This document shows positions 1 to 64,000 of a stretch of 64,000 bases of DNA, piece after piece (the first letter of the stretch is position 1; each line of letters opens with the position of its first letter). The stretch is from Octopus sinensis (lineage: Eukaryota). The notes beneath the pieces are model-generated. The model saw only the letters and a list, made by a program, of their open reading frames with translations. It was not told the DNA's origin and made no database searches. Location of the stretch: NCBI RefSeq assembly GCF_006345805.1, contig NC_043003.1, positions 63,364,001 through 63,428,000 on the forward strand, in the 5' to 3' direction. The position numbers and the translations under genes were made by a program.

Positions 1-1546
1 TGCAGTAATTCCTGATGGGCCTGGGGCTTTCCCTGTCTTCATGCTTCTAATTACCTTAGCTACCACGGAACTATCAACTCGGATAGCTGGTCCCTCTGTA
101 GGGTCAACATTCGGCAGACTCTTCTTTATCCCATTCATTTTCCTCATTCAGTAACCTTTCATAGTGGCGTCTCCAAGCTCTTCTCTTTGCATCCTCATTT
201 AGCGCAAGTGAACCATCCTCCATGCGAACACATTTCTCTCCTACCACATCACGATTCTCTCTCACACACTGTCTTGCAACACGAAATACCTCAAGTCTTT
301 CATCCTCACGGCGCAGGACATTGGCAAATTTTCTCTTATCTGCTTCCCCTCTGGCTAGATAGACCTGTCTCCTAGCTTCCCTTCTGGCAGTCTGATACCC
401 TTCCCTGCTACCACCGTTCTTCCAGGCCTTCCAAGCCTGTTTCTTTTGTCTAATAGCCCTGTCAACAATATTGTTCCACCACCACGTTATTTTGGGTCTT
501 AAGGGGACTTTGCACCAGCCACAGATCTGGTCAGCGGCTTTCAGCAGGTTGTCCCTCAGAAACGTCCAGTTGTCTTCTACCCCATGTGTAGCTATACCCC
601 CTTCCACTTCGTCAAAGGCTTCAAGTAACATATCTCTAAATCTCTGTCCATTCGCAGGGGCTTTAAGCTTCCAGACCCTTCTTCTCCATGTTGGTCGTCT
701 TCTAGTCGCCCTCTTAGTCCTGATCCTAAAGTCACTAACTACCAGTCTATGTTGTGGGGTGCATTCTTCGCCTGGGAAGGTTTTGGCATTTTTAAGCAGC
801 CATCTTTCCCTTTTTCTGGCAAGGATGTAGTCGATTTGGCTAGTATGCCGGCCCGATCGGTAGGTGACCAGGTGGCTTGTTGGTTTCCTGAAGTTAGTGT
901 TGCAGACCATAAGACTATTCGCATCGCAGAACTCCAGCAGCCTGGTTCCCTCCTCGTTGCGGGAACCATAACCGTAGCCTCCATGTACGCCATGGAAGCC
1001 CCCAGCATGTCGTCCAACATGCCCATTGAAATCACCAGCCACAAAGAGAAGGTCCCTGTCGTTCGTCGATGAGGTGGTCTGCAGTAGGGTGTCATAGAAA
1101 CTGTCTTTCTGTCCATCGGGTAGCCCTGGCTGAGGGGCATAGGCCGATATAATGGTTGCTAATCTATTATGAAGCACTATTCTAATCTTAAGTATTCTGT
1201 CACTTACTCTGATTACCTCAATTACTCTATCTATCCATTTCTCAGCGATAATTAATCCCACGCCACCAACCCCGTCAGTGTTCCCTGCCCAGAAAATCTT
1301 GTACCTGTGTCCCTTGCCTGTGAGGACCCTAGCAGATCCTCCTCTCCACCTTATTTCTTGCATACAACATACATCAACACGTCTCCGTTCAAGCATCTCG
1401 ACTATCTCGCCAGACCTACCTTTCAATGTGCCAACGTTGAGGGTGCCTACCCTGAGGGTGTGGGAGGTGTGGGCCTCTGAGACCCTGGGATGAGGGGCCG
1501 CAGTGTTCTGTACCTGAAAAGAAAGCTTGCATTTGCCAGATATCAT
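1..1546 (-). pseudogene. RTE-clade LINE ORF: APE endonuclease domain and start of RT region, frameshifted near nt 104-125 and continuing off the window
   Basis: The 480-aa ORF has APE motifs LRVGTLNVGTL, CMQEIRW, ISAYAPQ, AGDFNGHVG and SQIDYIL. Nt 1-103 read DPTEGPAIRVDSSVVAKVIRSMKTGKAPGPSGITA (RTE RT N-terminus) in a shifted frame. Confidence 0.92.
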
Positions 1547-2189
1547 ACTGAGACTCTAGACTACAACCTGCATAAATTTCAAAGTTCTTGCGCTATATGA
1601 TCACAATAAACCCTACATAGGGGTGCGGGGGGTCAAGAAAGATAGATAGAAAACAGAAACTTCCGGTTCTGGTAGAGGGGTGGGAGGGCTGGGTCACCTC
1701 CAAGGAACAACAGGTTTTAAGTTAATACGTAGGGAATTTTCTGCGACAGAAATTACTGAACATCTAGAAACTTCGGGGTTCGATTAAAACATAATATAAA
1801 TAGGAGAGAGGGAGAATATTGTAGTGAATTCTGGGGATGGAATAACAACGGGATGACACTGAAATTAAAGGAGGAATTTAAAATGCATGACAGACAGGAA
1901 GCCATGCATACAAGATGGCGAAACAAATAATAGAGAAACGGGATTTAGGGTTACGAATCAACGCTTAAAAAATGAATATGAATGACAGGTTGTAAGTTAA
2001 ATTCGCTTAGCTGGTCATTTTTCGAGTCAGTGTTTTGTCAGCAAGATGTAGAATCGAGAAGAGGACGAGATAAATCGAACACTGCTTTATAAAGAGTTAG
2101 GGATTGGGGGGGGGGGGGATTATCAGGTGGAAGCATGAGGAAGAGAGAGGGGGGAAGGAAGAGAGAGAGAGAGAGCTAAGGGACAACAT

Positions 2190-2912
2190 GTTTAATTCGT
2201 AAGGAATTTTCTGCAACAGAAATTACTGAACATCTAGAAACTTCGGGGTTCGAGAAGAATGTAATATAAATAAGAGAGAGAGAAAATATTTCGTAGGGAA
2301 TTTAGGGTATCTTTGGGGAAAGGAATAACGACGAAGGAACAACAGGTTTTAAGTTAATACGTAGGGAATTTTCTGCGACAGAAATTACTGAACATCTAGA
2401 AACTTCGGGGTTCGAGAAGAATGTAATATAAATAAGAGAGAGAGAAAATATTTCGTAGGGAATTTAGGGTATCTTTGAACAACAGGTTTTAAGTTAATAC
2501 GTAGGGAATTTTCTGCGACAGAAATTACTGAACATCTAGAAACTTCGGGGTTCGAGAAGAATGTAATATAAATAAGAGAGAGAGAAAATATTTCGTAGGG
2601 AATTTAGGGTATCTTTGGGGAAAGGAATAACGACGGAGGAACAACAGGTTTTAAGTTAATACGTAGGGAATTTTCTGCAACAGAAATTACTGAACATCTA
2701 GGAACTTCGGGGTTCGAGGAGAACGTAATATAAATAAGAGAGAGAGAAAATATTTCGTAGGGAATTTAGGGTATCTTTGGGGAAAGGAATAACGACGAAG
2801 GAACAACAGGTTTTAAGTTAATACGTAGGGAATTTTCTGCAACAGAAATTACTGAACATCTAGGAACTTCGGGGTTCGAGGAGAACGTAATATAAATAAG
2901 AGAGAGAGAGAA
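2190..2912. repeat. Tandem array of ~140-163 bp units (~4.5 copies) upstream of the RTE ORF; an extra isolated partial copy lies at ~1700-1810
   Basis: The unit start ggaacaacaggttttaagttaatacgtagggaattttctgc recurs at ~1704, 2336, 2477, 2638 and 2800. Confidence 0.9.
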
Positions 2913-2933
2913 TATATATATATATATATATAT

Positions 2934-3262
2934 AAAGGAGTACTCAGTCGGTTGCGATGACGAGGGTCCCAGCTGATATGATGACCGAAACAGCTTGCTT
3001 GGGAAATTAACGTGTGAGTGGCTGAGCAATCCACAAACACATGTACCCTTAACTTAGTTCTTGGGGAGATTCAGTATGACACAGTGTGTGACAAGGCTGG
3101 CCCTTTGAAATACAGGTAATACTCATTTTTGCCTGCTGAGTGAACTGGACCAATGTAAAATAAAGTATGTTGCTCAAGAACACTACGCGTCACCGGGAAT
3201 TGAACTTACGACCTTATGATCATGAGCCAAATGCCCCTAACCACTAAGCCACACACCTTCAC
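2934..3262 (-). mobile_element. tRNA-derived SINE (family C head)
   Basis: The minus strand starts gtgaaggtgtgtggcttagtggttaggg...ggtcgtaagttcaattcccgg (A/B-box-like), followed by a conserved-type core gtgttcttgagcaac. Confidence 0.75.
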
Positions 3263-3264
3263 AT

Positions 3265-3530
3265 ATATATATATATATGTATGTATGTATGTGTTGTGTG
3301 TGTGTGTTTGTATATGTTTGTGTGTCTGTGTCCCACCCTTCCCCAATATCACTTGACAACCGATGGTGGTGTGTTTACGTCCCCGTAACTTAGTAGTTCG
3401 GCAAAAAGAGACCGATAGAATAAGTACTTGGCTTACAAACAATAAGTCCTGGGGTCGATTTGCTCGACTAAAGTCGGTGCTCCAGCATGGCTGCAATCAA
3501 ATGACTGAGACAAGTAAAAGAGTAAGAGTA
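3265..3530 (+). mobile_element. SINE family B body/3' part
   Basis: cttgacaaccgatggtggtgtgtttacgtccccgtaacttag...ggtgctccagcatggctgcaatcaaatgactgag recurs many times in the window. Confidence 0.8.
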
Positions 3531-3902
3531 TGATATTTTGATGGAAGGTCACTTTAAAAAGCAGAAAGTTTGTATCCTAGAATTAAGTACAGTATCTGGT
3601 GGGTTGGTACCAAAAGGGGACAGGCATGGCTATGAAGATACAGACTAATCCTATGGTCTTCAGTTCTCTGTCAGCACTGTCCCTTTGGGAAGTGTCTTCT
3701 ACTGCAACCTGGATCCAACCAAAGCCTTGTGAGGAAATTTGGTAAATTGGTAGATGAAAATTGTAAATGCTTTGTGGAAAAATTAACTTTCAATTTAAGA
3801 CAATGCATTTAGTATGGCAGAGGGTGGGGGGAATAGTTGATTGAATTAACTGATGGACCATAAGAGCAGAACGGCAAAGTTGACCCTGGCAGAATCTGAA
3901 TT

Positions 3903-4770
3903 AAGAATTTCTGGGACTGGCACAAGTATTCTTTTCGGCTCTAGGTACAATGCTCGAAATTTTGGGAGAGGGAGCCAGTCTATTAGATCGACACCAGTAT
4001 TCAACTGGCACTTCATTTATTGATCCCTGAAAGGATGAAAGGCAAAGTCGACCTAGATGAAATTTGAACTCAGAACATAAAGACAGGCAAAATATGGCTA
4101 AGCATTTCGCCCAGTGAGCTGGCTGAAGCATTAGCATGCCAGGTGAAATACTTAGCGGTATTTCGTCTGCCGTTACATTCTGAGTTCAAATTCCACCGAG
4201 GTTGATTTTGCCTTTCATCCTTTTGGGGTCAATAAATTAAATACCAGTTACACATTGGGTCGATCTAATCGACTTAATCCATTTGTCTGTCCTTGTTTGT
4301 CTCCTCTGTGTTTAACCCCTTGTAGGTAGTGAAGAAATAGGTATTGCATCTCTCTTTACATTCTGAGTTCAAATTCTGCCCAGGTCAACTTTGCCTTTCA
4401 TCCTTTCAGGATGGATAAATTAAGTACCAGTTGTGTACTGGGATCAAACTAATCAACTGCATCCCTGTAAAAATTTCGGGCCTTGTGCCTAGAGTAGAAA
4501 AGAAGTGAGAAAGACAAGACAGGTGAAATACCTATTTCTTTACTACCCACAGGGGGCTAGACACAGAGGGGACAAACAAGGACAGACACACGGATTAAGT
4601 CGATTACATCGACCCCTGTGCGTAACTAGTATTTAATTTATCGACCCCGAAAGGATGAAAGGTAAAGTCGACCTCAGCGGAATTTGAACTCAGAACGTAA
4701 CGGCAGACGAAATACTGCTGAGCATTTCGCCCGGCGTACTAACGATTCTGCCAGCTCGCCGCTGAGTTCA
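3903..4770. mobile_element. Cluster of four SINE family A copies (-, +, +, -)
   Basis: Repeated core gagttcaaattcc(g/a)ccgaggtcgactttgcctttcatcctttcggggtcgat in both orientations. Confidence 0.85.
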
Positions 4771-5470
4771 AATTCCACCTAGGTGAAATACCACTAATCC
4801 TTTTGCCCAGCATGCTGTTTCTACCAACTCGCTGCCTTGGGGATAGCACAAATATTGCCAAGCATTGTTCTGAGGATATGAAATGTTTTGACACTGCCAT
4901 TTTGTGCCATTTCTTTGGCATTACTGATTCAATGCTGACTAATTTGACATCAGACATTTTTAATGTTTCTCTCATTTTAATGCTTCTCTTCCTCCAGTTT
5001 TCTCTCCCGCCCTCCCACCTCTCTGTTTCTCTTTCTCATTTCTCACTTTGTGTATGTGGGTGAGAATATTTCTTTTTGTGTGTTTGAGGGGAGGGAAAGC
5101 GTTTATGCCAATCATTTTCAATTAATGAATTAAAATGTCTTTCCCTTTCTCATTCTTTCTATCTGTATTTGGATATTTCTACACACGTGTGCATGTGTGT
5201 GTGTGTCAGTGTGTGTATATATGTGTGTGTGTGAGAGTGTGTGTGTGGGTGCACTTGTGTGTATCCATATGCATGAGGTGTATGTGAGTGCATGTTTGTG
5301 TATGAGTGTGTGTGTGTGCGTGTACATGCACTTGTGTGTTCATGCATGCATGTGTGTGTGTGTGTATGTGTGCACATGTGTATGTGTGTGCATGCGTATG
5401 TGTGCACCTATGTGCACTTGTGCATTCACACATGCATGTGTGTGTGTGGTGTGTGTGTGTTCACCTCCAG

Positions 5471-5640
5471 CAGCAAATGATACTGTCGCCAAAATAGGTT
5501 CAACATCCAGCCAGCCATGCCAAACATCCAGCTCCAAAACAGCTGCTTCCATTCAATTCATTCTTTTTCCTGTTGCTGTAACAATTCTGGCAAGCCTCTA
5601 CCCAAATTTTCAACTAAGGAATCTTCCAATTGAAATCTAA
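5471..5640 (+). CDS. Candidate terminal coding exon: Ser/Thr-rich linker plus hydrophobic C-terminus (GPI-signal-like or TM-like)
   Basis: Acceptor ttcacctccag|, open frame ANDTVAKIGSTSSQPCQTSSSKTAASIQFILFPVAVTILASLYPNFQLRNLPIEI*, and AATAAA at 5657-5662. No upstream exon was identified. Confidence 0.35.
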
Positions 5641-5852
5641 TATGATGTTTTATAATAATAAAATTTTATTCCCACGTTTAAGATTAAATTTGAGCACATT
5701 AACGGAAGCAGTTTCAGACAAGGTGAATTTAAAAGGACCAAAAACTGAGATCAACAATGCCAACTGTTAAGTCAAGGAACAGAATGAATAATGTTCCCTA
5801 CCAAAAACTAATTTAATAATGATAATAATCCTTAAAATTCTAGGGGACTAGA

Positions 5853-6159
5853 TACCATTGGATACCATTTTATCTAGGAACTAAATTTAGTTCACTAGAA
5901 ACTAACTTTTCAGGTACTTCATCTATGTCTTCATCTATGTTTTTATTTAAGATTTCATTTTCATCCTTGCTGATTTTATGTATACCCGCATGTATTTAAG
6001 TATGCATACCTATATACAGGTGCAGAAGTAGCTGTGTGGTAAGAAGTTTGCTACTCAACCACATGGCTCCACATTCAGTCCCACTGCATGGCACATTGGG
6101 CTGGTGTCTTCTACTATAGTCTTGTGAGTGGTAGACGGAAAACGGGAGGAAGCCTGTCG

Positions 6160-6199
<40 letters not shown>

Positions 6200-6522
6200 A
6201 TATATATATATGTATACGACAGGCTTCCTCCCGTTTTCCGTCTACCACTCACAAGACTATAGTAGAAGACACCAGCCCAATGTGCCATGCAGTGGGACTG
6301 AATGTGGAGCCATGTGGTTGAGTAGCAAACTTCTTACCACACAGCTACTTCTGCACCTGTATATAGGTATGCATACTTAAATACATGCGGTATACATAAA
6401 ATCAGCAAGGATGAAAATGAAATCTAAATAAAAACATAGATGAAGACATAGATGAAGTACCTGAAAAGTTAGTTTCTAGTGAACTAAATTTAGTTCCTAG
6501 ATAAAATGGTATCCAAATGGTA
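5853..6522. repeat. Near-perfect ~670-bp palindrome centred on a (TA)n tract; each arm contains a SINE B head
   Basis: ORFs 6055-6288(-) and 6088-6321(+) are mirror copies. The arms differ mostly by 1-nt indels. Confidence 0.95.
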
Positions 6523-6528
6523 TATATA

Positions 6529-6592
<64 letters not shown>

Positions 6593-6623
6593 ATATATAT
6601 AGATATGTATGTATATATATACA

Positions 6624-6952
6624 TTATGGCACCTGTGCCAGTGGCACATAAAAAGCACCATCCGTACGTGGTCGATGCCAGTGCCACCTTGACTGGCTTC
6701 CATGCCAATGGCACGTAAAAAGCACCAACCAATCGTGGCTGTTGCCAGCGTCCCCTGGCACCTGTGCCAGTGGCACATAAAAAATTCTCACTACACTCAC
6801 GGAGTGGTTGGCATTAGGAAGGGCATCCAGCTGTAGAGACACTGCCAGATCAGACTGGAGCCTGGTGCAGCCTCCTGGCTTCCCAGACCCCGGTCAAATC
6901 ATCCAACCCATGCTAGCATGGAAAACGGACGTTAAACGATGATGATGATGAT
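6624..6952 (+). mobile_element. RTE-type 3' tail / non-autonomous element with tgcc-nn-ggca hairpin subrepeats and a (GAT)n tail
   Basis: ggagtggttggcattaggaagggcatccagctg...catgctagcatggaaaacggacgttaaacgatgatgatg, with upstream ggcac(a/g)taaaaagcacc repeats. Confidence 0.7.
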
Positions 6953-6954
6953 GT

Positions 6955-7192
6955 GTGTGTGTGTGTGTATTTATGTATTTGTGTGTCTATGTTTGTCCCC
7001 CACACTATTGCTTGACAACAGATTTTGGTGTGTTTACATCCACATAACTTAGCAGTCCAGCAATAGAGGCCAATAGAATAAGTACTAGGCTTACAAAGAA
7101 TAAATGCTGGGATTGATTTGTTCGACTAAAGGCGTTGCACCAGCTATGCCACAGTCAAATGAATGAAAGAAGTAAAAGAATAAAAGAATATA
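6955..7192 (+). mobile_element. SINE family B body
   Basis: Matches the body at 3265-3530. Confidence 0.75.
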
Positions 7193-7314
7193 TATATCTT
7201 TTAATGTTTTACTCACATGAGTCATGTAGCTGCGGTCATGCTGTGTATATATATATATATATCTATATATACACACACACACACACATATACATGCATAT
7301 ATATACAATATATA

Positions 7315-7358
<44 letters not shown>

Positions 7359-7396
7359 ATATATATAGATATATATACGTATATATACATATCTGT

Positions 7397-7433
<37 letters not shown>

Positions 7434-7941
7434 ATATATATATATATGTATGTGTAAATATATATATAAATATATATATATACATTATATAATACACACA
7501 CATATACATGCATATGTATGTGTATATATATCATATATATATGTATGTGTGAAATATATATATAAATATATATATACATATATATATACACACACACACA
7601 TATACATGCATATATATATATACATATATATGATGTATATATTTATATGTATATATAATATATTATATATATACACACGTATATATACATATGGGTGTAT
7701 ATATTATATATATATATATATACGTATATATACATATGTATGTATATAATATATATATATATGTATGTGTATATATATAGATAATATATATATGTGTGTA
7801 TTATATATATATATATAAAATAATATGTATATATATAATAGTTAATCCAAACATGAAAACACAAGAGAAACCACAACAACGCGAGGACGTGGAATAAGTA
7901 TAGTGTTATTGGACGCTCAGGAAAGAAAAGAAAAAAGAAGG

Positions 7942-7976
7942 ATTCAACGTTTCAAGCGAAGCTCTTCGTCAGAAAC
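7942..7976 (-). ncRNA. Minimal type I hammerhead ribozyme motif (family C element ~7841-8060)
   Basis: Minus strand: GUUU-CUGACGA-A-GAGC-UUC-GCUU-GAAAC-GUU-GAAU. The core is intact and stem I pairs with wobbles. Confidence 0.6.
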
Positions 7977-8084
7977 ATAGAAAAAGGAAAAGATCCAAGG
8001 AAGGGAAGACGGAGGAAAAAAAACGCCCATAAAGATACAAACTCGGGTCACACCACACACACACATATATATATATATACATAA

Positions 8085-8510
8085 TCATCATCATCATCGT
8101 TTAACGTCTGCTTTCCAAGCTAGCATGGGTTGGATGATTTGACTGAGGACTGGTGAACCAGATGGTTGCACCGGGCTCCAATCTGATCTGGCAGAGTTTC
8201 TACAGCTGGATGCCCTTCCTAATGCCAACCACTCCGAGAGCGTAGTGGGTGCTTTTACATGCCACTGGCACAAGTGCCAGTCAGGTGGTACTGGCAACAG
8301 CCACGCTCAAGTGGTGTTTTTTATGTGCCACCTGCACAGGAGCCAGTCTTGTGGCAATGGCAACAACCTCTCTTGAATGTTTTTCAGATGCCACTGGCAC
8401 AAGTGCCAGTGAAGTGACACTGGTAACGATCACGTTTGAATGGTGCTTTTTACTTGCCACCAGCAAGGAAGCCAGTCAGCTGCTCTGGCAGCGATCATGC
8501 TCAGATGGCA
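8085..8510 (-). mobile_element. RTE-type 3' tail element (duplicated at ~9166-9590)
   Basis: catcatcatcgtttaacgtc...ctggatgcccttcctaatgccaaccactccg, the same family as 6624-6952. Confidence 0.7.
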
Positions 8511-8518
8511 TGGATATG

Positions 8519-8743
8519 CAGAATTAGGTAAGTTGGAATATGTTTGTCACATATTTCAACTGCTAAAAGACAAATACACTGCAGTCACCATGGAGAAAAA
8601 CATCTCACCTATGGCAAAAAGTTATGAAAACACCCAATTCATTCAGTGTCGCCATCTGTTAGGAATCCCAGATACCGATGTTTCGAATTTTTTGACACTT
8701 GTCAATGAGATGTAGCTAAATATTTCAACTTACCTAATTCTGC
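8519..8743. mobile_element. MITE-like element with ~24-bp TIRs (duplicated at ~9594-9818)
   Basis: gcagaattaggtaagttggaatat ... atatttcaacttacctaattctgc. Confidence 0.55.
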
Positions 8744-8860
8744 TTATACTTACACACTGCTTTGCACTTACACTTCAATTGTGATATATATATACATATA
8801 TATATACATATATATATACATATATATACATATATATATACATATAATACATTATATATC

Positions 8861-8897
<37 letters not shown>

Positions 8898-9023
8898 ATA
8901 TATATATATATATAATATATAGTTAATCCAAACATGAAAACACAAAGAGAAACCACAACAACGCGAGGACGTGGAACAAGTATAGTGTTATTGGACGCTC
9001 AGGAAGAGAAAGAAAAAAGAAGG

Positions 9024-9058
9024 ATTCAACGTTTCAAGCGAAGCTCTTCGTCAGAAAC
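9024..9058 (-). ncRNA. Duplicate copy of the HHR motif at 7942-7976
   Basis: Same sequence within the tandem duplication. Confidence 0.6.
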
Positions 9059-9128
9059 ATAGGAAAAAGGAAAAGATCCAAGGAAGGGAAGACGGAGGAA
9101 AAAAAATCGCCAAAGATACACACACGGT

Positions 9129-9160
<32 letters not shown>

Positions 9161-9920
9161 CATAATCATCATCATCATCGTTTAACGTCTGCTTTCCAAG
9201 CTAGCATGGGTTGGATGATTTGACTGAGGACTGGTGAACCAGATGGTTGCACCGGGCTCCAATCTGATCTGGCAGAGTTTCTACAGCTGGATGCCCTTCC
9301 TAATGCCAACCACTCCGAGAGCGTAGTGGGTGCTTTTACATGCCACTGGCACAAGTGCCAGTCAGGTGGTACTGGCAACAGCCACGCTCAAGTGGTGTTT
9401 TTATGTGCCACTGCACAGGAGCCAGTCTGTGGGCAATGGCAACAACCTCTCTTGAATGTTTTTCAGATGCCACTGGCACAGTGCCAGTGAAGTGACACTA
9501 GTAACGATCACGTTTGAATGGTGCTTTTATTGCCACCAGCAAGGAAGCCAGTCAGCTGCTCTGGCAGCGATCATGCTCAGATGGCATGGATATGCAGAAT
9601 TAGGTAAGTTGGAATATGTTTGTCACATATTTCAACTGCTAAAAGACAAATTACACTGCAGTCACCATGGAGAAAAACATCTCACCTATGGCAAAAAGTT
9701 ATGAAAACACCCAATTCATTCAGTGTCGCCATCTGTTAGGAATCCCAGATACCGATGTTCGAATTTTTTGACACTTGTCAATGAGATGAGCTAAATATTT
9801 CAACTTACCTAATTCTGCTTATACTTACACACTGCTTTGCACTTACACTTCAATTGTGATATATATAACATATATATAACATATATATATACATATATAT
9901 ACATATATATATACATATAT

Positions 9921-9961
<41 letters not shown>

Positions 9962-9980
9962 ATATATATAAATACACACA

Positions 9981-10035
<55 letters not shown>

Positions 10036-10263
10036 ATATGTGTGTGTGTGTGTGTATTTATAAACATATAAAGATATATATATATTTGTATATATATATA
10101 TAATATATGTATATATGCACACATAATACATGCATGTATGTATGTGTATGCATATATATACATATGTGTATGATAATGTGTGTATATATATATATATATG
10201 TAAATGTAGTGATATATATGTATGCTATATATATAAATGTAGTGATATATAAAAATCTATTGT

Positions 10264-10296
<33 letters not shown>

Positions 10297-10316
10297 ATAT
10301 ATATATAATATATATG

Positions 10317-10347
<31 letters not shown>

Positions 10348-10363
10348 TATATATTTTTATATA

Positions 10364-10394
<31 letters not shown>

Positions 10395-10759
10395 CATATA
10401 TATAAGACAGCTATGCATGTATGTACGTATGTTAGATGTAAGAACACTCCATTTTATGTTCTTTTACTCCATTGATGTCATCTGCAATGTCTTCTCTCGT
10501 GACAAATTTCAGTATTTGGAACATAACCAAAACTTTAATAAACTCATTAATGTTCATTGAATGGGCAAACCTTTGTCTTACACTCCTATTTAGTTTTAGT
10601 TCTGGATATTCTCATTCTGAATCTATAGAATACCCGACAAAAGACTGCACATCTTTTTTGTTTTTTTTTTTTCTCAAAACATGTATTTAAAAGCAAAACA
10701 AATTCTAGAAACAAATAAGAAATTGGAACTGTTCACTGAGCTGTAGTATGCAAAACTAA

Positions 10760-10912
10760 AATAATAGTAATACTGATGATGATGATGTAGTAATAACAAT
10801 AATGATAGTAATGATAATATTAATAGTAATGATAACAATGAAAACATCAAAAAGAAGAAAAATAATAATAACATTGATGATAATAATAATGATAATAATG
10901 ATAATAATAATA

Positions 10913-10966
<54 letters not shown>

Positions 10967-11007
10967 TGATAATAATAATAATTATGATAATGATAATAAT
11001 AATAATG

Positions 11008-11073
<66 letters not shown>

Positions 11074-11075
11074 GT
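10760..11075. repeat. (AAT)n/(GAT)n microsatellite
   Basis: Direct reading. Confidence 0.95.
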
Positions 11076-11589
11076 ATAAATAAAATTAAATAGAATGTAG
11101 TAATAATAAAATATTATAGAATATGGTAATATGGTAATAATAAAATTTTTGGATTTTTTTTCTTTTATGTGGTACCCTGTATACAGTTATGAATCTTTAT
11201 AACAAAGACATACTAAAAATCAATATTTTGGCTTGACACATGACATTATTGAATCACTGTGATTAAGTATTAAGTAATTAAGATACTGGAGAGTTTGTGA
11301 GATAATATGTTTAATCTAACATCCTAGTGTATTCGGATTTACTCAGACTTCCTATGAGTTATACTTACATCTAAAGAGGTCCGTGGATCAAGTGTTTTCT
11401 TCAAGCAACTGTAAGTTAATAAAGGGACCCACTACGTGGTTGGTCAAAATGCTAGACATAGCAATCAAATTTACCACAAATCAAAGCCTTAACCCACCAA
11501 ATTAAAGTGTTAATAGGGACACCTTCAATATATATATATATACACCCATGCTAGTGTGGAAGACAGACATTAACCGATGAACAATATCT

Positions 11590-11622
11590 ATCTATCTAGC
11601 TCTCTCTCTATCTATCTCTCTC

Positions 11623-11698
<76 letters not shown>

Positions 11699-11730
11699 GC
11701 TCTCTATCTGTCTATCTATCTATTTATCTA
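11590..11730. repeat. (ATCT)n microsatellite
   Basis: Direct reading. Confidence 0.95.
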
Positions 11731-11789
11731 TCAAGGTTTATATACCCCAATATTACACTGTTTTCTAAAGTTAATGTTCAATGAAAGCA

Positions 11790-12305
11790 GGTGGTGAACT
11801 GGCAGAATTGTGAGCCTGACTGGCTTTTTGTCTGTCTTTACGTTCTGAGTTCAAATTCTGCCAAGATCAACTTAGCCTTTTATCTTTTCATGGTTGATGA
11901 AATGGGTACCAGTTGAGCACTGAGGTCAATGCTGGAGCTCTGCCTTTAGTTGAGCAAATTAACCCCAGGACTTATTCTTTGTAAGCCTAGTACTTATTCT
12001 ATCAGTCTCTTTTGCTGAACTGCTAAGTTACAGGGACATAAATGCACCAACATTTGTTGTCAAGCAATGGTGGTGGAACAAGTACAGACACACAAATACA
12101 TACACACACACATGCACACACACCACACACACACACATATGCAATAGGCTTCTTTCAGTTTCCGTCTTCCAAATCCACTCACAAGGTTTTAGTCAGCTTA
12201 AGGCTATAGTAGAAGACACTTGCCAAAGGTGCCACACAGTGGGACTGAACCTGGAATCATGAGGTTGGGAAGCAAGCTTCTTACCATACACCAACTCCTG
12301 CACCT
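11790..12305. mobile_element. SINE A fragment (+) followed by a full SINE B (-)
   Basis: Family cores as above. The SINE B head reads caggagttggtgtatggtaagaagcttgc on the minus strand. Confidence 0.75.
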
Positions 12306-12341
<36 letters not shown>

Positions 12342-13635
12342 TGTGAGGGTATATTACAACAAACAGATGGGCAGGATGGTCACATTTGGAAATGGCCTCG
12401 ATTCATAAGTTTGCACAGTCATGGCTGACAGGGAGACAAAGTGGGGAGGTTGATGCCAAGCAGTATTAACAGCAACAACAACAACAACAACAACATCTAC
12501 TTCAATAAATTCTGCTGCTATCTAAATCTGAAGAACCAGATAGTAAAGAGTATTATGAAAAATATTTCAAAAATTTATAAATAAATGAATAAATAAGAGG
12601 AATGAAAATATAAATTAGAATATAAATAAAACAGAAAGAAAAAAAGAGATATAAAACAAAGAAAGTTTTCAATGGGAGTCAATATATTTTAATTTTTATG
12701 TGTGTGTATGTGTGTGGGTTTGAAAAATAAACTATCAATTATTGCAAATGTATTTATCTCATATTGTTATTTTTATTCATTCGCCAATATCTTCTATTTA
12801 GCAATTGTATGCAAGAAAAGCTACACTATTTTTGAATAAAATATGGTGAGCCAACACTGGAATAGTAAAACGGTGAGAGGCAGCAGAGTGTGCCAAATAG
12901 TGACAACGTATACACTGGGCAAAAGATTGATTACTGACTATCTTGCAGACACTGTTTGAAAGTTGCCTAACCAGATGATCGATACGTAATTAAAATGAAA
13001 TCTAATGTATTGCTGTATTGAATGTAAGCTTTGACTATTGGAATTAAGATAGCGTGGGTCTGTAGAAATGCAAATATATATGTGTACATATATATGAATA
13101 TGCATGAATATATATATATGTATTTATATATATTTGTGTGTATGTATATATATGTGTGTGTGTATGTATATATATATATATATATATAATGTGTGTGTGT
13201 GTGTGTATGTATATATATATGTGTGTGTGTGTGTATATATATGTGTGTGTATGTATATATATTTATGTATGTATATATATGTGTGTGTGTGTATGTGTGT
13301 ATATATATATGTGTGTGTGTATATTATATAATATATATATATATATATATATGTATGTATATATGTATATATATGTGTGTGTGTATATATATGTATACAT
13401 GCATATATGTGTATATATATATATGTATACATGTATATATATAAGTGTGTATATATATATGTATACATGCATATATGTTATATATATATATGTATACATG
13501 TATATATATATATATAAGTGTGTATATATATATGTATATATATATATATCTGTGTGTGTGTTTGTGTTACATATATTCATATATATATTCACATACATAC
13601 AACTACTTACATACAATATCTCTCTATATGTTTAA

Positions 13636-13671
<36 letters not shown>

Positions 13672-13719
13672 ATGTGTTTATAATATGCACACACACACAC
13701 ACATATACAAAGAATGGAA

Positions 13720-13935
13720 TACATGCAATAAAGATATGAAGATCAGGAAGCTCCTGGTCCATTCCAGAATTCCTGCTGAGATGCTTAGAATATCTGACAG
13801 CGTGAGATACAGCCAAGTCACCTAAATAGTTAATCAGGTTATTCAAGAAGGTATCATACCCATCAAATAGTGTAATAGCATCATAGTCAAGTGTTACAAG
13901 GGTAAAGGAGATGCCTTTCAGACAAGTAATTAGTT
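13720..13935 (+). pseudogene. RTE reverse transcriptase fragment
   Basis: AIKDMKIRK/APGP..IPAEMLRIS...IVNQVIQEGIIP...SIIVKCYKGKGDA, similar to the RTE at nt 1-103. Confidence 0.75.
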
Positions 13936-14269
13936 CATAAAAATTACTGAAAGATATATAGGTCAATTAATTATGAAGAGAGTAAAGTCTGTTAACCAAG
14001 TTTGGTTCTGTCTCAGGGAAAAGTACTACTAACACTTTTTTTTCTAGTAATGCAATGGCAGGAGAATAATTTAACCAAAAGAAAATGCAGAGGTGTTTGG
14101 AAGGAGTGGGTTCTCCGACTGTTAAAAACACCAGTGTAAATGTATGTTCATGTGTGTACAGTTGGATGTGGTCAACACTGGGCTGAAATCTCATGTTGTG
14201 GTGGTGGGAGGGCTGAATCTGGGAGTCCCACCATTTTTATAATTATGATGGTATCCATAGGTAACCAAT

Positions 14270-14790
14270 CACATACTCTCTTTCATGTGGGCATGAAAGG
14301 AAAAACTTATTCTCGTAGTTTAAGTAGATGTCAGAGTGAAGAGAGTTTTTTAATAGTTCTTTTCTCCTGATTGTTTTGAATTAAGGCTTACGCTTCCCCA
14401 GTACGCTCCAGACTTCATGTTGTAATCCATGGCACTTTCCTTCAACATCTCTCCTGAATGACAAAGGCAAACTTATGGTTGTTAAATCTGTTTCTGAAAG
14501 GACCTTCTGTCATGTCCGCATGCCTCAGCACACTTGACTACCTACTGTGGTCCTTTGATGTCACCTCTGCCTCATGTATGCTGGTTGTTGTCTTGAACTG
14601 GCTGTTAAGAGAACATGAGTTGCCCCTGCATGAGCATCCACCCTGTGTCACTGATGTGGACCTACTTACTAATATTTTCTTTATACTAGGTGCACAGATA
14701 AAAGAAACTCTTAAAGTGTGTTTATGAAATATTTCATGGAATTTATTCATACAGGGAAAGAGTTTAACCATTTTGAGCAGAGAACTTAGT
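14270..14790 (-). pseudogene. Penelope-like element linker plus GIY-YIG endonuclease remnant
   Basis: KFHEIFHKHTLRVSFICAPSIKKIL, GCSCRGNSCSLN, EAEVT, MTEGPFRNRFNNHKFAF and LNYENKFFLSCPHE resemble PLE C-terminal motifs. Confidence 0.75.
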
Positions 14791-15689
14791 TCTTCATGAC
14801 ATCCCTTCTCTTATTGGCTCCCACAACTTTATTCTGTCTTTTTCACAGCAACAACAGACTAAGTCTGGCACTTATTGATTTCTTGTAACAGAGAACCATC
14901 ATCTTTTCTGTACTGGCTACTCTGATGAGTGTGGTCACAGAAAATCACCTAAATTACCTAATATACTGTGGGAAACTGATTGGTAAAATGGGCTGAAATG
15001 AATCTTTAATATTGTATAGTATACAGATTAATATCCCCACTCAATCAAAAATGTATGAGTGCCTGCTTTTCTGGCTAATGGATTCTTAAAATACTCTGTG
15101 TGAGTGTGTACATATATACATTGATACCTGCACGCATGCTTGCATACATATATGCATGAATACTCTAAGTTTGTAAAAACTTAATTGTCTTTTGCGGTGT
15201 AATTCCATACCTTGATATTTATTTCAGAAAAAATTTATTTAACAATTTTCATATAAAATATACCATTTGAAGTTTAGATTTCATTCTATTGATTCGTGTT
15301 AATGGTTAATGTTTTAACTGTTTACTGTTATGTATTCAAGTCTGTCAAATTAATGATGGGAAATAAATCAAATTCAAACGATTTTATTGTATGAAATCAA
15401 ACTGGAATGCACAACCACAGAAACAGCCCACATTTTCAACCGAGTATTTTGTAATGGGTGGGGGTATGTAAATAAATGTACATCTCATCATTGCTTCTAA
15501 AATTTCATAGCAGAGAAAACAATTGAAAGCAATCAGTTAATGACAGTTGCAGCATGCCGGGCAGCCAAAAACCCTTGAGATAAGGGTGCCACATGGGCTG
15601 TATAAAAAGAGAAAGAATATTAATATTAGGAAGTTTGCTTTGTGTTTCTTTTGTGAAAAAAAATCTATTTTTTAAAATTTTAGTGGAAA

Positions 15690-16030
15690 ATGGATTCTAT
15701 ATGACAATCGATGGTATTCTGCACAGTGGCTGCACCAAAAACTTTTCCAAACAGATGCCGCATTTAAAGAAGACTATTTTTTGAAGATTGCAAATGGAAT
15801 TGATTCCTAGTGAAACCATAACAGTAAAGTATTTCCAGATAATCCTCAAAATACACATAGAACTGCAATGCTTACGTCCAGCGCAGGGCAAGCCAAAAGG
15901 ACCAATTCTTCTTCATAAGAATGCCTGATCATGTCTCATAAATAACAAGAGAAAATAACTAAAGTGAGCTATGAAATTCTGTATCACCCAGTTTATTCCC
16001 TCGACCTATCACTGACTGCATTGACATAGC
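15690..16030 (+). pseudogene. Decayed mariner transposase (DD34D region)
   Basis: YDNR..SAQW, ETIT, LRP...KGPILLHKNA and YEILYHPVYSLDLS (YSPDL-like). Confidence 0.7.
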
Positions 16031-16134
16031 TAAAGTGTATATCACTCAGGAGAGCCATTCCTTTTGCTGCCCTACCCTCCAGGGACCCAAGGCTATCCAA
16101 GCTTATACAGCAGGCTCAGAAGTTCTACACCCTC

Positions 16135-16362
16135 ATAACTTTTACGTTACCAACCCAGCTGAAACCAGCTCTGGCTCTGAGTACAAATGTCTTGATTTTC
16201 ATAAGTTTTGAATTAAAATCTTCCACCAAACCTTAGTCACAATTTATGTTCCTAACACAAGCTTAATGATAACTAAGTTATTTTACTAAATTCTTTGTTA
16301 TATTTAAAGTAATTGAAAGAAACACAAAGCATCTCAAAATAAATACGGTTATGAAAGGGTTT
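16135..16362. mobile_element. Probable MITE (piggyBac-like aaccctt termini, degenerate)
   Basis: taacttttacgttacc ... ggttatgaaagggtt imperfect TIRs. Confidence 0.35.
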
Positions 16363-17057
16363 GAGGCATCACCCAGGAATGGACTCCAGTGAGTAACTGT
16401 GCTATTGTCCAATTGATTACCACTTTTATAAGCATCACAATATCCAGCTAAGGGAGGTCTTTGGAGATCAAGCAGCAGCTTGAAATGCCTTTGAAGGACA
16501 TAGGGCTGTAGAATCCTACACCGTTGGAATAAAAGGATATTCTTCATTTTTGGTAAACGTGTAGATTCTAGTGGTTATAATTACAATTAATAAAATTTAC
16601 AAAATTTATTTATTTTGAGTTGAAATATATTGCTTTATAGCTGACAGTTAAAACGGTAATTATTTTGTGCCAAACTGATATACACATAGACAAACACACA
16701 CGCACACACACAAATATATATTGATACTTTTGAGTGGGTGCCTGTGTGTGTGTATGTATAAACATATACATGTTATAGGAATATAGGTATACATATGTAT
16801 TATATATGTATATGTGTGTATGTGAATATATGTATGTATATGTGTATATAACTCTAGCTATTTTTACACACATGCACTCACATATATACATACACGCACA
16901 CACACATATATATACATAGATACATATATATTCATATATATATATATAAATATATACATATATGTCTATATATGCATATATATATGTCCATAAATGTATG
17001 TATATATATATATCATGGAAGGCGGACATTAAACGATGTTGACGATGATGATGATGA

Positions 17058-17095
<38 letters not shown>

Positions 17096-17128
17096 TTATA
17101 TGTATATAAGCACACATATACATACACG

Positions 17129-17165
<37 letters not shown>

Positions 17166-17462
17166 TAGTATGTTCTGTATTCTGATTTTAGAAACATATA
17201 CAAGTAATATATACATTTTTTGTTGCATTAGAAATTGAAATTTTCAGCAATTTTAATTAAATTAAGCCTCTGTTCATTACAGCTTCTCTAAAAGCTAACA
17301 CTAGCAGATGACAATGATTTATGAATGGCTCTGCTGATAATTCCTGTATTTTCAAGAATTATCAACCCAAAGACAAGTCTGCAAATCAATTAATAAGGCG
17401 CACTTAACAATTCATATATCTTTTAGTATAAATATTCTTCATTTTCTGTTTTCAGTTAATAA

Positions 17463-18300
17463 TCTTTTCTACTCTAGGCACAAGGCCCAAAATTATCAGG
17501 GAGGGGACCAGTCAATTAGATCAGCCGCAGTACACAACTGGTACTTAATTTATCAACCCCGAAAGGATGAACGGCAAAGTCGACCTTGGTGGAAATTGAA
17601 CTCAGAACATAAAAACAGACAAAATACCACTAAGCATTTCACCCAGCTCACTGCCTTTTTCTATTTGCAGTTGATAATGTGTTATAATCGTATAATTATT
17701 TTATTTGTCAGTCATTGGACTGTGGCCATGCTGTAGCACAGCTTTGACAGATTTAGTTTAACAAATTGACCCCAGTGCTTATTTTTTTAAGTTTGGTACT
17801 TATTCTTAGGGACATAAGCAAACCAACACTGGTTGTCAAGTGGTGGTGGAGGACAAAAGCAAACACAAAAGTGCACACAAACACATGCACACATACACAT
17901 ACATATAAATATATATATATACACACACATTCTTTCATTTGTTTCAGTCATTTGACTGCAGCCATGTTGGAGCACTGCCTTTACTTTTTGTAAACCTAGT
18001 ACTTATTCTATTGGTCTCTTTTGCCAAACTGTTAAGTTACAAAGACATAAACACATCAACATCAGTTGTCAAGTGATGGTGGGGGGACAAATACATACAC
18101 ACAAACATATAGCACCCACTACACTCACGGAGTGGTTGGCGTTAGGAAGGGCATCCAGCTGTAGAAACATTGCCAAATTAGACTGGAGCCTGGTGCAGCC
18201 TTCTGGCTTCCCAGAACCCCGGTCGAACCGTCCAACCCATGCTAGCATGGAGAACGGACGTTAAACGACGATGATGATATACTTGTATATATACTAAGCA

Positions 18301-18336
<36 letters not shown>

Positions 18337-18440
18337 TTGTGTATACACGATGGGCTTCTTTCAGTTTCCATCTACCAGATCCGCTCACAAGGCTTTGGTC
18401 AGCCTGAAGCTATAGTAGAAGACATTTGCCCTAGGTGCCA
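17463..18440. mobile_element. SINE A (-), SINE B (-) and RTE-type tail (18115-18278, +) cluster
   Basis: Family cores recognised by identity to other copies. Confidence 0.75.
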
Positions 18441-18694
18441 CAAAAAATAAAAGACAAAGAATACCTCAATAGTATTTGAACATAAAATAACTTGATTAAA
18501 TATCATAAAGCATTTCTTTTTCCAAATGCTACCCATATAATCTTTTCAATTGTACACAGGCATAGCTGTGTGGTAAGTAGCTTGCTTATCAACCACATGG
18601 TTCCAGGTTCAATCCCACTGCATGGCATCTTGAGCAAGTGTCTTCTACTATAGCCTTGGGCCGACCAATGCCACTCAGTTCACAGCACTTGGAA

Positions 18695-18861
18695 CAGCTG
18701 TTCCCAGCGCTTTTGCACAGACGGCCCTTGACCCAAAAGCTTGAAACCCACATGACCCCCTACTATCAGCAACTTGATTTACATTTTATTTAATTAATAT
18801 TATCCCAAGCCACTGCTAAGGCTTTGCCAGGGAGTCGGGAACCACCGGTTGGGAACCCCTG
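18695..18861. mobile_element. hAT (Charlie-like) MITE
   Basis: TIRs cagctgttcccagc / gttgggaacccctg, with imperfect 8-bp TSD acttggaa/atttagaa. Confidence 0.6.
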
Positions 18862-19235
18862 ATTTAGAACATCAAATAATAGGAATGTGTTATGACACCC
18901 AAGAAAAATTTGAAGGGACTGTGCTCAGAATAGACAAGACTTCATTTTTCTCTTGGAGAAGTGATGAATGCTCCATATGGTCTCTTTACCTTTTGATGTA
19001 AAACCTCTTTCCAATAACCAAATGAGATGTGATGAATGGAATTAAGTGGGTTCATAAAATATTCAATGAAATGTTTTAAAGTTGTGAAGATAGCATCTCT
19101 GCATGATTGATCAAACAACTGAAAATTCATCATCAGATATTCTAACCAAGATCCATATAGATATATATATATATATTTCTAAGTATTTATGATTGTATAT
19201 ATGTTTGTATGTATATACGAATGTACTACGTATGT

Positions 19236-19400
19236 AGGCGTAGGAGTGGCTGTGTGGTAAGTAGCTTGCTTATGAACCACATGGTTCCGGGTTCAGTCTC
19301 ACAGCATGGCACCTTGGTCAAGTGTCTTCTACTATAGCACCAAGCCAACCAAAGCCATATGAGTGGATTTGTAGACAGAAGCTGAAAGAAGTCCGTTGTA
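19236..19400 (+). mobile_element. SINE family B tRNA-like head
   Basis: ggcgtaggagtggctgtgtggtaagtagcttgc...ggttccgggttcagtc. Confidence 0.8.
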
Positions 19401-19426
19401 TATATATATATATATATATAAATGAT

Positions 19427-19465
<39 letters not shown>

Positions 19466-20421
19466 CATTTAGTATATGTCTGTATATGTATATGTATGTG
19501 TATATAATATATTGCCTGTTTATACATTATATTATTTTTATAATTTACTTCATCTTTACTTTTTAATTCTCACTTTAATTTTATCTTTCCTATGATATAT
19601 AATTTTCAAGATGGTGTAATTTAGTTGTTCATTTTGAACCGATAAAAGGTTTCTTTTTCAAATATTTCATGTATAAGCGTGTATATATATATAGTGGTAT
19701 AAATATCAACACAATGTTTTCCCCTTCCTCCCTTATTTTTCTTTTTCTTTTTTTGTCTCTCTCCCCTTCTCCAAACATACAGACACACACACACGCACAC
19801 ACACACGCACACACACACGCACACACACACACACACAAACACACACAGACACCTTCACAAAACGATCATAAAAAGTGGAAAGAATTCTTAAACCCAAAAA
19901 AGCATTTGACCATTCTCAATGATAAAAGGAAATATAATTTATGGCCTACCTCCCCGCCACCACACACTCAGTGACACTGTGAAGTGGTCAAAGCTGAAAT
20001 TCTTAGAACCCTCTTGGAGTCAATATTCTGTCCAGCAGACCAAAAAATTCTTTCCTACTTCTTCTCTCTCCCTTCCCCTCTTTCTCTTTAGCACTCACCT
20101 CAGGTACAAACACACACACACACAAACACATACACATACACATATACACATGTTCTCTCTCTCACTTTCTCCTCATCCACCTCACCCTCTTGTACTGTCT
20201 TATATTCCTCCCCACCACTACGAAATTCTATAAAATTATTAAAATTCCCCACAAAAGAAACTTATTTTAATTTGAAAACCCCACTAGAATGGGAGAAAGC
20301 GCTAATGATCTGGGTGATATGATATATATATAAAAGATGTAATATATAAATAAATATCTGTAAATATGAACCATCCAATCTTCTTATTACTTCATTTCTT
20401 CTAATATATATATATATTTAC

Positions 20422-20583
20422 TTTATTTAAAGCAGAAGGAAATTCAATAAAACCTGTTACTCTGAGTTTCACGTTCCCGTCGTCGGACAGTTTTTGCTAG
20501 ATTCTAGCAAAAACTGTCCGATGAACGGCAACGGGAAACTCAGAGTAACAGGTTTTGTTGAATTTTCTGCTGCTTTAAATAAA
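20422..20583. mobile_element. 162-bp palindromic element in (TA)n with an HHR-like motif on each strand
   Basis: The arms tttatttaaagcag...ctag/att/ctag...ctgctttaaataaa are inverted repeats. HHR-like motifs lie at 20454-20490(-) and 20514-20551(+). Confidence 0.75.
20514..20551 (+). ncRNA. Type I HHR-like motif, U4C variant (family B)
   Basis: CUGU-CCGAUGA-ACG-GCAA-CGG-GAAAC-UCAGA-GUA-ACAG. Confidence 0.5.
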
Positions 20584-20785
20584 GTGTGTGTATATATATA
20601 TATATATATAAATAATAAATAGGGAATAAATCCAAATTTACAGGGAAAAAATCAGATTTATGATTAAATCGATTTTATAGTAAAATATTATAAAATATTA
20701 TTCGAGACAAAACCACTATTTTGCAAAACAAACAAGGAAGACTAATTAATACATAAAATTTTAATAAATAGTCAAAAAAAAACCG

Positions 20786-20828
20786 CCACTACAATCGTTT
20801 CTTGTCTTGATCGACAATCTTCAGGTGG
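20786..20828 (-). ncRNA. Type I hammerhead ribozyme, intact core
   Basis: CCAC-CUGAAGA-UUGUC-GAUCAA-GACAA-GAAAC-GAUU-GUA-GUGG. Stems I, II and III all pair. Confidence 0.8.
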
Positions 20829-20882
20829 ACTTCCAATAATTCAGTGTCAAATTATGAAATTTGACACTGAATTATTGGAAGT

Positions 20883-20925
20883 CCACCTGAAGATTGTCGA
20901 TCAAGACAGAGAACGATTGTAGTGG
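20883..20925 (+). ncRNA. Mirror HHR copy with an altered GAAA (gacagagaac)
   Basis: CCAC-CUGAAGA-UUGUC-GAUCAA-GACAG-AGAAC-GAUU-GUA-GUGG. Probably impaired. Confidence 0.55.
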
Positions 20926-21084
20926 CGGTTTTTTTTACTATTTATTAAAATTTTATGTATTAATTAGTCTTTCTTGTTTGTTTTGCAAAATAGTGGTTTT
21001 GTCTCGAATAATATTTTATATATATATATATATATATATAATGATAAATATCAAAGTGAGTTATTACAGTAGCGGTAACACATC

Positions 21085-21428
21085 GTGACGTATATTTGCC
21101 ATCTCAATATGGCTACCCCTAAGGGTGGATGCTACTGTAGTTTTTAGCCCCAGGGGACACACTCCTCCAGCTGGCCATAGACACACTTTCTGTGTCCTGT
21201 CAGTATTTGCAAAGGGAAGTCATCCTTCCCCGTCTTCAACTTATGATACACACGGACTCGAGTTTCGAGGTATTGACCTCTCGTCAGCGTGTGACTTCCC
21301 TTTGCAAATACTGACAGGACACAGAAAGTGTGTCTATGGCCAGCTGGAGGGTGTGCCTCCTGGGGCTAAAAACTACAGTAGCATCCACCCTTAGGGGTAG
21401 CCATATTGAGATGGCAAATATACGTCAC
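21085..21428. mobile_element. 344-bp foldback element: ~137-bp near-perfect inverted arms around a 69-nt spacer containing an HHR
   Basis: Arms 21085-21222 and 21292-21428 (gtgacgtatatttgccatctcaatatggctacccc...). Confidence 0.9.
21249..21293 (-). ncRNA. Canonical type I hammerhead ribozyme
   Basis: CACACG-CUGACGA-GAGGU-CAAU-ACCUC-GAAAC-UCGA-GUC^CGUGUG: 6-bp stem I, 5-bp stem II with G10.1-C11.1, palindromic stem III ACUCGAGU, and a GUC site. Confidence 0.88.
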
Positions 21429-21463
<35 letters not shown>

Positions 21464-21476
21464 TACATACATACAT

Positions 21477-21515
<39 letters not shown>

Positions 21516-21616
21516 TATATATATAATATATATATATACATATATATACATACACATATATACATATATATAAATATATTATATATATACATATATATAT
21601 ACATACACATATATAC

Positions 21617-21688
<72 letters not shown>

Positions 21689-21972
21689 TATATATAATAT
21701 ATAACATTATATAAAATATATTGGAGGGCTGGCCGTGATCTAGTAATCTCAAGATTAATCAGCCGAAATTACTACGATGATCCGGTTCTTGACTGAAGAC
21801 TGAGGGGTTCGAATGTCCTGTCCATGTTTATTGTATCGTCTTCTAAGAGTTATACGTTTTGTCCATGTTGTATTTTTCTACATACCTTAATATATATATA
21901 TATATATATACATATACACACACACACATACATACATGCATATATCATTTGATGTACACAGTATACAGTTAT

Positions 21973-22058
21973 GAGCTACTAATAGTTTCATGTGTTGAAG
22001 ATGTAGTCCAGGCAAGTTTTAATAACATGCCTTGTGTCTCCAAGCAATCTTCAAGCTC
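21973..22058 (-). ncRNA. Type I HHR-like motif with C3U core and long stem II
   Basis: GAGC-UUGAAGA-[58 nt with UUGGAGA/UCUUCAA and AGGCAUGUU/AACUUGCCU helices]-GAAAC-UAUUA-GUA-GCUC. Confidence 0.5.
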
Positions 22059-22289
22059 TGAGCACATGGCCTACACAATTTAGAAATCAGGATGCTAGAA
22101 CAAGAGAAATCGCATAAAAAAGAAAATAAGGTGGAGGAAAAAAGTGGAAAGGTGAAAAGAATGAAAAAAATTTTTAAAGTGAAAATTAAAGCTGTCCTCT
22201 TCGACCGTAAAGCTATAATAAAGTTAGTTGTTCTAGAATGAATCAACGGAGAGGGCTTCAAAGCCTACGATACAACTGCTCAATCCAGA

Positions 22290-22620
22290 GAGGGTACTCT
22301 CTTCCATTACGCCGAAAGAAATATTTTCATGGGTTTGCATTTTCTGAAAATTTCTAATCGAAAATTCAGCAGTATGGTGGAATTCTTATATCTAAGAAAG
22401 ATATGCAATCTTTCAGCTATGCATCAGTTACATTTCTTAGATCCACTAACATACGTCATGGCTTTTTCTATGATTTTCCACTCAATTGTTTGTGTCATGG
22501 AGTTGGTCTTAAAATCACGTACTAGATTAGCCAACTTAGTGGCTTTACTTTAGTCAATTATTGAGATATATAATTGTACAGTTATACTGACACGCCTATA
22601 TACTATGTAACGGTGATTCG
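22290..22620 (-). pseudogene. Penelope-like GIY-YIG endonuclease C-terminal remnant
   Basis: YIGVS, then ATKLANLVRDFK...TIEWKIIEKAMTYVSGSKKCN*CIAERLHIFL...LLNFRLEIFRKC. Confidence 0.75.
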
Positions 22621-23444
22621 AAACCAAAGCGCTAGGTTTGCATCACGACCAAGCTACAATAGTTTCACGTCATCGGTCTATTAAGCAAACAATCAGTGTC
22701 AAGCCATCACGTGATTCATTCTTTTAGAATCATATTGTGCCCTATAAAAAGATGCCGTTTTGGTAGAATTGTAGAATGTTGAAGCAGCTGCGTAATGTAT
22801 CACAATTCTTGCCACAACCAGACAATCCAAGAAGACGATTAGACCAGATAGGAGATAGACGACAGGAATCTTTGCCGCCAGGAATATAGCACGATTTTTT
22901 CCAGTTATGTTGGGCAAACCACATGTTGCTGTTGCTGTATCAGTAACTTGATGTAAACTCCAATTAGTGTGTCTCTCTCAGTATGTAATTATGTGCTTCA
23001 AATTTTGGCATAAGGTCAGAAACAGACCAAAGAGATTTGGACTGAAAGCGATCGACGATACATGTAAGGGATAACGTTAATTGTTATTGACCCAGAAAGA
23101 ATAGTGTTTGTCATCTATTTAGCCGTTTCAGTTAGTCAGGATAATGCAAATTTATTGGTAGGGGTAGTTAGTATAGAGAATCCAGGGCTTCTGGCGAGGA
23201 GCTGGCGTGATTTAAATGCTTGTTCAGTGTTTATCTTATGGAGAATAGTTTAGCCTACTGATTAGTAATACTTATGCAAAGGAGAGCTGTAACTGATAAG
23301 CTCAGATAAAACTAAGTGGTACTTATTTCAATGTTCTCAGAAGAAAAAAAATCAAAGTTAAATTTAGCAGCAGTAAAATACGATTGCGAAAACAGTAAAC
23401 AGTACTCAGCTGACAAGTATATGATCCAACATGCTTTTGGAAAA

Positions 23445-23767
23445 TGTACACACACACACACGCCCACACGTGCGTCTATACGCATACACACACACGTGCG
23501 TCCATGCGCGCGCGCACACACACCACCCACGCACATATGCGTCAATGCGCGTACACACACGCGCCCACGTACTTCAATGCACACTCACACACGCACACTT
23601 GCGTCCATGCACATACACGCACGTGCGTCCCTGCACATACACGCACACGTGCATCCATGCGCATACACAAACACGCATACGTGCATCCATGCTCATACAC
23701 ACACACGTACATACATACATACATACATACATACATACATACATACATACATACATACATACATACA

Positions 23768-23799
<32 letters not shown>

Positions 23800-23800
23800 C
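23445..23800. repeat. Imperfect (CA)-rich repeat followed by (ACAT)n
   Basis: Direct reading. It explains the long HT/YVC ORFs. Confidence 0.9.
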
Positions 23801-24141
23801 ATACGCAAAAAAGACTGTCCTGAAATAAACTTAGAAAATCTCTCTGTTACGGAATACATTCATAAACACCAACTCAAGGAATACTGGTGGAATATTTCCA
23901 TAGAGAAAAGGAGAATCTGAATAAACTGGGCTTTTCAGAAAGCGAAATCCACCGGTTAACTCATGCAAGTCCAATCTGTGAATGGAACAGTAAAATATGC
24001 ACTTTTATCAAGGTCCAATTTGTGAATTTGTCTGTGTTAACTACATCTCAAAGATGGGGCCTTGTATCTTTGTTGGAAACTGGCTCCCTCCTCAGCGGAA
24101 GATTTATAATAATTAAATAATAGAAGAAACACGTACATATA

Positions 24142-25410
24142 CAAGGTGTCCAAAAATGTATGTCTTTTTGATAGCTGATATCTCACTCCATTTTAATTTC
24201 TTTTTAGATTTAATGAAATAATGGTGACAGATTAAACTTTGAGCAAAGGGAATTTATCATTAAGTGTTACTGGATGTTTGAAAATCCAGTCGAAATACAA
24301 AGACAGTTTAGCAGGGAGTTTCAAACATACCCACCTATGATGTTACATATCGTCAGTCAAAGTAGAGACAAGTTCGAAGCAGCTGGAACTGTTCAGAATG
24401 TCCACAGGATGCGTTGTGGAAGACTGCGGGTCTCAACAAGTCTTTTAAAGTAAAGGATACTAGAAACTTATTGCCAGAGTTCAAGAATAGCAAGCGAGTA
24501 ATGAAATAGGAATTTCAAAATCCAGCGTCCAATCGCATTTTCAAGCGCTGTCATTAGAAAAGTTACATTTCTAACGAGGACGATCCAGATTGAAGAGTAT
24601 AGAGTTTTGCGAGTAGGACTTGACAAGATGTTTACTCGCAATAAAAAAACTGCACGGAAAGATGAGACAACACTTGAAATAAACGGCTCAGTTAACCGCC
24701 TCAGTTGCACTTACTGGGGATCTGAGAAACCATATATTACGAAGGAACACTATGTTAATTTATCAGGAATCACACTGTACGGTGTTACTTATCAAAAAGA
24801 TCAATTGTTTTTTTTCTATTTAAGGTACTGTGACCAGCAACATTTACTTCAACTTTCTGCTTATAACCTGTCACGCTAAACATTCAAAAGAACTTCGAAG
24901 ATATGGAATTTCACATCCAGCACGTGTTGCCGAACGTGTAACGTGGATGTTGAGATTCTGTAGAATACCCTCCGCATTCATCAGACCACACCCTACTAGA
25001 CATGTTTACGGGGATATTTAAAAGGAAGTTTACGGCACAAAACAGATAACAATGGTCGAATTGAGGGTAGCCATTGAACGAGAATGCGCGCAAATACATT
25101 TTTACTACTCTAGGCACAAGGCCCGAAATTTGCGGGGAGGGGGCCAGTCGATTAGATCGACCCCAGTACGCAACTTGTACTTAATTTATCAACCCCGAAA
25201 GGATGAAAGGCAAAGTCGACCTCGGCAGAATTTGAACTCAGAACATAAAGACAGACGAAGAATGTGCACAAATGCTAAAATGTTCCATGATATTTGAGAT
25301 TCCATTCCTTTGCGTTATCATTTTGAAAATGAAACGTATTCTAATAAGCACTGACTGTATAACAATTTAATGAGTGCCTACATTTTTGCAGGGACATTCT
25401 GTGTATACAT
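24142..25410 (+). mobile_element. Decayed Tc1/mariner-superfamily transposon (DUF4817-type HTH), interrupted by a SINE A at ~25100-25260
   Basis: TA-caaggtgtcc left end; EQREFIIKCYWMFEN..EIQRQFSREF, RDKFEAAGTVQN, GSVNRLSCTYWGSEKP, GYLKRKVY...MVELRVAIEREC. Confidence 0.75.
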
Positions 25411-25494
25411 GGTATTCCCTCCAGAAATGTATATACATGCTGTATAATTTAATAATTTAATATTCATGCTGTATAATTTAATACATCACGTCGG

Positions 25495-25692
25495 ATGAAA
25501 TGCTTCGCGGTATTTCGTCTGCCGTTACGTTGTGAGTTCAAATTCCGCCGAGGTCGACTTTACCTTTCATCCTTTCGGGGTCGATAAATTAAGTACCAGT
25601 TACGCACTGGGGTCGATGTAATCGACTTAATACCTTTGTCTGTCCTTGTTTGTCCCCTCTGTGTTTAGCCCCTTGTGGGTAGTAAAGAAATA
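25495..25692 (+). mobile_element. SINE family A
   Basis: Near-consensus core and tail (gtgtttagccccttgtgggtagtaaagaaata). Confidence 0.9.
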
Positions 25693-26919
25693 TGTATAAT
25701 TTAATACAATCTACAGATATCGCTGCCATAGTGTAAATAAAAATATCATTTGGAACTTTACTATGGGTTCTTCACATAATGCAACTCAGTGACGACTAGT
25801 TGTGATGTTTGAATGAGACAAGCGGTTGTACCCTTCTCAGCACCTCCTTGGAATGGAGACTCGGTAATTTGGTTTGCGCAGTTGGAAGTGCACTTTTCCA
25901 CAAATAAAATCTATTCAGAATTTCGCGAACTCAATTTGTTGATAAGCGTCCTTTCACCAGGTTTAAGCGGCGAAGTGAAAGATTTGAAGTGAAAGACTCC
26001 TGCAGATATCATTTCGTGTCAAGAAATTAAAGTAGATATTAGATACATTAAAATGCACGTCCTGTTCTCAACAAAAGCGTTTAGATTAGCTGATAATAGA
26101 CTTTCGTAATTACTACGCAGAGTAAATGAAAATAATTCATTAGAAACGCTTTTATGAAACAGTCGCTCATGTTACATTTACCACTGAATGTACAGGCAAT
26201 TCTAGCGCAGTACGATATCGTTACTCAACAGATCAACTAGCAAAATTGTTTGATGGCATTATCGACATTTCGTTTCCAGATTTCTCTCTCTTTTGTTTTA
26301 GCTATCTCTTCGTTGTTAGCAGATTTCCTTAAGTTTAGCAAAGGAAAATTTAGGCACTCGCAGAAAACATTGAACGCCTTGAAATCCCTTATTTTTTGTT
26401 CGTTCAACTGACCGTTCCAGAAGATGGGCGCGAAAAAGTTATTCCAGTTCTCGTTGGAGAACTCATGCACTATGTTAGTATCATTACAGATTTGGCACGA
26501 TTGCTCACCGCTGTTTACATCCATGTTTCTTTCTAACTACTCCGATTATTAAGTACAGGTAAACATAGATGCCAGAGAATAGCAGCAACTGCATCACCTG
26601 GCACTTCTCCAGAAAGTCGCTTATTTTATGTTTTCAAATATTCTTCGAAATTTCTTTTTCTTGTGGATACTTCTGCTGAGTGTAGTACATGGCCTTGCGG
26701 TTTTTTTTTTTCAACGCATACAGCAGCCAACATCGGTTACTTTGCAAGCAGTAAACTATTCGACCAATACCCAGTTATGAAGGAAAATCTATGACGTTGG
26801 ATATGAATTTACGTAGAGTTTTGAAGCACTTTTTTTTTCTATCATATCTAGTCTTTCCTGCCCCATTATCGGATCCGATTTTCTTCATCAATTTGATCTC
26901 TCTCTTTTACTCTTTACAC

Positions 26920-27305
26920 ATTTATTTGTTTCAATCATTTGACTGCGGCCATGCTGGAGCATCGCCTTTAGTCGAGAAAATCTACCCCAGGACTTATTGT
27001 TTGTAAGCCTAGTACTTATTCTATCGGTCTCTTTTTGTCAAACCGCTAGGTTACGGGGACGTAAACACACCGGCATCGGTTGTCAAGCGATGTTGGGGGA
27101 GGGGGGGACAAACACAGACACACACACATATATATACATATATACGACGGGCTTCTTTTCAGTTTTCGCCTACCAAATCTACTCACAAGGCTTTGGTCGG
27201 CCCGAGGCTATAGTAGAAGACACTTGCCCAAGGTGCCACGCAGTGGGACTGAACTCGGAACCATGTGATTGGTAAGCAAGCTACTTACCACACAGCCACT
27301 CCTAC
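26920..27305 (-). mobile_element. Full-length SINE family B inserted in the Gypsy element
   Basis: Head ggcgtaggagtggctgtgtggtaag on the minus strand at ~27305, plus complete body. Confidence 0.9.
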
Positions 27306-29039
27306 GCCTCTCCTTGATTTGATTTGAAAAATAAAAATTATTTGATTCTACGACTAATTAATCGATAGCCGGTATCAGTGCAGAAACTGCTCCTATCAAT
27401 CCTCTTCCTGGTTTCTACGGCTAACAGTTATGTTATTCTTTGTAGATTATCAGATATCCATCGCTCGGTTGGTTAGCGATAGAAAGCCCCTACATTCAGT
27501 AACATACCTTAGGACTGGCTCCCTTGTTTCAGTTTGAACCTTAGCGATTTGCTGTAGCCACTCTAAAAGTTGCTGAAGATGAATTCGGCTACATGTAACA
27601 GCTCGGTGTTATTCGACCTTCGTCTAGTAACTGGGATCTCCTCTACATATGGTATTGAAGAAGACCAAAAGTAATTAGTGTTCCTGTCCGGACTATATAG
27701 GCTGTTAAACGCTAAAATAGTGCCGAATAAATATCCTATTCTTCACCTCCCATGATCTCTTAATTTCTCTACATGGTACTACAAATTTTTCGAAGATAGA
27801 TTTAGTTCGTGCATATAACCAGGTTCCAACAGAATTCGTTGACATTCATAAGATGGCTATTACCACAGCATTTGAACTGTATGAATTCGTCAGGATGACT
27901 TTAGGGTCAGGAATTCTGTGAATTCCTTCGAAAAGTTTATCGATGAAGTTAATCGCAGTTTGAACTTTGTTTTTGCTTTCATTGATGATTTATTGTTTGC
28001 TAATGCTTCGGGATCTAAGCACGAGCAACATCTGATTCATATCTTTTCTAGATTATCACATTCCGTTGTTGTGATTAACCCTGTTAAATGTTGCCTTAGA
28101 GTTTCGTCTTTAAACTTTTTAGGGCTCATCAGTGACAACATTGCTATGCGACCAATGACTGAGAAAACAGATGCAGCTGTGCAGTTTGCAGCTCCCAACT
28201 CGTTATAAAAATTACATGGATTTCTTGATGAAGAGAATTTCTACTGACATTTTATTTCACACTGTGCTGAGACAGCTTACTCTTTAACTGAGTCGTTACG
28301 TAATCGAAAAAGGAAAAGCAAGAAAATTCTGTTAACAGCAGAAAAATTACAGTAAATTAAGGATATAAAAAGTGAAATTATCTATTAACAACTCAATTGA
28401 CCCCAGATGCACCCTCTCTCTTTTAGTGGGTGCTTCAGACGTTTGAATTGGTGATATTTTTAAGTAGTTTATTTAGAAATTGTTGGCAATCTCTGTCCTT
28501 TTCCTTGAAGCATTTGAAACCGGCCGGAGCTAGATATTATATTTTCGGTTGAGAATTATAATCCTCATACTTATCAGTTAAGCACTTCCATCATTTTCCA
28601 GAGGAAAGAAATTTTGTTATATATACCGACCATAAGCTATTAGCTTTTTCCTCTTTAGGCACTTTGATATTTAGTATCTCAGTTTACTGCCAATATTCGT
28701 TACATCAAGGGCTCTAATAACTACGCAGTTGATGTTTTATCTTGGGTTCATGTGAACTCTCTGCACTCTACAGACCCTATTGATTAAGTGAAATAACGAA
28801 GGACCAAGAAACGAAGGAAGAATTACTACAACAAAAGAATTCGGTATTATCTTCCTTAGAATTCCTGCCTTCACGAAATATATTTAGTGTAATGTCCTGT
28901 TGTGCCTGCTAAACATAGAAGCTCAGTTTTCCACAAATGATCTCTACCGAGCCTTGCAGCATCTGAGAGACTCAGTTTAGCTCATTTTATTTGGCCATAC
29001 ATGAACAGGAATGTAGGTCAATGAGCTAGAAATTGTATA

Positions 29040-29226
29040 TGCTTAGCGGTATTTCGTCTGCCGCTACGTTCTTAGTTCAAATTCCGCCGAGGTCGACTTT
29101 GCCTTTCATCCTTTCGGGGTCGATTAAATAAGTACCAGTTACGCACTGGGGTCGATATAATCCGTTTGTCTGTCCTTGTTTGTCCCCTCTGTGTTTAGCC
29201 CCTTGTGGGTAGTAAAGAAATAAGTA
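29040..29226 (+). mobile_element. SINE family A inserted in the Gypsy element
   Basis: Near-consensus sequence. Confidence 0.9.
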
Positions 29227-31537
29227 TGTTTTTTTGTAATTGCTGTTTTGGCTGTGTATTATCTCGTAATGAAGAGACGCGAACATAATAGAATAAATTT
29301 ATTGAATATGCTTATGTAGTTTTCTAATCACTGCTCGTAGAAATGTAAGAGGTTAGAATCGAGGTTCAGTGTAACTATTATCCATAGCAATAATTAATAA
29401 GGCTCGAGAAGCAGGAAAGAATTGATTTATACTCCTGAAATTCAGCAAAGGAAACTGGATGCTGTAAATGGCTGATTGCTTCATTAAGACTATTGTGTGT
29501 GTGTTCGCGCGCGCGCTTTTGGCGAGAGGTGAGGATGTGTGTTCTCTGGTTGCTATCTTAACTTCTGTAGTTGTTCTTGGCGGGATTTCACTTTAATACT
29601 AAGAAAAGCGCGAGAAAAGGTCATAAAACATTCGATTAACTTGATGCTATGGTATGATATTGCTGCAAGCCGATTAGCTGATGATCAAGACAGACCACGT
29701 GATCTACGCGAGGTACGAACCTAGCGATCGAAAAATGAGAGAACTGATTCTAGGTCTCGCTACAAGCTCTTATCTCCTGTTCAGAACTACGTCTATCTGT
29801 TGGCCTGTACTGACCATTTTTCTAGGTGACCTGGAGCCATTCCTGTTAGAGATATTTCATCTACAACTGTAGCAAAAGCATTGTTTTCAATCAGATTTCG
29901 CGTTTTGGGTTTACCGCGACGATAACAACTGACAAAAGCCGCCAATTTGAATCTAATTCATTTACCGAATTAACCCACTTTCTCAATACGAAGAGGATTC
30001 GTACGGTGACTTATCATTTTGAGGCAATTGGAACGATAGAAAATTTCACTGCCAACTTAAAACAGCATTTAAAGCATACAGCAATATAGATAGAAACTAG
30101 AATATGTACGTATTATGTTACTGAGTATCAGAACGACAGTTGAAGCGGACATAGGTTTCACCACCAGCAGAGCTGCTTTATAACACTGCATTAACTCTTC
30201 CCAGACAGATGGTAGTTGGAAACTTGAGCGTGTATAATGATCTGTTCATTTATATGCATCGACTACGGTAATATATGTTTAATTTGTTGCCCAAGCAGTG
30301 GACAGTTAAACCCATGTTCCGGCAGACATCAATTGCTGGTTTTTATATGTTTGCTCGTAATGATGCAGTTTAAAAACCCTTATATACAGGAACAGATCAT
30401 GTTTTGCAGACGTACCCTAGATATTTCGTAGTCGATGTCCATGGTAAAAAAAAAAAGAGACAAACAGTACTGACAGAACCAAAAAGATTATATTGATATA
30501 CATGAATCTAAGGAACACATATCTTTACAGACATCAAAACTACCCACACAAATACCTATATGAAATAAAACTATTGTTCCTAAGAAAGACATTGCCAGCT
30601 TTACAACACTTGAGCTAGAAATAATATTTTAGTTCATACTGGTATGTGAAAGATGTGCATATTTAATATAAACAGAATAAGGCAGGAAATTATATACAAA
30701 GAATTATGTATGTCATTATTCAGTTTATTTCAAGATTTCTTGCCAATAGAGAAAGAACCGGTTTCTAACCTAGATCCAAGGTTCCTTCATTGGAATTTCA
30801 ATATCAACAACAGGGTATGTATGTGCAAATTTGTATGTTTTTATGGATATATTTATGTGTGTATGTATGTTTGCATGCATTTATGTGTATGTACGCATGC
30901 ATGCATGCATGTATGTATGTGTGTATGTATGTATGCATGTATGTATGCTTTCAATGCATGCATGTATGTGTGTGCATGTATGTATGTGTGAGTGTGTGTA
31001 TTATGTATGCATGTGTGTGTGTCTGTATGCATGCATGTATGTATGTATGTATTTCAGTACAATGCTGATTACTTTTTGCCGTGCAACAAAAATGACAGAG
31101 TTTTGTGAAGCCTCTACAGCGGCTCTGTTCGAGGATTCAATACTCCAGCTTTTTATAACACTAAGCAAAGCTTCTAAAACATTCATTAATACAGTTTTAA
31201 AGTCTACCCCCGGAATTGATACTTGTCAGCAGATACTGATTGACTGAGAAACCCTTAAGCCGGCGTTCGTAGCTTTTATGGCGGTATAATTAGGTTCAAG
31301 GAGCTGGTCATGTCTTTTATGGGAACAATATCAGGCTGTGACTCTTAACCGAACATCTCAGTGAGGAGGTTCAAATCTGGTTGAAGCCTCACTACAAGGT
31401 CTCATCTTGCAGCGTGTTTGTTATAAAAATACACGAAATAAAGACAAAGAAATGTGCGTGTGAACACAGCGGGAAATTAGCACTTACAACAAAAATAAAA
31501 TTAAATACAACAGAGTTACATAAACAGAAAATGTTCG

Positions 31538-31950
31538 GGATCTTTTCGGTTTGAACGGCAGTTTTTAACATAATTTCTAGGTAACTAAAAAATTTTAAAC
31601 TTCGTATACTGGTAGAATGTGTTTATAAAACATCTTTTTCTCTTGGCTTTATTGAGAAAATTCTATAGTTTGTAAGATATTTGTTGTTTTTTTTTTCTTC
31701 AATTTCTGCAATTTCAACCAATCAATTACATCTATTGAGGTAAAAAACATTCTGTGCCGTATGAATATGTCCCTCGTTTAAGAAACAGATTGGGTTTATT
31801 TACATTTGTAAAGAAAAAAAGATACCCTTCCCCCCATCCCTAACCCTAAAACAGATAGAAATGCAATAGATCGATACTAGGGTCATAATTATGGGTGACA
31901 ATTTCATATGACACCGCTATAAAAAACTGCCGTTCAAACCGAAAAGATAC
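31538..31950. mobile_element. Merlin-like MITE (GG termini, 8-bp TSD)
   Basis: TIR ggatcttttcggtttgaacggcagtttt, with TSD aatgttcg on both sides. Confidence 0.75.
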
Positions 31951-31999
31951 AATGTTCGCAAATTAAACACAGTTCCTAATAGTCCATATATATAACTTG

Positions 32000-33245
32000 T
32001 TATGGAATCGAAAAAAGTATTATAGATATTTGGAAGGTCATTATCAAATACTGGTGTAATTTAATTTTTTTTGTAGCATGAAGAGTTAAAAGCTTATTGC
32101 AACTAACGTATCGTCGTCGGTAAACAATAATAATAATTATTTATTAATTTTCAAAATCTTTAATACGTACTTCAACTTTATTTTCCGTTTATATTGATCC
32201 ACGACTTCATCAGAAAAGAAAGTAAACCAGGTTCTTTTTGGTTGACTGAACTAAAATCTCTCACCGCTGTGAAAAGAAGATTTATAAACACATCACAATA
32301 ACTGACGAAAAAGCTAAAAAAATATATCTAAAACTAAAAAAAGAGAGAAAAGAAAATGTTTTCCGATGATAAGGCACGATCTGGAAGACCAAGCCTAAGT
32401 GAAGAAAATATGTTATCTGTAAAAAAAAATCCTGTTTGGGAAGTCCACGCAAATCAATAAAACAAGCATATTTAGAACCGTGTCTTCCAGAATAAACGCT
32501 GTGTGAAATTCTACGAACGAAATTTCACATGAAAGCTTACAATATTAAAGTGCTTCAAGTGTTACTAGAAGAAGATTGATTATCATACATCATTGGCTTT
32601 TCTGTCAACGAAAAACTTGTCAACGATCGTTAATTTTTCCTTTCTTTCTTTCTTTCTTTTCTTTTATTCACACTGTAATGCCTTCTGACGAAGTAGTATT
32701 TTATATGAGTGATAAAGTCAACAGGCATAACTGTTAACTGTTGCATACGGAGCACTGAAAAGCCACAAGAATTTGAAGAGATTCTTCTGTAATTAATATT
32801 TGGTTTACATTAAGAAAATACCACATCGTTGGGGCATTATTTTTGAAAGGACAGGTTATTGATAGAAAGAGTTGAACAGAAATGCTGTGAAGTTCATTTA
32901 TTTCTGTTCTAACCCGATTCGTTATTATAGAAAGATGCAGTGTTTCAGCAAGGCAGTGCACGTTGTCATTCCGTTCTCAGAGTTAAGCTGTTTCTGAATA
33001 AAATATACTCAAATTCTCCAGCCGCTGAACGGGGAGAAGAGGATCAAACTCTTCGCCCACGTGATCACCAAATTTGAATCCAGTGGATTTCTTTTTATGA
33101 TGATATAGAAAACCTAGTGTTTTTAATCCAATTTCGTTCTGTAGAAGACTTTCAAGCTAGAGGTGATTAATGTCATTCAGGTTATAAGTGGATATCAGTG
33201 ACAAAACGAATATTTAGAAATTCATACATTCGAGTGCATCCCATA
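32000..33245 (+). mobile_element. Highly decayed Tc1/mariner transposase region
   Basis: SDE (32694), VFQQGSARCH (~32940) and PRDHQI..PVDFFL (PPRSPDLNPLDF-like, ~33055). Boundaries uncertain. Confidence 0.55.
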
Positions 33246-33248
33246 CCA

Positions 33249-33297
<49 letters not shown>

Positions 33298-33299
33298 TG

Positions 33300-33510
33300 T
33301 GTGTGTGTGTGTGTGACCTCGTGTGTACCGTTGGCGATTTTTTTCCTCTGTCTTCCCTTCTCTGGATCTTTCCTTCTATGTTTCCGACGAAGCGCTCCGC
33401 TCGAAACGTTAAACCCTCCTTCTTTCCGTCTTTCCTGAGCGTCCAATAATACTATATTTGTTCCACGTCCTCGCGTTGTTGTGTTTTTTTTGTTCTTTCT
33501 TGTTTGGATT

Positions 33511-33520
<10 letters not shown>
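33300..33520 (+). mobile_element. Family C HHR element; HHR-like motif at 33380-33414
   Basis: GUUU-CCGACGA-A-GCGC-UCC-GCUC-GAAAC-GUU-AAAC. Homologous to 7841-8060 and 49280-49520. Confidence 0.7.
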
Positions 33521-33562
<42 letters not shown>

Positions 33563-33595
33563 TATATATATATATATATATATAATATATATATA

Positions 33596-33632
<37 letters not shown>

Positions 33633-33667
33633 GTAAATGTAATATGTGACAATTATTCGGTAGCCAT

Positions 33668-33728
33668 GATAAAACTCCGAGTTTCGGATGCCGAGGTGTA
33701 AATCTACGCCGCCATCTCTTCAGTTATC
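33668..33728 (-). ncRNA. Type I hammerhead ribozyme with extended stem II inside a ~130-bp insert (33631-33761) between (TA)n runs
   Basis: GAUAA-CUGAAGA-GAUG-[22 nt]-CAUC-C-GAAAC-UCGGA-GUU-UUAUC. Confidence 0.7.
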
Positions 33729-33759
33729 TGGACATCGGAAAAAATGCTATGAAAATGAT

Positions 33760-33800
<41 letters not shown>

Positions 33801-33813
33801 TATATATATATAT

Positions 33814-33844
<31 letters not shown>

Positions 33845-34642
33845 CACACTCATACATACATGCATGCACATACACACTCTTCCTAACTCTCCCCCATAAA
33901 ACCACACATTACCACCTGGTCCCTAATCCTTTTTCTTCCGACCACCTTTTCTTATTCTGTTAATTTTCTGAGGAAAGACAAGCGTTTGAAGCGTCAAAGT
34001 TCTTTCCATTCTGTTTAAGCGTTAAATCATTACAATACTGTCCCTCCAGTGTTGTCTTCTTTCTGTGTCATTGCACAGACAAACGCACACACATATAGGC
34101 AGAGAGAAAAAGAAGGAGAGACAGCAGTATTCTTCCCAACTACTACAAGAGCAAAATGTTCTAGAAAGAAGCAACTATACAAGTATAAAACTGATAGACA
34201 AAGTTATGAGAGAAATTATAAAAGTAACAGAAAGTGCTATGGCTAGTGGGGATATAAGAATTAGCAAAGATGAGATGTAGTTCAGGTTTTTGTCAGGACG
34301 AGTTACCACTGATGTGGTCTTCTTAGCGAGACAATACAGAAGAAGTTCCTGCTACGAGCTAGTCACTTTTCCTAACATTAATCTTGTACGAAAAATCTTT
34401 TGGTAGAGTAACATGTTGTGTAGTCTGAGGTAACAAAACTAGGTGTAGATGAATGACTTGTGAGAGCCGTTCAAGTAATGAAACGTTCAGAATGAACTTA
34501 AATACAAACACTGAATGAACTTAAGTACAAACTGTAGAAAATGTAAAATTCTGAGTAGCAGTTAGCGAAATCTTTAGCTTATAATATATATATATATATA
34601 ATATATATATATAATATATATATGATATAATTATATATATAT

Positions 34643-34800
34643 ATAGGAGAGGAAAAATAATAAGGCAGAATGCTAAATTGAAAGTAAATTTTAAAAAAAT
34701 GGGTGTATGGAAAATTAAAAAATAACATTCCATACACCATTTTTATTAAAATTTACTTTCAATTAGCATTCTGCCTTATTATAAATTTTCCTCTCCTATC
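34643..34800. repeat. ~158-bp palindrome abutting (TA)n
   Basis: ataggagaggaaaa...gtgtatggaa / ttccatacac...ttttcctctcctat. Confidence 0.85.
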
Positions 34801-34841
34801 ATTTCTTCCACGTGCGGTCAACACAACCCCACCATTTATTG

Positions 34842-34952
<111 letters not shown>

Positions 34953-35743
34953 TGGTGACTCCGGTTTAGCCCGAGTATAAATTTAGTAAAGTGAACGTGT
35001 ATTTGCAAGCTGATTTAATTTCTGCCAATACTGACTTCAAGTATGTAATTTCAGCCAATAACTCAGGCTCCTTTTGTTGAGCCTGGTGGCAGTTCATATA
35101 TTTTCGTTCAGCGTCTGGCGGTCGTCTTAGAAGTGCCCTGTGTCAAAAATATTATTCGTAGCAAACGTTCTCTCGACATCGTTGACACGCGCTCAGAAGT
35201 TATAGCCCGAGTTGTTATCTATAATCGTAAAAATTAAAAGTAATTCAAATTCAATGTTTACTTCAAACAATACATTTCTATAGAGATTGGTATTTAAATG
35301 TCAATCTATGAAAAGTTTCCGTTCTGCAATATTCTTATAGGAACGAAAATTTATCCAGCAACTCGGGTTAATACGAACGAACCTAGTAGGTGTAAAAAGC
35401 TGACTGGCATCTCTTGTCCAGAGTACAGGCGACAGTCAGATCGCTGATGTTTGTTGTGCACCCCGCTGTCGTTATTTGATCGCTGTTATTCTGTGCGTCT
35501 GTGTGCAAGTATCAGTTCTTTTGCAAGGTTTCTTTATTTTAACCCTTAACTTAGAAATGGAGAAAGATATAGTGTTAGATATAATAAAATAAGCCATTTG
35601 GGGCCAGAGATATTGCGGAAAAACGTGAAATTCTTCGAGCAGGCATGTATCTTATGCGAAATCTGTGATGACTTGGTGTTGCCTCTGATACACACATCGA
35701 AAGATATATATATTTTATAATATATTAACTATATATATATATA

Positions 35744-37246
35744 ACGTAAATCCTCGAGTATAGTCAGCCCTTGAGTATAATACGCAGGGGATTTTTAGCG
35801 GGCTGTACCTCTGAAAAATCTAAATCTTGTGTATAATACGCACCCCTTCTCTAACTTGAGTCGTGCGTAATTAAGCCAGCAGCAACTAGTCGAACAAACA
35901 CTTCCGCGCATGCGTAATACAATAATGGTTATGTTTTTAATTGTTATATTGGTATGTAAATATGCTTGCAAATTATTTTTGTTACATGTTATTCTGTGTT
36001 CTGAATACTTTCATTTTAATAAATGTTGTTTACTGCAAATTATGGATGATTCTTCATTGCTTTCAGGTTTAGCTTAAGGTATTTTCGCGCCCGGCATCAC
36101 AAAATGCGTCTGAATAAACATTGCCGGGATCTTTTCTTTTTGAAGGCCAGATTTTCCTAGTTAACTAAAAAATTTGAAACTTCGTATACTGGTAGAATGT
36201 GTCAAAAGAAAACATTATTGTAAACAAAATTGAAAACAAAATTGTAATTCGTAACTCAAACGTAGTTTAATTTTAAGAATTTTAACCAATGAAATCGCAG
36301 CATTCGAGCTCAAATTATTTACCTCTTCTTCTGACTTCTACATGTACTAGAAATAACAGCTATATCTCTTAAATCGATTAATTTCGTCGCCCAATAAAAA
36401 TATTAACGATATTTTTTGAATATTTTCTTTATTTCTTTTTTACCGAAAAGGCTTCTCCCACGGTTTTGAAGGGCCAGAAATAACAAAAACAAAACAATAA
36501 TATGCCTAAATCGGTCTCGAGTTTGCGCGTGGAGTGTTAGTAGTAATGTAAAAATTTGCGAAATATTTTTTCATAAAAGGATGCCCCCAGCTTGTCGGAA
36601 GCTGTGATATAAATTGGGAAAAAATCCTCGACACCAGTGCGTAATTGGTACTTAATTTATCGACCCCGAAACGATGAAACATTGCCCCCCCCCCTTCTGT
36701 GCAAATTTTTTGCGGCAAGTGGCAAAAAACAAACGTGTATTTTTGCTTGTGTGCGTATGTGTGTGTATGTATTGTCCGTGTATGTGTGTGTACGCTTATA
36801 TATTAATTACTATGTGCTTGTGCAAATGTGCGTGTGTGTGTGTGTCGTGTGTGTCGTGCGTCTGCTATATTTCTTTATCAATATCGATAACGCAGCAATG
36901 TTGGGATTTCATTGGTTAAAATTCGAAGATGTTGGGATTTCATTGGTTAAAATTCGTAAAAATTAAACTACGTTTAAGTTACAAATTACAATTTTGTTTT
37001 CAATTTTGTTTACAATAATGTTTTCTTTTGACACATTCTACCAGTATACGAAGTTTCAAATTTTTTAGTTAACTAGGAAAATCTGGCCTTCAAAAAGAAA
37101 AGATCCCATTGCCGGATAGCAAATAGAGACTCGGACATTGTTTACAAAATATTTTTCATTTTTAACCTCGTATATAGTACGCACTAGGGATTTTGACTAT
37201 TAAATTTTTGGGAAAAAAAGTGCGGATTATACTCGAGGATTTACGG
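35744..37246. mobile_element. Tc2/pogo-like MITE (CCGTA termini, TA target) interrupted by a Merlin-like element
   Basis: Ends (a)cgtaaatcctcgagtata and tatactcgaggatttacgg-ta. Confidence 0.7.
36127..37106. mobile_element. Merlin-like non-autonomous element with ~170-bp TIRs
   Basis: ggatcttttctttttgaaggccagattttcc... at both ends, perfect 8-bp TSD cattgccg, and internal sequence shared with 31538-31950. Confidence 0.8.
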
Positions 37247-37265
37247 TATATATATATATATATAT

Positions 37266-37329
<64 letters not shown>

Positions 37330-37330
<1 letters not shown>

Positions 37331-37550
37331 TGGGCTGGTGCATAATTATTGCGGCTTTTTTTCAACAAAAACAATAACAATTTTAACAAAAACATCTTTA
37401 AATGACAGTCTGACTACTCTGCCAAGCAAATGGGAAGTAGTTATTGAAGTAGATGGTAAATCTGCTCCGGAATAATCATTCAAAGGTGTTATTGTTTTTG
37501 TTGAATAAAATTTGTTGAAAAAAAGCCGCAATAATTATGCACCAACCCAA
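37330..37550. mobile_element. mariner deletion derivative (MITE) with a transposase C-terminal remnant
   Basis: TA-flanked TIRs ttgggctggtgcataattattgcggc (Hsmar1-like) and internal LPSKWEVVIEVDGK. Confidence 0.85.
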
Positions 37551-38507
37551 TATACATATATGTATGTATGTGTGTGTGTATGTATGTATTTTAAAAATTA
37601 AGTATAAAATCTATATTAGATTCTATCAAGTAATTAGCATGCAATCAACTGGTTAAGGTTAAATTAATCAATTTATAGTATATATCAAGGGCAAGCACAT
37701 AGGCGTCTTTTTCTAGTATGTTGACGACTTGTATACGTATTCGCTTGCCCTTGATATATATATATACTATATATAGATAGATATTAATATATATATATAT
37801 ATATATATATAGATATATATATAATATATATATAGATATATAATATATATATAATATATATATAGAATATATAAAACAATACTGGAAGGATAAGAAACGG
37901 AACGAAGCGACGGATCGAAACGAACCCGACGTGAAGCGCTGTCAGACAATAGTGTAATAAATAAAATATATGCATACATACAAACATATATGTACGTACC
38001 TACATCTACATGTATATATACATACATATATAAATATATATACGTGAGTACAGGACACCACAACTAGACGTAGAACTCAACGAGAAACGAAAACGGAAAA
38101 GCCATTTTTTTACAACAGAAAAACAGAGATGTGGAACTGGACGAGAAACGAAAACGGGAAAAACATTTTTTTACAACAGAAAAACAAGGTACAGGACATG
38201 CTACACAAGGAAAAATCCCCAATCATCAGCTGTCACTAGTAGACTCAAGCGTGTTTCGAAGGCAAGACAGGACACAACTCGCCAAAACTAGGCCTTCCTG
38301 CGAGAGAATTAAAATAAAATTACCTCGCAGAGGGGTAAAACAAGCACGAAAAAATGTAACATAAACAGGACGTAACAATAAAACTGCACAATAAAATACA
38401 AGATAAAAATACATGTACAAGAAAATGCAAAACGAGAAATAAAAAGAAAATACAATACGAGAAATAAAATAAACAAGAAAACAAACGAGAAAAGCAAACA
38501 GAAAGGC

Positions 38508-38586
<79 letters not shown>

Positions 38587-39204
38587 CAGAGGTACAATCG
38601 ATGCATTTAGTATGTAAATAAGTCTCAATCATGTTTCTGTTTTCTGCGCAGTCTTGTTTAGTATACTTATCGAGAACCTAGAATGATGTTCCAAATCCCT
38701 AGTAAAGAACTACGAACTACCTACATTTTCTGATCCATCGCTTGCGAGATTTTCACCATGGATTTTACTCACCCATCCAGCTCGAATCAACGCGAAGGAA
38801 TTCTCGAACTTCCTTCTGCTCCACAAACGTCATTATCTTATGATTTTCCTGGGTTTGTACCCGTCTGCACCAATTCACTATGAACTTTCACCCCTTGACC
38901 TTCTTCCTATTATATATTATAATAATATATTATTTCTATTATATATAACAGGAAGCCAAATATGTGTGCGTGTGTTCTCTCGCCTGTTTAAATATGCTGT
39001 AAATGATTCGATGCATTGCGACAACCTGTTCGTAATTTATTCTATTAAACGAAGGTCTCACAATAGTATTTCTACATTTTCTTTTATCTTATCTTTTTGT
39101 TGTTTCGGTCATTAGACTGCAGCCATACTGGGCACCGCTCTGAAGAATTTTTAGTCTGACGAATCGACCCCAGTACTTTTTTGTTGAAACCTGGGATTTA
39201 TTCT

Positions 39205-39590
39205 TTTCTACTCTTGGTAAAAGGCCCGAAATTTTGGGAGAGGGGCCTAGTCGATTAGATCGACCCCAGTGCGCAACAGGTACTTAATTTATTGACCCCG
39301 AAAGGATGAAAGGCAAAGTCGACCTAGGCGGAATTTGAACTCAGAACGTGGAGACAGACGAAATACTTATTTCTTTACTACCCACAAGGGGCTAAACATA
39401 GAGGGGGCAAACAAGGACAGACAAACGGATTAAGTCGATTACATCGACCCCAGTGCGTAACTGGTATTTAATTTATCAACCCCGAAAGGATGAAAGGCAA
39501 AACCCACCTCGGCGGAATTTGAACTCAGAACGTAACGGCAGACGAAATACCGCTAAGCATTTCGCCCGGCGTGCGAACGTTTCTGCCAGC
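39205..39590 (-). mobile_element. Two tandem SINE family A copies
   Basis: Near-consensus cores. Confidence 0.9.
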
Positions 39591-39626
39591 TATATATGTA
39601 GGTATGTACATATATGTATGTATATA

Positions 39627-39688
<62 letters not shown>

Positions 39689-39756
39689 ATATATAACGGG
39701 AAGCTTTATGAAAATAGACAAAAGACGAAGGCAGGTGGAAAACAAACGAACAATTG

Positions 39757-39822
<66 letters not shown>

Positions 39823-39848
39823 CATGCATATGTGTGTGTGTATATATA

Positions 39849-39896
<48 letters not shown>

Positions 39897-39930
39897 TATA
39901 TATATATGTATATATATGTATATATATATG

Positions 39931-39964
<34 letters not shown>

Positions 39965-40449
39965 GTGTATTGTATATATATATATATGTGTGTGTGTGTG
40001 TATATATATATCACGTTTTTTTACGTCCTGTACCCATACATGCATGTGTATATACATATATATGTAAGTATGTATGTATATATGCATATATATATATATT
40101 ATTTATATTATATATATACACACACACAGAGGGAGGTAGAATAACACAAGTAACAGGTGTAAAATTTGAAACAAAAAGTAAACAGGAAAGCAAGTGATAG
40201 CAAATGTCTGAAAAGCGTAGAAATATAAAGCGGAAAAATCGGACCCCGTGAAAAGTGTACAATAAAGCTTAATATGCCAACGGGTAAAATAGAAAGGAAC
40301 TTGATGTGATAATCTTTTATCAAAGAAAATAAAAAATGAATTAATTTACGTCTGTCCCCTCAATATTTTTATTGTCACCAATATCATGATTACTTGTTGA
40401 GTATAAATTAAGGGGTTTCATTCTTTCCTCAAGAACCCAAGTTCGGCTG

Positions 40450-40780
40450 GAGTTGGGTTGGTACGTATCCTGTTGATCCAATAATTATAGGTATGAAACT
40501 GAATGTGTATCTTGAGCCCTGGGTTTGCAAACTTCTTACCAATGGTCCATTGACGTTTTCTTTCACCTGCATTTTTCTTACCACGCCGGTCTCCAGAGGA
40601 CTGCAGATTTCCACAAAAGAGCACATTTTCCTTGTGCTCTCTCAAAAACGTGTGAGAGTATTCTGCAATTTGCTCGAATATCGCGATTCGCTGGAATTCC
40701 CTCCCATGATCAACAAATCTAACCAATCGCGACTTCGCCCGGAAAGTATATTGCCCACGTGATCGACATGATCTAGCCAA
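40450..40780 (-). pseudogene. Possible decayed PLE GIY-YIG C-terminus
   Basis: FLREHKENV and ERKRQWTIGKKFANPGL loosely resemble R..EH and E..WI....PGLN. Weak. Confidence 0.3.
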
Positions 40781-41589
40781 TTATAACTTCCCGTGGAATA
40801 GGCTCCAGCGACAAATAGCAACTTTTGGTGCGCTCCTTTCTGAGTTTCTCGATTGGTATAAAATTAACACACGTGGCCAACTGGCTGTGTTTTAACTTTG
40901 TGACTCTTTCAAATTTTAAATTCCACCGACATTGTTTTGATCCATCGGCTCCAATATAGTCAACTTTGTTGATACTTTCATTTTCCTAATTCTGTTCCAG
41001 ACTGTTCTGGCCACCACATCATGCCTCATTGAATATAAAACATTCATTTGCTGTTAGCAAACGAATTTCCATGTATATAACGAACGTTCAGCGCATTACA
41101 AAATATTTAGGAAATAGCCAGGAAATATATACTAAATCTCTTACATCAGTACTGATGTATTGTTAAACAGGCATGTTGAGAAAGTCACAAACGATGGGCC
41201 CTCTGTCGTTAATGATGTAATGAGTGAACGACTGGCAGAAAATCAGTCTTTGCTAAAATAACATTTCCAGACATCATAACTTCCAGCCAATTTTACCAGT
41301 TAATGGGCATCCAGTCAAAAAAGACATCATTCACGGCTACTTTTAAAACTTATAGTTACACACTTTGTGAAAGAATATAGATGTTGGGTATCTGAACGAC
41401 ATTTTGGCCCATTGCCAATTGAGAAGTACAGCTCGGGAATGGCGAAAAACAAAAGGAAAAACTTGCCTACTTTAAAGTAAAACGAATTGTAATTTTTGTA
41501 CAGGAATTGTTAAGTGGTTGTAGTTAACAGAAAAGTTAGAAAGCTGAATAATTGAAAGGCGTTTAAAGTTCTATTAAAAACGATAACAA

Positions 41590-41610
41590 TGCTGCTGCTG
41601 CTGCAACTAT

Positions 41611-41652
<42 letters not shown>

Positions 41653-41729
41653 CACCTGCACTACTACTACCACCACCACCACCACCACTACTACTACTAC
41701 TACCACTACTACCACCACCACCACCACTA

Positions 41730-41772
<43 letters not shown>

Positions 41773-41939
41773 CACTACCACTACCACTACTACCACCACT
41801 ACTACTGCCACCACCACTACTACCTCCACTACTACTACCACCACTACTATTACCACCACCACCACCACTACCACCACCACCACCACCACCACCACCTCCA
41901 CCGCCACCACCACCACCACCACCACCACTACTACTACTT

Positions 41940-41974
<35 letters not shown>

Positions 41975-42035
41975 GATAATAATAATAATAATGCTGTTGC
42001 TGCTGCTGCCACTGATGATGATGATGATGATGACG
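41590..42035. repeat. (CTA)/(CCA)/(TAA)/(GAT) compound trinucleotide microsatellite
   Basis: Direct reading. It explains the poly-V and poly-L/P ORFs. Confidence 0.95.
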
Positions 42036-42330
42036 ATTTGGAAATCAGAAGACTGTGGTCATTGAAGAAAGTGAGTGTTATAGCTGTTTTGGTTGGAGCT
42101 TTGGGTTTTGTAAGTACCAAGCTCGCACTGTGGATTGAAAAGATAGGAGTAAAAGGGAAGATAGAGCATCTACAGCAAAAAGTGCTGCGTGGAACGGCAC
42201 GAATCCTTCGCAGAGTCTTCGAAATCTGAATGAAGAGCGTTATCTTAATCCGCTGGTTGTGGAAACCAGTCGCGTTGTTACATTCTCCAGCAAAGTTGCT
42301 GTGTTAAGCAAGATTTATAATAATAATAAT
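42035..42330 (+). mobile_element. 3' end of an R4/Dong-like non-LTR retrotransposon with a (TAA)n tail
   Basis: EIRRLWSLKKVSVIAVLVGALG...LQQKVLRGTARILRRVFEI*, followed by ttataataataataat. Confidence 0.75.
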
Positions 42331-42331
42331 C

Positions 42332-42540
42332 CCTTCTACTAAAGGCAAAAAAGCCTGATATTTGAGGGGAGGAGATAGTCGATTACATCGACCCCAGTAC
42401 TCGACTGGTATTTATTTTATCGATCCCGAAAAGGTGAAAGGCAAAGTCGACCACGGAGGAATTTGAACTCTGAACATGAAGACCGAAGAACTATCTTTAA
42501 GCATTTCGCCCGACGTGCTAACGATTCTGCCAGCACGCCG
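42332..42540 (-). mobile_element. SINE family A
   Basis: Core match. Confidence 0.85.
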
Positions 42541-42904
42541 CGTTGACACAGGAAGAATATAAGAAATGGAGGCACGACCAGGTGGTAAAAGCTTAACACT
42601 GGAAGCTTTGCCAGAAATGAGGATTTGAAGCCGGAGTAATCGAGTCGAAAGTCTACTTGAGTCGGAGAAATGTAAGATTTTGTGAAACTTTCCTATTCAA
42701 ACGGACAAGAAGTTCGAAAATGATAGACTGAACATAACAATTATAGATAAGCGAAAAAGCGAAATAGCTTACTGATCGATTCATTATGCCCGTTTAATTC
42801 CAGGATCATAAAGAAGGAGGACAAAAATAATAAAAAAAAAAACAATCTCTTAAAATTTGATATAGAAAGAATTTAAAACATACGAACAGTTAACGTCCTG
42901 CTTA

Positions 42905-43060
42905 AAATATTTGGTGCGTTACGAACAGTAAGCAAAGATATAGAGATATAGACAAATTACTGAAGAAGATTGGTATAGAATACCCTGTAGAGCCCCTACA
43001 GAAAGTTTGTATCTTAGGGACAGCAAGGGTTACCAGGAGGGTTCTAAGGACTTGAAAGAC
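42905..43060 (+). pseudogene. Second R4/Dong-like C-terminal fragment
   Basis: FGALRTVSK...LKKIGIEYPVEPLQKVCILGTARVTRRVL. Confidence 0.7.
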
Positions 43061-44543
43061 AGCTGAGAATTGTGGATACCTAATGTTTAAGATAGTCACC
43101 TGCTACCCACATAAATCCTACCAGGAATAAGACCGAACCTCAGTCTGACCAAATAATAGGGAACTTTTGAGCGGGATGGGCTACTCAACCTGATGAGCCC
43201 CACCTGCAAGGTCATGCGCTGTTTATCTTCACTGCTACTTAATTTATCGACCCCGAAAGGATGAAAGGCAAAGTCGACCTCGGCGGAATTTGAACTCAGA
43301 ACCTAAAGACAGACAAAATACCGCCAAGTATTTTCCCCCGACGTGCTAACGTTTCTGCAGCTCGCCGCCTTTCCGTTATTTGTCCAATAATCTTATATAC
43401 ACAATCTGGAATTCCTCCCGCTGATTGCAGAATGCAAACCAATCTACTGTGTAGGGCCCAACTTTCCATTTCTTCAGTAATTAGTTTCGCTTCATTTAAA
43501 ATTTCTTTTTTTTTTTTATTATTCATAAATCTTCAAGGTCGTTAAAAAACGACTCTAAATTTAAGACTTCTATATTCGCTGTAACATCTCATGTCTGAAC
43601 AATCTGACTTCTGCCGAAGCTCTGTATAAGGAAATCCACTTCCGCTGATGTAATAAGAATGTAACTGATGACATGTAATTGGATGACATGTAATTGTATT
43701 TTCTGACTTCATTAACAGTTTTTGATGCGGGTTTGAACGACAGAATTTTCTTTAGTGCGTGTCGTATCGTAGAAAGAATGACTGCAAATGGTCTCACGTA
43801 TGGCATTTGGCCATTCCAACAAGCACCGTAGAAAACGTGGATTGATTCGCTCACACTCTTTGAGAAGAGCTACATTTCTCAGGAAATCTGCTTCCGTGCA
43901 GCATGCTACAGAACTGAATCTGCCTAAGTTTAGTTAAAATGAGGCAAAAATGGACAATACATGTACAACGAATTGACAGCAAAACCGTGCTTTTGAAGGT
44001 CATTATATTTGCCAGACATGTTGAGAGCGTAATCATTATCCTGTCCAAAATAATATCTAACAAGTATCCCAGAATGCTTGTTAATCTCAGTCCCCATCTA
44101 ATTATAGCAGTCAATAAAGGTTAACAATCCTTCTTGAAATGCAAATTCATCTAACAGCCTTCACCTAATAACGGTTGGTAAAATTATCTGCTCCCTATGA
44201 ACGAATTCCCACTTTCCATCAACAATGATTAGATAATATTTTGTAGCTCTTGTTTAGCCCAAAATGTTATTCCGAACACGATCCGCACAGTTACTGATAA
44301 ATTCAATTTAAAATGTCCACGAGAGATAGTGAACTTGAAGTCGTTCATCTATTCCTTGTGAAACTCTTATCATTGGAACATATTCTGCCAGAACTCGATC
44401 GTTATGGGGTTCAACTAAGTATAAATAATCAAAGGTTTTAAAACTTAGTAATACTCTCAGTGATACTAAACATGATTCCCTACAAGTGGGACGTTTTAGA
44501 GACAATATAGGCTCCCGGACAAATCAATGCACTTTGCCCTGCA

Positions 44544-44581
<38 letters not shown>

Positions 44582-44794
44582 ACAGTTAGCTACAGCATAT
44601 ATCGATTATAATTGGGCCTCTCGACGCATGTCGGCCCCACGGCAACTTCCCAATGTGTTCATGCTTTAAGATGGTACTGCCTACATGAATCAAAGACAGA
44701 AAAGCAGCAATAGAATTACTGACTATGATGAGAAAAGCGTTTTTTCTTTTTAGAATAAAGAGTAAAATAACTTAACAAAAGCTTCCTTGCTACA

Positions 44795-45225
44795 AAAAGG
44801 CGGCGAGCTGGAAGAATCGTTAACGTATCGGATAAAATGCATAGCGGTGTCTATTCCGACTTTATGCTTTGATTTTAAATGCCACCGAGGTTGACTTTGT
44901 CTTTCGCCCTTTCAAGGATGATAAAATAAGTACCAGTTGAACACTGGGGTCAATGTTATCGACTTACCTCCACGCCTCGAAATTGCTGGCTTGTATCGAA
45001 ACTTTGGACCAATATTATGCAATAAAAAGGCTGCGGGCTGGTAACATCGTTAGGCCGTCGATCTAAATGCTTAAAGACATTTCTTCCGGCTCTTTATGTT
45101 CTTAGATCAAATTTCACCACGGTCATCTTTGCCTTTCATTCTTTCTGGGTCGATAAAATAAAGTACTAGGCAAATACTGGAGTAGATATAATTGATTTTC
45201 CCTCTCCAATCAAAACTGCTGGCCT
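44795..45225 (+). mobile_element. Two older SINE family A copies
   Basis: ggcggcgagctggaagaatcgttaacg head and diverged cores. Confidence 0.7.
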
Positions 45226-45531
45226 TCAGTTATAATTTGCAACGAAAAAAATTCCTCTTTTCTTTTTCCAGGTTATGTGCTGTTCTCTTCTTTGTTATTC
45301 TACACAGCCAGGTACCGGATTTACTCGCGTATAAGCCGCACCCCTAATTTACTGTTAAATCTTGGTAGAAAATTATTTTCATACATAATTTTAGCTTTGC
45401 CCTGGGTATAAGTTGCACTCTAGTTTTATTGAATTAAAATCAAATATATAATAGCATAACTCATACATTTTGAACCAATATTATGCAATAAAAAGGCTGC
45501 GGGCTGGTATCATCGTTAGGCCGTCGATGCC

Positions 45532-45823
45532 TACAGTCCAGCCCTTGCACCATCAGATTACTACCTTTACTGAGCCATGGCTCATTTCCTGCACGGACGG
45601 AGATTCAACAAAATAGATGAGGTTGAAAACGGGTGCAGGAAGTTTTGGGCCTGTGAAGTAACCATGTAATAAAAGCACAGAATTGAACTATTGGCACGAC
45701 GTTGGCAAGAGACAATAGAATATGATGGGAAATACTTTGATGGATAATTGCTTTTTGCGGTGTAATTTATTTGATCCGTTAATTAAAATTTGAAATACGA
45801 ACAAACTTTTGACTCAACCTGGT
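45532..45823 (+). pseudogene. mariner transposase 3' fragment with right TIR
   Basis: YSPALAPSDYYL...HFLHGRRFNKIDEVEN...IELLARRWQETIEYDGKYFDG*, ending aacttttgactcaacctgg. Confidence 0.8.
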
Positions 45824-46084
45824 GTCCTGTGTTCGATACACCTCCAGTTCACACACTTTCATGTTTTATTCTCCAGTCGTCTGGAAACCAATAACTGTAC
45901 GCCATTTCCCTGCAACTGTTAAAAAACATCAACCTCGTCTATTTCACTCGTCTTGGAGAGATTGCGATGGCCATGGTGCCGTGATCACAGTCCTTTACTC
46001 AAGACCAAACCAATAAAGGATTTTTCATATTCCCCTATTTAATTCAAACCGTAAATGTAATATATTTTATACTTTACCTTTTCT

Positions 46085-46600
46085 TTTAGTCACTGGACTG
46101 CGGCCATGCTGGGGCACCACCCTGAAGGGCTTAGCCGAATAAATCAATCTCAGTACTGTTTTTTTTTTTTAAACCGCTAAATTTTGGGGACGTAAAAAAA
46201 TCAACACCAATTGCCAAGCGTGAGGAAAACAAGCAAACACACACACTCACACACATACATTATATGTGTGTGCAGGGCCGGCCCTCGGATTGTTGGCGTT
46301 CCGGGTGAGCTGAACTTCGACGTGTGCAAGGTGACGGTCGTGGAAATTTCCTTGTCTTTGTCATACCCTCCTTGGCGACCCCTAGCACATGGCGCCTCGA
46401 GCGACTGTCCGAGTTGCCGGTAACTTGAACCAGCCCTGTGAGTGTGTGTGTGTGTGTCTGTGTGTACAGGCTGAGCTTCCTTCAGTACTCATAAGGCTTT
46501 GGTCGACCCTGGGCTATAGTAGAAGACATTTGCCTAAAGTGCCGCCCAGTAGGACTGAACCCGGCACCATGTAGTTTGGAAATAAACCACTCACCACATT
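46085..46600 (-). mobile_element. SINE family B with a nested hAT-like MITE (46272-46438)
   Basis: SINE B body and head. The insert has cagggccggccct/gaaccagccctg ends. Confidence 0.65.
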
Positions 46601-46656
46601 ACCACGCCAGAGAATTGCTAATGCAAAAGATCAATCGTGAACGTACTCGTAGTTTC

Positions 46657-46689
<33 letters not shown>

Positions 46690-47040
46690 ATTTATAACTG
46701 GTGCGTTAAGACAAGATAATTCCATCTGAAGCTGTATTGTGTTAGCTAAAAATTTATATATATATATATTCTACGCATGAATATCTGTATCACTGTTTAT
46801 CTGTCCGTGATCCTCTGTGATTCTATGTGAGTGCGTGAGTGTCGGAAATTGCAGCTACACCGGCATGTCAAACAAAAATATCTTTTATTTTACTGAAGTT
46901 GTTCAGATACTTTCTTGTCACTCTCGTTCTCGAAAATGCTGTGAATAAAATGACTAACAAGTTGAAAAAAAAAAAAAAAAGAAAGCTAACATACCTAACG
47001 ACGCTATTGTTCACAAATGCACGACATAAAAATGGTTAGA

Positions 47041-47079
<39 letters not shown>

Positions 47080-47556
47080 ATGACAATATAATATGCTAAA
47101 CATGATAGATTGTTATTTATGTTCAACAAAATTTATAATACAGTAAAATATTCATGTAATGTAAGTATAACCACTTTAAAACTCCAGCCATAAATTTCTA
47201 TTAACTGGCATTAAGCTTGAGTGTGGTAGGTTGGGTTCTACAGTTGTATCAGTATTTGATTTATGCAATAATATTATAGATTGCTATCTTGGTGTTCCTG
47301 CCGACAATTACATACTGAGATTGGACATATATGCATGTATATATATATATATATATTAATATATATATATATATATTATATATAGATATATATATATATA
47401 TAATATAATATATATATTATATATATATATTATATATATATATTATATATATATATATATATATATGTATACATATATATATATATATAATATATATATA
47501 TATAATATATATATTATACATATATATATATTATATACATATATATATATATATAC

Positions 47557-47589
<33 letters not shown>

Positions 47590-47604
47590 TATATATATAT
47601 ATAT

Positions 47605-47655
<51 letters not shown>

Positions 47656-47692
47656 ATATATATATATTATATATATATATATACATACATAC

Positions 47693-47724
<32 letters not shown>

Positions 47725-48070
47725 TTCGTATGTGTGTATGTATATGTATACGTATAGATGTGCAGGTATATGTTTATGAATGATATGTATATGTGTTACA
47801 TAATATTATTCACTTAAAATCATCGATGTTGGTGATTGATATTAACCAGCTTTAAATCGACGCTGACATTTTCACTCGATTATAAAGGTTTATATATAAC
47901 GATATTACTTAGCATGTGTAACATATTATAATTAAATTGCAAACAAGTTGTTTATTAAAATTCGTTTTCTTTCGTTATGCGTATGTGCACGAGGGTGTGT
48001 GTGTGTGTCAGAATATATTTGAGCTGACTGAATATATATATACATATATTATATATATATATATATATAT

Positions 48071-48109
<39 letters not shown>

Positions 48110-48112
<3 letters not shown>

Positions 48113-48261
48113 CCGTTGAAATTTACAAGTTTTTTCATTCTCTCTCTTTATTTTTTCTTATTCCTTTCTGTTGAAGAGCATAGGCTCGAAACGTAAAAGA
48201 CTTTTTCATTTTTCCCGAGCGTCAAACTAACACGCTTGTTGTTCATACACTTGTCTTCATC

Positions 48262-48270
<9 letters not shown>
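48110..48270 (+). mobile_element. Family C-related HHR element; motif at 48164-48199 with an A6U core change
   Basis: CUUU-CUGUUGA-A-GAGC-AUAG-GCUC-GAAAC-GUA-AAAG. Stem I covaries relative to other copies. Confidence 0.6.
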
Positions 48271-48324
<54 letters not shown>

Positions 48325-48326
<2 letters not shown>

Positions 48327-48472
48327 GAGTAAGCACATACATGTGAAACAAGGTGGAAAAAAAGAGTACTCAAATACCAGAGGTAGAGAGTAATAACAAA
48401 ACTGTCCGACGAACGGGAACGTGAAACTCTGAGTAACAGCTTTTGTTATATTTCTGCTGCTTTTAAATAAAG
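48325..48472 (+). mobile_element. 148-bp (TA)n-embedded element with an HHR motif at 48402-48439 (family B)
   Basis: CUGU-CCGACGA-ACG-GGAA-CGU-GAAAC-UCUGA-GUA-ACAG. A near-identical copy lies at 51341-51488. Confidence 0.75.
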
Positions 48473-48479
48473 TATATAT

Positions 48480-48513
<34 letters not shown>

Positions 48514-48541
48514 ATATATATATATAGATATATATATATAT

Positions 48542-48586
<45 letters not shown>

Positions 48587-48593
48587 AGAAGAT

Positions 48594-48645
<52 letters not shown>

Positions 48646-48679
48646 TACATAATCAACCATATATACTTAACGTATAAGT

Positions 48680-49250
48680 AGAGTGTATTTGCCGGTAGGG
48701 TGCGACAAGGTGCCGCGGAGAATGCTCTCTCAAAATGCAGAGGGTTAAAACACCTGAAAGTCGTGGAGAGGTGAGATAACTCAGCTCTGAACTCGTCTGG
48801 GAATGATGGACATCGATGTTTTATCACTTTTATGACTTAACAACATCACGTACCCGAAGAGGATTGGAGATAAATCACATCGCCATCCCACAGCCTATAT
48901 GCATATAGCGCGCACACCATGTACAGGTATGCCCAGACCATCTTACATACAGATACATTCAAATATGAAAAAGAAGCAGCGCTAGCATAATATACATTAT
49001 CAGCCACATAGACTTAACGAATACGCTACGTATATTTGGCAGTAGACAACGATTTGGCATGGTGGCGAATACTCTCTCAAAGTTCCGTGGGAAAAAATCG
49101 ATGTCCATCACTCCTAGATGGATTGAGTTGAGCTATCTCGCCGGTTCATAACTTTCAGATGTTTTAATACACGGCACTCCGAGAGAATATTTTCCATCGT
49201 ACCTAACCGCAACCTGACGGGAAATACACGTAGCATATATACGTTTAGGA
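48680..49250 (-). pseudogene. Probable Penelope-like RT C-terminal/thumb remnant
   Basis: YLNVSVCK (FLDV-like) and DEFRAELSHLSTTFRCFNPLHFERAFSAA (EL..L...F..RGYP...I.RA-like). Heavily decayed. Confidence 0.45.
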
Positions 49251-49279
49251 TAAGTGGCCGGAAATGTTTATTTCAATAG

Positions 49280-49520
49280 CGCTGCCGCTATGTGTGTGTG
49301 TGTCTGTGTGCGTGTGTGTTTTTGTGGATATTGGCGATTTTTTTCCTCCGTCTTCCTTTTCTCTTGGACTTTCCTCTGTCTTCTGTTTCTAATGAAGAGC
49401 TTTGCTCGAAACGTAAAACACCCTTTCTTTTCTTCCCTGAGCGTCTTTTAATACTTTTCGTGTACCACGTCCTCACGCTGTTGATTTTTCTTGTGTTTTT
49501 TCTTCGTTTTATGGGGGATT
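49280..49520 (+). mobile_element. Family C HHR element; motif at 49384-49420 with a G5A core change
   Basis: UGUUU-CUAAUGA-A-GAGC-UUU-GCUC-GAAAC-GUA-AAACA. Confidence 0.7.
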
Positions 49521-49759
49521 AATTATATATATATATAAAGAGAGAGAGAGAGAGTGAGTAAGAGAAAAATAGATATATCTAATACAACGTAAATTCCTGC
49601 TTTATTAGGATTATCTCAACCTCTTGAGGGTGTCATAATGATCAAATACTAATTATGATTACTTTCACATGAGAAGGAGAAATAACCTCACGAATTGAGA
49701 ATTCTCCAAATTTGACACGCCATTAAGGAAAATATAGGTTTGCTGTCTGGAGACAAGAC

Positions 49760-49812
49760 AACCGTATAGACGTGTTTCTGGCTTAGAGGCCGTCATCGGC
49801 ACGAGAGTTGTC
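49760..49812 (-). ncRNA. Degenerate type I HHR-like motif
   Basis: GACAAC..CGUG-CCGAUGA-CGGC-CUCUAA-GCCA-GAAAC-AC-GUC-UAUACG-GUUGUC. Confidence 0.45.
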
Positions 49813-50138
49813 TACAGTGGCGAAAGGACTTGAACTGATGCAAAAAGGATTCAAGCGTATATACGGCGTTAGTAATTTACATAACTTAAACAAAAGTGAG
49901 TGATGTAAAATAACTCGTAGTACCCAGTGGCTTCTATCTAAATAACAGACAAAATACAAATATATTTCATACCAAACGACAGAAATTCCTGATTTTCCGA
50001 AATTATTTCCACTTTATTTGTATTTCATTAGAATTTTGTTTAAACGAAATTTCAAAGAAACACAAATTTATAAACACACGCGCGTGAACAAACGTGTGCG
50101 CGCGCACACACACAGAGATAGACAGTCACAGACAGACA

Positions 50139-50214
<76 letters not shown>

Positions 50215-50291
50215 ACAAACTCAAATAAGAGATATTTCATTTGTCGAAACAATATCAAAAGCATTCGGCCATTCGTTAAAATATATAATAT

Positions 50292-50506
50292 TCTTTTCTA
50301 CTCTAGGCACAAGGCCCGAAATCTTTGGGGAGGTGGGCAGTCGATTAGATCGCCTCCAGTACTCAACTGGTACTTAATTTATCGACCCCGAAAGGATGAA
50401 AGGCAAAGTCGACCTCGGCGGAATTTGAACTCAGAACATAAAGACAGACGAAATACTGCTAAGCATTTCGCTCGGTGTTGCTGACGTTTCTGCCAGTTCG
50501 CCGCCT
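50292..50506 (-). mobile_element. SINE family A
   Basis: Near-consensus sequence. Confidence 0.9.
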
Positions 50507-50852
50507 TCGAACCATATAATATTACTATAGATAGGAACCATTCATAAAGAAACTCTCAACCGCCACCACTACCACCACCACTACCATCACCACCACTGCC
50601 ATCATCATCTTCACTCCCACCGCCACCACCACCACTACCACTATCAACTCCATCACCCCACGCATATTATCTTGCTCCTTAACCACTGAGAAAACAAATA
50701 CCCTTCCAAGATCTAGACAAAAGCACAAAACCAAACATACACACACACACACATACACACGCGCACACACTCATCCATCTACACAAGCACACTTGAAGAA
50801 CATATTTCTTTGAAGAAATGCCAGTAAGTAAAATTCTCAAGAAATACAAATT

Positions 50853-50919
<67 letters not shown>

Positions 50920-51340
50920 CCACACACACACACACTAACACACACTAACACAAACACACAAACACACACACAGTTATTTGTCCAAAACAAAATTCCATAA
51001 AGAACAGATGCTTTCACAAAACAATCCCTTAGACATTACTCAGTCGTGATAAGCACCATTCATTAGCGACATAGTTAATTGGCAACCTTAATTATTTTTT
51101 TCAAATAAGCCCTCTCAAAAATATAAATTCAGCAAAAAAAAAAAGCTTTACGTACACAAGAAAAATAAGTAAATAGATAAAACTATATAGTGCAAGAATG
51201 AAATATGCAAAGATGCCAACCACCAACTCAACAACAAATCATAACAAGGTACTAACCCCTCCCAACTCACAATTGCAAGAAACACCACACCACAAAAATA
51301 ACACATACAACCAATATATATATATATATATATATATATA

Positions 51341-51488
51341 CCGGAGTAAGCACATACATGTGAAACAAGGTGGAAAAAAAGAGTACTCAAATACCAGAGG
51401 TAGAGTAATAACAAAACTGTCCGACGAAAGGGAACGTGAAACTCTGAGTAACAGCTTTTGTTATATTTCTGCTGCTTTTAAATAAAGT
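51341..51488 (+). mobile_element. Second copy of the family B HHR element (motif 51417-51454)
   Basis: Nearly identical to 48325-48472, with one stem II mismatch. Confidence 0.75.
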
Positions 51489-51534
51489 ATATATATATAT
51501 ATATATTATATATATATATATACTTCGTCTAATC

Positions 51535-51844
51535 CAGGCCTGCCCAACTCAAAAGACATTGCGGGTCACTTTAAGCACAGAGTATCTTTTGAGGGCCGCT
51601 TGGATACTAACAGATTTGAAAGCATTTTGTTTTCTCATGCTATTATCACAATAATGAATGGTCGTTGATTCAACATGAAATATTATCGTTGCAAAAACAG
51701 TAGTATCTTTCTTTTTTAACTTTTCATTACAATCTTTAATTTTTGATAAAATTTTTTAAATGTTTGTTTAAATAAACCCATTTCAGGAAAGTATCTGGCG
51801 AGCCGCAAGATAAAAGTCTGCCGGCCTCAGGTTGGCCAGCCCTG
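51535..51844. mobile_element. hAT (Charlie-like) MITE
   Basis: TIRs caggcctgcccaac / gttggccagccctg, with imperfect TSD gtctaatc/ctctaacc. Confidence 0.65.
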
Positions 51845-52754
51845 CTCTAACCAATGAACACCACACAAGCACTAGACTGCGCACGCATGCACACACAGAC
51901 ACACACACAACACACACACACACACACACACACAGAGGCACCAAAGGATATAAATACACCACGGATACCAAGTTGTAACAAATTTCACCTGAAGATCGCA
52001 GGGGCGTGAAACTCGAGATGCGATATAAACTCGCAGTTTCAGTTTCAATTTAAAAAAGAAATCCATATCCGGTGCAATATGTACTAAGCGCTCCTCTTTT
52101 ATTCGATCGACATAAACAACGTGTGTGTGTTGGTGTGTGTGTGTGTATGTTGGTGTGTGTGTTGGTGGGGTGGGGGTGCGTGTGATGTATGGTGTGACCA
52201 GATTTATTCCAAGTCTGTTTTAATTGTAGCTCGTGTTTCTGTGTACGTCAATGTTGATATATACGAGTGTCAGAATGTAAATCGGTTGTATAGAATGCAT
52301 AATCTCTTATTATAAAAGGCAGATTTTATCTGCCTCCCTTTGTATCTTATAGAAATCTACAATATAGGATTTCTTCAATTACAATTTACCTAGCATTTTA
52401 AAGAGTAGAATGCATCGGGTCGTGACAGGTCCACTTTTTAAAATTTCAACCCCAATTAAGCAAAATTTAGAGAAAACTCACATTGTGGTGTATGAGTCAA
52501 ATGCTTCTCTTAGTGTGGGATACAGCACACGCAAACGCACACAAACAGTGTGCAAGGAATAAAGTGAAACTAATTCACTTTCTGTAGTGAGTGACTATTT
52601 CACTCTACATTCCCACTTCCGCTTTACACACATAGACACGCAAATATATAAATAAAATTGTAAGCTAACGTGTGTGTGTGCGTGTGTGTGAGTGTGTGTG
52701 TGTGTGTGTGAGGATGCGTGTGTGTGTGTGTGTGCGTGTGCGTGAGTGTGTGAC

Positions 52755-53410
52755 AGGAAAGTTTTTTACGACGAATATAAGACCTATATCCAAGTAGCAG
52801 AAAGATCGCCCAAAAGTGTATATAGATATTTAAATGTATTTATATATTCATCTATACACAGATGTATGTATAATGTGTGTGTATATATTTCCATAGCGGT
52901 AACCTTTCACTCCATACAAAGTTTTTTAGGACGAATATAGATCTAAAGTAGCAGAAAGATCGCCCCAAAGTGTATATAGATATTTAAATGTATTTATATA
53001 TCTATGCACACATGTATGTATAACGTGTGTGTAATATTTCATAGAGGTAACCATTCACTCCATACAAGTTTTTAGGACGAAAATAAGATCTAAAGTATCT
53101 CTAAGAAAAAGAAAGATCGCCCAAAAGTGTATATAGATATTTAATGTATTTATATATTCATCTATACACAGATGTATGTATAATGTGTGTGTATATATTT
53201 CCATAGAGGTAACCTTTCACTCCATACAAAGTTTTTTAGGACGAATATAAGATCTAAAGTTATCTCTAAGAAAAAGAAAGATCGCCCAAAAGTGTATATA
53301 GATATTTAAATGTATTTATATATTCATCTATACACACATGTATGTATAATGTGCGTGTATATATTTCCATAGACGTAACCATTCAATCCATACAAAGTTT
53401 TTTACGACGA
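52755..53410. repeat. Tandem array of ~150-166 bp units (~4 copies)
   Basis: aagttttttacgacg/aggacg unit starts at ~52758, 52917, 53066, 53227 and 53393. Confidence 0.9.
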
Positions 53411-53415
53411 AAATA

Positions 53416-54257
53416 TTTATATATAAAAGAAAGGTTGTGTGTCTGTCTACTCCGATTTAGATTCCTAACTACTCCCACATTTTGCAATGCAGTTTAACCA
53501 AAACCGGGTATCTTATAGTCGTGATTCATATCGAGCCCTTCTGGGTATTAGCACGCGTCTACGATGAGTCTATGATTTTACAAATAATTTACCATCATTT
53601 TTTCCATTTTAATGCATATTTTTTTAAATAAAGGGAAGTAACTCTCAAACTTCACACCAATATGCGTGCTCATATGCGACGTAATATCACATCAGCAGCA
53701 TTTCTCACACCCTCCTTGCACTTGGCGAAGGCAAAATACCAGGGGATGAAAATGGTAATATTGCCATCAATTCCATTTGTACCATTGTTAAGACGCCTTC
53801 TGATCTCAAGATGCAGTGTTCCCAGATCTACAAGCTAATTATCAGAATATGGATTGGATTGGCAAAAAGGCTATACTGGCCCCGAGGAATAAAACTGTTC
53901 ACCATATTAATGATGAAATGCTAAAACTCATTCCTGGGGAAGTCTATGTATATCAGTCTATCGATACAACTCCTGACCCAGAGGACGTCATCAACTATCC
54001 AATAGAGGTACTCACTTCCTTTGAGCACCCCGGACTACCACCACACTTTCTCAAGCTTAAAGTTGGTGCCCCTATAATGCTCATCAGAAATTTGGTTCCC
54101 CCAAAACAATGCAATGGCACACATTTTATCGTTAAGTCCTTATCTCCCACCGTAAACTTATATCAATATTTGCCTGAATAATCATCATAATTCAGTGCAA
54201 TCATTAACAGTACTTTCAAGCAATTCAGCCCCGAGCAACGCCGGGCAATTCTGCTAG
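53416..54257 (+). mobile_element. Non-autonomous Helitron with a PIF1-helicase remnant
   Basis: 5' a|tttatatataaaag (TC-like start), 3' hairpin cccgagcaacgccggg followed by CTAG|t, and an internal helicase fragment. Confidence 0.8.
53701..54180 (+). pseudogene. Helitron PIF1-like helicase fragment
   Basis: AILAPRN, INDEML, GLPPHFLKLKVGAPIMLIRNL...CNGT. Confidence 0.9.
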
Positions 54258-55551
54258 TTGCAAATAAATGGCTTGTTTTGACTATTAAAATAATAATAAA
54301 ACCAGATTAATTTCAGTTTGTAAACCGGTAGGGATGTGTAAGGATACGTGAGTACTGTGATAATTAAAGATAGGAAATGAAGGCGTTATGAAGGTATTTT
54401 GATATAAGAGAGGATTCCTGGGTGTTAATTATTTTCTTATTTTACTTCTAGTTTTTAGACCATCATACTAAGCGGTCAAAACACAGATGATATAATTTAG
54501 TTTAGCTCTAGGACCCTACTCAGAAACTGGGATGCATCCTGTTACTTCTATGCTTCGGGAATATCAACTTGGACTGTTTTGTTTTGTTGGTCAATTTTCT
54601 GAGTTGAATCCTGCGTACCGTGTCTTCTTCTTTGAGGATCCGGCTGGGATGTCGGTTCATGTAAGCTACCCACATGTCTCATGGTCATGGAAGATAAGGA
54701 AGTATCTTGCGGAGGTATGAACTTACTGGGACGCTGCTGGGAGGGTTACCTAGGACGACCCGAGCAGATACCGACAGATGGTGAATGCAACCAGGCGCTG
54801 CAACGGCACATTGCCCCGTACCCGACCTGATCTACGATTCGGTTTCCGTGGCGAAGATAGGACTGAGATCACAACATTGCACTTGGACAAGACAGCGATC
54901 CATTGTAGGGATCAAAACCTGATTAAGGGCTTGGTTTCCACAGCGAAGAAGAAACTGAGATTACAGTAATGAACCTGAACGAGACGCTGGTCCATTGTAG
55001 GGATCAAGAGCCACAACTTTTAGAAGGAAGGGACCAACTTGATTAATTCAGCTTCAGTACTTGACTGGTGCTTTATTTTAGGGGTCTAGAAAATAAAGCA
55101 TCACTCAACTAAATTTTGAATTCAGGACATAAAGAGCCGGAAGAAATAGCAATAAGCATTTTGTCCGACATGCTAACGGTTCTGCTAGTTCGCCGCTTAG
55201 ATTACAGATAAAATGGTATGATCTATTTGTAAGCAAAGAATTTTAGAGTGAGTGAACCTCACTGAAGTATATTTGCTCAAATTGACATAATTTGATAATG
55301 CGATGGGTGTTTGGTATGTAGCAAGTGTGTCGGCGGGTAGTGGAACTGAAAACCATATGTTGGTGTGTATGGAGGAGTGACTGCGGAAGAGGAAGGGTGA
55401 AAGGGGGTGTTGACTGTAGCAGGATAGGTATACATATTAATATTGAAGAGTGGGTGTATAGAGAGATAGAATACTAGACAAAAACGTTAGCTTGTGGAGG
55501 AGCTGGGGAAGATAGATATAAGGATGGCACAAACGCATACATACACCCAAA

Positions 55552-55600
<49 letters not shown>

Positions 55601-55829
55601 GTAAGCGCGTGCATACACAGATCTACGTATGGTTATGGATCCAAGCATCTATACGCAGGTACATTTATTAACTGAACATACAGACGTACGGTACTGATAA
55701 AATCATGCATATCAACAACAGATATATGTAGAGATGCATACACGATACACACACCCATATATTAATATAAATAATATATAAATATATGTATATATACACA
55801 CATATATGTACAACATTATATATGATATA

Positions 55830-55876
<47 letters not shown>

Positions 55877-56018
55877 ATATATATATATATATATATATTA
55901 TATTATATATATAATATATATGATCAAAATAAAAACATGATGCCAAGGATACATACATATATATATATGTATGTATGTATGTATATATATGTATGTATGT
56001 ATATACACATGCATATAT

Positions 56019-56357
56019 GGGTACAGGGCATAAAAAAAAACGTGGACAGAATGAGAAACGAAAACATAAATAACAAAAACATAGAAAACGAACTTTTTTC
56101 GAACAACGAAAAAACAAACAAACAGAGAAATGAGACATGCAACATTCCCTTCATCAGTTGTCCCCTGTTTTATCTACTCTGCGTTTCGAAAGATAAAGCA
56201 GGGGACAACTAATTGAAGGGAATGTCCTTTATGTTGCATGTTTCGCTTCTCTGTTTGTTTTATAGTTGTTCAAAAAAAGTTTGTTTTCTATGTTTTTGTT
56301 TTTTTTTATGTTCTCGTTTCTCATTCTGTCCACGTTTTTTTTTTATATCCTGTACCC
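56019..56357. mobile_element. ~340-bp palindromic element in (TA)n with an HHR remnant at the centre
   Basis: Arms gggtacagg...cccctgttttatct / agataaagcagggg...cctgtaccc. The minus-strand centre reads UUAUC-UUUC-GAAAC-GCAGA-GUA-GAUAA (catalytic CUGANGA missing). Confidence 0.75.
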
Positions 56358-57226
56358 TATAATATATTTAATCTAAGGTGTACCTGTTGAAAATGATTTT
56401 ACCTCGCGTGTAAAAGTTTTTTTACTTGCTAAACTAAAATCAGAAACCAATTGGTCCAAGAAATTAGTTCGTAAAATGTTTTTGTTTTTTCATTTCGTTC
56501 CTGTCGAATTTTATCCCCAATTTTGTGGTTATAGAACCTAGCTGTTCTTTCTAGCATGTTGATTCACATGAGTGGATTCCTTATGTGTTTAAATGCACAC
56601 TGTATTTTATGACTAATATATAGTCCTTGGACTAAATTTTTACTTGCTAGGCCACTGGAAATGAAAATTTCTATTAATTTCCATTTCCTTTTGATATGAT
56701 TAAATATTGTATACACACAGACACAGACACACACACCACACACCACACACACACACACACACACCACACACACACACACACCACACACACACACATATAT
56801 ATATAATATATATATATATTATATATATATATATATATGGTACAAAAACTCTTTAAACATATGTTACTCCCTCCATTCCATAATTTCTTTAGAATTCTCA
56901 AAAAGAAATGTCTTTCTATATTTCATTATTCTTATCTGTTATGTTTATATATCTATTATATTATACTATATACTCTATTATTTAAATATCTATATATTTA
57001 TTGTGTCCTTGCTTATTTTTAACCCTTATATATATTTTTATATTTCTATTTCTATATTCTGAATGTATTAATATATGTTTTAGACAATTCTATCATATTA
57101 AATCCATATATGTATACACCAATCGCAGTCTGCCTGAGTTGAACTTCTCTGTATCTCTGTACTTTTCTAGCGTCTCGGGTTTGACTCGAGCACTTCCATG
57201 CTTTCTATCCTTTTCTACTGAAAATT

Positions 57227-57285
<59 letters not shown>

Positions 57286-58754
57286 ATATTTACACACACA
57301 CACACACACACATATATATATTATATATAAATATTTACATATATGTACATATATAAATACATACATACATTACATACATACATATATACACTTGCATATA
57401 TGGGTAGAGGACGTCACCAACAGAAAACATGAAATACGAAAACAAATTAATTCAATACGCAAATAACGAGAGAGACAAATGGAAAACAGGACAAATAACA
57501 TAAAGAGCGATCCTTCATCAGTTTCGAGCATTGAACGACAATAGTTACTCCCATAAGTACCAAAATAAAATTTGGGATTTATGGAGGGTTAAAGTTGGAA
57601 ACAAAAGCAGGACAGTGAATACATACAAGGAAACCGAACGAAAACAAACATGGAGGGTCGTTAGACTAGAACGAGAGGAAAATAGTGAACACTGGGAGAA
57701 ATATTTTCTTTGGAAAGAGAAAAGATAGAAGTGAGAGATAATATACGTGCTGTCCTTAGGACATTCCTGATAGAAAAGCAAGATGATGACGTGAGGAAGA
57801 GAAAGATGGACGATGGTCACGCGAGCAATGAGAGAGAAACGGAGACAGAGGGAGAGAGAGAGACAGACATATAGAAAACAGTGAAGGGGAAAAAGTTAAT
57901 TAAAGAAAGGATGAGAGAGAAAACAGTATAGATTAGAGTCGCATCAAAAAGATTAAGATGAACTTACTTCGAAATGGACGCGTGGCGTTCAATCAAATAA
58001 TAATATAAATAATATATATGCATATATATATAACTATATGTATGTGTGTGTACACACACACACACGCACACACACACACATATGTGTGTATATATATGTA
58101 ATCTCAATAAGAGATGCAAGGTAGTAACTCTACTGAAAAGTAATGCTTGTTGCCACTTCAGCATGGCTGTCCCGTACGGAACGACGTTTCTACTCTTTTT
58201 TTAACCCCAGGAAAACACCTTCTCCAGCTGGTTAATGACACGACTCGTCTCCGATATATTGCGAACAGCGGAGAAAACCCCTACTATATCGCGATAGGTT
58301 TCTATCGAAGCCGCAAATGCACAATATAAGTTAGTCCTACGGAGCACAATGTTCCTAAAAGTCAACAATGGTCTTCCTCGGTCAAGAGTATACGACCATC
58401 ATGCATGTGTGTTTATGTATGCATGTATGCAAGTTGCGTATATCACGGCATACCTTAATACTGTATAGACTGAGATCCAAAGTGGACAAGCCTCTGATAT
58501 TAAACAAAATGTCAAATTCTTATCGTATTCAAATTAGCGGCTCCAGTTCTCTAGCAATTGGATTCGTTGCGTATATAAAGAGATTGGCCTCTTCCTTTGC
58601 TAGCATTGGTCTGATTGATGTAGACATCCCTGATTTGGACCCAGTAAGGTTCGAAAATTGATTAAGGCTGTTCGTTATTTTATCAATTTAGGGAGAGACA
58701 GCTAAAGTTGTCCCGTTTTTATATATCTAACATGCGCGCGTGTAGACGGTAACA

Positions 58755-58982
58755 TTTCTCATTTCTATATTACCCACAAGGGGGCTAAACATAGAGGTGA
58801 CAAACAAGGACAGACAAAGGGATCAAGTCGATTACATCGACCCTAGTGCGAAACTGGTACTTAATTTATCGATCCCGAAAGGATGAAAGGCAAAGTCGAC
58901 CGCGGTGGAATTTGAACTCAGAACGTAGCGGCAGACGAAATACCGCGAAGCATTTCGCGTGCTAACGTTTCTGCAGCTCGTC
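58755..58982 (-). mobile_element. SINE family A
   Basis: Near-consensus sequence. Confidence 0.9.
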
Positions 58983-59010
58983 ACTTTAAAATGTTTCTTG
59001 CCACCATAGA

Positions 59011-59202
59011 AACAGTAACATTTCTTGCCATTATAACATGGCTGTTGTATATTACATTTTAACAGCAGGAAAACACCTTTTCCAGCTCTGTAACGACACA
59101 CAACCTGTCGTAAATCAGCTGGAAAAGGCCTTTTTCCTGAGGTGAAAGTGTAGTTGCACTGTTCAGTATAGAACAGCCATATTATAGTGGCAAGAAATGT
59201 TA
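59011..59202. mobile_element. Palindromic MITE-like element
   Basis: TIR gtaacatttcttgccattataacatggctgtt / aacagccatattatagtggcaagaaatgttac, with an internal hairpin. Confidence 0.6.
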
Positions 59203-59263
59203 CCATCTAGTATTGTTACTACTCATATCTCGTTTAGAGATTGTAGAACTAGCTACTATGCAT

Positions 59264-59323
<60 letters not shown>

Positions 59324-59374
59324 GTAATATTTGTAAACAAACCAAAAGGCTTTGTAAGTAACGGAGATAAAGCG

Positions 59375-59660
59375 ATTATGGAAGACTCTTAGCACAATTA
59401 TATCTATACAATAATATATATACGCCGATTTAAAGCGACACTTATATATAAACAATTGACTGAAAAATGATGAGCTAACCCAGCCCAGAATCGAACCTAC
59501 AAATCAATGCTAACATAGTTCCTTGCGCATCCGATTGGACCAAACGCTCACTTATCAATTTCAGTCAATTGCCTATATATAAATGTCGCTTTAAATCGGA
59601 GTATATATATTATCATTATGATATTTTATTATATAGTTATTATTGTATTATATATATATA
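59375..59660 (-). mobile_element. ~280-bp element: tRNA-like core inside ~50-bp inverted repeats (copy 1)
   Basis: Minus-strand core gagcgtttggtccaatcggat...gtaggttcgattc (A/B boxes), bracketed by ccgatttaaagcgac...caattgactgaaa inverted repeats. Confidence 0.65.
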
Positions 59661-59661
59661 G

Positions 59662-59712
<51 letters not shown>

Positions 59713-59844
59713 TATGTATGTGTGTATGTATGTATATGTATATATGTTTGTCTGTGTGTGATCGTGTGTGTATGTGTGTGAATGAGAGAGAGAGAGAGAG
59801 AGAGAGTATGTTTGTATGTATATACACTACAAATATCTGCACAT

Positions 59845-60345
59845 CGCCAGTTACTGCAGCATCAGCTGAGAAATCTTTCAGCAAATTAAAGCTCATCAAA
59901 AGCTTCTTGAGAAGAACGAGATACACATGAGATACTGAATGATGTAGCAATTCTAGAATTAAAAAACGAACTTGCAGAAAGATTGATTTCGATGAAATAG
60001 CAATAAAAATTTGCTTTAAAAATGGCGTGTTTGACTCAGATATTACAATTCTCAGCGCTGCATTACTGAGACCATTAATAGTAATTCCTGATAATGAATT
60101 TAAATTTTCAATAAATTATCCATTTAAATGAACAAATATTTACGATTTTTATCTCTTCTCTGCATATTGTTGATTGTTGAAGACCTTTGCCTTCGAAAGA
60201 GCCACAAAGGAAATCGACCTTTTAGACTGTAATTTAGTGGTATTAAAACTTGAAAATTGCGAAAATTGCTAAATATCCTGAGTTTGTTGAGGTGATGGTG
60301 GTGGGAGCTTTGTCCTTGACCCCTCTGCTTCTGAATCCAGCCCTA
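59845..60345 (+). pseudogene. hAT transposase C-terminal dimerisation-domain remnant and right end
   Basis: PVTAASAEKSFSKLKLIKSFLR...LNDVAIL...IDFDEIA, ending gaatccagccctag. Confidence 0.8.
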
Positions 60346-61154
60346 GGGCCTGCAATTACTTCCTGTAATATTGACAGAAGTATTAGCTGAAGAGATTAAT
60401 GTTGGACAGCGCTTTCTTTAACAATTTGCACTTGAAGTTCATTACCTTGCAAAATAAATAACGAACGGTTAATTGCAAAAACGCCAACTTTCCACCTGAT
60501 AGCATTGGATATGGCTTGAGAAAACCAAATATGTCACTGGTCACTTGTTTGATTCTGGTGCTTTGGATAAGGAAATTTGGTAAGTTCAATTGCCACGTGG
60601 AGTGAAGATTCTTGCCCAACACAACCCAAATGACAACACCATCTCCTCTTTCTGATATTCTTTCTCAGTTCCTAAAGAACATCAATAGTCAAGACGCTTG
60701 GCTCTTCATTCCTCAAAACTAATAAACTTTTCAAAACCTTCTAAGAAATCTAATAACTAATTTTTAAAAACATAAACCGTTCACAAACGTCCTAGACACA
60801 GGGGTTTTTGCCATATATAAATATTTAGTTTGTCTTCATCAGCTTGGTGAACAGATATACATAGATTAAAATGCACATTCTAAACTGTATAATATATTGC
60901 CTGCAGTAGATTGGAATTCAATACCTATGATGGTTGTCGAATATCAAAATCACTTGACCATTTCACCTTTACACATATTTATATTTATTAGTTGTGATAT
61001 TAATATGTATGATTTCTATAGTTGTGATTGTATAAGATGTTTAATATAATATTTATCAACGGTATTTACCATATGCATGACTGTCATGTATTGATGTATT
61101 ATAATTTACGCATATCTGGCTTATATTTGCTTTTACTAGTTATATTTTTATGGA

Positions 61155-61336
61155 AGGCGGCGAACTGGCAGAATCGTTAGCATGCTGGGTAAAATGCTTA
61201 GCGGCATTTCGTCCATCTTTACGTTCTGAGTTCAAATTCCGATGAGGTCGAATTTGCCTTTCATCTTTTCGAGATCGATAAAATAAATACCAGATGAATA
61301 CTGGGGACGATGTAATCGATTCAACCCTCCCCTGAA
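61155..61336 (+). mobile_element. SINE family A
   Basis: ggcggcgaactggcagaatcgttagc head. Confidence 0.85.
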
Positions 61337-61337
61337 A

Positions 61338-61359
<22 letters not shown>

Positions 61360-61370
<11 letters not shown>

Positions 61371-61644
61371 ATACAAGAATAACTATATAATAAAATATCA
61401 TAATGATAATATATATACTCCGATTTAAAGCGACATTTATATATAAGCAATTGACTGAAATTGATGGGTGAGCGTTTAGCCCAATGGGATGCGCAAGGAG
61501 CTATGTTAGCATTGATTTGTGGGTTCAATTCTGGCCTGGGTTAGCTCATCATTTTTCAGTCAATTGTTTATATATAAGTGTCGCTTTAAATCGGCGTATA
61601 TATATTATTGTATAGTTATTATTGTGCTAAAAGTTTTCCATAAT
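61360..61644 (+). mobile_element. Copy 2 (inverted) of the tRNA-core/inverted-repeat element
   Basis: Reverse complement of 59375-59660 with scattered substitutions. Confidence 0.65.
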
Positions 61645-62559
61645 TTGAAACCAGTAATTCTATCTTTATGATTGTACTACTTGTTGTTGGCTCTGTTGTT
61701 TAATCTAAATCAGTTCTGATCTAACCGCCCTATAATCAATAGACATTCTAATCACGATTGTTCTGTTTTTATTTAATTTTTTTATATACATTTAATTAGG
61801 ACTCCATTTTCTTTTTTAAAGTCGATGTATTTTTAGCTGTGGTGGCTTGTGTATAGGAACTGCAGAATTGCATCACCCCCTATTTCCACTCGATTATTGA
61901 TATAATGAGTCCTATTTTTCTTTAATTCTTTCTTTATTTTTGTACATTATAAAATCCTTAAGCTTAATGTCAGTAGCCATCCCCGAGTCTATGAAAAAAA
62001 TACAAAAATCCTTGTATAGAACTGTGCGCTTCACAGTTCCAGCAACATAGTGTTTGGCTATTGTGCGCATGCTCACATGTCCGAGATAGGAAGCTTCATA
62101 TAAGGGAGAGAGAGAGAGAGAGCACTGCGTGAACGACAGTGCCAGGTGAAAGGTAGTGTTTCTTTTTGACTCTGCGTGTGTTGTGCTTAAAAACATGTTT
62201 ATATTATTGAATGTGATAAACTGTAGAATTAGATTATTATCCTGCTTCCAGCTTCAGTGTTGCTGCCAAGATTTGAAAAATAGGACACATCCTTCCCGCC
62301 CGCATATTTTGTGATTTAGGGGGAACTTTTGAAAAACGAGGAGTAATTCGCGGCGGTGTTCACTGAACAAATTAAACTCACTGCCCGGCAGTGGCTAAAA
62401 CGTTAACCGAACAAGTTTATGTATAAATTTTCTTTTTTATATGTTTGTTTCCTTTTACACAATATTAAAACAGCAGCTAAAACTTTTCTGGAACAGCACT
62501 CCCACTAATTTTATCTACGAGCCGCCACTGGTTTTTAGGCAAATTTAGCGGGTTCAGTG

Positions 62560-63050
62560 ACATATAGAGGTGTTTATTTCCTCGACTCGAGTGTATTGCC
62601 TTAAGCGATGAGATAATTACTGCAGCTGTTTCCAATGCCAATTCACGAAATGAATCTTTACATATTCGCTCCAGTCTTTCATAATACATGGAAGACTAAA
62701 TAGATGCATGAAGATTCGAAGGTCGGCGTGGTGACTAAGATAGCAGAAAAGGGTGGCCTCAGAGAGTGTGTTAACTGGAGGGGTAAAACCCGGAGTAGCA
62801 TGCTGTTGGAAATTTTCAGTTTAGTTATGTGGAATAGGACACAGATTCCATCGGACAGCATGCTAAAGAATGAACAAGTAGACTTCTGTTGAAAGATAAC
62901 AGAGTTTTTATAGTAACCAGATGTTTTTGTTCAAGCACATGTTATACAACAAACCGTCGAATTCAAACAACCATTGATAATGGCTTTTGTTTACCTTGAA
63001 AATATCTTTGATGGTGTATATTGGTTTACAACCTAGATGGTAGTACATCG
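62560..63050 (+). pseudogene. Decayed RTE-type RT fragment
   Basis: FHNTWKT..MHEDSKVGVVTKIAEKGGLRECVNWRG...LKNEQVDF...MAFVYLENIFDGVYW. Confidence 0.7.
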
Positions 63051-63119
63051 CTTTGATTTGACTGAAAATATATATAAACCTCGTGGGTGTAACGCATCAA
63101 GTAAATGTCACGTTAGAGT

Positions 63120-63520
63120 AAAGAGTTGTAGTGACGCCAGGTTTAGACGCCATTTTGGGATGTTCATCTGCGCATGTACAAGGATTAGTGTCTTCCGGTA
63201 GGCCTGCCGGAAGTCCCTTATGCGCACGCGCAGTAATCAGCAGCAGCTAGCTTTTACTGCTATTCTGTCTTTTGCTTCTTGCTACCGAGAGAGACAGACG
63301 TAAACCAGACAAGCTCCATGTGAAGGCGAATAGACTTGGCGAGCTGTAAAGAATGCCTTCAACAGTTGTGATTTAAACCGACTCTGCTGTTTCCTACCCC
63401 AGGCGTCCACGTTACCGATGTCCAGAGATGAAATGCTTGTTTCGGCGAAAAATAAATTATTATTGTTATTTGTTCGGAGATTCGTGTCCCTGCTATTTTT
63501 CCTTTCTACGACTATGTAAG
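63120..63520. promoter_or_regulatory. CpG-rich housekeeping-type promoter with a possible + strand first exon ending at a donor site (63515|GTAAG)
   Basis: YY1-like cgccattttg (~63148), ETS cttccgg and ccggaagt (~63193, ~63207), and NRF1-like tgcgcatg and tgcgcacgcgca (~63169, ~63221) in otherwise CpG-poor DNA. Confidence 0.55.
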
Positions 63521-63892
63521 GAGATGTGACACTCCAACAAGTGCAAATAACACATAAAATCCTACACAGTTATTCTGTCCTTCCGTTTTTCTTCCTGGTT
63601 AGTCATAATCATTTTTTCTTTCTATATTGTTCTCAATCAAATAGGCTTAGGTTTTCTTCTTCTGGTACATAGGGTCATCTCTTTTACTACTCGTCCTTTT
63701 AGCCATTTTTCCGAAGCACGTACCCACGCCATTACCATCTACTCTTCATTATTTTTCATCAATACTTGGCGCATTTGTAATGTCTAGAACCACTTCGTTT
63801 CTTGCAAACATGTACCATTTGATGCCAAAGATTCTACGTAACACTCATTTTTAAATCCCCAAAACGATTAGCTGTATTATCTTCCAATATTC

Positions 63893-64000
63893 TTTTCTAC
63901 TCTAGACACAAGATCCGAAATTTTTGGGGAGGGGGCCAGTTGATTAGATTGACCTCAGTACGCAACTGGTACTTAATTTATCGACCTCGAAATAATGAAA
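63893..64000 (-). mobile_element. SINE family A (truncated by window end)
   Basis: ctactctagacacaag...gggccagttgattagattgacc...ttaatttatcgacc. Confidence 0.8.

What the first reader, a model, noticed from the sequence alone, without database searches (positions are those of the whole stretch)
21085..21428. Canonical hammerhead ribozyme in the loop of a ~137-bp-arm foldback element (rod-like, retrozyme-like RNA)
Seen: near-perfect inverted arms (21085-21222 / 21292-21428) enclose a 69-nt spacer. On the minus strand the spacer reads CACACG-CUGACGA-GAGGU-CAAU-ACCUC-GAAAC-UCGA-GUC^CGUGUG, with all conserved HHR nucleotides, a GUC site (predicted cut between 21255 and 21254) and a palindromic stem III (ACUCGAGU). 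Established: minimal type I HHRs with short or palindromic helix III occur in Penelope-like element pseudo-LTRs and in tandem-repeat retrozymes, and can cleave as dimers. Inference: the element looks like a MITE but would be transcribed as a long dsRNA rod with a self-cleaving loop. It may be a non-autonomous PLE-mobilised RNA element, or an inverted pseudo-LTR pair, rather than a DNA transposon.
Basis: partly seen in the sequence, partly recalled or inferred. Interest (0 to 1): 0.88.

Follow-up and report, generated by a model that had tools for sequence, protein, structure and literature searches.

The report
Hammerhead ribozyme in a retroelement foldback
A real hammerhead ribozyme motif sits in the loop of a near-perfect 137-bp hairpin, but it is best read as an ordinary short Penelope-like/retrozyme-type insertion in a (TA)n microsatellite of an octopus-like genome, not as a new kind of self-cleaving rod RNA.

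Summary
The arms 21085-21222 and 21292-21428 differ by 2 mismatches and 1 indel. They enclose 69 nt holding a complete type I hammerhead on the minus strand (21293->21249, cut 21255|21254). It scores 32.2 bits on Rfam RF00163, just under the 34-bit cut-off. My own descriptor gives 2 hits against 0.005 expected.

Context decides the interpretation. The window looks octopod. The unit 21041-21428 (44 unique bp plus the foldback) interrupts a (TA)n tract and shows no readable target-site duplication. The neighbouring unit 20615-21020 has an unrelated sequence but the same architecture and its own hammerhead. A third palindrome (20420-20585) consists of two inverted 3' pieces of a 148-bp unit. That unit also occurs twice as a plain direct copy inside (TA)n.

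(TA)n targeting, an inverted 5'-truncated copy, a tail at one end and a dimer-type hammerhead together are the published signature of Penelope-like elements and their retrozyme derivatives.

Folding does not support a self-cleaving loop. The catalytic fold is 13.6 kcal/mol worse than the best fold in the hairpin loop, and only a dimer of two copies favours it.

No other copy of the element could be retrieved, so mobility, transcription and cleavage remain untested.

Verdict: new member of a known kind, moderate to low interest.

The parts
21017..21040 (.). (TA)12, left part of the interrupted microsatellite target
   Evidence: Tandem Repeats Finder; flank comparison
21041..21084 (-). 44 unique bp between (TA)12 and the foldback. 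Candidate 3' 'tail' extension of the minus-strand copy, present at this end only
   Evidence: Sequence. With it included, both flanks are (TA)n. The neighbouring unit has the same asymmetry (20615-20688). The assignment as a PLE tail is an inference from PMC8557442 and PMC11167929
21085..21222 (-). Left arm: 3' 138 nt of the longer (hammerhead-containing) minus-strand copy
21223..21248 (-). 26-nt linker between the hammerhead and the arm. It holds half of a small local hairpin, GGGAAG-GAUGA-CUUCCC, at the point where the inverted copy stops
   Evidence: Sequence; fold
21249..21293 (-). Type I hammerhead ribozyme motif. Helix I 6 bp, helix II 5 bp with loop CAAU, helix III 2 bp with loop UCGA (palindrome ACUCGAGU). 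GUC site, predicted cut between 21255 and 21254
   Evidence: Rfam RF00163, 32.2 bits, E 3.3e-6 and 1e-4; descriptor with shuffle control; dimer cofold
21292..21428 (+). Right arm: inverted, more severely 5'-truncated copy (137 nt) of the same 3' region. Its inner end overlaps the hammerhead's helix I by 2 nt (junction microhomology CA)
21429..21721 (.). (TA)n/(TACA)n microsatellite, right part of the target
20615..21020 (-). Neighbouring unit of unrelated sequence with the same architecture. It has 74 unique bp, then the palindrome 20689-20853/20858-21020. A full-core hammerhead lies on minus 20828->20786, and its mutated mirror on plus 20883-20927
   Evidence: Not detected by Rfam
20420..20585 (.). 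Third palindrome (3-nt centre), made of two inverted 3' 77-nt pieces of the 148-bp unit listed next. Its outer ends are that unit's 3' ends
48326..48474 (+). Direct, non-foldback copy of the 148-bp unit, inside (TA)n. It carries a hammerhead-like motif with C instead of U at core position 4
51344..51489 (+). Second direct copy of the 148-bp unit (98% identical, same ends), inside a different (TA)n with different outer flanks

Best explanation
The locus is a solitary, non-autonomous retro-insertion of the Penelope-like-element (PLE) / non-LTR-retrozyme kind in a (TA)n microsatellite of an octopus-like genome.

The inserted unit is 21041-21428. It holds one longer copy on the minus strand, made of hammerhead, 26-nt linker, 138 nt and a 44-nt 3' tail (about 253 nt). 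Joined head-to-head to it is a second, inverted copy of only the last 137 nt, without the tail. Both outer ends are element 3' ends.

This structure is what a PLE enzyme is expected to leave. It nicks AT-rich DNA on both strands and primes reverse transcription from both. It starts at either of two internal sites, so a tail appears at one end only. The two cDNAs are then joined in the middle, here at a 2-nt microhomology next to a small RNA hairpin.

On this reading the foldback is a DNA-level by-product of insertion. The hammerhead is a passenger from the parent RNA, where it would act as a dimer between neighbouring copies in tandem or multimeric transcripts. In this solitary copy it is probably inactive or only weakly active.

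Shown here: the anatomy, the statistical reality of the hammerhead motif, (TA)n on both sides, the missing target-site duplication, the parallel architecture next door, and a related family with both direct and foldback forms.

Inferred: PLE mobilisation, the tail assignment, two-strand priming, and dimer-only cleavage.
For: - Hammerhead: RF00163 at 32.2 bits, E 3.3e-6 and 1e-4, full-length model. The descriptor gives 2 hits against 0.005 expected.
- Dimer design: the monomer catalytic fold is -8.7 against an MFE of -14.5. The cofold of two copies gives a dimeric hammerhead with an 8-bp helix III at -33.9. This is the metazoan/PLE type described in PMC4209133.
- Target: the unit 21041-21428 lies between (TA)12 and (TA)~150. 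There is no duplication at the arm ends, and with the 44 bp included both flanks are (TA)n.
- Same architecture in an unrelated sequence next door. Unit 20615-21020 is 74 unique bp plus a palindrome, between (TA)12 and (TA)12. Its hammerhead reads from the centre towards the outer end, and the unique stretch is on the same side.
- Family A: the palindrome 20420-20585 equals two inverted 3' 77-nt pieces of a 148-bp unit. That unit also occurs as two direct copies with identical ends inside two different (TA)n tracts. So, at least for family A, the foldback form is optional and its outer ends are the element's 3' ends; for the finding and its neighbour this is inferred from hammerhead orientation.
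- Literature, PMC8557442: PLEs prefer (TA)n, often carry an adjacent inverted 5'-truncated copy, have a 30-40 bp tail at one end only, and carry hammerheads near their 3' ends.
- Literature, PMC11167929: a purified PLE protein cleaves and extends both strands at AT-rich sites, and its two internal start sites explain the tail.
- Literature, PMC4209133: paired hammerheads 100-700 bp apart on opposite strands are seen in Schistosoma.
- Literature, preprint 10.64898/2026.07.22.740005: solo retrozyme monomers exist and derive from PLE pseudo-LTRs.
- Host: the best named homologue of the window's LINE ORF is from Octopus bimaculoides, at 80% identity. Shared repeats with an O. bimaculoides locus are 80-87% identical. 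Penelope elements are recently active in O. vulgaris (PMC13282606).
Against: - No second copy of this particular element was found. There is none in the window, in one 20-kb O. bimaculoides locus, or in the viral, metagenome and prokaryote collections. There is none among predicted proteins spanning it.
- Family membership, variable 5' truncation and the tail are therefore untested for this element itself.
- No PLE open reading frame (RT plus GIY-YIG) was seen in the window. That search was only a partial motif check.
- No sequence homology to any PLE pseudo-LTR could be tested.
- The candidate tails are 44 and 74 bp, longer than the 30-40 bp cited.
- The hammerhead is 1.8 bits below Rfam's curated cut-off.
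- The neighbouring palindromes have 3-4 nt centres. These could equally come from snap-back self-priming or from DNA-level palindrome formation.
Confidence: 0.62

Rival explanations
1. It is a miniature inverted-repeat DNA transposon (MITE or foldback element) with 137-bp terminal inverted repeats. It picked up a hammerhead-bearing fragment in its centre and is moved by a DNA transposase.
For: The inverted arms are long and nearly perfect. The window holds other foldbacks, one of them MITE-like (56014-56361). TIR transposons and MITEs are abundant in Octopus (PMC13282606).
Against: There is no target-site duplication of 2-12 bp at the arm ends. The 44 unique bp on one side only are unexplained. 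The neighbouring unit of unrelated sequence has the same asymmetric layout and also carries a hammerhead oriented towards its outer end. A related family exists as plain direct copies without inverted repeats, which a TIR transposon could not mobilise.
Confidence: 0.12
2. One reading: the foldback is the functional form. The locus would be transcribed into a rod-like, viroid- or retrozyme-like RNA whose terminal loop self-cleaves, or which is copied from a ~253-nt circular retrozyme RNA. One full turn of such a circle would run from the tail end to the hammerhead's 5' edge.
For: The minus-strand copy begins within 2 nt of the hammerhead's 5' edge. With the tail it measures about 253 nt, inside the 170-400 nt range of metazoan retrozyme monomers (PMC7229834). 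The palindromic loop ACUCGAGU could let two such RNAs pair in trans.
Against: There is only one hammerhead and no tandem repeat, so no unit-length RNA can be excised from this locus. The catalytic fold is 13.6 kcal/mol worse than the best fold inside the hairpin loop. Retrozyme RNAs are imperfectly paired, not 98% complementary over 137 bp. No transcription evidence is available. A purified PLE did not need hammerhead cleavage for insertion (PMC11167929).
Confidence: 0.1
3. It arose by palindrome formation after insertion. An ordinary direct hammerhead-bearing repeat was later partly duplicated in inverted orientation, by replication template switching or hairpin/cruciform processing at the unstable (TA)n tract.
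For: (TA)n tracts are prone to hairpin formation. The window holds a 98% palindrome with (TA)n at its centre (5849-6526). The only differences between the arms sit at a local quasi-palindrome, a hallmark of template switching. The inverted copy ends at a small hairpin.
Against: Three different sequence families within 1 kb all show the same outcome, with element 3' ends outward. The duplication stops exactly at the element's 3' end on the right side and does not visibly include unique flank. The arrangement is the one described as typical for PLE insertions (PMC8557442).
Confidence: 0.12
4. It is a chance resemblance: the hammerhead-like string is a coincidence inside an unrelated hairpin.
For: The Rfam score is below the gathering cut-off. 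The whole-window E-value scan did not list it, owing to filters.
Against: E is 3.3e-6 and 1e-4 with a full-length model match. The descriptor expectation is 0.005 per window against 2 observed. All conserved core positions, three helices and the dimer-type palindromic helix III are present.
Confidence: 0.02

Closest known systems
Penelope-like element (PLE) insertions with a pseudo-LTR hammerhead, an adjacent inverted 5'-truncated copy and a one-sided tail (PMC8557442, PMC4209133, PMC11167929)
   Same: (TA)n/AT-rich target with no readable target-site duplication. Head-to-head inverted copies with the 3' ends outward. A unique extension at one end only. A type I hammerhead with a short palindromic helix III (dimer type). 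Paired hammerheads on opposite strands in the neighbouring unit.
   Different: No RT/GIY-YIG reading frame. The whole unit is only 388 bp. The candidate tail is 44 bp, against the cited 30-40 bp. Only one of the two copies reaches the hammerhead, so it ends up in the hairpin loop. Homology to a PLE pseudo-LTR is untested.
Metazoan non-LTR retrozymes, i.e. tandem repeats with type I hammerheads expressed as circular RNAs, and their solo monomers (PMC7229834; preprint 10.64898/2026.07.22.740005)
   Same: Type I hammerhead of the canonical metazoan design (helix I 6 bp, short palindromic helix III). The unit size of about 210-253 nt lies within the 170-400 nt range. Low GC. Non-coding. Solo monomers are known, and retrozymes are proposed to be PLE derivatives.
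   Different: There is no tandem repeat here, which is the defining arrangement. An inverted partial copy gives a near-perfect 137-bp hairpin, which is not described for retrozymes. Circular RNA is untested.
MITEs and foldback DNA transposons
   Same: Small, non-coding, with long terminal inverted repeats and a hairpin-forming transcript.
   Different: No target-site duplication. An asymmetric 44-bp extension. A related family in the same window exists as direct copies without inverted repeats. Carries a ribozyme typical of retroelements.
Rfam RF00163, Hammerhead_1
   Same: Full-length match to the model (1-45), with all core nucleotides, a GUC site and type I topology.
   Different: 32.2 bits, 1.8 below the gathering score of 34. 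Rfam draws helix III as 4 bp with no loop. In a monomer it can only be 2 bp with a 4-nt loop.

Membership tests
Hammerhead ribozyme, type I (RF00163) | Conserved catalytic core (C3 U4 G5 A6 N7 G8 A9, G12 A13 A14, A15.1-U16.1, H17) | tested here: met
   The sequence reads CUGACGA ... GAAA ... GUC
Hammerhead ribozyme, type I (RF00163) | Three helices around the core, with helix I open (type I topology) | tested here: met
   Helix I 6 bp and open, helix II 5 bp and closed, helix III 2 bp with a 4-nt loop
Hammerhead ribozyme, type I (RF00163) | Score at or above Rfam's gathering cut-off (34 bits) | tested here: not met
   32.2 bits. E-values of 3.3e-6 (501 nt) and 1e-4 (16 kb) are still significant
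Hammerhead ribozyme, type I (RF00163) | Site-specific self-cleavage | not testable with these tools
   Folding suggests the monomer is disfavoured and the dimer favoured. An in vitro transcription assay is needed
Hammerhead ribozyme, type I (RF00163) | Covariation in the helices across homologous copies | not testable with these tools
   No other copy of this element could be retrieved
Penelope-like element insertion (non-autonomous or truncated) | Insertion into (TA)n or AT-rich DNA | tested here: met
   The unit 21041-21428 lies between (TA)12 and (TA)~150
Penelope-like element insertion (non-autonomous or truncated) | Inverted 5'-truncated copy next to a longer copy, with the 3' ends outward | tested here: met
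   The arm geometry and hammerhead orientation fit. The logic is confirmed for family A, where direct copies define the 3' end
Penelope-like element insertion (non-autonomous or truncated) | Tail of 30-40 bp present at one end only | tested here: inconclusive
   44 unique bp on the left only (74 bp in the neighbouring unit). Whether they belong to the element needs other copies
Penelope-like element insertion (non-autonomous or truncated) | Hammerhead motif in the terminal repeat or 3' region | tested here: met
Penelope-like element insertion (non-autonomous or truncated) | RT plus GIY-YIG reading frame, or sequence homology to the pseudo-LTR of such an element in the same genome | not testable with these tools
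   There is no such frame in the unit. A partial motif check of the window found none. The source genome is not searchable by DNA here
Metazoan non-LTR retrozyme | Tandem repeats (at least 2 units), each with a type I hammerhead | tested here: not met
   A single hammerhead of this family and no tandem copy in the window. It could only be a solo monomer
Metazoan non-LTR retrozyme | Expression as linear and circular unit-length RNA | not testable with these tools
   No transcriptome data available
MITE / foldback DNA transposon | Terminal inverted repeats | tested here: met
MITE / foldback DNA transposon | Target-site duplication of fixed length flanking the inverted repeats | tested here: not met
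   No match for k = 2-12 at the arm ends. Uninformative if the 44 bp are included, because both flanks are then (TA)n

The most novel reading that the evidence does not exclude
This genome may hold a distinct sub-class of hammerhead-bearing PLE/retrozyme derivatives whose normal genomic form is a near-perfect hairpin. Such units would be made at insertion by two-strand or snap-back priming from a ~250-nt circular or tandem RNA. Their transcripts would be long perfect dsRNAs, substrates for ADAR editing or small-RNA pathways in a cephalopod. The hammerhead loops would pair in trans through the palindrome ACUCGAGU to cleave. Three such units of unrelated sequence within 1 kb would then be examples of a rule, not an accident.
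Probability: 0.07. Interest if true: 0.6.

Novelty: new member of a known kind. Interest (0 to 1): 0.35.

Why it matters
The locus adds a clean, young example to a known picture. The arms are identical except for one mutational cluster. Hammerhead ribozymes in animal genomes ride on Penelope-like elements and their short non-autonomous derivatives, and these elements target (TA)n and leave inverted, truncated copies.

Two details are useful to specialists. First, the junction of the two copies is readable to the base: a 2-nt microhomology, at the 5' edge of the hammerhead and beside a small hairpin. Second, three unrelated families side by side share the architecture, one of them with matching direct copies. 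Together they give natural substrates for testing how PLE enzymes build inverted structures, and whether the hammerhead does anything in solitary copies.

The literature search here found no paper that treats hammerheads or retrozymes in cephalopods. A genome-wide census in Octopus would therefore be new data, but not a new principle.

Tried and rejected
- Rfam at gathering threshold on the whole window: nothing. The whole-window E-value scan did not list the hammerhead because of filters and a flood of (TA)n 'miRNA' hits. Scans of 501 nt and 16 kb did list it. No other Rfam hammerhead lies in the window at E <= 0.02 (1-32 kb) or E <= 0.005 (32-64 kb).
- Other copies of the element: none in the window or in a 20.8-kb O. 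bimaculoides locus. None in viral contigs, metagenome contigs with a hammerhead pattern and an arm pattern, or genome contigs. No paper holds the sequence.
- Trick search with the 101-aa pseudo-ORF that spans the foldback, hoping for spurious gene calls on other copies: no hits.
- Exact look-up of the window's LINE ORF: not on record.
- Pif1 fragment search to get more same-species loci: only 5 distant hits, the best named one a cuttlefish.
- MAFFT alignment of the hammerhead motifs was structurally wrong, so I built no custom covariance model.
- Six-frame Pfam annotation of the whole window was abandoned as too costly. A motif grep found only a non-PLE RT fragment.
- tRNA scan: none, so there is no support for a tRNA-derived SINE.
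- Supplements of two papers held no repeat libraries.
- Considered and rejected: Helitron/Helentron-derived element (no matching 5'-TC/CTRR-3' termini, no 3' hairpin logic, and a ribozyme present).
- Considered and rejected: LINE twin-priming inversion, which inverts an upstream segment rather than duplicating the 3' end.
- Considered and rejected: a heterodimer between the two neighbouring hammerheads, since their helix III sequences are not complementary.

Full report
**Observation.** The arms 21085-21222 and 21292-21428 are reverse complements with 2 mismatches and 1 single-base indel, all clustered at 21155-21163. The 344-nt minus-strand RNA folds into one long hairpin at -294.5 kcal/mol, with z = -34 against shuffles.

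The 69-nt spacer holds, on the minus strand (21293->21249), CACACG CUGACGA GAGGU CAAU ACCUC GAAAC UCGA GUC CGUGUG. Every conserved hammerhead core position is present. Helix I is open (type I). The cleavage base C17 is 21255, so the predicted cut lies between 21255 and 21254.

Rfam's Hammerhead_1 model (RF00163) matches over its full length at 32.2 bits. E is 3.3e-6 in a 501-nt search and 1e-4 in a 16-kb search. The score is 1.8 bits under the curated cut-off of 34, so the default scan is silent.

A descriptor of my own found 2 hits in the window, against a mean of 0.005 per dinucleotide-preserving shuffle; 1 of 200 shuffles gave any hit. The motif is real.

**Does the loop self-cleave?** Folding argues against a self-sufficient ribozyme.
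- Alone, the 45-nt motif prefers a non-catalytic fold (-14.5 kcal/mol) over the hammerhead fold (-8.7).
- Inside the hairpin loop, forcing the hammerhead fold costs 13.6 kcal/mol (-21.4 against -35.0).
- Two copies together fold into the classical dimeric hammerhead, with an 8-bp intermolecular helix III made from the palindrome ACUCGAGU, at -33.9.

This is the design described for metazoan and PLE hammerheads, which cleave poorly or not at all as monomers (PMC4209133, PMC7229834). One hammerhead also cannot release a unit-length RNA.

**Host and surroundings.** The window is AT-rich and full of (TA)n and (TACA)n. It carries a LINE endonuclease ORF and a Helitron Pif1 fragment. The best named relative of the LINE ORF is from Octopus bimaculoides, at 80% identity. 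Interspersed repeats are shared at 80-87% with an O. bimaculoides locus. The source is therefore probably an octopod. Penelope elements are reported as recently active in O. vulgaris (PMC13282606).

**The decisive context.** The foldback is one of three within about 1 kb, all tied to (TA)n.

(a) *The finding.* There is no target-site duplication of 2-12 bp at the arm ends. If the 44 unique bp on the left (21041-21084) are counted in, the unit 21041-21428 sits between (TA)12 and (TA)~150.

(b) *The neighbouring unit, 20615-21020.* Its sequence is unrelated but its layout is the same. It has 74 unique bp on the left, then a palindrome 20689-20853/20858-21020 with a 4-nt centre, between (TA)12 and (TA)12.
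- It holds the second descriptor hit, on minus 20828->20786: CCAC CUGAAGA UUGUC GAUCAA GACAA GAAAC GAUU GUA GUGG.
- This hit also has a near-palindromic helix III and a favoured dimer fold.
- Its mirror image in the other arm has a broken core.
- Rfam does not detect this motif, probably because the first pair of helix II is U-A.

(c) *The palindrome 20420-20585.* It has a 3-nt centre and consists of two inverted copies of the last 77 nt of a 148-bp unit.
- That unit also occurs twice as a plain direct copy with identical 5' and 3' ends (48326-48474 and 51344-51489, 98% identical).
- Each direct copy lies inside a different (TA)n tract with different outer flanks.
- This family carries a hammerhead-like motif with C instead of U at core position 4.

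Point (c) shows directly that, for at least one family here, the foldback is an optional insertion form and its outer ends are the element's 3' ends. In the finding and in (b), the hammerheads read from the centre towards an outer end, as that logic requires.

**Mechanism.** These features together are the published signature of Penelope-like elements:
- a preference for (TA)n;
- frequent 5' truncation;
- an inverted 5'-truncated copy placed next to the main copy;
- a 30-40 bp tail at one end only;
- a hammerhead near the 3' end (PMC8557442).

A purified PLE protein cleaves and extends both DNA strands at AT-rich sites. It starts reverse transcription at two internal sites, and the interval between them is the tail. 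It does not need hammerhead cleavage for insertion (PMC11167929). Paired hammerheads 100-700 bp apart on opposite strands were already noted in Schistosoma (PMC4209133). Solo retrozyme monomers, and the derivation of animal retrozymes from PLE terminal repeats, are described in a 2026 preprint.

My reading is as follows.
- One cDNA, primed at the distal start site, copied the tail, 138 nt, the linker and the hammerhead.
- A second cDNA, primed from the other strand at the proximal start site, copied 137 nt and stopped at the small hairpin GGGAAG-GAUGA-CUUCCC.
- The two were joined at a CA microhomology at the hammerhead's 5' edge.

The foldback is then a by-product of insertion, and the hammerhead a passenger. 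The anatomy is shown here. The enzyme, the tail assignment and the priming scheme are inferred.

**Rivals.**
- *A MITE* fits the long inverted repeats. It does not fit the missing duplication, the one-sided extension, the parallel neighbour or the direct-copy family.
- *A functional rod RNA or circular-RNA template* is not excluded. The longer copy plus the tail is about 253 nt and begins at the hammerhead's edge, as one turn of a circle would. But the locus has one hammerhead and no tandem repeat, and the fold disfavours catalysis.
- *Post-insertion palindrome formation* at unstable (TA)n is possible. The window has a 98% palindrome centred on (TA)n at 5849-6526, and the arm differences sit at a quasi-palindrome. 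It does not explain why three families end with their 3' ends outward.
- *Snap-back self-priming* is a variant of the retro-insertion model that I cannot separate from two-strand priming.

**Limits.** I could not retrieve any other copy of this element. Covariation, copy-number structure, homology to a PLE terminal repeat, transcription and cleavage are therefore all untested.

**Verdict.** A retroelement/PLE origin is supported; a self-cleaving rod is not. This is a new member of a known kind, with interest of about 0.35.

Noticed in passing
window 20615-21020: A second unit with the same layout as the finding but unrelated sequence. It has 74 unique bp plus a 95-98% palindrome with a 4-nt centre, between two (TA)12 tracts. 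A full-core hammerhead lies on minus 20828->20786 (U-A as the first pair of helix II, site GUA, near-palindromic helix III). Rfam misses it. The mirror copy on plus 20883-20927 has a broken core.
   Followed up: yes
window 20420-20585, 48326-48474, 51344-51489: A 148-bp non-coding unit with fixed ends, inserted in (TA)n as two direct copies and as one palindrome of its 3' 77 nt. It carries a hammerhead-like motif, CUGU CCGACGA ACGGGAACGU GAAAC UCUGA GUA ACAG, with C at core position 4. Whether this variant cleaves is unknown.
   Followed up: partly
window 5849-6526: A 682-bp, 98% palindrome with a (TA)n tract at its centre (about 6160-6215). Its arms contain SINE-like sequence, and its right end abuts another (TA)n. 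The arrangement is the reverse of the other foldbacks (microsatellite inside). The origin was not worked out.
   Followed up: no
window 56014-56361: An older (79%) foldback of about 350 bp with GGGTACAGGG... termini in AT-rich flanks. It is MITE-like and has no hammerhead motif.
   Followed up: no
window 104-1546 (-), 53816-54181 (+), 27885-28205 (+): Transposon protein remnants. A LINE AP-endonuclease ORF has its best named hit in Octopus bimaculoides (80%). A Helitron-type Pif1 2B-domain fragment has its best named hit in the cuttlefish Acanthosepion pharaonis (59%). There is also an RT-like fragment with FIDD. Together they point to a cephalopod, probably octopod, source.
   Followed up: partly
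window 21155-21163: The only differences between the two arms of the finding (G/A, A/G and one T indel) cluster within 9 nt at a local quasi-palindrome, GGAGG-CACAC-CCTCC. This suggests one template-switch-type event rather than independent substitutions, so the foldback is very young or homogenised.
   Followed up: partly
window 41563-42120: A long codon-like repeat tract, reading poly-Val on one strand and Leu/Pro runs on the other, inside spurious ORFs. It is a low-complexity trinucleotide repeat.
   Followed up: no
whole window: The (TA)n and (TACA)n tracts give dozens of sub-threshold Rfam 'miRNA' matches (mir-297, mir-3149, mir-1277, mir-5014 and others). These are compositional artefacts, and they crowd real weak hits out of whole-window E-value listings.
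   Followed up: yes
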